Shown in pieces: positions 1 to 64,000 of a DNA stretch of 64,000 nt (positions are counted from its first letter, which is position 1; each line of letters begins with the position of its first letter). The position numbers were made by a program, and so were the translations under genes. Source of the stretch: Pelomyxa schiedti. Its lineage: Eukaryota > Protista > Evosea. A model generated the notes under the pieces. The model had not been told where the DNA came from and searched no databases. It saw only the letters and a program-made list of their open reading frames with translations. The DNA lies in NCBI GenBank assembly GCA_020536535.1, contig JAHLWZ010000222.1, positions 62,001 through 126,000 on the forward strand, given 5' to 3'.

Positions 1-201
1 GTATGTGCCCTGTACAAATCGCACACCAAGGCACGTTTTTCCAACAGCTTTTTGTTTTTTGTTGACAAACAAAGAAGAAAGTGAAATAGTGGCTGTGTTG
101 CCCAAAAAAACTGTCCATTTGACGTTGTTGATGACAAAGAACAACGACACACATTGTGTGCCAAGTAGCACGTATTTGAGATCTGACTCGTCGTCGGCCA
201 T
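1..201 (-). CDS. Rab-family small GTPase, 5' part only (runs off window start)
   Basis: Not in the ORF track. ATG at 201 plus removal of one GT-AG intron gives MADDESDLKYVLLGTQSVGKTCLGVRFVQGTY, i.e. beta1 and the G1 P-loop (GxxxxGKT) followed by a Rab-type RFV. Confidence 0.8.
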   Translation of the reverse strand, partial: MADDESDLKYVLLGTQCVSLFFVINNVKWTVFLGNTATISLSSLFVNKKQKAVGKTCLGVRFVQGTY

Positions 202-415
202 TACACACGGTTTACAACGCCTTTTGTTTGTTTTTTTTTATTTTTCTGGCGATTTTTTTTTTGCGATTGATCGCTCGGAAAAAATGAAGAGATAATGAAT
301 GAGATCAGATTGCATCAACCAAGGTCAGGGGAGGGACGTCAAAGGAAAACTAAAACGCAAAAATTCAAGAACGCATGCCGCTTTCGGAATGGTGTTTCGG
401 TTTTCAAAATGAGGT

Positions 416-3400
416 TTATACAGAGGATGTGGGAATGTTAGTGGGAAGTGGTGAAGTTGAGGAATAATGACGTGGTGTTGTTGGTGGGGGTGTTGTGGAG
501 GCTGAAAGAGGTAATGTGGATGATGCTGGACTGGTGGTGTTGTTAACAATGGGTTCCATCACCCCCAATGCACCTTTGTTTATTGTAAATGTTAACATCC
601 TTTACTAATGTTATTTTTATTGAGGAGATACCTGGGGAGGGAGAGGTGGTGATTTGAGAAGCCGCTCTGAAAGCAATAAGAAAAACGGGGGAGAAAAAAA
701 TTAGTAAAAGCCGCACTCGACGTTACTGCTGTCTTGCTTTGCTGCTCGTTTCTCGAGAGTGAGAAGATGCTTCTCTTTAGCCTCTAAAGCTCTTGAAGTG
801 TCTTTTTTTTTTTATAGTCAGACCTTAATATACGAAGCACTTCCTCACCTTCATGCTCCAAAGCAAGCTTTTTTGCCTCAATTTGGGCCTGGGTAAATGA
901 GACAAGGTTATTACATACTATGAAAGGTACTTTTTTTGCTTCAGCCGAGACATGCTCCAGCTTTCTCTGGAGTGCGTCTATTTTCCCCCTTAATTTATCC
1001 TCTGTACTCTTTATGGACTTGGAAAGCCGTAGCTTTTCGTACTTCTCATATACTTCACTCAATTGCATTTCCAAGTCCATGACCTTTAGGATTTTTGAGG
1101 TGGGGTTTTCAAATACTCGTACTTTAAGGCACCGGTTTTCCAGATCCTTTATTAGACTATTTTTTATTGCTGTGGACTCAACAAGTTGAATTTGCTGAAA
1201 AGGAAAATTTAGTGGATTACAGGGCAAAGGGACAATTAAGCAGGAGGCATACAGATTCTTGTTTTACAGTGACAAGTTCATTTTCAAGCTTGCGTATTAA
1301 GGCTGAATCGTTTCTACTACTTTGTAGAGATGACGCCTTGCAAGAATTTGTGTAAGATATGTACAAAGACACAAAGTATACCTGAAGTAAACGAAGTTGA
1401 TCGCGGTAAGACGTAATTGCTCTAGCTAAAAATGAGTTGGAGATTTTGGATAGTTGAAAGTACTTGGTCAAGTCGGTATTGTGAGAGAGTTGTGTGTTCA
1501 GTTCCGCTTTTAGCAAGTCAATCTCCGCTAGAAGTTCTTGTTCCTTAGAAGTAGACTACGTTGAGCAGAAATTACATAAGCGGTGGCTTTTTTACTAACT
1601 CCAACTGCATGATTTTTATACCTGTTGACTAGCTGATGCCTCTTCAACAGATTTGTCACATTCTGAGCTAAGGTCAAGATCCCTTGAGCCCGAATCCTTT
1701 TGCATTGGAAAAGTGTAAAAGAAAGAAAGTAACTAAGTTGATACGTACTGGTGGTAGTGCTGATATTTGGGTGCCAGTTTCTTCTCCACTTGGTACATTT
1801 TCCTTTTACTGTGAGTTAATTATGAAAAAAGAAGAGGGAGTGAACTTTCAAATCTTTCACGTCTCTTGGTGCATCATAGGAAACGTCAGTGATTCGAGAA
1901 TGAGTTAACGGAATAGCTTGAGGGCTGAGAGGAGGTTTTTCCTCTGTTCGAGTTTCGTGATCAACGACATCCAAATTCGGCGAAATGGTTGTTTGAGTTT
2001 CATGGCTCAAAACAGGCCCTGCGAGAGTGGGGGGTGCAACAGGAATATAGGTTAAAGGAGGAAGCATAGTGATTGTCCTGGTGGGATCTAGAGGGCGAAC
2101 CTGAGGAGATATCATTAAATAGAAGTAACTTGTTTAGAAGAGCTGGCCGAACTTGGGGTAATGAGCAAGGGAAGTTGGTAAATTCAGGTATTGTTTGTGG
2201 TTCTCTCTCAAATACTAGCTTCTCGGTTTGAGTCTCCTTATCGAAAGACTATTGTCTATAAGTCGAAACTTACATTTTCTAGGAATATACACAAGAAGAT
2301 GAACCAGTTGTTTCATCACCTACAACAGAGTCCATTCCAAAATCAAGAAACGAAAGCTACAACGTATTACAGAGAAATTTAACTTTTTAAAGATACATCT
2401 TGTGGAGTTTGGAGCGTATTGTAGAGCTGATCTATTTGGTTCATTCCGCGTTCTAATACTCCTTTAAGGTGATCTTCATGTTCTTCTAATTCCACCTGAG
2501 TTATTAGTAAAAAAGTACACCTCTAATGCTCACACATTTGGTGCTAAAGTATCTGATATTGTAGACGTGTCTGTGGGTATTGAGAGAAATTGTTCTCCAT
2601 CCAAGTGGTCAGGGAACGAAAGGGAAGACCTTTCATTTGAACTCTAATAAAATATCGAAGGGCTTAAGTATGAGGTGTGATAGGCTAGCTGCACAAGATA
2701 AAGATTTACATGGCTAAGTTTTTCCAACTCATTTTTCAGTTTTTCGATCTCAGTTTTTAATAATTCAATTGTGACACTCTTTTCGCGGCTCTCGAATTGT
2801 GCCTGTTGAAGAGATGCTGTCATTTCTTTCAGCTTTTGTTTCAGCTCTATGTTTGGCTAAATGCAATAGTTATAAAATAAAAGAAGTTAGTGAAGCTGAA
2901 GCTTACTTTGAAAGACTCATTTTGTTTTGATTGCTCCAATTGTTGTTTGAACTCGAGTAATGTTTTATGTGCAACTTCCACCTCTTGTTCCTGCAAAGTA
3001 AGTTACAAGCCATTGCGTAAATGGCCAAGGAAAAAGTACTTTCTCTAATAGCATATCTTGGAGAGCATCTTGTAATTCTAGAGCTTGATTTCTTTCTTCC
3101 TCGGCCAGGTTCAATTTGATCTCAAGAAGGTCTCCCCTTTCTATATGTATAAGGTAAAATGGAAGCGCAAGCTAGACATACTTTTTAGTTCAGCCACGTT
3201 TGGTAGTGCTAAGGCCAGATTCTTGTCAGAAAAATCTCCTAGTAAAGTGAATTTTAAAATCCCAGTGCGGAGAGGGGAAATAAAACCAGTCTTAATCACA
3301 GACAGCTCTTCCTGGAGACTTGCTACAACTTGATTCAATCTTTCCACTTCTGATTCACTTTTAAAAAGAGCTGCCTTTAATTCCACGGAGCTTCTTTCAA

Positions 3401-5050
3401 TATTGAGTTTAGCTTTGTTTTTTATTGTCTTTGCCCTATTTGGGGAAATGGGCCACTGTAAGTTGGCAAAGGAAAACGAAACTATTCATTCACCGTTGCC
3501 CAAATCTCAGGGTAGAAAGAGTTTCCTCCATGTTTAGTATTGAGGGTGAACAATTAATTATCCTTAGGGAAAAGATGAACGAAAGAAAAAATGCCAATTT
3601 CTTACAGTGTCGTTTTGGAATTTCCACCCAGACTTTCTTGTAAAAGTCGGGTTAACTTTGAATCCCTTGTGAAATGGTAAAAATAGAGGCCAGCTGTACC
3701 AAATGTACCTATAGGGGATATGTGCGGACTGGCAATTTTTAGCTGGAGAACTGCCAAAAAAATGAGAAATACCTTTCCGTCAGTCAAAGAATTGATTACA
3801 TTTCCAAGGGCCGCCAATGATTTATTAATCATCTGGGTTTCTTTCAGTGTACAACCACATACGAGAGACCGCCCCAGCTAATTTCACATAAGTTGGCTTG
3901 AAGTGAATATAGTTAATTTGAGTGGTGCACTAACCTTTTCGGAACCCGCCTAATGGAATTATTAGAACATGAGTGAGTAGCGTTCATAGAATAAGTTGTA
4001 GAAAAATTAAATCTCACCAAGTCAACTAGATAAAGCTTGCCTGTAGAAAGGGTGCCATCACGTCTGTCCCGTTGCTTGACAGTGAACATGAAAACACTGT
4101 GACTTCTTGAACTTCTTGGGTTCATCTCTTTTGTCTTTAAGTTGTGACAAAGGGACACAATGAATAACCTGTTTCAGCTGTCGCTCTATTTTGATGTCCA
4201 ATCTGAAGGACAGCCATAACGTCTTCTGGAGTTGAAACAGCCAATTCAGTTTGGCCTTCTACATACACCCCCTTTATCTTTTCCTCACGGACTTTTAGGT
4301 TATCTCGTTTAACTGTATTGTTAAAGTGAATCTTCAAGAAAAGAGGTGCCAACCAACCGTCAAGTAGGTCACGTATTCTTTCCAGATAAATTTCAAGGAA
4401 ACTTGTATAAACAGACACTTCCATATGAGCAGGTGCATGGTGAACTGCTACAAACAAATCATGCACAACTCGTGGGACTATTCCTTTGAGGTCTTCATTA
4501 TCCATTGCTGGGCCCTACATCACTGTGGTTTGGTTTGGGGTGACTATGCTATACGGGGTTGACAAACTTCCATTGTATACGTTTTCCCTGAAGCTGTTTG
4601 GCCATAGACGAACACAGTCGCATTATAGCTGAAAAAGAGGTTTCTCACTCACAAAGAAAAGGGCAGGGAAGAGAATACCCTTCCATGACAGAGGCTATAC
4701 AAGACTTGGCAGAGTCATCATATATTTCTTTCATACGTCAGAATTTCGAATTGAACAAGGGGATAAACAAGGAAAAACCCTCTTGCGTTGCACGGCCATC
4801 AAAGCATTTATCAAAAGTAAAAAAGTGGCCCTAGCGAAAATGCACAATTATTTTGTTGTGATTTGGCATATGACTTAATTACAATGCCTGCCACGTCTAT
4901 GTTGGACCCGCCCAAAAAAAATTGTTGTTGGAGGGAAGGGAGGATCGTTACCTTAACTTCAACTGCATTTGGAGTCAAAAATTGGACACAGTTGGAGCCG
5001 CCATCAGGCTCCAGAGGTCGCACTCGAAGCACCACCCTTATTCGTTCCAT
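416..5050 (-). CDS. Kinesin heavy chain-like motor protein (N-terminal motor, long coiled-coil tail), many introns
   Basis: Spliced motifs: [18 protein letters not shown] (P-loop), [14 protein letters not shown]|[28 protein letters not shown]|[18 protein letters not shown]. Heptad-rich exons follow. The 3' end is approximate and a second gene in the tail region cannot be excluded. Confidence 0.9.
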
Positions 5051-5234
5051 ACAGATCCCCGAAAATATTATTCGTGATTTACGCAAAAAACAGAATCGTT
5101 TCAAAAGACGGTGGTGTCTGGGTTCGTGAGGGCATTTACGTTGAGGCACAATTGTGGGTGCAGAATAGGACGGAAACCCTAAGTTGAAGGATAAGGTTAG
5201 TTTTGGAGTCCGACAACCTCCTACTTGCTGAGAT

Positions 5235-5899
5235 TCAGAATTGCTCAGAGAGCTTTGCCCAGTTATTCTTTTTTTCCCTGAGTAGTTGCAGTGCATCTTC
5301 AGGCGACTTGGCATGACCACCAAACTGGAAGGACATTAGGGAATATTTGTTGTCTTTGGGCGCAGTTACCTAGCTCGCATGAAAGGACTGTGCAACTTCT
5401 TTTCTTCCTGGAAAGTAGTCGGAACAGCGGGGTTTCCCTTAGATTGTTTCTCTTTGGCGCAGTGCAGTTTGCGGGATAGCCTCGTTAGATGATTGGAACC
5501 GAGGATGGACAATGATGTGCTGGTTTTCAGGGTCGATTGTAAGAGCAAATTCAAGATTCCTTCATGCCCTGGGTAAATTTTTGTGTCCCCCGGAAGTATT
5601 CTGCGCAATTACACGTTCATCCTTTGACAGCACAACCGGATTTGTTCGTATGCATCAATAAATACGTTCAATCCTCCAACGTGGTCCTTGTAGAAATCAA
5701 AAAGGAAAAAAAAAAGGTATCAGACTCACGTGTGATGGTGGGTAACGAGAACAGCAACTACCACGCCCGAGCATCTGCGCACCGCACGTGAAACATATCT
5801 GACGTCCGGAACGTCCACAACAACCACTTCCCCTCCACCAATATCAACGATGTATGACAGGTTTTGAGCCCCTGCGCACTGCACAACCTCAATATTCAT
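5235..5899 (-). pseudogene. Glyoxalase II (hydroxyacylglutathione hydrolase, MBL fold) pseudogene
   Basis: THHH..DHVGG, PVVLSKDERV, LPGDTKIYPGHE, NLEFALTIDPEN, PTTFQEEKK..PFMR and LLREKKNNW are all present but in different frames. The central TPGHT and GDTLF motifs are absent. Confidence 0.75.
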
Positions 5900-6044
5900 C
5901 CCATAATTCCAAACCAACGCCTCGCTTAGTCGTGACCCCTTTTGTTCTGTTGTCATTCCAGCCGTGGGTGTTCCGAACAAAATTCTTCATCAACAAACAA
6001 GTTGGTTTTTTCCAGGTTTTGTTCGGAAGTACACTGTGGTCGCG

Positions 6045-7064
6045 ATGGATCCCACAAGCGCGGCAACGGAGACCACTGTGAGTTGCAGCAGTAGCAGTGC
6101 AGGAGTGACCAATTCTGCAAGTGCCACGTCGCCAACACCCATAATGACGGAGCTGCTTGTCGGTGGAACCGGGGGATCGCAGGTCAAAATGTTCGTGAAG
6201 GAGTCCACGCTACGCAGAATTCCCTATTTTGAAAAAGCCATTTGGGGAAACTTGGCCACTCCACGTAATGCAGCTGGGATTCCTGTGTTTGAGTCTATGA
6301 ATGGTGTGTAGTGTGAACTTACAGTGATTCATGGTCAATATTATATACGATAGCACAGTCTTGTATTCCATAAGTCACTTATGTCTCATTCTCTCACACA
6401 ATAGAAAAGCACCTCGCCGCGGTCTTTATGTATGCAGAAAGGGAGAAGCCTTCACCGAGATTTTTACTTTGTGGACTATCCCGGACTTCCTCTGCAGAAG
6501 ACTTAGTGAGACTTTTAGGTTTTATTATATTGTTTATGTAATTCAGTTTGACTTCTTGTAGACTTCCTATGCTTGCTTCCAACTGTTCCAAATCTTGAGA
6601 CACTGGATTCGATGCTGAAAGATCTGACATCAGAATTTGAGGATATCTATGAATGGCACAAAGCAAACAAGAAGGGAGCAAGAGATGCAGCCGCGTTACT
6701 GGTAATTACTCTGTGCTTGCACGGTTTCGATTTCAATCATGGTCCCTCAAAGAATAAAGCATATTCAATGGTGGAGTTTGTTATTCATCATCCAGGTAGG
6801 CTGGAATTTCTCTATTTTCCATGAATGACAAAATTTACAGGCACATTTGGCTGCCGCCTCCGCCACCACACTTTTGAAGTTGCCAAAGCAACCATGCCCC
6901 TGACCACCAAGCAAATAGGCATTTTGGCAAACCTCCAAAGAAAGTGGCGGAATGTGCCCAGTGACGATGAGCGCTTCTTTTATCGTGGAGAGCATGAAGA
7001 TCTTTCTAGAAGTTCTTCTTCTGACGAGAACCCATTCGACCGAGACAGCTATTCAGATGAATGA
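6045..7064 (+). CDS. BTB/POZ (KCTD-type) domain-containing protein
   Basis: ELLVGG...MFVKESTLRRIPYFEKAIWG...NAAGIPVFES resembles the KCTD/T1-type BTB pattern. The spliced exons end at DSYSDE*. Confidence 0.5.
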
Positions 7065-7191
7065 ACACAATTTCTTTGCTGCAAATAAAAAAAAAAGTAT
7101 CAGGTTCCTGATAGTAACAACTGAGTTGTCACTTCATCAGAATGATCTCCAAAATCGACCCTCATCAAACGAAATCAAAACAGAAACTAAA

Positions 7192-8321
7192 ATGAGGCTG
7201 GCGTTGTGGGCTCGTGTTGCTGTTTTTGGTTGTTCCTTGTTTTTTGTTGCTGCACAGAACGAAGTGTTCCCACAAGTGACTTACACCAAGTGAGTACGTA
7301 ATCTCCTTCTTTCTTCATTGGGTCGAGGAAACTTGACCCCATAATTTTGCGTCCTTGTATGACACTCCAAGGGAATTTTATTGGCAAGACCCGTTCGGTT
7401 TTGCTTCATGCATTTTATCTGGAGGTTTTGGATAGATTTCGTTCCCTTGTGGGAGAACTCAACTTTAAAACAGAGGATGGTTTTACACAAGGAACAGAGC
7501 ACTTAGAATACACTGCTGTTTCAAATTGTGACGTTTCAGGTGTCATACAGCTGGTCAACTCTCCCAGTATGAAGAAGTTCAAAAAGGGAATTTTTGTGGG
7601 CCACTAAATGAGTTCTAGACTGGGGTCTACTTTTTGGTTCTTCTAGCTCCCCAATCGCCAGTTATTCGTGCATCGGCACAATTTCGAGCCTAAGGGAACA
7701 GCTCCTTATTGATGACAGTGTTTCTGATGCCACTATCTACACGTCAATAAAGTACTCTGAGAAATCTGATGATATTCAAATCATTACGCACATTACTGAC
7801 GGAACAGTACTATCCTTAAAACAATGAATAGACATTCGCATAGCTAACTCTTTTGAAATAGCCCACGTGGTCTCCAGTGAACAAATCAAGCATTAGCGGC
7901 TTATACATTCAGAACGACCTGGGGAACTCCATTCCCGTTAATGTTGATATCGGTATCCAGCCAAAGTAGTTTCTTTGCCGTTTGATTAAATGACAACAAA
8001 GGCTCCATCTACCTTGTACGGATTTCCAGTAACCCGGTGGATGAGACTCAGCTTCTAAGTACCAATACTCTTGTAATATTCAAACTGCTCCCAGCCGCTA
8101 CTATGGCGCCTCAGGGACTGAGCCTGCGATGGAGCATCCTATACTCTCTCACCGCGATTCCAGACACACCCGACGAGCAAATGGCGGAAGCAGCAGCGCG
8201 AGCCGATGGGATATCCATAGCAGCACTGATATTCACCCTCGTGGACATCTCTGTAATATCCGGCATAGCCGGTACTGTTTTGTTTAAACACATCAAAAAA
8301 GCACGCTCCCAGAGCACATAA
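7192..8321 (+). CDS. Type I membrane/secreted protein of unknown function
   Basis: Signal-peptide-like N-terminus MRLALWARVAVFGCSLFFVAAQ. C-terminal hydrophobic helix ISIAALIFTLVDISVISGIAGTVLF followed by a basic tail. Confidence 0.6.
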
Positions 8322-8601
8322 GCACACACCATACAAGCCTTCACACTGTGTTACTTGAAAAACAACACCAACAACATTTTCCTATTTGTTCTTTGGTTTT
8401 TTTTCCTTTCTTTTTTTTTCACCGCATCCCTCTAAGGGACACACCCCGAAAAACATTGATTAATCGTTTGTTCGGGGTCGTGCCTGTCCCTTTCCAATCT
8501 TTCTTACTTTCGAGTGCATTTTTCCTTCGCACCAAAAAAAGGAGCTGGACCGATCATCAACGACAACCAACAGCGGCGCCGTCGTGGTACCACCCCCACC
8601 G

Positions 8602-11430
8602 ATGTCCTCCTCGTCCACCTACGACGAGACGACGCCGATCGGCCCCCCGTTAGCTCCCCCGCCCCCGTCGCCGCCGCTCCCAACGACCCCGAGATCATCC
8701 ACAACCACGGCCTTCGACGCTGTCACCAGCTTCAGCATCGCCATCAACAGCAACCACGACGGCGACAGCGCCAGTGGCAATCCCACAATCAGGACCGGGG
8801 AGGGTGGCGGTGGTGGAACTGAGGAGGAGGGAACTGGGAATGCTGGGGCTACGGGTGCTGTGGTGATCAAGAGGCCCAAGGCCCACAAGGGCACGTCTAT
8901 CTTCCAACAGAAACAAAAGGAGAGATACGCCGCCGCCGCCCTTTTCCGTCGCCCGTCGTCATCTACAACAACAGGTGAAGGCGGTGATGGACTGGGCGAT
9001 CGGAACGTTGTTGTATCCCATAATAATACTGGTGATGGTGATGGTGACGGGGACTACCCACTTGGGCCGCCTCCGCCTGTGTCACCTTTGATGGTGCCTC
9101 TGGCTCCGCCTTCGGGGACTGTGTTGTTCCCATTTATAGACCCACCCCCGCCCGCGCCTTCTCCCCTTATAATTGCAATTGCACCTCCACCCCCTCTAAG
9201 TCTAACTCCAACACCAACTTCTGCACCCATTAATAGCACAGCCACACCAACATCAACATCACCAGAACAAGCAGCAGCAACAGTAACAACAACACCAAAC
9301 ACCAAACAAATCACTGGTACTAGTAATTTGACAGCTACTAGTGTTACAAATAGTACTAACCTCCAACAAACACATAAACAACCTGGTATTGTTAATATAC
9401 CACCACCACCGCCGCTGGCACTAAATGACTCTGGTAATATACCTCCTCCGTCATCACTGGTTCCACACACAACATGTGTGCCTCCATCTAGTACAACAGC
9501 AACACCTCCTCTTTCATCACTGGCACCACCAATGACAGTTCCTCCCCCATTGTTTATTCCTCCATCCCTTTCTCTCCCCTCCTCGCTTGTATTTGCTTCT
9601 TCAATGATCCCTCCCCACCCTACTCACACCCCCACTCCTCCAGCTGCAGCTGCAATGTCAGAACCATCTATTTCAGATGACCCAGCTCCGCTGGGTCTCG
9701 AGTCTGCTTCTAAAAATCATCACGACATTCCAAATATCAAGAAATTTCTGAAAGTCACTGGAACAAAAAAGACCAAAGATGGAAAGATAAAAGATGACAA
9801 GCATAAAGATCCTGAAGAAAAACATAAAACCAAAGAGGAAAAACAGAGAGAAAAAGAAGAGCGACACCGCGAAAAAGAAAAGCACAATGCACGTGACAAA
9901 ACCCCAGAATCCAGTAAGTCTAAGAAAATACACTTCCCACTAACCTGCTTCTGCACAGAGCCCCCCGATTTCCCCACAGTCTTATACCATCCCGCTTTAA
10001 CACACAGTTTCGCGGGTTTCCTAGCAAAAGAGTTTGCCCAAGAAAGTTTAGAGTTTACGAAAGTGGCTGAACAATTTGCAACACTGAAAGATGCAAATGT
10101 AGACTAACACAAACAACCTTTTTATTTTAAATCTCAGTAGGCAGCAAGAGAACTTGCACAGGTTATTTATGACAGATTTATTGCCCCAGATTCACCATCT
10201 GAATTGAATATTGATGCCCCTACAAGAGAAAAGATTGAAAAGAAGCTTGCCTCACCCAAGGTATTTTGTTGTCTATTACTCCCGGCCTGACTTGCGGTTT
10301 CTAGCCACTTCCAAGCACTTTATTTGACAGTTTACAACTTGAAATGCGCCGTCTACTTGAGTTGAACTTTTTCTCTCGCTGGTTGGCCACTGGAGAGTGG
10401 AAGTCAATAGAGTGGATACCCCACGTTGGTAAGGTGTTTTCTTTTGTTTGATATTTCTTTCCCTTCGTCAGCAACTAAAGCTATTACAGTTCAAATGCCA
10501 TCGCTACCTATCGTCCTTTATCACCCTCGGCTTAGCAACCAATTTGAAAGTTTCCTTGCACAGCATGATGCTGCACACCTTCTTTACTTTTGGAAGGATT
10601 GCTCTGCATTCTCGGAATCCTCACTATCTGGGGTTTTCCCGCTCTTTGTCGGGCTTCCTTTAACCTCGATTAGGAGCAAAGGGCAGTGCTGGCTATAGAG
10701 CTGCTTGCAAAACACGCTGCAGCAGTAAAAAGCCTACCATCCTCTATTCAGGAAGTGTACGACTCCGTTCCGCCGTCAGTGGAGCCAACATTTTTCAAAA
10801 GAGCACAGGTTTTCCCCTTCGTTTTTCCCAATCCCTCTAAATCCCAATAGGGTGGAATAGCACAGATTTTAAAGGTTACAGGTTTGTTTTTATCTCGGTT
10901 TAATGCGCCGCTAACCCCGTTCCTCCTCTCATAGATTGAACCTCCCTTCATTGGCACCCTAACAAAAGGTAGGTGAGTCACTATCCATTATGGGTCTGTT
11001 GTAGAACCTGGGTATGGCTTGAAATAGACCATGGTACAACAAAAGCCCCTTTCCTCTCCAAAAACTAACCTCAGCCTCCAGCCCAAATAATACAAATCGT
11101 CGGTGCTGTCGATCCAACACTTTACGGCACAACCCAAGATAAAAAAAAAAAGCCCGAGAGGTTCGTTCTCTATCGACTTTTACAATAAGAACCCTTACTC
11201 CTTCTCCATCCCATTCCCACAATAGCCTTGATCCAGGGATTCCACCCCCGCCACCACCCCAGGACCCAGTCCCACCACCTGCCACTATTACTTCCCCACC
11301 AGCATCTGAACCCCAGCCTCCTCCCTTTGTTGATGAGCAGGTCACTCCCCCTCCCACTGACACATCACCTGTACCTCCCCCTCTGGACCCACCTCCCCCT
11401 GATTATATACCACCCCCAACAAACCTGTGA
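8602..11430 (+). CDS. Proline-rich protein with RGS (regulator of G-protein signalling) domain plus a second RGS-like repeat
   Basis: FAGFLAKEFAQESLEF, IYDRFIAPDSPSELNID and LFDSLQLEMRRLLELNFFSRW match RGS helices. Second unit: LYHPRLSNQFESFLAQHDAAHLLYFWKDC. Both termini are poly-Pro. Confidence 0.8.
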
Positions 11431-11512
11431 CAAAACTAATTTTTGTTGTGTATTCAGTAAAAGAATTGGAAGTAAAAAAAACAAAACACTTTTTTTCCCA
11501 CACAAATGACCA

Positions 11513-13022
11513 TCAAAACCGAGAATAGAAGTTGTAGCGGTCCGTTCTGGCCCGGACTTCTTCCTGTAAAACCAGTGAAAAGGTTGAAGAGAAAGGGTGA
11601 CAAACCATGGAGATATCTTCATGTGCAAATACAAGTCTGGAGCCGGTTGATCTCGGTACTTCTGGTGTTGAGGTTGAGGTGGAATCGTTTGCATTCGTTG
11701 TGTCAGAGGAATTCTGTGGGTATTGAGGTGTTTCAGTTTGTGGCTGTTGTTGAGTTGGTGTAGTTTGTAATGGGAGTGGTTGCTGCTGGGTGGGAGCGAG
11801 ATTGGGTGCCTCAGTTTTGACAGTCTTATTTTGTCCAGGTACATCGGCTTGTCGGGTTTGTTCAGGAGGCAAGGAATCTGTTTTGTAGAAATAAATGACA
11901 GTGTTAAGAATTGAAGGTGCAAAAAAAAGCTCGGCCATTGCACCAAGTTAATGATTGTTGGGTAGTGTTTAGTGCATTACATTGGTGGGGGTGCATACTG
12001 CTTTAAGATCAAGAAAGGGATTGAAGAAACACAATACAAATATTATTAAGAGAAGCGAACTAAATAGACAGACACCAGTGTATGCAATATTGTTTTGTTT
12101 TGTTGGTTTTTTAAAAGGCGAACAAATGAGGAGAAACACAAATGATTATTTTCAAATAATGACACTAACCTGGAATTGGTGTTTGAGTAGAGATACTTGT
12201 GTTCGATGATGTTGTAGTGCTAGTCACTGGACTGTCAGGTGGGTCTGGAGTGCTTGAGGTCACTTGAGTTTCCAAAGGGGCATTCTGTAAGTATTTAGAC
12301 ACTAAAGCTTAGTACAAAGTAAAAACCGTATTTGGTGCGGCGGGGTTCATCCAGGCAAGATTGGGGTAAGGTAACGCTCCAGGCATGGGAAATCCTGGCA
12401 TAAACGGGTTTTGCATCCTACACAACGAATAAATTGAAATTATGAGAAAAAAAAGAGGAAGCAGTTTACGGATAAAGAAGACCCGGAGGAAGTGCGTTTT
12501 GTATGATTTCCTGATGTTTCAACTTCACATACAGGTCTGGGTCTTCACCCTTCTCTGCATTTGAAGTTAGTGATGAGGAAGTAACCTAAGGCAACCTTTG
12601 GCTTCGTGCACAAGAACGTCATCTTCTGGGATTCCGTCCATACCACATATTTCCGGTCCTGGAACGGTGTCTCGATTGGGTTTAGAGTTGGGAATCCTAA
12701 CCGAGGAGAAATCAGCATGCAATACTGAATGGGAAGAACAAGAAGGGGACACTTTGAGATATTCTCTTTGTGGACTTGCGAAACGTGTATTGTCAGCCCA
12801 CCTGCTGTTGACATTTTTTTGTGGCACACATGGCACTTAAAGTGCTTTGCTTTTTGGTGTTGGATTAAAATCTTCTCGTCCTCGAACGTTCTGTCGCAAT
12901 ACCTGGATGACAAAAAAAAAGGGCGAGTTAAGCAACGCACTTCACCAAGTCGCTAAAGGAGAGATCTCACACCAACACCACGGTCTCGTTTCGCTAGTCG
13001 CCTTCTTCTTACGCTTCCCCAT
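11513..13022 (-). CDS. ZNF207: ZNF207/BuGZ-family zinc-finger protein
   Basis: MGKRKKK..RPWCW|[49 protein letters not shown], and the C-terminal GLEBS-like [10 protein letters not shown]|EEVRA. Confidence 0.92.
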
Positions 13023-13130
13023 CCGCTTTGTGGTTTTTTTTCTTTTTGTTTTCTCTTTCAACCAGTTTAATTTTCCGAAGAGATCTGAGCAGGGAAATAA
13101 TTGCACGAAGACAGGACAGGTCGTCGTTTC

Positions 13131-14789
13131 ATGTCCGAAACAGACGCACTGTTGAAACCCGGATCTGTCCAAGAAGAGTCGAGTGGTGGGGAGATCGCAC
13201 GAGGGAAGGGCGATGCCGGAAATGCGAGCGGTGAAAAGAGCGTTCTTGAGATCCAACACAGGACGTGGCAGGTCAACTTCATATTCATTCTGGTTGCTGG
13301 TCGTAGTTTTGCTCAAGGAATATCATCCATAACGCCGGTGTACTTTCGTGATTGGCTTGGGTGCAGTACATCGGTGTCTTCTGCAATAGCTGTGAGTTTT
13401 ACAACTTCACTTTACTTCCCTCTTGTTCGTCTTTTTTTTTTTTTTTAAAACAAGCCTCCTCCACTATCAAGACAGAATGTTAATCTTGCCGTATACTATG
13501 GCTCTGGATTAGTAGGGGGTGCACTGGCCGACACATTCGCAGGGCACTTCAGTGTCATATCCCTTGGTTGCTTGATAGCATTGATTTCTCTCACTATTCT
13601 TGTGGGGTTCAGTTGAGTTCCTCGTTTACTTCCACCTTGTCTTGGCACCTGCTTATTTACTCCAGGTATGTTTGTGGAATCAATAGGTATCACAGTGACT
13701 TCTTTGCTATTCTTCTATGCATCAGGAGTTATGGGACCATCTGTTTCTGCATTTATTGGAGATCAGTTTCTTGAATCACAAAGTGTAAAACGCACTTCCG
13801 CTTATAGCTGGTATTACTTGTGGTACTCAGTGGCGGGCATTCCATCCACAATTTTGCTACCAATAATTTTTGATATCACTGAGCCTTGGGTTGCATTTCT
13901 TCTGTGCTTGATCGCATTCCTTATAGTGATGCTCCCCTTCTTTCTGCCGGCGCCGTTGTACGATAAACGGCCCCCAAAACGAGGTACCTATGTCATTGTT
14001 TGCAAGATATTTTGGTCAGCTCTGAGAAAGTGTTTTATGTCAAAGGAATCCAGTCATTCCTCTTTTCTGGACCGTGCCAAAGAAGACAATGACCCCGAGC
14101 GAGTCGAAGATGTGAAAATGGCTCTTAGAGTGTTGAGCATTTTTTTGACTCTCCCATTGTTTTGGGGCATTTTTTTTCAGATTAACTCGCTGTGGATTTT
14201 TCAAGCTTCAGGTTACCATTACCTACTTCTTCTTTTTTGTTCTTATTACTTCGTTGTAGACATGGACTGCAATATCGGGGGCTGGGTTCTTCCTTATGCC
14301 GAAGTCGGGTGCTTGAACAGTATAAGCGATGTCATCCTAATCCCGATATTTGATCGTATCGTGTATCCTTTGTGCAAACGCTTGGGCATGAAAGTGACTC
14401 CTCTCCGTAAAATGGTTTCTGGTCTGTGTGCAACAGTTGCAGCCGTTCTCGTAGCTGGATTGGTGCAACTCGCAATAGAGCGAAACCCAGACGATTTGCT
14501 CCCAGTATCTCTCATCATACCCCAATACGTCATTGTCTCCATTGCGGAAGTTCTTCTAAGCGTTACGGCATATGATTTTGCGTACTCCGAAGCACCTTCA
14601 ACAATGCGCGGATTTTTGACTTCAATGTGGTTTCTCACAATCGCACTTGGCAATGGCGTCACTGCATGTCTTGCTTTAATCCCCTTTGCGAGTTCCACCA
14701 CCTCCTTTTTGCTTGCTGGCCTTACTGTGGTTATTACGGTTGCATTTTGTTTTTTTGCCGTAAAGTACAAATACAAAAATAAGCCTTGA
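13131..14789 (+). CDS. POT/PTR-family (SLC15-like) MFS transporter
   Basis: GGALADTFAG, SAFIGDQF, LPLFWGIFFQ.NSLWIFQA, TPLRKM, IPQYVIVSIAEVL and FAYSEAPSTMRG, with multiple TM helices. Confidence 0.88.
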
Positions 14790-14898
14790 GCAGTTTAAAT
14801 CTTTGTTGCACAACACCGAAATGAACATAGTTTACAACAAAGCCCTAAGTTCAGAAGGAAACTGGTTTCTTACACAGTTTTATTTTAGGTTTCTGGTT

Positions 14899-17800
14899 TT
14901 ACAGTATTGAACACTTGGATCGTCCTGATTTGCGTTTGGACTCGGGTACTGTGGCGGCCACGAATTTACGCATCTCGCGGACAAGCTCAGTAAATACCTG
15001 GTCTCAAATTAGGGATCGAAAGGGTTTGTACGGGAGGGAATACCTCGTCGACGTTTATTCTGGCTTTGGCGGAGGTGGCAAAGAAGCGAACTCCAAAGCC
15101 ACTGGCCATGTCTTCGGCTTCTTGTTGTTTGACTTGGATAAGGTGCACCAGATCGCTCTTGTTTCCAACAAGAATGAGAGGAACCTTTGACTGGTCCTTC
15201 ACTTGAAGAATGTGCTCTCTCAGGGAGCCAACTTCCTGGAAGCTCGCTCTTGCAGTGAGTGCAAATACGAGGAGGAAGCCTTGGCCTGTTCGCATGTACT
15301 GATCTCGCATAGCAGAGTACTCTTCTTGTCCTGCTGTGTCCAGAATGTTTAGGACACAAGGAACATCATCAACAGTAACTTGTTTTCGGTAGCTGTCCTC
15401 GATCGTGGGATCGTACTCCTCTGCGGAGGTGTAAGTTTACTGGAAAGCCAAGAAAAGGGAGAACATACCAATGAAATGGTTCTGTACAAAGGATATAGTC
15501 AGAGCAGATTTCCCTACACCACCAGTGCCCACTACCACAATCTTGAACTCATCACTCATTGCTCCTGGTGTAGCTTTTCCACCAGGGCCCGGTCTTGGTG
15601 TTTGTGGGTTAGTTGCCCCACGGCCAGTACCTGTTGCTGGTTGTGCTTTTGACGGTTGGGGTGTTGGTGTTGGTGCTGGTGTTGGCTTTGGTTGTACAGG
15701 TTGAACCGGCTGTACTGGCTGCGTTGGCTGCACAGGTTGAGCGGGTTGTACTGGTTGCACGGGCTGAACAGGTTGAACAGGTTGTACAGGTTGAGTGGGT
15801 TGGACAGGCTGAGCAGTAGTTGCAACTGGAGAAGGAGTGGTTGGGGTCAGTACTGTAGCCTATAACACCGTTAAGGAAAAACAATTGTAACTGGAAAAGG
15901 GTACCTCGAGTGGGGACTGTTGAGTAGGGGATGATTGCTGGGTTGGTGCTGCTGTTACTGGAGGAGGCTGGGTTGGAGGAAGTGAGGGCTGGCTGGGTTG
16001 CGGAGGATATGCTGGAACTTGTGGGGGTAGTTGCATCGGGATTGAAGGAGGGGGCTGTTCGGCAGGCAGTGGGGTAGGAGCGGGAGGAAGAGTAGATGGA
16101 ACAGTGGTTGGGGCTGGTTGGGGAGTGGTAGGGGCAACAGGGGCAGGAGTAGGATCAAGTTGCGCAACTTCGGGCATTGGAGCAGGAGGAAGGAAAACGG
16201 GGGGTGGGGGAATATCGAGTAAGAACTAGTAAGAGGTAAGAATAAAGCGGCTGAAAACTACTACTTACGTTTTCGTCGAAAGGAGGGGGACCTGTTAAGG
16301 GAGTTGCCGGAGCTGTCTCTGGAACTGGGGCCGGAGCAGTAACTGGCACGGTTGTGTTTTGTGTTGGTTGTGAAGGGGCCATGGTGTCGAAAACCAGGTC
16401 ATCAAGACTGTCAGTTGCCTTCGATCCAAGAAGGATTTGTTCCAAAAGATCCGCAGTATTGTCTTCTTGAGTATTTTCGGGAGCATCATTGGGGGTAGGA
16501 GGTGCAGGTGGAAGAGATAAAACAGCAGTATCGGGCTCAACAGGGGGAGGGGTAGCAGGAGTGAGATCAATTGGTGTTGTAGGAGTTGGTGGTGCGACGG
16601 GAGTTGCAACTGGAGTGGGAGTTGGAGGAGCCACTGGAGGTGCAACGGCAGTGGGTGGGGCAACGGGTGGAGGTAAAGCAGTTGGCGGTGCTACTGGAGT
16701 TGGGGGAGCTACTGGTGGAGCTACTACTGTTGGTGTTGGAGTAGGAGGTGTTACTGGTGGGGCTGCAGGGGTTGGTGGAGCAACTGGAGGAGCAACTGGT
16801 GTTGGTGTTGGGGGAGCAACTGGAGGTGATACCACTGTCGGGGGAGCAACTGGAGGTGATACCACTGTCGGGGGAGCAACAGGCTGTGCCACGGGCGTAG
16901 CTGTTGGAGTTGGGGTAACCGGTACCGGGGTTGGCGACGGAGGGGAAACAGGTGCTGGTGTGGGCGTTGGTGTTGGTGTTGCCACTGGAGTTGGAGTGGG
17001 TGTTGGTGTTGGTGTTGGAGCAACCACCGGTGTTGGTGTGGGAGTAGGGGTCACCACAGCAGCAGGCGCCGGTGTGGGAGTAGGAGTAGGAGGGGACTGA
17101 GGCACAACGTGGTTTTGGGGCCCGGGTTGGATAGCAGTTCCCCGTCCTCCTTGAGGAAGCCCTCTACCTACTGGACCTCCTGGAACGCCTGGACCTCCTG
17201 GACCACCTCGACCACCAGGTCCAGGAGGAGGATTAAAAGGTATAACCTCCACAAAAGCAGCGGGAAGGAATCCAGATTGACCATTGCGGAGCTGTCCTTC
17301 TAGCCAATCATCAGGATACACGTTGATCAGCTGAATACGGTCGTTCTTGGAAAATTTGAGCACCGTAGGTTCTTCGTCTATGTGAAACATTAGGAGAAAG
17401 AGAAAAGCGTGGGATTAAAAACCTGTATAATCGAACGAGGCGACAGACTCCAACTTGAATTCCGGAGTGGGCACAACAGTTCCATCCGGCATCGTCTGAG
17501 GTGGAGGGGGCACATCGGGCATTGGTGGTTCTTGAACCTGAAGACTCATGAAATCTGCAAACTCAATAATGAAAGCTATAGCTCGCGTGCAGGGAGGTGG
17601 AATCTGCTCTGTAAGCTCAATCGTAGGCCGTAGAAGATACTTGGCAAAGATATCCGCCACAGTGTTTACTGGAAGACCGCTGGAGTGTAAATACGACGCC
17701 AGGCTGAGAACTATGTTACGGCACACCGGAGGCATCTTGTGCAATAAAACTCGCATCTGAAGTCCTCTCGTTCGGGGGTTTGGTATTCCCGCCACTCGCA

Positions 17801-18134
17801 GAACGGTGAAGTAAAATTTAGGCGGAATAACCGGATGCGGTAGCATTTTGAAGTATAGAACCAATACACCGGCAACAACTTGTACGTTTTCTTCGAGCGT
17901 AACTGGGTGGTCCCCTGTGGGGGTTGGATCCGCTGCGTACTGATCGAATTTGATCTTAAGCTGCTTGATGCTTTCGTGCTCAACGCTCATTTCGAAGAGA
18001 TCCGACTGTGCGGGAACCAGAGCGCATAAGATCTCCAGAGTTTTTTCTATCGGAACTGGGAGCGATGCACCGGGCGGCAAAGCGCGACCCAAAGGAAGTC
18101 CAAAAACTGACTCGTTCGGTGGTGGGGCCGACAT
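14899..18134 (-). CDS. Fusion protein: RhoGAP-like domain - SH3 - Pro/Thr-rich linker - Ras GTPase with CaaX (~1000 aa)
   Basis: Five GT-AG introns of ~43-48 nt join the frames with no stop. RhoGAP: [33 protein letters not shown]3: [35 protein letters not shown]. Ras: [54 protein letters not shown]. Confidence 0.88.
15690..15815 (-). repeat. 9-nt coding repeat encoding (QPV/QPT/QPA)n
   Basis: Degenerate tandem 9-nt units inside the linker of the RhoGAP-SH3-Ras gene. Confidence 0.85.
16580..17095 (-). repeat. Coding low-complexity (PT)n / PPVAPPT repeats, including a tandem 30-nt unit at ~16811-16880
   Basis: ggggagcaactggaggtgataccactgtcg is repeated in tandem and translates on the minus strand to [10 protein letters not shown] units. 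Confidence 0.85.
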
Positions 18135-18438
18135 CGGTTTTTATTTGTTTTGTGGTGCGGTTTTTTTTTTTTTAAGTTGTGGTGCGCAGGGGTGCTAGGG
18201 TGTCTATTTTATTTTTGTGTGCGTTTGTTCTCTTTTTCGTTTGTTGGGTTTTTCGATGGTATTTTTGTGTTTACGAAAAAAAAGGTGCCGAATATCAAAA
18301 AGGGGATAAAATTATCGCAGACGACGTTCAATTAATTTCCTTTTCGTCCAAATGGGAAACTGAGGCGAAATTCCACGTCAGCGGTTTAAATAAAACACTT
18401 CAAACAAGGTTCTTTTTTTTTACTTTATTTGTTTGTTT

Positions 18439-19190
18439 TTACACAGCGATAGCTCCTGAGATAGCGTTCTGCACCGCAAGGTTAATACAGGAAATGTAAT
18501 TCAAGAATGAAACCTTTAGGCAGTTCTGCGCTCCCGGTATGTAAGTTATAACGTACCTAAGTCACGATGTTAACATAGTTATGGAAGAACACTGGGTGTA
18601 CCAGAAAAGAGCTCCCATTTGTATGATAGCACAGATCAACGCCAGTATAAATGACCAGTCCATCTGTAAAACACTAAGATAAGCGGTAACGATAGGATGC
18701 AGTCATACCACTACAACAACAATGGTCAAAATTATGGAAATGAGGAAGACACTTGTAGCGATAATTCTATGCACATTAAACATGTTTTTGAGCTGTCGCA
18801 CTGGGCCAACAATGAACAGTGTTCTTAACAAGGTTGGAAATTGAGGGAAAAGAAAGAAATTACACACGATGCAATGAAGCTAATGTTACTCAAAGTGTAC
18901 AAAATGACAAAAGTTGTAGGGGAGATAACAAACACGCAAAATCCCTTTTATTGGTTTTTCACCAGAGGTCAGTAACATCGTAGCGATAAAAATGTTATTA
19001 TACTACAATGAGGGAATGAATATAGACACACGATAATGAGCATGACAACGCCAATACCAACAGTAATGGCGAAACCGAGGATGCGCGTTTTCAGCGACAA
19101 TTTGAGGTAGTCATCGAACTGATCGAAGACCGATGGTTCTTGCGGTTGGCTGCTTGACTCACCACTTATTAAGTTCTTAATAGAGTCCAT
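18439..19190 (-). CDS. SFT2: SFT2/Got1-family vesicle transport protein
   Basis: LSLKTRILGFAIT, FVILYTLSNI, TLFIVGPVRQLKNMF..RIIATSVF, IIQMGALFW|YVITYIPGAQ; four-TM pattern. Confidence 0.88.
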
Positions 19191-19391
19191 CTCGGTGGGT
19201 GACGCGGCTAGATCCTTGTAATCTTTTTTTTTCTGTTTTGTTGTTGTGGTTTGATTAAATTGCGGAAGTTAGTCCAATTTTTTTAACAGTAAATCCCAAA
19301 CAAATTCGTGAGATGATTTTGGGGTATTGTTTGCTTGGATTTTTTGGCATTGTTAGCACTGGGTGTGGAGAGGACAGGAATTGGGACACAT

Positions 19392-22305
19392 TCACAGCCT
19401 GACATTGGAGAAAAGCACTTGGTCTTTCTTTCTCCTGCTGTTTCGTTTACTTTGTTGTTGGTGTTGTGTTGTTGGTGTGGGTGTTTTTTTCTTTTTGGAG
19501 GATATGGGTGTGGTGCTTGTATTTATTTTTTCAGCTGTTGTTGGTGTGTTTGTATTTGCTGCAGCGGAAGTTGCAGTTGAACCTGTACTTGTACTTGTAT
19601 TCGTAGTCGTGGATGTGGATGTGGATGTGGGTGTGAGTGTTGTTGTGGTTCCAGCTTTAATTGTGGATGCAGTTATAACTGTGGTCCCGATTTTGGGTGT
19701 GGATGTGGTTATTGGAGGGGACAATGCGGGAATTGCCTGGGGATTGGAGAGGGGTGTGGGTGCAAGTCGCGGTACAGCAGCGGTAGCATTGCTGAGGGCG
19801 GGCGATGCCGGAAGAATTGTGGGACTGAGGGGTGCTGCTGGTTGTTGTGGTGAGGGAGATGAAGTGGAAGGTGCGGGTGATGTGATGATTGTGGATGCGG
19901 ATGGTGAGGAAGTGGCTTTAGGTTTGGGTGCAGAGCGGAGTATATCCGCAAAAGTGGGATGCTCAGAAGGTGGTTTTTCTGCTGTGATACGGGGTGCTGG
20001 TGACTTTCGGCGGACCGGCTTCGGTTTCACTGTTTCAGCCTCGGGAGGTACAGTTGCGGACGCCTCTTGTTCCAGTGCAGCCTCCTCTTGTTGTGCTCGT
20101 CGTATCTCTGCTGCTCTAACTGCCTGGGCAAATGACATTTTCACTTCAGTGGGTTCTGCGGGAGGTGTGACAGTATCGTTTGCTGATGTAGTAGTTGTAG
20201 TAGAAGCAGCAGTACTCGTTGGGGGTGTGATTTTACCAGTGTCCCCTTTATCGTGATCTTGAGCACTGCCAACATCGTGAATTCTGCCAACTTCAGGAAA
20301 ATCTCGGGACGAGAAAATAGGACGATCATCCATAATGCCGGAAAATATGGCAGCTTTTGGGTAGGTGATACAGAGCGGGCGTTGTGCTCTAGCCATCACT
20401 TTTTCGTGTTCAGCTTGGCGATGCTGCCGACGTGACTGACGATGCGCAAGTTCCGAAGCAAATTTATGTATGGTGGGCGGCGAAACTAAACCGGAAAGAT
20501 CCAGCTCCGCAAACGCAAAACTACAAGTTAGAGGCAAATGTGATGTTACTGGGTAAAGACGACGACTTTCCTTGGGAGACAAATTAAGGAGAGAAACAAG
20601 GCTCGACAAACCTCATTTTGGATAATTTCCTCAATTTCAATGATTGGTGCAGTCAATTGCTGGCTTACATTGGATCCAAATTCAGTATAAAGCATCTTCA
20701 AGTTCAGTGGATGTAAAAATATCAGTTGTCCACTAGTTTCTTTTGTTGAGTTGTATATTCAGTTTTGTTTCTGCGTAGTTGTGGTTTTACCCTGATACAG
20801 GGGGATAGCATTAACAGGGAACTCTTTTGGTGTTTCAACTGCAGTGGTAGGTGCAATAGTCTGTTATTATTCATTCAATTCTTACGTCAAGTAAAATATG
20901 GAAAAAACTTCATCAGAGGAACTTGATATTTCATCCTACAAAAATCATCACTGGAAAACACCTTTAAGGATTACCTCATCACATTCTTCCAATCCAGGTA
21001 TCTAGAAATTTGTGAAGTTTACCTCATTTATAGTGAGTTATACTTGTGACGAGCACCGGGGTTTCCTCACTGGGGGTGTCCTGATATTATTAAGCGCTTT
21101 CATCAAGAATTCAAGTGATGGATCGCTTTCAGTTTCGGCCTCTTGTATGGCAACCAAAATTTGCCTTTCTTCCTCTTCGAGAATATTTCTGGGGAAAACA
21201 TGTTAGAAAGTTTGAAAATGTTTCTTTCAGTAAACAACTTTTTATGGGTACCAACAGTAAAGCGAGAATACTGCTGGAAGGGTTCCTCCATTCGGGGGAT
21301 ATGTTGTCCATGGGAAGAGTCCTCCCAATATTGTAGTGGGACGGGGATTGTTGATTGCTTTTGTGGTTCCAGTCAGTGTGCTTTTGTGACAAATAAAAAA
21401 TAACTTGGGAGCGGAACAGAAGTATAAAGGAGATCTTGTCTCCAGCAGAGTATTTTTGGACCACAGATACAATGGAACTTTTCATTTCCTTTTTAAAAGG
21501 AATTCAATTACTTTCACAAACAAAGGAATATTCACATTGAGCATGATTGTCTCTGTGCACAATGGGCACGTACCCGCTGCTGGTGTTGCACCATAGGAAA
21601 AATAACGTATGATACACGCAAGGCAAAAAATGTGACCACACAAGGAAGCACGTCTGAAAACAGTTAAAAAGAAAGATGCAAAGTAATATTGCAACGGTGC
21701 AACAACTGAATCCAAGCAAATGGGACTAATTCAGTTAATGGTATGCATAGAACAAGTAAGACTACCATTCATAATTAGTATGTGTAGTATGCACCACAGC
21801 TTCGACATCCTCCCAATCAACTGGAGTGTCTGGGTCTAAAGGAAACTAAACAATTAAATAAAAAGAAACTCGGAACCCCACTTGTAATCAAGTCAGAGTG
21901 ATCAGACTTGATTACAAAACGGTAGCTACAAATAATCAGTCATAAGACACAGAACAGGAAAGTATACTTGGCATGAATAAATTTGCCCTTGTTGTACGGT
22001 GTGCTATCATTCCTACGAGGAACTGTCATACGCCTGGTAACGTGATTTTAATAAACAAAGATGGTGCTCCAAGAAAAAACCTTCTCCCTGAGGACGGTTT
22101 TTGAATTTGTGGTAAACGAAAGTTGAGCAAATAGTTGCCAGTTTCCACCTACCATACAAACTGTGACAACTACCCAAAAAACAAAACAAAAAAAAAACAG
22201 GTTACAAACTGGCAATTTCTTTGTATGCCTATTCTTTGTCCTATGCGTTTGACCCCCATCACGCTCTCTCGTAACCGTGTCCCGCCGGTGCGCGTCCTCG
22301 CTCAT
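19392..22305 (-). CDS. RNF10: RNF10/Mag2-like RING E3 ligase
   Basis: NYLLNF, KFIHANYRFVI, PDTPVDWEDV, CPICL..CGHIFCLACIIRY..CPLC and FAFAELDL..FASELAHR, with a basic C-terminal tail. The 3' end is approximate. Confidence 0.85.
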
Positions 22306-22518
22306 ACTGAATATTCAGTTGATTCTGGAATTTCGGTTTTCGGAAAATGAAGTCATTCAGTGCCGCGAATCACAACACAACAGCAGGCTGAGTGTTCGGA
22401 GCCGTTGCGGGTGATGGAACAAGCCACATTGCTGCTCCAAATAAACAAACGAACATGAACAAGAAAGGGAAAAGGAAACACTGTTGGGGTAAATGAAAGG
22501 ATAACTATCCTTATTTAT

Positions 22519-24168
22519 TTAGAAAGTCTTTCTGGTTCCAGAGAATGGCTGAATGCCGGCACCACGTCCTCTTGGGGCGCCTCCGCGTCCTCCTCGGAAA
22601 CCACCACCACGGCCGCCTCTTCCTCCACGTCCTCCACGGCTGCCGCCAGCTAAACAAGTGGTTAGTAAATGGATTTTCTTTGGATAGGTGGAAGAAATCT
22701 TACTTGGGCATTCTCGTGACTGGTGTCCTTCCTGGCCACAGTTGAAGCAGCCATTGCCGCCGCCAGATGGGCATTCCCTGGACATGTGTCCTTGCTCGCC
22801 GCACTTGAAGCATCCAGAACCGCCAGAGCGACCGCCAGCGCCGCCGCCTTGTGGGCATTCCCTGGACATGTGTCCTTGCTCGCCGCACTTGAAGCAACCG
22901 GAGCCAGAACCACCGCCGCCGCCTTGTGGGCAGTCCCTAGACATGTGTCCTTGTTCTCCGCATTTGAAGCAACCAGAGCCAGAACCAGAACCAGAGCCGC
23001 CGCCTTGTGGGCAGTCCCTAGACATGTGTCCTTGCTCTCCGCACTTGAAGCAACCGGAGCCAGAACCAGAGCCGCCACCAGATGGGCATTCCCTGGACAT
23101 GTGTCCTTGCTCTCCGCACTTGAAGCAGCCTGAACCGCCACCACGACCTCCTCCCATGCCACCGCGTCCACCACGGCCGCCACGTCCGCCTCTTCCTCCG
23201 AAGTCGCGGGGCTTCTGGGGCTGAGGGCACTCCCTAGACTGATGACCTTCCTGGCCACAGTTGTAGCAAGTTCCAGCTCCGCGAGGTCTGGCCTTCTCGA
23301 GGTTAAGCATGGAACCGTCTAGTTGAGAGTTCTGGAATTTCTGAATAGCATTCTCAGCGGCTTCGTCGTCGGGGAGATCGATAAAGCCAAAACTATCAGA
23401 GGTGACTTTTTGGAAGGAAATGTGGGAGAGCATACCCTTTGTAGGGGATAACACGGGCGTCGAGGAGGGATTCGCCCAAAGATTCAAAGTGAGCGCGGAG
23501 TGTCTCCTTGGTGGTGTTTTCACTGAGGTTTGCAACACGAACTGATATAACGGCTCCGCCCTCCTGCCTTGCTACCTTGGAGGGAGATGGGGTTGCTTCC
23601 GCAGCGCTTGCGGCCTTTCGCTTCATACCAGGGAACTGAAAAAAATATTAGTCAAGAAAAACACAATCAAGATGGGAAGGTACGGCTTCTTCGGGCTCTT
23701 CCTCCTTGGCAACTTCCTCCTCCTTGGCCTCCTCGGCATCCTCAGCCTCCTCAGACTTCTCCTCTGCCTCTTCGGCCTCCTCTTCTTCCTTGGCCTCTTC
23801 CTCTTCCTCCTCTTCCTTAGCGGGCTTAGCAGCAGCCTTGGGAGCCTCTTTTGCTGCTGGCTTTGCCTTCGTTGCAGGGGAACCCTTGCCTGCCTTGACT
23901 GGTTTTGTCTCCACCTCCTCTTGTTCCTCTTCCTCCTCCTGGACTTCTTCCTCGGCCTCCTCGGGCTCGGGTTCAGGCTCGGGCTTCTTGGCAACCTTTG
24001 CTATTACGAGAGTCACAAAAAAAACCCAGAAAAAAGTATAAACACTACTACACACAAACAACGCGACAACAGACAAAACCGCGGTGGTGCAGAAGAAAAA
24101 AAAAAAAAAAAAAACGACGACAAACCGGGTGCAGCGGTCTTCTTTGTTGGTGCAGCGGCCTTCTTCAT
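22519..24168 (-). CDS. Nucleolin/Nsr1-like RNA-binding protein: acidic N-terminus, one RRM, seven CCHC zinc knuckles, RGG boxes
   Basis: K/A and E-rich N-terminus. RRM: VRVANLSENTT..YKG|FGFIDL. Seven CX2CX4HX4C units, RGG tracts, and C-terminal FSGTRKTF*. Confidence 0.85.
22700..23275 (-). repeat. Tandem coding repeats of CCHC zinc knuckles with Gly/Ser linkers
   Basis: The near-identical core gacatgtgtccttgctc(t/g)ccgcacttgaagca recurs five times with variable in-frame linkers. Confidence 0.9.
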
Positions 24169-24548
24169 CTTGATGTATCGATATTGTAGGAGGTGGGTGG
24201 TGTGCGGTGTCCCGGACCTGCTTGGTTTGATCTTTGTTGGAAGTGATAAAGAAAAGTGAATGCCCAACCTGCGGCGTTTATAAAGGATATTTAATTAAAC
24301 TGTGACCGAAAGGATCGCAATTGCACTTGAAGATTAATTAAATGCATTGTTTCGCCTTTATCCCTCTGATGAACCCCCAAGCCTCAGGGGCTCATGCCCC
24401 TCCAGACCAGGAAAGGTGTTCGGACTCACAACTTCCCAGTTGATCACTCATTCTGAGCTGCTTTTCAGGGCTGACACAGTGGATCTTGATGCTCACTTTG
24501 GCAATCAATGACTAATGTACAGAAACATCAAAAAAAAAAAAACGAGAG

Positions 24549-25871
24549 ATGTGGAATCTCATCGAGTATACGGCAGCTGGCTTTGTCGCATTGGCGTTGT
24601 TTGTTCTTGTTTGCCTCTATATGGTGCAAAACCACATCGTGTACGTGCCACAGATGGGATCTACTGTGTTACTTGACCCGGCACGGTATTCCTCATCTTG
24701 TCTTAGCTTCAGTTTTTTTTTTGGCTGTGTTGCACGGCCCACGTGACTTTGAATGGGACAGGTATGGCCTCGCGGAAAAATGGCGTGAGTACTTTTTGAA
24801 GACGAGAGATGGCGTTCGACTTCAGACGTGGCTGTTTGTGCAAAGAAAACAAGCACCCACGTTTATTTTTTTCCATAGTACTCGCCTGTTACTCCTTCGT
24901 TAACTTCCTTCTACAACCGGCTTAGTTGTTTTCAGGTAACGCTGGAAGTATGTGAATCCCTCCCTCCCCCTGTCTCTTCCATTCATTGACTAGAGGGATT
25001 CTTCATTCTTCCAAGATATCACCCATCGCCTGCCCCACATTGCTGGATTTATGTCATATGCGCAAGTCAACGTTTTCATTGTCTCCTACAGAGGGTCTGC
25101 CTCGTGTTCTTTTTGTCCGTTGTGACTCCATTCTCAGATATTGCAAGAGCACAGGTTCACCCTCAGAATCTGGCCTCAAAATTGATGCCGAGGTACACTG
25201 TCAGGATCTTCTTCCCTGTGTGCTTATATTATTATTGATAGACGGCCTATGAATTCCTTTCAACTGCTGATGACTTGATTGACACCTCAAAGATTGTTGT
25301 GTTTGGCAATTCTCTTGGTGGAGCTGTTGCAATTTATCTTGCGTCAAGACCGAATGTATTTTTCCTCACTCATGCGCGACATCTCCATTCTTTCTGTACA
25401 CCGCATTAGCACCCAGATGTCCCGTTACTTAAGCTGAATTTTGCAAGGTTAGAATTAGCTGCTTAATTATTGAAAACACTTTTACATCTGTCCCAGACAT
25501 GGTTCCCGTAATAATGCCATTTATGCGCCCCTTCCGGAACTTCTCTGCTAATAAGGTATGACCCTAGAGCCCATGAATGATACCTTTACCTTTTCAGTGG
25601 TACAGCATTAAGGACATTGCTAAAGTGTCTGTGCCCATTCTGTTTTTGAGCAGTGCTGCCGACGAGATGATTCCTCCCTCACAAATGCAATCTCTCTATG
25701 AAGGTACCGTGATCGTCCCACCAACAAAAAACTAAATAAAACGCTACAGCTGCCACAAGCGCTCCCACAAAGAAGCTAGTTTCATTCCCCAACGGCTTGC
25801 ATATGAATCTCTGTGACCGCAAAGAGTACTACCACGCAATTCAACAATATTTACAAACAATTTTCACCTGA
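24549..25871 (+). CDS. ABHD13: ABHD13/BEM46-family alpha/beta hydrolase
   Basis: N-terminal TM, FHSNAGNITHRL, SYRG|YCKSTGSPSESGLKIDAE, FGNSLGGAVA (nucleophile), IENTFTS, DEMIPP and catalytic His in NGLH. Confidence 0.9.
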
Positions 25872-26010
25872 TACATAAATTCTAAAAAAAAATGCTTGGA
25901 TATCCGAGCACAACAGTTGTCCCTTTTTTTTTTTTGATGAGCTACAACCAAAAATTTGAACGTTCGAAGGTATGTTTTAGAAGAATAATCACTAACAAAC
26001 TTCAAAAAAA

Positions 26011-29000
26011 TCAGGCAAGAGAGCGATAGAGTTCCTGTTATTTTGCAGTTGGTGGAAACGTGTGAGAGAATGAGGAATACAAACCCGAATTTGAGAGTCG
26101 TACTTGTCATAAATTGCTGTTCGTTTCAGCTTCATTGATGGAGTTGTGAGGCCGGTCTCGGGTGCCCATTTGTCAGTGATCATAAGTATAGCATTAGGTA
26201 TTTCGTACTTGACCAACTGTGTTAAGAATGAAGTTGGTGACAACAGGGAGAGGTGTTTTTGCGCCTACCCTTGCCTTCTGAGATGAGGATTGGATGGATT
26301 CGAGTACAGCTTGCCTTACTTTGGGATCTTTGCAGGCGGCTTGGTACTCTTTTGGGTTCTTGTTCTCGTTATTCTGGAGTGAGAAAGAGTAAAGAAATAC
26401 CTCCATGTTGCCGGGGTGAATTTCAGAAATAGCCTCCTTGTTTGGTATAACGAGAGCAATTGGGAGGCTTTGATTGCTGTCCACGTGAGCACAAACCTTT
26501 GTTTTAGCGTGAGTGAAGGACAAAGTGGTTTCGACATACCATGTCAACAAATCTACTTAGACAATATGCACTCTCTACTTTTTCCAAACTACACATTTTC
26601 TACTAAGGGGGAGAAGTAGTTATAGGGAACTTACGCAACATATTCACCATTGTGTAACTTGGCTATATTTTTACGTCTGTCGATGAGTTCTTGGGGAATC
26701 AGCTTGAAGAAAAGAAATAAGTGGGATTACCAAGTGAACCATCCCAGTGCCACTGTTTGGAAAAGAATATATTTGAGTGTGGGTACAAAGAAGTGAAGAG
26801 AAAAACGTACTGTTCCAATGTCCCTTTAATGTGTTAGTTTTATTTATGTGAGTTGCTAAAGGATACCCTGTGTGGAACCACCCATCACTATCAAATGACT
26901 GCTTTCTGTGGGTTCATTAAATTAGAGGAGCAAACTTATGAAACAACGTGAGTTCATCTTGCTTGAAATATCCAGCAGCAATATTTTTACCACGCACCAG
27001 GATCTCCCCTCGTGCGCGGGGCCAATCAGAAGAAGAGTAACCAAGTTCCGGTACATCAATAAGTTTGACCTCTGGTGGGCATATAAATTTAAAAAACGAA
27101 GTAAAAAAACCTGTACCACAACAACAGCTTGGGGGACCACAGCGACAAACACTCGTGTTTGCTGGAAGTTGGAATGAGACAACAGCTGCTGTTTCAGTAA
27201 TACCTAAAGTAGAATTAAGGACTTTCTGGGGATTCAAAGCACATACCATAAGCTTGAATAAAAACTGGACAAAGAGTTGAGCGAAGAAATTTCTGAGTGA
27301 CAGCTGCCAATGGAGCCCCTCCCCTATTCCAAGATTGGTGCAGGGGAAAAAGAAGCTTTACTTACGACAAAATTACGCGCAGTCTTCCACCGGCAATGGC
27401 GTGGAATTTGTGAAATACTGCCTGTACGGTGTCGTTATCAACGTGCAGGATAGGCTTGTGCAAACCTTATCTAACACATAATTTATCACTTTACCAATAA
27501 AAGTGTGCCTCAGTCGGCCTATCCAAGATCAAAAAAGGAAAACATAAAGAACTCAAAAATACCACTGAAACGTTTCCTTATCCATAAAGAAAGTTTGAAC
27601 ACCTTTGCAGTACTTAATAACGATACCCATACTACCAGTTTAATACCACTCGAGTTGCGCGGGGTTGCTTTGATACTCGGCTAATAATAACTTTCCGTAA
27701 ACGTTCCCACACTGCCGGAACACCAATCATGATAGTCGGTCTAAGGGCGGGTATATCTCCACTGCACTCATAGCAGAATTGTCCCGTTAGGGTTCGTGCA
27801 CTCTAAAAAAATATGAGGCCCACAAAACCAAAAATTCAGTTGTACACACAGAGTATCCCCATTTAGCCCCAAGCCTAAATAGTGGGCACATTAATGTGAG
27901 GAAAAACCACAACAAAGAAAAGTTACCAGAAAAATGCGTATTCCGTGTTATTTTCTATCACATGAGCCATAGGTAGATAGGCAATAAACGTGTCATCCCC
28001 ATTAATTCCTGTGGAGTGCATGCCACCAGTGATACCAGTTAACATGCTCCTATGGGTAACAAGCACACCCTTTTGTGTTGCAATATTTAGGAAGAAGTAA
28101 AAATAAAAAGAGTAAAAAACCTTTGGCGTTCCTGTTGAGCCACTTGTATAAATAATAAATGCGAGAGTTGAAGGAGAAGGCGCACAGTGAATGGGAGGTG
28201 GACGATCAACGGACAAAATTGCCGGAATGGTGTGGACAGAGACACCACATTGCTGAAGGGCTTGCACTACGTCTGCTGGAGGATCACTGTCTTTGCAAAT
28301 GACATGAGTCAGCATAGGGCAGCAAGAAGCAACTTTTGGTAGGTGCTACAAGGTTGTTCGCGAAGGCAAAATAAGAACATGGATTTAGTGACCGAGGGGA
28401 AGACTTACAACTATCGTTTCATTACTGCAAAGTAAGATGGGGAGATTGGCTTCTTGTATGGCATGGCATGTTCCCTCAAAGCCTAAGTGAAACTCTTAGT
28501 TGTGAATGATGCAGCCCTAATTACTGTGGTCTTACATACCTATTGTGGTGTAGATGGTGACAGGTGTAGCAGAGAGGGTGTGGCATGCAGAGCTCAGCTG
28601 AAGCCATGCGGGGCAGGTCTCACAGAAGAAGCCAATCACATCTCCCTACAAGTGGAAGAGGCAAATTGTAAACTAAACTGACTTGGCATAAGATGAACAA
28701 CACACCTGTTTGGTTTTTAAATCTTGTTGCAGAAATGCGGCTAACTGATTGATCGTTTTCCCAACTTCAGCATACGTGACCCACGTGTACGGCCCAAGCT
28801 TGTAGTAGTTTACTGGTTTTTCAACGCCATCGATCTGAAAAAGGAAATTAGCATCGAAGCAATGACAAATGATAGACCATTTCAATTTTGGTTTGAATGC
28901 CCAATATATCTCTGGTTCCCATGCAATCTCTTGTTGCATATTTCTTTACGCTGGACCTGTTCTTGAAGGTTAATTTGTTCCCTAAGGGTGAGTTGCTTGA

Positions 29001-29336
29001 TACCAAACAATGTCATAGAGAGTAGTTACAGTTGGTTCTGGTATGAAGCAAGCCACTGGGTCTGTATGGCGAATAGGGAGTTTTCTTGACAGCCTCATTA
29101 CCCTTCCTGCACAAACAACAGGAGAAGGGAAAAAAAAAAAAAAAAAAAAAAAACCGTGTCAACGCAAAATAAAGCATAGTATGCAACTCGCCTTCGCCTT
29201 TAACAGGAGGAATAGATGGATCTCGCGTAGCGAATCTGCGGTACCACCTCACCCATACCGTGTAGTACAGAGCGAGGTACATCACGTAGATCGCAAACAG
29301 CACAACACCGGAGCAAAACATCACGTAGGCCGACAT
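26011..29336 (-). CDS. Long-chain fatty acyl-CoA synthetase (ACSL/Faa type)
   Basis: IIYTSGSTGTPKG, AYLPMAHVIE, YGITET, RGEILVRG, GWFHTGDIG, IDRRKNIAKLHNGEYVA and GLTTPSMKLKR, with an N-terminal TM. Confidence 0.93.
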
Positions 29337-29557
29337 CCCAGATCCGCTTGTTAAAGAATTAAACAACAAAACTGATTTTCAGGCTCGGCGTGTGACATTC
29401 ATTGAATTTCTCTTTTGGTCAAAAACAGTGAACTGTGTCATTCGTATTTTTTTTCTAACAACTCAGAGCGATGAGTATTGCCCAGAGGCGGAAGAACACC
29501 CGCTAAAAAAAACAAACCCTCAGAAACTGAGGAAAACGGCTTTTTTTTTTCTCCTTT

Positions 29558-32500
29558 TCAGCACAAGATGTGACTGTTCAGAATAAAACCTTCAGCAGAC
29601 TGGGTCACGTATTCCAGTGCTGGGGCATCAACCTTGGACTCAAGCCAAACCTTAGTTTTGTCCACTATCAATTTCCACTCTGGTAGCCACTGGGAAAACA
29701 CCTTCCTGAGAAGAACTACGCACACAGAGGTAGCCCAGATAGAGGAATCCTCAGTGATGGAACTCCCCAGATTAAATGTGGCCTGGTTGGTATTCCAGCA
29801 AGTCAGAAGTTCCTCAGATAACGACCAGGACCCGTCGATGTTCACTAGCAGCATCAGTTGTTCAAACTTGGCTCTTAAGTTTACAATTGCTTTGCTTGGC
29901 ATACTTGCTGGTGGTGAGATTGTTGGTGTTGGAACATCATATGCAGGCATGGCCGTAAACATGGGATCGATTTGGCACGTGTCAATGTCCTGCTTGGTGG
30001 AATGTATAAGTTCGGGCGGGGGTACAGAATTTTCCACGTGAGTCCAGTCAACACCATGAAAGAACTCATGTGCTTTGATTTCAGAGAGAGATGGCCTGGA
30101 TGCCGGATTTTTTTCCATAAGGGCCGTAAGTAAAGTCTGAGCACGCGTATCAAGTGAAGGGGGAAACGCGAGAGGCTGCTGAAGAATGCTGGCATACATT
30201 TTTGTTACGTCATCAGAATAAAAGGGAGGCTAGAAAAGGTGAATATTTGGAAACGCTGATGGATGCAAACAAGTCCTGTGAGGAGTTCGTATATAATCGA
30301 GCCGAAAGTATAAAAATCGACTTGCTGGTTATCTGCTGTCGTGAATGATGTAGGGCTAATTTTCAGATGGCCTGCGAAAAGTATTGAGAGGAATCGCTGG
30401 TGATAAGGAGTGTTACCGCTAGGAGAGACAGATATGGAATCCGTGTCGAGTTTGCCTACGGAGTAGTGATGGGAGTGCAGGTACTCTATAGCAGAAAGAA
30501 GCTCCATCCCAACGAATCTAGCTGGACTGTGTATCAGTGAATGCATAAAGACATTATTGGTGCACCTGCATTCACTGAAAGCACCTTGTTGGCGGCCAGG
30601 AGGTAAAACAATGAACAATAAGTTTTTGTACTTTCAAAAACGAGATGTACTTTGGAGTTCCCCTTTGTTGAATGAGGCTCATACATGAAAAATGAGTACC
30701 TCACTGGAGTCAATTAACCTCTGTATACACGGGTGATTGAGGCGCTTTAGTTGATCAGGAGAAAGAAGAGTCCCGTGTTGTACGCTTCCTGATAGCATCT
30801 CAGGGGCTGTTACCAGTTGAGCACACTCAAAAGATTAGGGAACCCACCAAGGTATTCTGGTGTTCCACAAAATGTGTTTGTAGAGGAAGTTCCACTTGTG
30901 CGGACAACAAGGGTAGCTTCCCCCCCCGTTTTTCTGTCTCGCACTTCTAAAACCTTATAGAAAGTAAATAATGGCTGAGGAAAGAAAGTCCAACTTTTCC
31001 AAAAGACCCACGCCCCAGTACTTTAAGAAGATCATAACCATCAGCAATACTGTTTGTAGTGGAAGAACTTTGAGTGAAAGACGGATCTACATTGCTTACA
31101 TCACAGTAGGAAGTTGTTGTTATTCCTAGCACAACGGTTAGTGTATGTGTACAAAAAAGAGGCTCACCAGTAGTTGGAACGTAGGTAAAGCCTTGAAAAA
31201 GATCTGGCGCAGAACTGACACTCGAAGATTGGCCAGAGTTGTAAGTGAACCCAGAAAAGTCGTACTGTGCGTTATCTCGTAAAGCCATGGATTTGTGCAC
31301 TTGTACCCCAGGTGTTTTATCACAGATAACAAATGAGGTGAACCTGCTTGATAGGCCATATCTTGTTTTGGTGTAAGCCATTTAGTTTGCTTCGGTGTGA
31401 CGATTGTTATGTCTATGTAAGAATAAAAGGGTAACTTTAGAGCCAGTCTTAAGATTTCTTCTTTGTGACTATCACCATAGGGAAAGTCCTTTATAATACT
31501 GGCAGCAGCGAGCTGATGTATCAGAACTCCACACCATGTTTCAGTTTTTGAGGAACTTTTTGTGGTGTTGGATTTGATATGGAGATGAAAATTTTCTACT
31601 TGATGGTTACTCTTTTTGTTGTTGGACTTGTGCAGTTGATATTAACATGAAGGGAGGTAGCATCACAACGTGGAGCAAGGCCAAAGACTAAAAAGGTAAG
31701 AAGCACCAGGGAGACAGGGAAAGAGTACCAATGAAGGTTTCCTCGTTGAAAATAGGTGGTAGAATTGAAGGTGAAATCTGAAGTTTGGGGATATTACAGT
31801 CAAGTGTTACACCTAAAAAGGAAGGCTTGCTGAGGTTTGTGGAACTGGTAAGAAACAAATTCTTACCTCTTTTGATCTGGACAGTTGTTGCATTACAGCT
31901 TGGGGGATATCTTCGTTCTCTATGACATGGACAGGATTGCCATTAGTAATCGAGGCTAAACCTTTTCTAGTGTTATAAATGCTTTTGTTCTGGATAATCA
32001 TGGTAAATCAAGTACTGTTGACCAGGTCCAAGCCAGATTGGGAGCCAATACCAAAAGAGAAAATCCTACAAAAACCTAGGATATTACAGTTAGTTTTCGC
32101 CCTGTGCTAGAATAGTACTTACCAGATCTGGATGTAATAAAGTTTTTGACTTCATCTTCATTTTCAATTTCACCATCGGTCTTATTGTTATCTTTCAGGA
32201 AGTAAAGGAAAGAAAATGGAATGTACCATGACAAAGAGTTGAAGAGCACTCTTCAGATGAGACTTGTGTGTTAAAGCTTCCTTGAGAGGAGAAAAAATGT
32301 TGGTCCCTCCATAGTTGCTAGACAACTCGCCAACAAAGCAGTCAGCTTGCTTGAAACTTACAAAAAAAAAAGGGAAGGATTAAATAAATTGGGAGAATAA
32401 AGTTCAATACTTTTCTGGAGTATATGGGACACTGGAGGGGAACAGTTTCTTAAAATTAGTTCCAAAGGCTATTACTATAGGGAATAAGATTCACACTCGA

Positions 32501-33673
32501 CCCTTCTCTGTCATACAATTGAAGTAGGAATTGACGGGGAGACCTCTCAGGCACAGTTTCAACGCTAGTTTCGCTCTTTCAATTCTTTTTTTCATGATAT
32601 TAGGAACAAGGACATAAATTTACTTGAGAGTAAACAAAGCCATAGATAATATAGTACTACCTCATCCCAGCCATAGAGCCACTACAATCAACAATGAAAA
32701 TAAATTCAAGGGGTAATACTGAAGTATTTTCAATTTGTGGATCATAGCTCAGCAATAATGCCATCTCATCATCACTTTCAGATGTTTCCAAAGCAAAAGA
32801 TGCCACATTACGAAGAGTTGGTGTTTCCCTCACTTCTACACAGAAAGGGAAACCCCCAAAGCCTTCCTGGCTAGTAAAAAGCAGGCTACTTGGAGTGCAA
32901 TCTGCTTTATGCGAGGGTGACAATATTCCTTCAATTACTCGGCCATGTGGTTCAACAGAAACCTTAAGTATTACACATCTTGCACCAGGAACAAGTGTTT
33001 CGAAATTAGAAAACTGTTGAAGATCTCGGCCAATATCCAAAACACTGGGGATTGTGGCCAACTTTTCAGCAGAACCCAAAACCAAACCAGCAGTAAACGG
33101 AAATGAAAGTGTTGCCACGTTCCTGTGCACACTCAAACGCGTAATGTATTCGACCATGATCGTGCACCACTCCAGTGGTGCCAAGTTTCCCACAGAAACT
33201 TGCACACTTCCCTTTTCATCTTGAACTAAAAGGTTCATCGTCAACAAATTAAAAGAGGCCAACGACCCAGGCTAACAAAAGAATTTGGGAAGAAGGAAAA
33301 AAAAGAAAAAGAAAAAGAAAAAAAAGGGGGGGGGGGGGGGGGGGGGAAAAAAACCTTGGTCAGCCAAAAAGGCTGTTTGTGACTGTGCAATTGCGTCATC
33401 GTACGCCGAAAACGCGGCGTCCTTGGCGCGCACGGACCCGACGAGCCTCTTGCGCCCCGCGACGTTCGCCTCGAAGCCGCAAACCGTCGCGTCGGGGCCG
33501 AGCCGGAGCGAGATAGACGACTCGAGGGGCGACGCGCCGACGTTGGCGAGGGCCAGCGCAACGCGAACCGACGCGCAGCGGCACCAAACGACGCGGGCGT
33601 GAACCACCGCGCAAAGCAACTGCAGATCCGACGACGCGTCACCTCCCGTTCCCAACGTCCCTCTCACGTCCAT
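29558..33673 (-). CDS. VIT-vWA (vWA5A-like) protein with inserted, rearranged AGC-type pseudokinase
   Basis: VIT: ATVCGFEA..AYDDAI..VSVGNLAP. vWA MIDAS: FIVDCSGSM, GGTNI, TDGEI, IFSFGIG, then YGLSSRFTSFV. Kinase: LLKVLGRGSFGKV..PPFYS..HEFFHGVDW. vWA5A C-terminus: DGSW..IWATS..EWKLIVDK..WL. Confidence 0.85.
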
Positions 33674-33829
33674 TGCTTGTCAACAACGGTTCGCTACGGC
33701 GTCGGTTTTTTTTTTCTCTTTTTTTGTTTTTTGTGGAAGTGTGGGATCTTCAGGTTTCGCTCATTCACTTGTTTCGTCTCTTTGGTGTTGCGAGATTGGA
33801 CGATTAAGTGCAACAAATTGACGGGAGTG

Positions 33830-35433
33830 ATGACGGACGAGAGCATCGTTTTGTGTGACGTGTGTCGTGCCGGCGCGGCTGTTCTCGTTTTAAGGGTTTG
33901 TGTATCTTTTCTGTTGGCTGGGTTTGTTTTCAAATGGGATTGTGGGTTGCGATAATTACACCAACACTAGGAGAGAAGAGCAAAAGAGGCTATCATTGAT
34001 GAACTTAAAGTACTTTTTTTTTATCTTTGTGATTTTCCTCCTGGTCTAATGGGTTTTTCTTCCTGTGTAGAGCAAAGTGGACTCACTGGAGTATAGTAAT
34101 AAATTGCTGCTTGGGAAAGTTAACCAACTAGTGGAAATGCTGAAGAAGGAACGTGCTGATGCCCAGACAGCTGCTGCAACAAGCAGTAATTTACTCTTGT
34201 ATTTCTTAGTATTATGATTAGTATACTCTCTGTTTCAGCTCCTCTCCACCGATTTTCTTCCCCTACCGCTATTTAACTTTTAGCAGTGGCTCGCCAGATG
34301 GAAATGAAGGCAAGAATGGAAGGGTGCACAAAGGAGGCAAATCTTCTTACCGACAAAATAATAATACTTGAATCGGAGAAGGAATCCCTCCACGGCCAAC
34401 TAGACACAATGAAGGAGCAAGTATGATTGGCTCACTTTATTTCTAAAACCTAACGTCTGCACTTTTTCTTAGCTTGGCGCAATGCAAAAAAGGGTGCAAG
34501 AAAACTCCACATCCTTACTGCAACAGCTTCAAGATGAAAAGAAGTTGCGGATGTCATTGGAAAAGACTTCCGCCACAACAACAAATTCCGTGCAGTGTGA
34601 AAAGGAACTGCGCTTGGCTGCACAAAGAGAAGTGGGCGAATTAAAAACTCGAATAGAACAACTGCAGCAACAGAACTCAAAACGAGACTCCATCATTGAA
34701 AAAATAGTTTCAGGGGAGAAGACACGACGGGCAGAACAGCAAGCGATTCAAGATAAAGTCACCTCCTTGGAAGCAGAACTGTGAGCTTTCTCCTTAAACT
34801 CGACTTGCATATTTTTTACTCACCATCCTCAACAGAAATGATAAAAATCTGACTATAGCACACCTTGAGGGTAGACTAAGTATCGCCGAAGGACTGCTGA
34901 ATGCCAGTGGGTCGGCAATGCAGCGCAAATCCAAGTCACTTCATATGCCAAAATCAAAACAACAACAACAACAAGATGAACCTCTCCCACCAATTGACAA
35001 TCTTCACCTCCAAACCCCAAGCGCCGGAGATGAAGCTTGGCACTCAACCAACAACCCAAACCAACATTCCACAATCCCTGGCGAACAAGCAAAGGTCAGT
35101 ATAACACACCTCTAAACTTAATTTCTACTATGACTTTAACCCTCTTCTTGGCTCTACTTCTCACCATTTCTTACATTCAGGTCACTGTCAGAGTGACACA
35201 AGACTTCACAGCTACATCCGAGGGTGAGATGTCATGTCTCGCTGGTGACATTCTTTTTGCTGAGGTAGAACAACCTTTTTCTCTATTCCCTTGGAATATT
35301 AACCAATACACAAAAAACCAAACGACTTCAGCCCTTCACTGAAGAAGAGGTCTGGGTACTGGCTAGAGGAGGACAAGCCTTTGGGATGGTACCTAGTGCT
35401 GTGTTGGAGATTCTATCTCTGGGTGATGATTGA
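33830..35433 (+). CDS. Coiled-coil protein with C-terminal SH3 domain
   Basis: Long heptad exons. Last exons give VRVTQDFTATSEGEMSCLAGDILFAE|PFTEEEVWVLARGGQAFGMVPSAVLE. N-terminal CxxC; the start is approximate. Confidence 0.7.
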
Positions 35434-35710
35434 TTGAGCTGATTGTTTTACTGTTTGGGATTGATTATTGTTGTAAAATTCTAAAGTTTATTGGTTGTCT
35501 ACATCTGGCCATAGTTACTGTGGGGAAAGGGGTTTGCTTTCAAAGCCCAATGCCTCCTTTTCCCTTGTGCACAATGCACCTTAGTGGTTCCATTGTACCT
35601 TGCTCCGCGGAACCTGTGAGAAGTAGAGCCAAGAAGAGGGTTAAAGTCATAGTAGAAATTAAGTTTAGAGGTGTGTTATACTGACCTTTGCTTGTTCGCC
35701 AGGGATTGTG
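35070..35710. repeat. Perfect 95-bp inverted duplication (35070-35164 / 35616-35710)
   Basis: Base-by-base comparison: cacaatccctggcgaacaagcaaaggtcagt...ggctctacttctcac on + equals the reverse complement of 35616-35710. Confidence 0.95.
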
Positions 35711-38032
35711 AATGCTTTGTGTGAAATATCCAACAACAAGGGTAGTACACACCCAAGCCGCCTCCTGTCCAACCAAGTTTGCGTAGTAACTGTAGGCCTT
35801 TGTTTTCTTCACCCACAGGGGGCACACCCGCACCCACCTCTTCACCTGATTTTTTGCAAGTGTTAAAAAGTTGCTAGAAAAAAGGGATGCATTTACCATG
35901 AAATACTGTTGCAGTATCAGTCGGTTTTGCCCTGCTGTGCCTGGGCTCCAGCCGGGGCTTTGAGGTTCTTGTGTGCATGTTACGTGTTTCCCGGGGTTCT
36001 CGGCCTCTGTGTGGTCGAGGGGTTTCAGTGTTATGAGTAACCTTATTTAGAATTGCATGGTGTGGTACTGCTGAATACGATGTGCGTTCAATCATGGCAA
36101 ACCGGTGACGGCCTGAAGAAATTTGAGATAGATCATAGATTTGCGTTCACTCAACGATCTACCTGCACTCTGGAAACTGCACTCACATCCAAAGCTTTGA
36201 GCAAGCTTTTGCACTTGTTGCTGCCGCTTTTTTGAGGGCACCATAAACGCTATTCTTTTTTTTTTGTATTTGTTGTTAGTGTGAGTTCAGATTCAAAGAG
36301 AGGTACGGTTGAGGGTTAACATCTAATGTCAGTTTGGTCAACTGTTTGGCAATGCTATCGAGCTCCTTGTCATCTGCTGGGCCATGGCGCGAGCCCACTC
36401 CTTTTTTCCCTCTAGGGTGCGTAGCACCTCCGCGGCTAGACGATTTGGGTGCTTCACCTTTGGCCCTGGCCTGATTTCTTTCCGGTGTGTGCCGTGAACT
36501 CCTCGAGCTCGACTTCGTTGAACGTGAATTTGTCTCTGTATGCCTATCTTTGTGAGGTCCATGATCATGGGTTTTGGTTGGTTTGGTGGGTATAGTCCGT
36601 GCACCTAGGCTCAGTTAAGAATGTTCCAAGGGGAAAAAATTGTATAGAAAGCAAAACGGAAAAAAGGTGCAGGCAGGTAACAAGGGAACTTCAACGTATA
36701 ACACGCCACAAAGAGGCTGCTGCCTTCATTTTTTGGAGTTCGCCTGGGCATTTTCGTAAAATCTGCATTGAGAATACTGTGGAATACTTCTTCCCTCTCT
36801 TGTTCATTTGCTGCAGCACTCCAAGGCAGAAAATTGTTGTCTTGTTCCTCACCTGCGCTGTTGATAGGAATTTCACCAACTCTTTCTTCTGATTCACTAT
36901 CTGAGTCCTGCGTCAAATCAGAGTCATCTGTGTTACTGCTACTGTCCTCTGACTTGGAATATTCCTCTCCAGTCCCGAACTCCTCTGATTCAGTATCTTC
37001 ACTCGGTGCCTCGTTATCTTCATCTTCATTTTCATCTTCATCACCATTCTCTGAGTCACTGCCTTCCACTTTGTGGAAATCATTTATGACCCCCGTCTCA
37101 ATTGAGGTAGTTTTTGTAGAGCCCTCAATCTCTTGAAGTGTGTTCTCTGAATCACTGAACTCCCCAACAATTTCAACTTCTTCACTGTCACTGGAAGGAT
37201 CACATGGAATATGAAGAGAAGGAAAAACAGGAGGCATCACTCCTCGGTCAGGCAGATGAGGGTCGGCGGGCATAACGTCATTTGCCACTTGTGATGTCAG
37301 AGCAGGAATGGTGGATGCGGAATCCTGAGAACTCGGGTGTGGGGCAGTAACCTTGAGAGTATTTGGGGAAATCTGTGTTGTGAGTACCTGGAGAGTACTT
37401 GATGAAGAAACTTCGGCTGTGACAGTTGTTGAGGGGAGAGGAATGACTGGTACTGACACAGCAGAAGGTCTATCTATTGTAACTGGACATGTGTCCAAAA
37501 CATTGTTCAAAGATGCCTCAGCCTGTGAAAGACATTCCAAAAGAGGTCCATCCTTAGGTGGCACAAATGTGACCTGACTATCCAGCCGGTGTGTAATCCT
37601 TGAATTAGGGGGTTCAACTTTGTTGTCTCTTTTTGGTGAATGGATTGTCGGCTGCGGTTGACTCTTCATAGCAGTCCGGAGCTCCTTACTTACTTTTCTA
37701 CACGAAAACGAAGAGAAGGTAACAAAAAAAAAGACATAGAGAGGAAAAACGTAAAAGAGCACGGGGGTTTGTTAGTATTCAACCAAAAAAAAACGGGGGA
37801 GAAAACCAGTCGCATTTACGGCTAAAGTAGTAGCGTACTTGTACTGCGCCTCTGCTGCCTCGATCTCCTGCCATTTTTTCCAAGTTTGCTCGTCCCAATC
37901 CTCGCACCCTTGGTCGATTCCCCCACGTCCAGGGAATGCTGCCTTCAACTGGCCCACTTGGGCCCGCAATTGCTCCCGTCTCTCGCTCAGTCTCCGCACC
38001 TCGTCTGGTGCGGCGTCAATGTCGTCGCCCAT
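35540..38032 (-). CDS. R3H-like + G-patch protein (Sqs1/Pfa1-like DEAH-helicase cofactor)
   Basis: Acidic region, then R3H-like QQQVQKLAQSFGCECSFQSAG|RHRFAMIERT (R-x3-H signature degenerate). Spliced G-patch: VGEENKGLQLLRKLGWTGGGLG|SAEQGTMEPL..KGKGGIGL*. Confidence 0.8.
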
Positions 38033-38158
38033 CAGGCGAGTTTAATTTCTGATTTGGAAATTGGATTCTGTTTCCGGGTTTTGAAATCTAGTGGATACAA
38101 GAACTTTGTTTTTTAAAAGACATAGTACAAGAACCAGTTGTATGTTCTGAAGGGTTTG

Positions 38159-40005
38159 TTAGGATGACGAAGAGGGTGGAAAAATGAAGTTCTTGAGGGG
38201 TGGTTTCTTGGAGTCTGTGATGAATGACCACACATCACAGACTCTGGGGAAGTGAGTTATACTGTATTCCATTAAATCAGTGAGTTCTTGTGCAACTGTG
38301 GCTTTCCCGAATGAGGAAAATAGCAGAATTTTACCAGCTGCCTCGGCTGCCATCCACTATTGGGAACACGTGTTAGGTTTGTTCTATTTGAGTTTTTGTT
38401 TATATGAAAACCTGTTGTAGGAACTTTAAATAGAGGTCACCCCCCTTTATAAAATGTAAGTAAAAACAAAAAAGATGCAAAGGGGAAACAAACAAATGCA
38501 CCGCATCCCCATGCTCCAGTACTGACAAGAGAATTGTGTGGTGGAATTGAGGGAATGCCAGAAAAGCCAATAAAAGCTTTGTCAAGGTCTCTTTGAATAT
38601 TGGGTACCAAAAATTGCCCACCCATCACCGCATCAATAGCCACAACTTGTGAAGGTGTACCGCTGTACCTATGAGTTTCAAAATTTGGGAACAGGACACC
38701 TGGTATGAGGATTATTCCCTTTTCCCAGTAGTATGAGAAAATAACCTTCAAAAGTAAACGATGATGCATATCCACTGTATTTCATGTATTGCCTCGCTCC
38801 AGCCATAAATATTGCCTCATTTGCCCACATTGTTTGAGAAAAGTAGAGACCCAAGAAGAGAAATGGCCTCACAGAAAACAAAACTTCTTCTTGAGTTGCC
38901 GAACAGGTAACAGTTGCAATGTGCAAATCTTCATTGGCAAAGTCAATAAATATTCCAGCATCTGGAGCTTCCATTCGTTCAGAATGAATCTGAACAGTTT
39001 TTTTGTTGAGTGGTAATGTGCAAGAGTTCCATGCCGGACACCCCTCACTTGGAACGTAATTACGGAAAAATGTAATATCCTCTTTTTCAGATGTGAGAAG
39101 AGTATTGATAAGGGGCTAACCTGTTGTAAAAGTTTCAGGGAATGCTGTGGCAAGATAAAATACAGCTAGAAAACATTTAAGTCTCTCTGTTCCAATAGTG
39201 CTCTCCCTTCCATAGACACTAAGCCAATCCAATACTCCCCACCGCCCACGTTTGGCCTGAAAAGAAAGTATTAAGCAACAAAGAGGGGCCAGATCAACGA
39301 ACCTTTGATACATATACAATATTATTGCACAAAAATGAGTTAGCCAGTAAAGAGAGACAGGCAGGCCCAGTGAACTTTAGAGTAGTTTGGTAACCAGACG
39401 CTAACACAGGAATACCCCCAGAATAGCCACAAGCAGTCATATATTCTGGTAGCTGCAGTGCTAGCTTTTGTATGACGGGCATTACATCACTCCAGAATCT
39501 AGGACAAGGTACATTCTCCCTTGCCGTTGTACTAACTTCCACTGTGGATGTCACTGCAGAACTAGCAGTAGTGGGCATGGATGTTGGTGTGGAATCAGAG
39601 GTGGTGGGAACAGTGACAGATGAACAGTTCCACCATTTGTTTTGATTTGATTCCATCCATAAAATGGCATGCTCCAAACCTGGCAGTGACTCTACTGAAT
39701 CCACACGGTTTCTCCCAAAGATATTCATTGGCGGCGGTGGTGATGTGTGCTTATGCAAAGCAAGTATCTCTGAAGATAACCTGCAAAAATAGTACACCAT
39801 GGTAACCAAACAACCAGAAGATAATGGAACAAGAAAGAAAAGTAATTTTCCTAAAATTAGGCCGGCAAGCACAACATACAACGCACTGCTCGAAATTGCA
39901 AATAGGTTTTCCCATTTCAGAAACGAAAAAATTCCAGTGCTTCGTTGAGCACTGTGGCATCAACGGAGGATGTTGTTGAGCCGTCCCACAAGTAGAAGTC
40001 GCCAT
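38159..40005 (-). CDS. PARG: Poly(ADP-ribose) glycohydrolase (PARG) family protein
   Basis: IDFANE, TQEEVLF, YSGYASSFTF (Tyr clasp), VAIDA, RDLDKAFIGF, TGAWGCGAF|GGD.YLKFLQQ|WMAA. Confidence 0.88.
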
Positions 40006-40266
40006 GCCACAAATCCCAGGTTTTTAAGACTGTGTCTCTTGTACTTGTGCCCCAACCAACGTGGATTCCACCGGTACGAGAAAACGAAAAAAGATCGGCG
40101 CGTGCTTTTTCGCTGCTGTTTCGTTCGCCCCTTTTGAAAATCATCAAACACTGAACAAAACCAATGGGGGTTATTATTACCACCATTGGCCCATTGCCTA
40201 TCAACGGCAACACCACCGGCCGCCGCGCAACAACAACAACACCAACTACTGCAACATCCTCACGTG

Positions 40267-42115
40267 ATGGAAACATCATCCACTGCAACTGCAACAACAC
40301 CAACACTTACGTCTAGGACGCACCTCTCCCCTCCCCAATCGCCGTCGCAGCTCCCATCATCGCCTTCCCCACAATTGCACCACCAACACCATTCCCGCGC
40401 CGTGGCCTCGCCGTCGCCGTCGTCCTCGCACTCCACGCATCGAAGCACCGGGAGCTTACCTCCTGGCTCGGCTCATTCCCCCCATTCCCAATCTCAGCCG
40501 CCGGCACTGCCGCAGTCGCACCAACTTGGGCGGGTCGGGCACACTTCCGCGTTCACGAGGACGACGCCTTCTTCATCTTTGTCGTCTCGGTCGTCTTCGT
40601 CGTCGTCGTCCGCGGAATCTTACTTGTCTCCTCCCGCTCCCCCTCCCATTATTGAATCCCAGCAGCACTCGCGCTCCAGCACTCCCACTCGTATTACTTC
40701 CACCCCGTCGGCCGCCGCCACTCCCACCACGGCACCGTCCCCCCAGTCCCCATCATCTTTTTTCAATCCTCCTCTCCCTTCCACTTCAACACCCTCGTCA
40801 CCCGGCTCCTCTTCTTTGAATTCATTGGGCAATTTACCACCACTCCCGCAGTCACAGTCACAGCCACAATCCCAATCCCATCATTTATCCACACCCACAA
40901 CACCCTCTCATGGGGTCTCCAGGCGCGCAGCTGAGGCGCCTTCGAGCCTGACTGTATCTGAAGCTTCAATTCGACCAAGGTCCAGGTCGGCTTCATATAC
41001 ACCGACTTTGCCGTCACCCAACTTGGTTGGTGAGATAGATGGTATGTAACCTTCACTTACTGTGAAAAAAATTGCTGAAATAAGAATGTGATAGGTTCAG
41101 TGTCCAAACATAGGCATAGAACTGTAGCTGTTGAACCAAAGAAGAGCTTATTAAAATCCGGCCTTCCCACTCCCAGTTCAAGTCTGGAAGGCATACAGTC
41201 ACCCCAATTACTCACTATTACACCCCAGTCTGCATCCCCTCCTAGGTCTTCTTCTCGCCCCACTTCTCCTCTCACAATGTCAAGTCAAACACCTGCGCCT
41301 CCCGTTTTGCCATTTTCTCCACCGCCACCTCTTCTTCCTCCTGCCTTACCTTCTCCTTCTTTTGCTGCACTTCCTGCACTTCCGCAACCATCACCCCCAC
41401 CTTCAATGACTCCTTTGCTTCCCGGTTTGCCTCCATCACCACCACACCACTCCACTGTAGAACGCGCATCACCTCAGATATCAACTACCACAGGGCCAGA
41501 GGAACCTTTCTGCGATGGAGCTTCTGTCGACTCATTGATGTCTGCTTTATACGAGTCGATGTCGTTCCTTCCTGGTTTCTTGTAGTTACTCCTAGTTTAC
41601 CAACTCACTGTTTCACAGGAGAAACGCCGGACTGGGACAGACTAAAGAGTCTTTTTGTAATGCATAAATCCATCATATCAGTTGTGGATCAAGTCATGTC
41701 TGTTGCCGAGTTTTTGGCCGCCACAAAAGCCGTTGTGGAGCACCCAGTTTATGCAAAAGGCTATCTTGAGGTATTTTACAAAAGCGAATGCTTCTGTTCA
41801 CCTTTTTTTTTTAAAGGTGGAACTGGCACGTAGAATGGAAGTGTTTGGGAATATGGCACAAGTATTTAGCACGTATGAGGCAAGAAAGCTGCCCGAAAAT
41901 CCTATTGCAATAGGTACATTTCCATTCCTCTTTGAGACAAATTCATAACAAGCCGGAAAAAAGGAATCAACAGTGTACAACTTATTAAGATGCAAGGAAG
42001 GTGGTGGATTCTCTCACTTGCATCTGATGTGGAGTCTAGTGAGAACAAACTCCCATCAAGATACCTTCCCTCATCTTTGCTAACATCAGAAATACAACCC
42101 CCCTGTAAAAATTAA
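40267..42115 (+). CDS. Ser/Pro-rich protein with C-terminal bacterial-type NTF2/SnoaL-like domain
   Basis: About 400 aa of low complexity, then SVDSLMSALYESMSF.PG..PDWDRLKSLF..ELARRMEVFGNMAQVFSTYE..GINSVQL....RWWILSL..D.E...LPSRYLP. Confidence 0.7.
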
Positions 42116-42652
42116 AGAGAGTGCATGAAAAACAAAACATTCAAACTCACCAATCTATTGGCAACTGAGGACCGAGAGTTTAAGATCACCAGAGATCAAA
42201 CTCCCAAAGCCCTGCTTACTTGCCTTTGGGTTGTTGGGATCTGAACAAAGGCTGATATAACCAAAAGCTATCGAGTTCCACCTCAGAGAAAAGATCCCCT
42301 GCGTCTGCTCCCGTTCTGTGCCAATCTTTTGTACCCCTTTGTGCACAACAAAGAATTGTGGGTCAACAAAAAGTGGTCAGAGGGACTTGGGTCTCCTCAG
42401 TCAATAAGTTAAGACTCATGCTCATATTTTTGATATCATCACCCCGAAGTCTCTTCCCGCCAGCCGTCGGGTCAACACCCAACCACGGAAACCACAAATC
42501 TCACACTTGTGGGAACTGGTTTGAAATTCGGAACGTACCCCGACAGCCTCTTCGTCTAACCTTGGTCCGCGAACGAAGAGGGAACAAAAAGAAAGAAAAA
42601 AAACAAACGAATGGTCACAGGACATTGAGGTGACACATAACAACCCAACGAT

Positions 42653-43859
42653 ATGGAGACGAGTGAGCTATCAGTGTTTCCGGGTTCAGTGGCTTCAACG
42701 TCCAACGATACAGCATCGTCAGATCCCTTTGATTCAAACTGGTCAAACCCACGTAGTCTCCTACTTTTTTTTCTTTTGGTTTTGCTTTTCTTGGACCTAT
42801 GACGGAATAGTTGTTGGAGGAATTGGCGTTGGAGTGTACACGTGCATGCTGGTGGCTTGTTGTTTGTGCGGAGTATGGTCAAATTACAAGACAAAGAAAC
42901 TGCTACTTTCTGTTTCGAATTTCTTCTACTTGAGCTTGGCAACACTGTGCATATGTGAGGCAAATACCACTTTCACCTTCCCCGGAATTCACCTGTGATT
43001 TGGACTGCTTTCTAATTTGGTTTTCAGTGAGAATTGTATGGTTTGCTCTACACATTGTAGAGCAAGGGGACCATTGGTACACATATCTTCTTGGAAGTCT
43101 GGCTCTTTCTGTTTTCTTCACAAACTTCACTCTCATTATCACATTTTGGTTTGTGCTCGCTTTTTTATTTTATTATTTACTATTTATCTCTTCATCTCGT
43201 GTAGGGCTGAACAGTACCGCTTTACGTACTGTAATCCAAATTCCACTGTATTTTTGCCTCACTTGAAGTGGATCTTCATTATATCAAATGCTGTAATATA
43301 CATTTTTGCTATCATGGCAGTCTTTCTCAACATATACTTGACATTACCATATTTATCAGAGTTCCCTTTCTTCCGGCTTGTCTGTGTGTTGTCATGTTAT
43401 AAAAATCAAACTGATCTGTTCACAGTTACGACAGTGATGGCTATCATACTGCTTGCCCTTGGTTTCAAGCTTCTTCAACAACAAAGGAAGAGCCTTTGGT
43501 ATGACCCCGATAGAATGCGTGAGATACGGAAGGTTGTTTTCTCTCAAACCAAGAAAAACTAACACTAAATATAAAGATAATAGTGACTGTATCCATATTT
43601 GTAATCTTCTTTTTGACCCAACTTGTTGTGGCACTGATACCGGCAAACATATACTTTTTCCCATCTTTGTTATACTACTTTTTGGAATACTGGCTCCCTG
43701 AAATTGTTGTCAGTGTCACACAACGTGTGTACCCCTTCTAGACCCTCACTCATTTCTCACCCTGCCAAAGTCGTACTCCTGTCAACCTACCGGAACATTG
43801 AAAAAGAGGATAAAGACTTTGTAGAGCGGCTATGGTCTGACCAGTCAGGCCAGTATTGA
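42653..43859 (+). CDS. Multi-pass membrane protein, THH1/TOM1/TOM3-GPR137-like
   Basis: About 7 hydrophobic helices. LRIVWF, FFTNFTLIITFW|AE, FIISNAVIY and APEI match the family pattern. Confidence 0.65.
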
Positions 43860-44370
43860 TTGATTCACACTGTTCATTCCACACACCACCTTTGTTTTTT
43901 TTGTAAGTACCCAACAGTTGGTGTGGCCCTACCACACCAAAACGAAAAACCCACTTTCAGTTTTTAAATTTCGCCTTTCTCACGTTCCGGTGCTCGCTAT
44001 TGCTCAATGAGAAGACACTGCACGCGCTGAGCTCAGTTCCCGGAACAACGATCAGATCAGAGCTCAGGACTTATTGGAAAAGGGGTTCCAGGAAAGCTCT
44101 ATATCAGTAACACCCAAAGACTCTCGCGAAGTCAGCAAGTTCAGTGAGACCAAAATGGTATAGCGTATTTACGCGATATGGTGCTATGGATATCCCGGTG
44201 CCTTTTTGCGGTACGCGGGATTTCTCCTTGTTTCGGTGCTTCAAGTAACAACACATCCACCCGGAAAGTTCCTTTCGCCTCGGGCTCAAAAATGCAGCTT
44301 TTTAGCGCTGTGAACTGAGGAAAAAATGACAAAATAATAAAAAAAAACCTAGCTAGACACCTACCACAAA

Positions 44371-45606
44371 ATGAGTCGGGAGCAACCAACACAAAGTGTG
44401 CTTGTGCACAGACCAACTATCATCATTGACAAAGTAGTTCGTTCTCGTATCCCAGCAACGGTACGCGTTACAAAAGCCAAGTGTCAAAGTGTAACTGTTG
44501 ATTGCAGCTTACTGTCAGAGTGCAACAAGAATGGCGGTTGCAGTACAATGTTAGTGTAGCAGCCATATTTGAAGCAGTAAAAAACGCACAATTTTGCACA
44601 GCAGGAACTCAAACAGGTTCCTATCCAAAATGACCTACAATCCTTTACAATGCTCATACCTTTGGCAACACAGAAAAACTATGCTGGAAGTGCAACAAAG
44701 CAAACGGAAAAGTCGCGCAAGTCATCCAATTGGATGACAAACCTACACTAGAACAGTTCAGGGAGCGATATTCGTTCCAAGTGAAAGCCACATGCACATC
44801 ATCGAGGTTAGCGTGCTGTTGTGTTTGAGCTTTGTAGTTAATCTTCGAAATAAGGGATCACTTAAGCTGTGAACTTTCTGCTGTTGTGACATTCCCGAAT
44901 TGCCCTGATGCAATTGTGAGCCCCGCGTTTAATATCCGTAGCAGACAACCATGTACCTTTCTTTTATGTTTTATAGTGCATCCTAACCAAATCTCAGCCA
45001 AAAAAGCTGGGTCAAAACGGCCAAGGTCTCCGCGCGACATTCAAATTTCACCAACCATAGTAAATTCTTCGGAGAGCATTTTCAATACAAGTCCGCTCAC
45101 TCCTTCCACGCCAATCAAAACCCCTCCAGGTTAGAATTCCCAATCTGTACTATTGCATTAAGTTGACATTTTCCGCAGAGTGTTCTCCACTCCTTCCCAC
45201 ACAATCATGGAACAACACTTTACCGCCTTTGTCCAAGCTAGCTTCCCAAGAGCGGCCTATAGTAGTTAGACTTCTATTGATCCAATTGCCAAGAGCAGCC
45301 ACAGAAGCTGTTTTTCGAACTGTGATGAAAGACCTTGACTATGACGAAATGGGCATAGTGAATATAACACTTCACTGTTTGGATAGCGGCTTGACATCCA
45401 TTGCTAGTCAAGGCGTGGAACTTCCAAACGAAAGAAGCAACTACACATGCGTTGTAATGGCCACAACCTACAAGAGCGTGAATTTCTGGGGCGTTGGCAG
45501 AAGTAAAATGCTGGAACTGCTGACCAACAAATTACCCAACACACTGGAAACAGATCTGCTAGCCACTGGCATAGTCCAATTTTTGGCTGTGTTCACTAGC
45601 TGGTAA
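44371..45606 (+). CDS. CudA-like DNA-binding domain protein with additional C-terminal domain
   Basis: LCWKCNK...YSFQVKATCTSSR|DHLSCEL..V...IVSPAFNIRSR resembles the amoebozoan CudA core (CxxC...CTSSRxH). Confidence 0.55.
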
Positions 45607-45992
45607 ACAGATATCGCAACTACCGCTACCGCTACACCAACTACGCTACGAGATCTCATCATCCATCACAATCCGCAACATCTTCACAAAACCCTCTCCA
45701 TAACCTCACTGATCCACGCAAGATCCGGATCGCATGCATCTCGCTCGGCACTGCCCTTGTCCGGCTGTGCATGTTTTGTATTATGTTAGATAACTGTGTA
45801 CAAACAGAAAAAAAAAACTCCAAGAACAAACAACTCAAAATGGTTTTTCTTTACTCCTCCAGAAGGACTGCCCATAAGTGCATCCATACACTATGGAGGG
45901 GGCAGCAGCCAAGATACAAGTGCTTTCGCCCTTCCGGGAACCAAAGGCCGTTACAAATGTTTTTCCAAACATAGAAAGCGAAACAAATTACT

Positions 45993-47447
45993 ATGAGTAC
46001 ACCAGAGGGACTGACAGAACGTTTGCCGGCGTCTGTGTTGTGTGCAATTGCAAGTTGGTTGAGTCCCAGAGATCTACTGTCGTTCTCCAACGTCAACAAG
46101 TTGCGTAATGGCCCATAATGGTCGCACCTCGATGTTTTGTTCCCTCACTAGTTGACTAAGTGTTGGCCCCTTTTTTCCTTCTCAAGATCCACGCGGCTCT
46201 TTTTTTCTGATCAAACTACGTGGCAAAACCTCTATGCCAACAGCGAGTGGAAATTGCCTCTCAGTTTCAATCCCGACACATTTCAGTGGAAGACAGAGTA
46301 CCTAAAAAGAGAATATCTGATGCGCAGTGCAAAGTTAATTGGACTTAAATTCTTTCCTACCAAGATTGTACAGTTGGCCCATGAGCTAAGTACGAATCCC
46401 CTTGTCTCTGATTCGTTTGTTACAGGACTTGGAGTTTTAAATTTTGTATATTAGGTGCCACTGCAAATGAGTGTGACGTGCAACGTGTTCTGCAGACTGG
46501 AATAATTGAAACCCTTGCTAAGGTTTCTACAAAAAAGTCTACAAAAAAGGCATCTGCACTAGTCCGATGTAATGGTCTAAGCACATTGTTGTCACTTCTT
46601 TTTTATCGTAGGTATGCCCAATGTGAAACTCAAGCTGCTGATATCTTCTTTCCCAACTCAGGTCCCAGTGCCATTCAGAGGTTATCTGCATGTGTAACTC
46701 TGGATTCTGTCAGCCTCATCTTCAATAAGCACACAGTATTAGCCAAGTTGGCTGCAGGGGTTAGCGCTTGTTTATATTTGAGGCACAACGGTAAATGTAC
46801 CTTTTTTCTTTGCTTTTTAATTAAACTCCCATGCAGAACCAAAGCGCCCAGTTCTGGGCACTGGGCAGTCCTTTCCGTTTTTAATCGAACCCACTTTGCC
46901 TGTATGCGCACTCCTTTCTGGTAACTGGAGAGGCTTTTACTTCTACAATGGGGGACAGACAGATGCTGAGGTTTTCATCGATTTCACTTTCGATACAGGT
47001 TGATGCCTTTACTACATGCATCATTTGGCCCCAACAATGTTTCAAGATGGCACTGTGTCCGGGACAGGTGCAGATATCCAAGGTGGTTTCCACTACACCG
47101 GGACCCTGGATTTTTCTACAAAAATAGTGGATCTGACGAAGAGCTATGATTCCTTCGAACTCACTTGGAAATGTAAGTCAGGAATTGATTATTGCTGTTT
47201 TATCAAACTCAAATATCATCAGATGTTTGCATCTTACATGCTTGGGGAATGGCAGGAACCTGGGGAACGCCTGGGTGGTGAGTATAACACAAACCTCCAG
47301 CACAACATTTCTAAATGTGAAAAAAGGGGAGGATGCTTTATGTGTTGGAAGGATTGTACACCTGATGCCGAACACAGGGTACCACAAAACCCAAAAAAAT
47401 CACCAGTTCACCTTGTAACAGGCAGCCCAGCAAACCCTGATAGATGA
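45993..47447 (+). CDS. F-box protein
   Basis: LPASVLCAIASWLSPRDLLSFSNVNK..DQTTWQNLY is an F-box, followed by an ARM-like helical region. Confidence 0.72.
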
Positions 47448-47586
47448 GTTCAGTCGTAACCCACACCCGATTGTGGCGGATGGAGGATGTGAACATCAAT
47501 AGACTTAGTTTTGTTGGCCTAAAATAAAACAAAAATGCCAGAAACACTCTTCAATCATTATTTATTACAAAAAGAGGCAATTCTTT

Positions 47587-49534
47587 CAGCTCGTAGCTTC
47601 AAAAATAGTTATTGTAATATGTTCGCCTTTGCATATTCGTAGTGCTGGTCTAGTACAGAAAAGACTTTGAATACAAAAGTAGAATAAAGCTGAACAGGTA
47701 CCTTTGCCAGTGATCCAACCTTAGTGGTGGTGACTTGGGTCTAGTCAAGGCTTCCAAATCCATTGACTCCCAAATCTACATACAACAACACCCATTAGGT
47801 GGGGCATTTTTCTAATAAATAAAAGAGTGAAAATAGACACACGAATGATAAGAGAGAGTTTTGCCGTAGGCACTCGGCCCTGGTATTGGTATCCCCCAAA
47901 TCAACAGGGAATGTTTCTGCAAATTCACAGCAATTGTTTGGGCCAAAGCAAAACTGTAACAGAAACATAGGGGTTAGCACACATTTAATGTGATGCAATA
48001 ATTTAGAAGGAAGGGAGAACATGGCCAAATACACAACTGGTTCGTTTTCATAGAAACCAGGGGGATAGCACATATAGTCACGATGAGACCACAATGTGAG
48101 CTTCAGTGGCTGCTTTGGGAAAAAAGTGAAAGTGTGAACGGTTCCATTTGCACTATAGAATACACCAAATAGCTTTGCACACCTATTTCAACCAGGAGTG
48201 AGAGGCCATTTTGAGAGAACGGCAACACACAAAGAATCAGGTGGTAAATCCTCAGTAAGGTCACGTGATGAAATACCGGGCATTGGGAAGCTCCTTGGTT
48301 GTAGCATCATTGTTGCTGTTGTGGGTTTGGTACATTGTTCATGCATAGGCCGCGGAAGATTGAAATAGGTGACCTATCATTTGCATTGAGTTTGTGGTAA
48401 GAATAGGAAGTGGAATAGGAGATTCGTACCCCATTCTCAGTAATTACGGATTGTGAAAGGTGTGGGGCAGCACGAACCGATGGAGATGTGGTGGTGCTGG
48501 TGACTTGCATTGGCTGAGGTTGTTGAGAGCTGGGCAGAGATTGGGGTTGTGAAGTTTGGTGCTGTATATTGTTCATAACTGCCTGTGACGGTTGGGGCTG
48601 CTGCAAAATCTGTTGTTGTTGGAGTGTTTGCTGTTGCTGTTGTACCATAAGGAGGTGTTGCTGCTGCTGGATAGTTTGATACTGTTGGGTACCCAATTGT
48701 ATTTGCAACTGTTGGTAGGGCTGCCCTGGTCCAGCTTTGAGAGTAGTGACTTGCCTGACCTGGGGAGTAAAATTGTACTTAGGTTGTACACTGTTAGAAA
48801 CAAAGTAGACAAAGGTGGAAACTCGTATAATAGTATATATATATATCCCCAACAACGAAATTGAAGGAAGAATTGACTACCATTTGAGGGCTAATAGAGG
48901 TCATCATAGGAGCAGGAGGTTGCACGGTCATTGGAGTAGGTTGCAGTTGCAATTGCAGCTGAGGTTGCTGCATCTGCAACTGCAATTGCAACTGAGCCTG
49001 CACTCCGCCCACGCCCACGCCACCACCCCCAATATGGCCGGAAGACGGCTGCAAATGCAACTGCAGCTGAGGCTGCGGCGGCGGGGGCAGGGCCGCCTGA
49101 GACCCACCTCCCCCCGGGGGCTGTTGCTGCTGCATCATCAACGAGGGAGCAGGGGAGACTGGTACCTGTTGCTGCTGTTGGTTGTTGGTGTTGTTGGGTG
49201 GCGGGGGTTGCATGGTGCTCGTAGCCACGAGGGAAGGAGGGGCCCCCGTGGGCCCGCTCGTCTGTTGCTGTTGTTGTTGGGGTTGGGGCTGCGGCTGTGG
49301 CGTTGTTGCGGTGATGGTGGCTACGATGGCATTGGTGTTGGTGTTGTTGTTGCTGTTGCTGTTGTTGTTGTTGGTGGGAGGGGTTGGGGTTGTTGGGGCT
49401 GCGGAGCTGGGTGCTTTGTTGTCTTGAGGCTGTTTGGTGGGGGTGGTTGTGTCTGTCGTCGTAGGCGCTGTTGCTGGTTGTTGTGGGGGCGCTGTGGTTG
49501 CTGTTGTGGGTGACTTTGACGAAGAGGCTGACAT
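47587..49534 (-). CDS. Hypothetical protein with Q/P/N-rich N-terminus
   Basis: CAA/CAG/AAC-rich coding exons splice to an unassigned globular C-terminal region. The 3' end is approximate. Confidence 0.55.
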
Positions 49535-49696
49535 TTTTACGCCGAATTCGCCATGTTTGGAAAGTAATAAACGAACCCCAACTTGGTCGCTGCTTTTCTC
49601 TTCTTTTTTTTGCTTAACATTACAAAGGGGCTTCATAGTTGTTGCTGTTCTTCTTCCTCCGCCACTTACGCTACGTCTGAACCCCCCCTCTGTTTG

Positions 49697-52016
49697 TTAC
49701 TGTCTCCTCTTGGGGAGGTACTTGCGCTTCTCGGTCAATTCTCTTTCCATCCACCAAATCTGGGTGTACGTGAGGGTTTGTTATATGGGTAGTGGGATAG
49801 TACGTTTCCATGTGCAACACCGCCCTTGTGTTTGGTGGCTTCCAGGAAATCGGCAGCTTCTTGTAATGCTTGTTCGGCACCCGCTACGGCTACCTCCACT
49901 TGCTTTTGGGCTTCCTCCGCTATGTGAAAGTTAGATAGGAATCACTTCTCAAAACAATCTTTAGTACCTGCTGCAGCTGCATCTTCAGCAGCTTGGCGTG
50001 CTTGTTGAGCATTGTGTCTTTCTTCTTCTGCTTTCTGGGCTGCAAGCTCGGCTTGTCTGGCAGCCTCTTCTGCAGCTATACGGGCTTTTTTGGCTTCTTC
50101 AGCGGCTTGTTCTGCCCTCACTCTACTCTCCTCGGCTTCCTTGGCAGCAGCTTCGGCTGCTCTAGCAGAAGATTCAGCAGCACGGGCTGATGCTTCAGCC
50201 TCTTTGCGTGCCTTGGAGCAAGGTTAAAGAACTATACAGGAAACAGCAACGGTAACCTGTTTTGCAGCCTGCGCTGTTGACTCTGCAGCTCGTGCGTCTT
50301 CTTCGGCATCGAGACGTGCTTTTTCTGCAAGTTTAGCAGATTCTTCAGCTTCGGCTGCTGCCTGCGCAGCAGCATGTGCGGCATTTTCAGCACTAACGCG
50401 GTCTGCTTCAGCTGCGTTTGCTGCTGCAGTGGCAACATCTGCAGCTTCCTTGGCGACAGCTGCCTTGGCATTAGCCTTGTCAGCTTGTTCTTTAGCTTCC
50501 TTGGCAGCCTTCTCAGCCTTGTTAACTGCAGCAGTCTGGCTGATTTTAGCCTTTCTGAGTGGTAGGTAAGGAATGATAGGAAAGAAATTTCATAACAACC
50601 GAAGTGGTAGAGGATCTTCCTTCTTTGCTTGTTCCAGCTGTTAAAGGTAGTTACAAAGATGTAGTTATGAGAGCGGGGTGGTACTTCATTGACGGCTCTA
50701 TTGCGTCCAACAACACCAGTTGCGGTATCGATTTTGTGCTGGAGGTCAGACTTTTTCTTCTCAAAAGCGCTTTCTTGGGATTGAAGTTCAGCCAAAGCAG
50801 CCTGGTTCTCATCGGCAGCTGCACGGGCAGCAGCAGCAGCTTGGTCACTGAGGGCCGCAGCTTGTTCACTCTCTGCAGCAGCTGCTTGAGAAAGGGCCTG
50901 CTTCGCTTTTGCCTGTTTTTCAGAGGCAGCGGCTGCCTCTGCAGTCCTATTGGCCTCTTCCTTTGCCTTCTTTGCTTCAGCTTCCTTGTGTTTGGCGTCT
51001 GCCTCACTGTCACGTGCTTCCTGAGCAGATTGTGCAGCCTCTTGGGCAGCCTTCTTTGCTGCAGCCTCTGAGTTCTTAGCACTCTCTTCTGCTGCCTTGG
51101 CATCCGCCTCTGCTTGCTTCGCTTCGGCCTCTCTTTGTCGAGCGTCTGCTTCTGCCGCCTTTGCCTCTGTTTCCTTTTGTAGAGCTTCAGCTTCTGCCTG
51201 CTTGGCATCAACCTCGGCTTGCTTTGCTTCTGCCTCTGCTCTTCTGGCTTCAGCCTCGGCAGCTAGGGCAGCACTTTCTTGAGCCTTTGCTTCTTCGGCA
51301 GCTGCCTTGGCCGCAGCAGCGGCCTCTTTTTGTTCGTCCAACTTTCTTGTGATTTCTTCCATTGCATTTTGAGCAGCATCCACCTTTTCTTGTGCTGCCG
51401 CGACTTCCTCTGTTAAGGAGTGAGGAGGCCTTCTCGCACTATCGTTGGAAATTACCTCGGTTTTCTCCTTGCGGAGAATTCACAACAGCAGCCACACCTT
51501 TCTTATACTTGAAAAGCAGATACTCTGTTAATGAAGGTCATACCAAGCCATAGAGAGAACAAACTTACCAGTAAGGGACATTTTTTTGTCGTTGTCGATA
51601 TCAATATTTTTCAGCTTCTCACGGAGTTGAATAACAGTAAGAGTCTCCCCAAGAGCTTCCAAGAATTTGTGGCTCCAGAACTGAACAAGTTATGATAAGG
51701 AGGTGGATAGGAAGTATGAAGCCAAACCTCATCAAGGTTGCACCCAGCAGCTTTCCTCTCCTGATCCAACTGCGAAAATAGCTGACAGAATTTCCAAATC
51801 TAAAGAGAATAAGGGTCTACAAGCGAAAAAAAACCCAAAACAACTTTAAACCAAACACAATGAAAATAAAAAAAACCGTACGTTCTCAGCCTCTGGCCTC
51901 ATTTCTTCCCAGAAACCATTCAACCACCATTTGCACTGTTCAGCATACGGTTTGTTTGTCAGGGTAGCAAAGGCCTGTTGGAATTCCTTGGGTACTCTTG
52001 AGGCTGATGCTGCCAT
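49697..52016 (-). CDS. ABP34-like EF-hand actin-bundling protein with long Ala/Glu/Lys coiled coil
   Basis: QCKWWLNGFW, HKFLEALGETLTVIQLREKLKNIDIDNDKKMSL|EYLLFKY, GVVGRNRAVNE|LEQAKKEDPLPLR|KAKI and IWWMERELTEKRKYLP. Confidence 0.8.
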
Positions 52017-52379
52017 TTCTTTCCCTTGTTGTTGGGGAGTTTTTTTTTTTGTTTTTAATGTTTCGGCGACGACCGCTGGGCGGTGTTGACTATTTTTTTT
52101 TTGTTCTTTGGAGTGCTGGGAAAAAAGTTAGGTGAAGGATATTTTTAGTGTTGTTTTTGCCCCTTGGTTGTTATGGGGTGGAACCTTTCTTTCTGAGAGA
52201 CTCTCCGCCTGTACCCAGCGACATTTCGTTCTCAGAACTCAATGATACGACCTGAGCTAGATTTCTCTTGGGGAACTAAGATCTAGGAGGTGATCTAGAC
52301 GGCTGACGAAGGAGAAAAAACAAACAAAACAAAAAACAAGTGCAGCACACAGCGGATCAGCGGCGACCTGTGTTTTGCA

Positions 52380-54419
52380 ATGGCCACGTCTACTCCGGTG
52401 TCGGTGCCCGACAAAAGACATGAAGATCCTGTCATCATTCTCAACGGCGACAGTTTGACACTGGAAGATCTTGTTCTGCTTGGCCAAATGCCCCCCGTAT
52501 GCCGCGTCGCCATCTCTGACGAAGTTGCTCGTCTCGTCACGGAAGGCAGGGCTATGTTGGAAGCGATGTCTGCTAATGAGACAATTTACGGCGTGAATAC
52601 TGGCTTTGGCTCCTTGGCTAGGGTCAAAATACCACCCTCTGATGTGGAGCAGCTCCAATTAAATCTAATACGAACTCACGCCGCGGGTGTTGGAGAACCC
52701 GTTCCTCATAATATTGTATGTCTCTGTTTTAGGTGTACTTTGCTAATATTATGGCTCAGTCGAGAATGGTTTTTGCACTACGGTTGAATACGCTTAGTAA
52801 GGGACACAGTGGCTGCACACTTGAGACCCTTCAGAGGATGGTGTCTGCTTTCAACGCTGGTTGTGTGCCAAGGATTCCATGCCAAGGAACTGTTGGAGCT
52901 TCTGGTTTGCCTAATTTCTTTTCCATTTATCAACACCCAGTAACATGAAAATACAATTTAGGTGATCTTGCACCACTTGCACACCTGGCATTGTCATTAA
53001 TTGGGGAAGGAGAAATGTGGGACGATGCCACCAATACATGGATAGCAGCAAAGGAGGTTTTGTATTTTCTTTTCTCGCTTTTGTCTCATGCCTGTTAGGT
53101 CCTTGAAAGAAAAGGGTGTTCACCAATTCATCTTCATTCCAAAGAAGGTCTTGCCATGACAAATGGTACACCATTCATAACATCTATATGCACCCAGGTA
53201 AAGAGAATTGTGTTTTTCTGCTGTGAAAGGTTTTTCTTGTATTGACATGAATAGGCACTTCTTGAAGCGGAAAAAACTTTGGAGCAAGCAGTAATTGTAG
53301 CTGCGCTTTCTCTGGAGGCTGCTGGAGGAACTGATAAATGCTTTGATGCCAGGATTCATGGGTGGGTTTCATACCATTTTCATCTTTCTTTCCTTACCAC
53401 TCTACCAGGGTACGAAAGCACTCAGGGCAGCAATGGGTTGCTGAGTACATGAGAAGCCTTCTTACAAGTGGCCCTACTCAAGGTACACTTTCCTTCAGTT
53501 CTTTTTTTCTTTCCAACCTGAAGCTAGAGCACAGCACTATTCATGAAGCTCTTGCCAAAACGAAGGTGCAAGACAGTTACACACTGCGGTGTGTACCACA
53601 GGTTTATGGTGTAACACGAGACATGTTGAAATGGGTTCGTGGAATACTCTCTGTCGAGATCAACTCAGTCACAGACAACCCACTTGTGTTTTTGCCAGAC
53701 ACGGTGTTAAGTGGAGGAAATTTTCATGCAGAGTACCCAGCCAAGGCAGCTGATATGCTCGCAATTGCTATCCAGGATGTAGCGAATATGAGTGAAAGAA
53801 GGATTTTCAAGTTGACCACTGGTTCTTTATCTAATGGTTTACCAGCCTGCTTGGCGTAAGACCCCCTTGTGGTTGTCTAAATTCTAACCGTCACAAATAG
53901 GACAAGCCCAGGAGTAACAAGTGGTTGTATGATTGTTCAATATACAGCGGCTGCAGTCACATCCGAAAACAAAGTTCGTCATTTTTTCCTACCTCGGAAT
54001 TAACTTGTCTCTAGGTTTTGGTTCATCCATCATCATCGGACACAATTCCAACAGGGGAGGGAATTGAAGACCATGTGTCAATGGGTGGTTATTCCGCAAG
54101 AAAAGCTATTCAGGTTTCGTATCATTTGAAGTACTTTTACTCCTTACAAACACCTAAAAACCAGGTTGTTGATAACGTACAGAAAGTTGTTGGCATAGAG
54201 CTGCTTACTGCATGCCAGGCACTGGCCTACAGACATCGTGATGGCATAACATCCACACCAGTGTTGGAAGCTGTGTACAACCACGTCCGGCACACGAGGG
54301 GAGTGCCAAGCATGGTGGACGGGGACCACTATATCAGCCCCGACATGGCCACCTGCATTGATGTCATCAAGAAAGGTGAGCTTCTCCCAATTGTGAAACA
54401 GTTCATTGGAACCTTGTAA
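52380..54419 (+). CDS. HAL: Histidine ammonia-lyase (histidase)
   Basis: IYGVNTGFGSLA, GTVGASG|DLAPLAHLA (MIO-forming ASG), KEGLAM.NGT, VQDSYTLRCVPQV, SGGNFHAEY and EDHVSMGG. Confidence 0.95.
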
Positions 54420-54553
54420 CAAGAAAGAAAACCACACGTTTTTGCTCTTTGAATTTGCACAAAATGGCCACTCTCACCCCATTCCCCTTCCTACCCTAGG
54501 ACACTAGAGAACAGTGGGAATTCCCTTTTGGTTCAAACCTTTTTCAGTTTCTG

Positions 54554-57083
54554 CTAAATGTTCAAGTTTGTTTCAATGGGACAATCAAAAAAATATGTCT
54601 TGCGAGACCAGGCACTGTTGGGGTGGCGCGGCGGTGACTGGTGAGTGGATTCATGGAATTCTGCTGGCCCATCGTAGTTGGTGACTGCGGTAGTAGGGGT
54701 TGAACTTGTAGTTGCAGAAGCAGAGGCAGCATTTGAGGTTCTCGTTGCGGCTTCATCTGAGGCAGCTTCAACAGCAAACTGTAATGCTTTGGTTGCGTTG
54801 TTCATCATTGTCACTCTGATCGTGGAACTCAGCCTTGAGATTCCCGGAAAGCAACATGGTTCCTATTGGCATCCCAACGTGTTCATCAAGCAGAGTCTCA
54901 ACTTGGCGTGCTCCGAGTTGAGCTGACCCGTAGGCCAGGTCGGCAACAAACAGCTTGGCATCATCACTTATGGTAAGAGTGACTCCATTCGCGCCTTTGA
55001 CTCTCATGGCCAGCCTGACAGACATCAATTCAACTATGCCAACAAAGTTCTGGCGTGCCACAGCACATACAGTCATTATTATATTAGATTAGCTACGATA
55101 TGATATGATATGGGTGGGAGTTTAGCAGGTTTTTTTTCGGGCGCGATATGGGATATCTTTTTTACCTGGGCGGAACTTCGTGCGTACTAAATCAATGACT
55201 GCGTTTGAAATTTCCGGTGTCAGAGCTGCAGTTCCGGCGTAGTCTGGTGGAATGCTTTTCAACAGAATTTCAGATCCAATTTTGGATGTCAACAATACAA
55301 TGGTGTGCGAGAAATCCACGGTTGTGCCCTGAGTCGTCAGGCGACCGTAATCCAGAACTGTTTGTTGTTGGTTTCCGAATTAGTCTTGGACTGTGACCAA
55401 CACAATACAACACAAAATACTTCACACACTCTTGAAGAGAAGAACAAAAGGATGAGACTACCTTGAAGTAGGACATCACACAATTCCGGGTCGGCTTTCT
55501 CGATTTCGTCGAAAAGGACAACACTGTGCGGCTTACGAAGCACTGGCCCAGTGAGCCGGCCACCTTTGTCATATCCCACGTAGCCTGGAGGGGATCCAAT
55601 CAAACATGCCACAGTATTCTTCTCCTTGTACTAATATATACAAAATGTGAGAATGTGAGTTGGGGGTTTGGTGCATGAGATATGTTGCACAGTGTACAAT
55701 AGTGGTGGTCAACGCGCACGCACACACACGCACACCTCTACGCACACACCTCTGAGCAGTCAATACGAATCATATTACTTTCATCATCAAAAAGCTCTAT
55801 TGCAAGGGCTCTGGCCAATTCAGTCTTTCCCACTCCCGAGGGACCCAGAAACTGATCATATTGTATAAGCAAGATCCGAAAAAAAAGGAATGCATTATTA
55901 GTACAGGGAATGAACAGTTACCATAAAGGAAAGGGGCTTATTCGTGGGTCCAAGTGCCCGTGTAGTCATGATCGATCTTGCAACTGTGTTGACCGCCTTG
56001 TCTTGGCCAATGACCCTTCTGTTCAACTTCTCTGGCAGTTGCAGCAACACATCCCTTTCACTTGTATTGAACGTGATTGAGGTTATTCTGGTGATCTTCT
56101 GTACTGCTTTGGCAACATCGTCTGGGCCAACTGTGTTCCTGATGAACGGCGGCGGCATCTGCTGAGCTGCTGGGTCTGCTGCTGCCTGCTTCTCCACGAG
56201 GAAATTTTCTCATCACAGTCATTCATACATACCGTTTTTATGTTGTCTTCAAGGTTTTTCATTTGGCGATGGCAGTACACAACCAACTCATCATCCCCTA
56301 GGGTCTTTGCGCTTTCCAATGAGGCATTTGTTGGTGACATAGCGGTGAGCCAGCTCGGCAGCGGCAACGAGGGCAGTGTCCAGGATCGTGACCCCGTCGG
56401 TCTCATACTCGTGCTTGACCCCCTGCAATATCCTGATGGTTTCAGGCACATCTGGAGCAGTCACGTCAACTCTCTCGATTTTATCTGCAAGGTATTCATC
56501 ACTTCCACAGCATTTTTTGAACTCGGCAGGTGTTGTGGCTCAGAAAAGCAATTACTACGATGCGATGCGCGTATTGGCCTACAGCACATCTGGAGTAAGT
56601 TCAATTCTCCAGATCTGCTGGAGGCCAATACGCGCATCGCATTGCAGTAATTGCTTTTCTGAGGCACGACGGAAGACTCTTTGTATGTGGATTTCTCCAA
56701 TCCCCTTAAAAGTAGAAGGAGATCCACGCTTTGGTTGTGATGCCTGTGCAAAGATTAATGAAGAAAAAAAAAAGAGAAGGGGAAACAAAAACCAAAAAAA
56801 ACCAAGAAAAAAAAAAAAAGGAACAACACACAAACACACTCACCAGCAGTGAATTCAAAGAAGCAATTACAGCACTGACATCACCGCCGATTGTATGGTA
56901 CACTTGCCGCGCCGGCGAAGTCTCTTTCTACAAAAGCGCCAAAGCGAGGTGCAGGGGAACGACTACGAAAGCCCAGCTGTCCACCGCGACGTCTTGCATT
57001 TCCTTAAATGCAGCGTACGAGTCGGGTGTCATCCTTTCCGCCCCAATGGTCTCGCCAGGTTCGCCGCTGATGGCCTTCTGCAT
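54554..57083 (-). pseudogene. ClpB/Hsp104-like AAA+ chaperone pseudogene
   Basis: Clp-N domain with in-frame TAG at 56928-56930. D1 remnant ATTPAEF..GVTILDTALVAAAELAHRY, then a frameshift. D2 motifs [35 protein letters not shown] and GAR. A further frameshift lies near the C-terminus, and a hairpin element is inserted. Confidence 0.8.
56540..56662. mobile_element. Foldback/MITE-like element: 123 bp, 56-bp TIRs (4 mismatches), 11-nt loop, GGC target-site duplication
   Basis: ggc|tcagaaaagcaattact...atctggag taagttcaatt ctccagat...agtaattgcttttctga|ggc. Removing the element plus one GGC removes the stop and joins RVFRR to ATTPAEF in frame. Confidence 0.7.
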
Positions 57084-57840
57084 CTTCTTCCTTTTTTTTG
57101 TGGTCTCAACAAATTGTTTTCGAGGATTGACTAAGCGGAGGAGATTTCGGGGACTGAGGGGAATTTATGCTTTATGCTCCTGTGCGGTGAAGAGGGGGAG
57201 AGGAAGTTGGTGTCACAGTTCAGCGGCAGAGAGAACGGAATTGTGGGTCCCGCGATGGTGGTGAACGAGATCTCAGGGTCCTTGACGAGCATAGGGATGC
57301 CGTTTGTCCAAAACAAAAGTAAAGATCCCACGTGGATACCACGACGGGCAGTGGCATGTGCCCCCGCACATTTTTCTTGATTGATGAACGTTTTCGTTTG
57401 AAAAAAGTTGTTGATGTTCTGGCTCTGTGGGCCAACTTGAATGACCATCCAGCACGGTTTCATTTCGTCCTCCTTCCCGGGTGTTGGTTGGTAGCCTTGG
57501 GTGGCAGACTGGTGTTAAGGCTCTTTGCGGAACGAAGGCAATGATGATTCCTCTGTTGGTGTCCACAGGCCCATTGTTGGACACATTCCCGTTCCATACA
57601 ACGAGTGTGCAGAACGAGCAAATAGTTGCTCTGGGCAAAATGTGCTCCCTCTGAGCCGCACGTAAAGGCTTGTATCTCACCAAACAAAAACCTGAGAGGG
57701 ATTGGAAGAACTTTGGGGTTCTTACCAACCCCGTCATTCCAGCTTGGCCAATTCTGCAGCTTACGAAGAAAATCAACCAAATGTGTAAATCACTTTTGGG
57801 TGGGGTTGTATTGACACATGAGGAATAGCTGGTGTAAATA

Positions 57841-59300
57841 TCAAAGGGTGTTCGAATCCAGTTCCACATCGGGGGAAACTGATCCCTCGGAGGGCAATGG
57901 TGGGTCTCCTAAGACTGTGGATGCTACCTCCCCAGCTGTGGATTGTTTCACAACAAGCCATGCTACAATCCATATCACACAGGCCAGGAAGAACATTATC
58001 GGTACAACTAAAAGAGCCATGTCGAGTTTCCCGGTAGAATCGGAGATAGCTCCCTGTCGTAGGTGAATTAAAGTGTTGTAAACTACAAGTGGTTGATACC
58101 ACAACAGCAGAGCTATATGAAGACCCACAGGAGTTTACAATTAGTAGGTTAAGGCTGGAAATTGGTCAAATATTTATAGAGCAAATATGAGAATTGTACC
58201 TCATGGCTCTACTCCGTGAGTTGGCATCGACGCTGTTGTTGAGAACAGCATTGATTGGACCTTAAAGACCCTCAGAGATATACAAGGGAGAAGAGATACT
58301 ACCTACGTATATATACACGGCAGATACAGATACGAAAATTAAACTACATGCGAGGTACTTAATATTCATCAAGAGGATAGCGATAGTGAGAGGTGTGGCC
58401 AATATGAGTCCCATGTATGAGACAAAGAAATAAGGCTGCTTTGTAAATCTTTTGGATAAATCACCAAGTACAGCTCCCAAAAATGTTCCGGCTACCGCTC
58501 CAACTACAACAATTCCACCCACAAGTAAACCTGCAAGTGTTGCTGACATATCATATGTTCTATATTAAAAGGCTGGATTAAGTTATAAATGTGAAAATAT
58601 GAAAATTTATGTCAAAATAACAACAAAAAAAAAGGTACCGAGAAAAATATGCAGGTAACCAGTCAGCCATGGCTGTGAGGCCTCCAGCAAGAGGTGTCTG
58701 ACCAATTACAACAAAGAGATATGCTGGATTAGTGAAGAGTACCTTTATTACGTTAAGGAGATGTAAACATTCGCTTCCTATACCTTCAAGCCTTGTAGTA
58801 TTCCTGGAGAAGGAGAGTTCTTGGTAACATCGTATCTTCCTTTCTTTGGTTCCTTCAAAGGAAGAATAGCAAATATCACAGCAACGAATACCGCACTGCC
58901 TGCAAAGGTGACCCTTCAACCAATCGTATCCCCCAGAAAGCCACCAATAATAAATGCAAAAGCAGTGCCCACAGGAATCATTGCGAAAAATAATGACATA
59001 GCTTTAGATACTCTATCAGGGGGGAAGAAATCGCACAAAAGTGAAGGTGCGACAGCGGAAAAAGCAGCTATTTTGTGTAAGATATGGACCAAAAGAGAAG
59101 TGAGCGAAAACCTGACCCAATGCCAACAAATACCCTCGCGAAAAGGAGAAACTCTCAGAGAAAGCAGTAACGCAAGATCCCACAGAAAATATAAAAAGGG
59201 AGCCCCACCGACAAACGACAGCCCCGCATCGCTTTGGTGTTTTATTTTAATTTGTTGTATCGGATCTTGGGGAAAGGGTCTGAATGAGCCTGATATCAGA
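57841..59300 (-). pseudogene. Spinster-like MFS transporter, probably pseudogene (5' decayed)
   Basis: LLFARVFVGIG..APSLLCDFFPP.R.SKAMSLFF..IPVGTAFAFIIGG, WLPAYF and GTFLGAVLGD. In-frame TGA at the GWR motif (58916-58918), a frameshift at ~59145, and no clear N-terminal TMs. Confidence 0.7.
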
Positions 59301-59395
59301 GATGAGGAGAAAAGAAATGCAACGACAGTACGGCGACTTTTCTTCCGATTTTTTGCCTTCAGGCTTTGAAAATCACTGTGGAACAGAAGAAGGTG

Positions 59396-60057
59396 ATGGC
59401 GTCAAGAATTATAGTTGTTCCGGGTAACTGCGTTGGGTGGGTGGAGGGTGCTCATTGGTATCGCTATGTGAGGGAGGTTATGGCCCCGCACAACGTAGAG
59501 GTTGTGTTGAGGTTTGGGCTTTCCGTTTCCGACCACACACTCGTGGGACCGGACTCACGCCACCACAAAAAAAAAGAGATTTCCCCGACCCAGTCTATGC
59601 ACGCGAGAGCGTGTGGATTCCTTTTTTGCGGGACGAGCTGCACTGCGACGCAGACACCGTCGTTGTGGGACACAGCAGCGGCGCAGCGGCCGCCATGAGA
59701 TTGGCTGAATCCGGCGTGAGGCTGCGTGGGTTGGCGCTGGTGTCTGCTTACCACACAGACGGCGGCGACGAGACTGAGGCCGCGTCTGGGTACTTCTCCA
59801 GGCCGTTCGACTGGCCTAGAATCATAGACAACTCGGGGTTTATTGTTCAGTTCCATGGTGCGGATGATCCTCTGGCGCCAGTTGAGGAGGTCACAAGCAA
59901 GCTAAACCATAACTTCACAATCTAAAATCAAAAACAGGGACGCACTATTTCCAATCACCTCAATTCTGAGTATCACGAACTTCAAAGTGGTGGACATTTT
60001 CGCCAGAAAACTTTTCCTGAGCTATACGAAGCCTTAAAAACAAAGATGTGTCTGTAG
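59396..60057 (+). CDS. RBBP9: RBBP9/YdeN-family serine hydrolase
   Basis: IVVPGN..HWY, FPDPVYARESVWIPF, VGHSSGAAAAMR, SAYHTD..E.ASGYF.RP.DW, QFHGADDP and GGHF; two introns. Confidence 0.92.
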
Positions 60058-60141
60058 CACAAAATGAAAGCCAAATTTCCTAAAGGGATACAATAAAATA
60101 AATACTATTTTCCCTCTGCATTTACATCTTTCACGTTACTC

Positions 60142-63011
60142 TTAATCTACAAACGAGAAAGGTCCGCATATATTCACAGTAAGTCTGATGTCACAGACCC
60201 CAGATCTGTACCAAAGTGTTGCAAGTAACTCCTGGTCGCTTGGAATCCTATTCTGGTACAACTTCACTGGTGTCCCATTATAGTATGACGTCATTTCAAT
60301 TTCATCAGAGTTAATACGACCCCAGGAACAACCTATGAAATCACCCTTCTTCCACTTTCTCATCACATCTTAAACAGGAGTGGTCAGGGGATTGTGAGAA
60401 ATAAAAGGAGAAGAACTCTACCATCTCCAGTCCAACATATGCTTGTGTGGCTCCCGTTTGGTGAAGAAAACCCCATTGCAATTGTATAATCGGATTCAGA
60501 CAACTCGTCAATGTGAATCTGGATCCAATTAAAGGTTGTTAAATTATGGGTAAGTTGTTACTTCAAATTTTGTAACTTGCCGACTTGGAAGGGCCAATCC
60601 TTCTATGGGTTTATGACGTGCCTGAAGACATTAGTGGCAGCCAAAGAGAACAAAGTTTACCTGAAGCACTTCTATTGAAGGGAAAGGAACCACCAGACTG
60701 CGAGGTACACTAAGTACATCGTGTGAAACATACTGGTCAGAAAAAAAAGGAGGATGTGCCACAGTTCCTCTTCCCCGCTTTACTTGTGTTAAGGAAAAAA
60801 AAATGATGAAGTTTCAAGTACCTGAAAGAACCAGCCCAGCTCTCTCTTAGCTCTTTCTGCGGGATATGGTGTGGCACCCTTTCCCAAACAATCGCATTCG
60901 CAGTGAAACTCACACTTTCCCTCATAGACAACATTCTCACTGCAGACTCCTGCGCATATGATACACATTCGGGTTCCCTTTTCACTAATGAACATGTGCT
61001 GCAGTGTGTCACGTGCATCTGTGGAGAATCTTGTGCACTTGTAGCAATGGTTGGTGGCGCCGCAGTCACAAAATGAACTCGACAAGCCAAGCTCAACGGT
61101 TCGGTGTCCGGCGTGGCACCGTTCCTTACATGCAAAGCAACAACCATAAGCAGTATATGCGGGACCCCAGCAAGTTATACAACTAAACCAAGGTTGCTGA
61201 ACAAAGTCCTTTGCCTTGAACGTGCAATGCAGGGTTTGAGAATATAACTCACACACGGTGTGTATATCCCCAGGGCTTAAACACTTTCGTTGGCCAATCT
61301 CGACTCCACCTGGAATTGGTTCCAGTGTTGGCTTTGAAGAAGTACTGAAAGCATTACGCGGGTAGTGCATTATGGAACCGAAGTCATATGAGCCAACTGC
61401 CTCCTTTTCATTCACTGACTTGTCAAAGTCCCCAAGATTTGACTTGTCTATGAATTCATAGTTCACATTCACGTATTTATCTCTATCATAGCGGCAGTGT
61501 GTGTGATCCAAGCCCAGTGTATGAAGCAGTTCGTGGATGATGTTCCCAACTGTTACATTATTGTGGAGGGCCACCCGTTGTATAGGAGTGGGTGCTTTCC
61601 CTGTTTGACTCCAGGGGCCAGCTTTATCATGAAGAATAATGACACAGTTGGGTGATTCATCACTCGCAAGAACAAACCTCACTGGACAGACTTCTTGAAT
61701 ACTTACTATTGCTTGGTTTATTTTTTGCAGTAGACCCATTCCCACTGGAGCTTGGTCAAGAATACGTTTTAAACCAGCCTTCTTGTTTTTTGCATAAGCC
61801 AGATCGTAGAGCAATATCGTACTACGCAATTCTACCATATGGTATTGGCTAATATTTGGGAAAATCCTATAAGGAACTATACCCCCTTCCCATTTTTCAC
61901 CAAGCAACCTCGAACCAGCAGCGTATGTCAAAGTTGGATCCGATGCCCCTCCGTCATGTCTCAGTAGGGGAATGAAGATGTCGTGATGATATATTGTGAG
62001 GCACCGATCTGGATTGTCTATACACTGGAATAGATTTATGGAGGCTGTTGATCCATCTCTAAATTCGATCTGAGGGGCGGCAAACGCATCTCCTCTTACC
62101 GGGGAAAGAATCTCATGTGCAGAGCTTCCACAGCAATGCTGCAGAGATTTCAACTTATGAACGTTTTGTAAGTATTTTGGAATACTCTTATCTTCTTGCT
62201 TACTGCTTTCCATAGAGTTGTTCGGATTTGAAAAGAGTTTTGATAGAAAGTCCCCGCACACTCGGCACTGGTCAGGTGTGGCTCCGTCAGAAGACAATGA
62301 CATAGCAATCCCTCTTGGGCCTACAATGAGCTCATCACACAATTCCCACTCAGACCGAAGCTTATTTTGTGTCTGAGGCGGGAGTATCACAGATATTTCA
62401 TAGTGGGGATCTTCCACAAAGATAAGTATCACGACTGAGATGACCTGAATCAACTTCCAGTACAGCGGAAATAGGTGCAACAAGTTTTTATTCCAGTGGT
62501 CTGAGGATACACTGGACTCTGGGTGCGAGCACACAAGGGCAGATACTTGGTACTCTCCTTCCGCAACCACCAGAGAACCTGCCTCCCCGTCGCTCGTCGG
62601 CCTTACGGACTTCACAACCAGCGATCCAATATCCAAGTGCCTCTGCAGAGCCACAACGTTGAACAGAGCGAACACTTTCGGCAGGGCCACCTCCTCGTTC
62701 ACGCCCTCGCACGTGACCACCAGCGTCTTGAGCGGAGCCACCGCCCTCTTGACTTTCCTCCCCCTGCCTGCATTTGCCCACGGCATTGCCCACCCACTGG
62801 CCGCCTTCCCTGGTGCGCCATCTTTAGTACCACCACCACCACCACCACCACCACCAGTGCAGCTGCTGGGGCCTATCTGGTCATGGTCACCACTTGTGAA
62901 CCCCTCATCATCACACAGCCTCCTTCTGAACTCTTCACTGCTGCAGTTCACAGTCTCTGCACCCAGTACCGGCGAATTCGCAAGCGACGACGATTGGGGG
63001 GTGTTCCCCAT
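60142..63011 (-). CDS. Astacin (M12A) metalloprotease - UBR-box - degenerate UBR-box - SPRY fusion, no signal peptide
   Basis: Astacin: HELLHTLGLDH..R.DRD, YDFGSIMHY, IGQR..LS.GDI. UBR box: CTF...QPWFSCITC...CC.AC...CHAGH......FCDCG. Spliced SPRY: LQA..PI...FEIHI...IAMGF...GDFIGC...YYNG...VNICGPF. Confidence 0.85.
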
Positions 63012-63360
63012 CAAAGTTTTTTTTGTTGTTTTTCTTTTGTGTTTTGTTTTTTTTGAGGTCTTCCTGTTTCTTTGTTCCTGTTCACCTCCACTTGGTTTTT
63101 TGAGAGGGGGTGTATCGCCGTAAACCCCATTCCAAGAACCCCTTGATTTTCTTTCTAGATGTGGCCCTAGTTTCCATCACCCCACAACCGGGGTTCAGAT
63201 TGGGGAAGAAAGTCAGATATTTATTGACGGTGGACGTGTGGGTTGTGCTCGTTTGACACCATTCCCCGGATGAGAGGCTCGGACTGATGCTAAGTTGGTT
63301 TTCCAAATAGATTTCGAAACGAAAACTTTTGTTTGTGCCCCAAGCAGTCAGAGGGGTCAG

Positions 63361-64000
63361 ATGATGACCGAGTGCGAGGCGTCCGTACCGGGTCCGCACG
63401 TAGGGACCGAGAGATTTGGCTACTTTGTCGACGATGCCACTCTGGGCATGCTTTTTCCGGCCGACGGTTCCAGAGTTCATACTTACTCCAGCATCGCGGC
63501 CGTGGTTAGAAATCGCTCAGCATCTGCCATTTTCGTAACTGTTACGTCTGTTGTTTCCAGCAAGGTTTCGTTCATTTCCAATCGAATCGAGCGCGACGGC
63601 CCAGTTACGCAATCCAATTTGACGAATAGCTAGTTATTCCACTCCAGCGGCTCATCCATTGCGCCTGGGGAAAGATTTGAGTTGGCAGCGATAAATGAAA
63701 AATTCCTAATACCGTCTCCCATTAAGCTACTTGCTAACGCTCTGTGGATGGGGCGGGATTGTGAAGTAGAAGTTGTCGTACGAGGGAACTTTCATGATGT
63801 CACCCTGCGACTTCAGTCGTATGATTCGAAACTTACACTTCATGTTTTGTCTAACAACCTCTTATTTACAAGAGGTTTTGGAGGGCACGTGATGATTGAC
63901 ACAAAAGGGATAGCTGACAATCCTCCAATAGTGCGAGGTACGTGGACACACGGCGGTGTTACCGTTCAGTCGTTTTCCAACAATGGGCACCAGCTAACTG
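63361..64000 (+). CDS. Hypothetical protein, 5' part (runs off window end)
   Basis: ATG at 63361 and open exons separated by GT-AG introns; no recognised motif. Confidence 0.4.

Follow-up and report, generated by a model that had tools for sequence, protein, structure and literature searches.

In the genome of Pelomyxa schiedti, the minus-strand coding region at 14899-18134 of the window (the whole 64,000-nucleotide stretch that was analysed) is read here as one gene from a family of multidomain Ras proteins that is specific to its lineage (probability about 0.85). The predicted product carries the features of that family in one frame, namely an Arg-less RhoGAP domain, an SH3 domain, a disordered linker, a Ras domain and a CaaX-type prenylation box. 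The features of the region are listed below.

14899-18134, minus strand, coding region of six predicted exons (3009 nt; 1002 codons plus stop, by frame check)
18132-18134, minus strand, start codon
18134-17423, minus strand, exon 1
17490-18110, minus strand, RhoGAP-like domain without the arginine finger, in exon 1 (Pfam RhoGAP, 5.3e-14)
17238-17450, minus strand, SH3 domain spanning intron 1 (Pfam SH3_9, 4.3e-8, in the first part of exon 2; SH3_1, 8e-6)
17378-17422, minus strand, intron 1 (45 nt), which follows FDYTG and splits the SH3 domain; the SH3 is continuous across the splice
17377-16269, minus strand, exon 2
15560-17237, minus strand, disordered linker of ~530 residues spread over three exons (from composition and tandem repeats)
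16226-16268, minus strand, predicted intron 2 (43 nt, GTAAGT..TAG), within the linker
16225-15905, minus strand, exon 3
15860-15904, minus strand, predicted intron 3 (45 nt), within the linker; the exon-4 frame begins right after its TAG acceptor
15859-15469, minus strand, exon 4
14899-15559, minus strand, Ras G domain, hypervariable tail and stop (Pfam Ras), including introns 4 and 5
15421-15468, minus strand, intron 4 (48 nt), within the Ras part
15420-15044, minus strand, exon 5
14998-15043, minus strand, intron 5 (46 nt), within the Ras part
14997-14899, minus strand, exon 6
14902-14940, minus strand, polybasic SKRKSGRSK followed by the CaaX box CSIL (read from the sequence)

The six exons join into a single frame, and the original prediction of one gene with in-frame junctions is upheld, since the fusion also recurs in paralogs and in other organisms. 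All five introns have GT..AG borders and are 43-48 nt long. The position of intron 1 is matched in paralog L014, where an intron at the same place is read through in frame, and that of intron 4 is common to the query, its paralogs and the foreign relative L025. Low-complexity sequence surrounds introns 2 and 3, which are placed by frame logic and typical length; for intron 2, a single acceptor yielded a stop-free 3009-nt CDS with one terminal stop (frame check). The linker had been described as running without stop or intron directly into the Ras domain. Its frame is indeed open, while the two predicted introns interrupt it, and the uninterrupted run into MSDEFK covers the last linker exon only, from 15859. 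The profile and homology searches were run on single exons or on stored proteins, and the joined exons were checked for frame. The 1002-residue product was absent among the protein representatives matched by exon 1 in the protein collections, which suggests that the public annotation may lack or split it.

The all-helical RhoGAP fold (PF00620) of the exon-1 domain was recovered by Pfam, AlphaFold2 (pLDDT 94.5) and Foldseek, with the RhoGAP domain of p190A as the top Foldseek match (TM 0.67/0.80, probability 1.00). The arginine finger (GxFRxSG) is missing: DLFEMS aligns to GLYRVS of ARHGAP5/35, replacing Arg with Glu. This column holds E, D, A, T or S in all subfamily members and keeps R in the canonical RhoGAP hits, so that the description of the domain as a pseudo-RhoGAP, made for the query, extends to the whole subfamily. 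The motif NKM..N[LI]A with the catalytic-site Asn is likewise replaced by SGLPVNTVA, with variable residues across the subfamily and an uncertain register for one Asn in this comparison. Judged by these residues, the query RhoGAP-like domain is predicted to be catalytically dead. The SH3 domain that follows retains the ALYDY-like motif (SFDYTG), the conserved Trp (DDWLEG) and the P..[FY]V strand (LPAAFVEVI), which are read across intron 1.

The Ras part matched Pfam Ras (PF00071) in two pieces, with 1.6e-5 for the last stretch of exon 4 and 7.2e-39 for exon 5, and its closest solved structures were classical Ras, KRas and HRas (E ~1e-44); the NCBIfam match was to the generic small_GTP domain only. 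As originally described, the Ras domain is complete, and all of its motifs were read intact: G1 GxxxxGK[ST] as GTGGVGKS at the end of exon 4, and, in exon 5, switch I with Thr35 (YDPTIEDSY), switch II DTAGQ with Gln61 (DTAGQEEY), G4 NKxD (NKSD) and G5 SAK (TSAKA). The C-terminus combines the CaaX box with the upstream basic stretch as a second membrane signal, and prenylation is predicted. A CaaL-type box ends all fused relatives except P0013 (CCII). By the specificity of prenyltransferases, a final Leu in the CaaX box points to geranylgeranylation rather than farnesylation. The query also keeps an ATG (MSDEFK) exactly at the start position of a standalone Ras, so an additional isoform may arise from this internal start.

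The linker is composed of 34% P, 16% T, 11% A and 11% V, and exon 3 matched no Pfam family. Of the 14 rows of tandem repeats in the linker, 13 have a period that is a multiple of three. The PxxP pattern occurs 62 times, but only a single SH3-binding motif resembles class I and class-II motifs are absent. The linkers of the relatives are not Pro-rich; they are rich in Q, N, G and S and contain few proline motifs. A WH2-like element considered in the linker was dropped, the conserved island there being absent from the relatives.

The same domain order was found on one strand at eight other loci of the P. schiedti genome, bringing the family to nine genes or more. In two paralogs, L017 and L018, one uninterrupted ORF runs from the SH3 domain into the Ras P-loop (GTGGVG); in contrast to the spanning ORFs (2093-3046 in L017; up to 2564 in L018), the other frames are closed there. 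Two fused models of P. schiedti paralogs (P0001 and P0002) are present in public NCBI data, filed under generic Ras names. The public annotation of P. schiedti drew on transcript data (PMC8887013). The closest paralog (C927, P0003) consists of the cassette, that is, the RhoGAP-like and SH3 domains, without Ras. The RhoGAP-SH3-Ras order also recurs in related amoebae and in environmental and metagenome sequences. The whole fusion is encoded by a Trinity transcript of Mastigella eilhardi (P0013), by a 1979-nt environmental contig (P0108, 647 aa) and by an intronless 621-codon ORF (L023) on a 59.6-kb metagenome contig. Named Archamoeba members include P0001, P0002, P0013, P0030 and others. The closest foreign relative, L025, allows several in-frame splice solutions, and thus supports the gene model without deciding it. 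The trees of the RhoGAP-like and Ras domains agree at all of their well-supported forks, three in number. A word search with the L014 ORF returned two proteins only, and the matches of one with P0013 were for the most part chimeric gene models from animals; words from low-complexity stretches and from Ras dominated such searches. An ESM Atlas feature search with P0001 gave no usable match.

The dead-RhoGAP-SH3 cassette also precedes RhoGEF-PH and WW-kinase modules, in the P. schiedti genome as well, and therefore looks like a reusable input module. The Ras domain would act as a normal GTP/GDP switch, held at the membrane by a geranylgeranyl group and basic residues. The cassette would not stimulate GTP hydrolysis. 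Its role would be binding or input, its most likely partners being a Rho-family GTPase in the GTP-bound state and a protein with a proline motif, and the flexible linker would let it scan a wide radius around the anchored Ras. Given that three outputs share this cassette, the most likely role of the fusion is to link Ras output to a single upstream cue common to them, and a Ras-specific self-regulator appears less likely. A more specific proposal is put forward tentatively: the Arg-less RhoGAP-SH3 cassette may be a lineage-specific sensor of an active Rho-family (or other) GTPase, placed by Archamoebae before three outputs, with the classical Ras of the fusions serving as an integral effector of Rho signalling or as its coincidence detector, and the fast-evolving linker setting the membrane reach.

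Within a single gene, the cassette could instead act in cis, the dead GAP docking on the switch regions of its own Ras or the SH3 binding its own linker, so that Ras is autoinhibited or locked. In favour of this, tethering promotes contacts in cis, RhoGAP and RasGAP cores are structurally related, and the query linker contains many PxxP matches. Nevertheless, we consider this improbable. The occurrence of the cassette on RhoGEF-PH, on WW-kinase and alone argues against a Ras-specific partner; the near absence of class-I and class-II motifs from the query linker weakens the SH3 contact, and the linker composition of the relatives makes a conserved SH3-linker lock unlikely. The reuse of the cassette fits a general input module tied to Rho signalling better than a Ras-specific device. 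Modelled as a complex, the cassette of P0001 (1-290) and the Ras domain of that protein (556-732) scored 0.01, which speaks neither for nor against a contact in cis.

The region could also hold two adjacent genes, one for a RhoGAP-SH3-proline-rich protein and one for a standalone 190-residue Ras starting at MSDEFK from its own promoter, with the open linker explained by its low complexity. None of the three minus-strand frames is closed across the linker, so that openness by itself says no more than chance would, and this reading draws further on the ATG retained by the query, on short Mastigella isoforms that end inside the linker and on a standalone 185-aa Ras (P0088), present in one environmental organism and sharing 90% identity or more with a fused Ras. 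It is nonetheless very unlikely, because the domain order is conserved at the eight further loci, two of them with a single ORF across the junction, and the transcripts and intronless ORF from elsewhere carry the whole fusion. In addition, the Met before the G domain is missing in five paralogs (L012, L013, L016, L017 and L018) and in L025, and frame-preserving repeats lie directly upstream of the Ras ATG in the query. Gene decay, a chimeric assembly or a faulty gene model, for which the origin of the genome from whole-genome-amplified single cells (5337 contigs) and the numerous chimeric 'X+Ras' models in animal annotations could be cited, is scarcely credible given a 3009-nt frame with no stops or frameshifts, intact catalytic Ras motifs throughout, and the identical order at nine loci and in other organisms.

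Among known proteins, p190RhoGAP (ARHGAP35/ARHGAP5) likewise combines a GTPase domain with a RhoGAP fold in one chain, and its RhoGAP domain was the top sequence and structure match to exon 1; at E ~3e-6 and ~20% identity, the query is not an orthologue. The p190RhoGAP family has an N-terminal GTPase, FF domains, pseudoGTPase domains and an active C-terminal RhoGAP with an Arg finger, and no CaaX box, whereas the query has Glu in place of the Arg and a prenylatable classical Ras at the C-terminus, and no FF domains were found in its exons by Pfam. The domain order is reversed between the two, in agreement with the earlier description of p190RhoGAP as the opposite arrangement. A RhoGAP fold without catalytic competence is also known from the p85 BH domain and from OCRL/INPP5B, where it is used as a binding module, and the structural matches found by Foldseek include OCRL (2qv2, 3qis) and p85 BH (1pbw, 6d82). 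In p85, as in the query, this fold is paired with SH3 and proline motifs. These proteins carry SH2 or phosphatase modules and no GTPase, whereas in the query the RhoGAP-like domain is followed by SH3; the kinship seen is limited to the shared fold.

The large Rab GTPases CRACR2A/Rab46, Rab44 and Rab45/RASEF consist of N-terminal non-GTPase modules, a long region and a C-terminal prenylated small GTPase. They resemble the query in this layout by analogy, not homology, being Rab-family proteins with EF-hand and coiled-coil N-termini, whereas the query joins a classical Ras to a dead RhoGAP and SH3. IQGAP, whose RasGAP-like domain lacks the Arg finger and binds Rac/Cdc42, reuses a catalysis-free GAP fold as a GTPase-binding scaffold. 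It is a mirror image of the query, with a RasGAP fold that binds Rho-family proteins and without a fused GTPase. The Dictyostelium protein RGBARG is, like the query, an amoebozoan chain that combines Ras- and Rho-pathway modules (PMC7416115). Proteins of the RGBARG type join regulators (GEF and GAP), whereas the query chain contains the Ras switch itself and its GAP appears dead.

The dead-RhoGAP-SH3-Ras architecture was not described in the literature searched, two genome papers included, and the family is unstudied, its public database entries bearing generic Ras names only. Classical Ras is nearly always a small standalone switch, and its crosstalk with Rho normally passes through separate regulators. 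In the query, Ras is permanently fused to an apparently dead Rho regulator and an adaptor domain. The host group comprises poorly known anaerobic amoebae, relatives of Entamoeba, and in them the family offers a natural experiment on the rewiring of signalling modules and on the fate of a GAP fold after the loss of catalysis.

Window 14899-18134 was modelled as a six-exon gene on the minus strand from a sequence reading of 18350-14750 and a splice-combination test:

18134-17423, minus strand, exon 1
17377-16269, minus strand, exon 2
16225-15905, minus strand, exon 3
15859-15469, minus strand, exon 4
15420-15044, minus strand, exon 5
14997-14899, minus strand, exon 6

Introns 1-5 are 45, 43, 45, 48, and 46 nt long, and all five have GT..AG borders. 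Only one of the seven candidate acceptors of intron 2 yields a stop-free CDS, and the joined CDS comprises 3009 nt (1002 codons) with one stop, which is terminal; the predicted in-frame splicing thus held in the test. Three introns lie within conserved domains (one in SH3, two in Ras) and were confirmed by domain continuity. The other two are predicted from frame logic and from the same unusual length class, and both fall in the proline-rich linker, so that the linker lacks stops, as originally noted, but probably not introns. Upstream on the same strand is an S/T/P-rich ORF of 405 codons without a Pfam family (19392-20609, minus strand). The convergent neighbour encodes a POT/PTR2 transporter (13668-14789, plus strand; Pfam 1.8e-55); 110 nt separate the end of its ORF from the stop codon of Ras, leaving very little space for two 3' UTRs.

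In the exon-by-exon Pfam search, exon 1 matched RhoGAP (5.3e-14), the start of exon 2 matched SH3_9 (4.3e-8), no family matched exon 3, and Ras was recognised in the last part of exon 4 (1.6e-5) and more strongly in exon 5 (7.2e-39). This Ras is complete, with the intact motifs GTGGVGKS, YDPTIEDSY, DTAGQEE, NKSD, and SAK, a basic tail, and a CaaX box (CSIL) directly before the stop; its closest solved structures are classical Ras, KRas, and HRas (E about 1e-44). The predicted structure of exon 1 (pLDDT 94.5) has the p190A RhoGAP domain as its top structural match (TM 0.67 by query and 0.80 by target). In the sequence alignment to ARHGAP5/35, DLFEMS stands opposite GLYRVS, and the arginine finger is therefore replaced by Glu. 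Across 56 aligned domain sequences, no subfamily member has the Arg or the NKM..N[LI]A motif, while both are retained by the canonical RhoGAPs that rank lowest in the match list, which indicates that the dead GAP state is ancestral to the subfamily and maintained. The designation pseudo-RhoGAP is accordingly justified for the whole subfamily.

The observation of a RhoGAP-like/SH3/linker/Ras gene is confirmed, and its reading as a single gene is strongly supported by comparison of sequences. Taken alone, the open linker frame is weak evidence, because none of the three minus-strand frames is closed in this low-complexity region. The best sign of translation internal to this gene is that 13 of the 14 tandem-repeat rows in 15500-17300 have a period divisible by three, among them the 9/18/36-nt array that immediately precedes the Ras ATG. 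Two near-perfect arrays lie within the linker:

16806-16880, minus strand, 30-nt tandem repeats
15693-15816, minus strand, 9/18/36-nt tandem repeats

The linker is growing through in-frame repeat expansion. Linker lengths span about 115 to 530 residues, with wholly different compositions among relatives; selection seems to retain disorder and length rather than sequence. This divergence argues against a conserved lock of SH3 onto its own linker. In the gene under study, the linker has many PxxP matches, but just a single motif resembling class I and none of class II.

The decisive evidence is comparative, comprising paralogs, ORFs across the junction, Ras domains without Met, and public fused models. 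The genome was queried with exons 1 and 5, followed by tblastn on the fetched loci. The order RhoGAP-like, SH3, S/T/P-rich spacer, and Ras was found on a single strand at eight further P. schiedti loci:

contigs C792, C681, C823, C893, C794, C409, C1071, and C891, full order

At two paralog loci, a single uninterrupted ORF (2093-3046 in L017; ending at 2564 in L018) runs from SH3 through the spacer into ...GWDEI[KH]VVVIGTGGVG, with the remaining frames closed at the junction. No Met precedes the G domain in these two loci, nor in L012 and L013 (ECGESNHIVVVVG) or L016 (GASSDEWKIVVVG). Two fused paralogs are in NCBI as 'ras family small GTPase' (P0001) and 'small G-protein Ras2' (P0002) of Pelomyxa schiedti; the genome was annotated with Augustus and refined with PASA and EVM using transcript data (PMC8887013). 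Exon 1 had no identical protein among the representatives searched (best match 69% identity), and the gene itself may be absent or split in the public annotation, though this annotation does include paralogs as fusions. The paralog most similar in exon 1 (about 68% identity; L019 on C927, protein P0003, 329 aa, Pelo_14283) has RhoGAP-like and SH3 domains and no Ras within 4-5 kb downstream; in this copy, Ras was lost or never attached.

Homology searches with single exons or stored proteins as queries extended the architecture beyond P. schiedti. Exon 1 defines a narrow subfamily, since only 77 proteins out of 1.84 billion representatives matched at E <= 0.001. Complete fusions ending in a CaaX-type prenylation box occur in several members. 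These include Mastigella eilhardi Trinity transcripts (P0013 and isoforms), a 647-residue fusion on a 1979-nt contig (P0108), four fusions on JGI contigs of ~2 kb (P0014, P0026, P0089, and P0091), and an intronless 621-codon ORF adjoining a eukaryotic CLU gene on a 59.6-kb metagenome contig (P0030/P0086, L023). The closest relative, on a 497-kb ENA contig (L025), shares 52% identity in exon 1, 66% in SH3, and 74-93% in Ras, and its PAPAPA-type linker is comparably long and spread over three exons. Near the beginning of the Ras domain it has Ile at the position of Met in the gene under study, so the ATG at 15559 (MSDEFK) is not a conserved start. The maximum-likelihood trees of the RhoGAP-like and Ras domains contain the same three well-supported pairs, as expected if both were inherited together. 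Two M. eilhardi isoforms of P0013 (P0079, 401 aa; P0082, 416 aa) end within the linker without Ras; alternative splicing or intron retention could give such a cassette-only product. A standalone Ras starting MNDVKVVVVGAG (P0088, 185 aa, 620-nt ENA contig) clusters with P0030 at the 90% level, sharing at least 90% identity with the Ras portion of a fused protein; P0088 may represent the donor or a recent copy from which the N-terminal part was lost.

No description of the RhoGAP-like/SH3/Ras architecture was found by full-text literature searches or in the two relevant genome papers; the fusion proteins carry generic names in databases and are unstudied. p190RhoGAP is ruled out as a relative in a meaningful sense by its opposite domain order, the dead state of the GAP in the fusion, and the identity of only about 20%. 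The p85 BH domain, OCRL, and IQGAP are similar as scaffolds built on dead GAP folds. Large Rab GTPases, in which a prenylated GTPase at the C-terminus follows modules at the N-terminus, work in a somewhat similar way.

Besides Ras fusions, the remaining long subfamily members combine the cassette (Arg-less RhoGAP-like domain and SH3) with RhoGEF (six proteins; PH recognisable in four, SH3 in five) or with WW and a protein kinase (two proteins):

P0020, P0024, P0025, P0027 (Rhizomastix libera), P0028, and P0034, cassette N-terminal of RhoGEF (DH)
L021 (P. schiedti G000:C814:67000-73000), 1112-4252, plus strand, cassette, then WW and protein kinase
L022 (P. schiedti G000:C1151:3000-9500), 5146-2009, minus strand, cassette, then kinase

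The arrangement on C814 and C1151 matches environmental proteins P0023 and P0033, and on C927 and C77 the cassette has no output domain. With the architecture, loss of GAP catalytic residues, intact Ras motifs, and lipid-anchor signal established, a plausible functional account of the Ras fusion can be proposed from sequence. The Ras part would cycle as an ordinary switch on the membrane, and the cassette would bind partners without stimulating hydrolysis, its reach being set by the linker. The likeliest partners would be an SH3 ligand and an active Rho-family GTPase, the latter suggested by comparison with other RhoGAP folds that lack the Arg and by the pairing with RhoGEF. The N-terminal position of the cassette in all cases and its three kinds of output suggest that it is a reusable input or targeting module.
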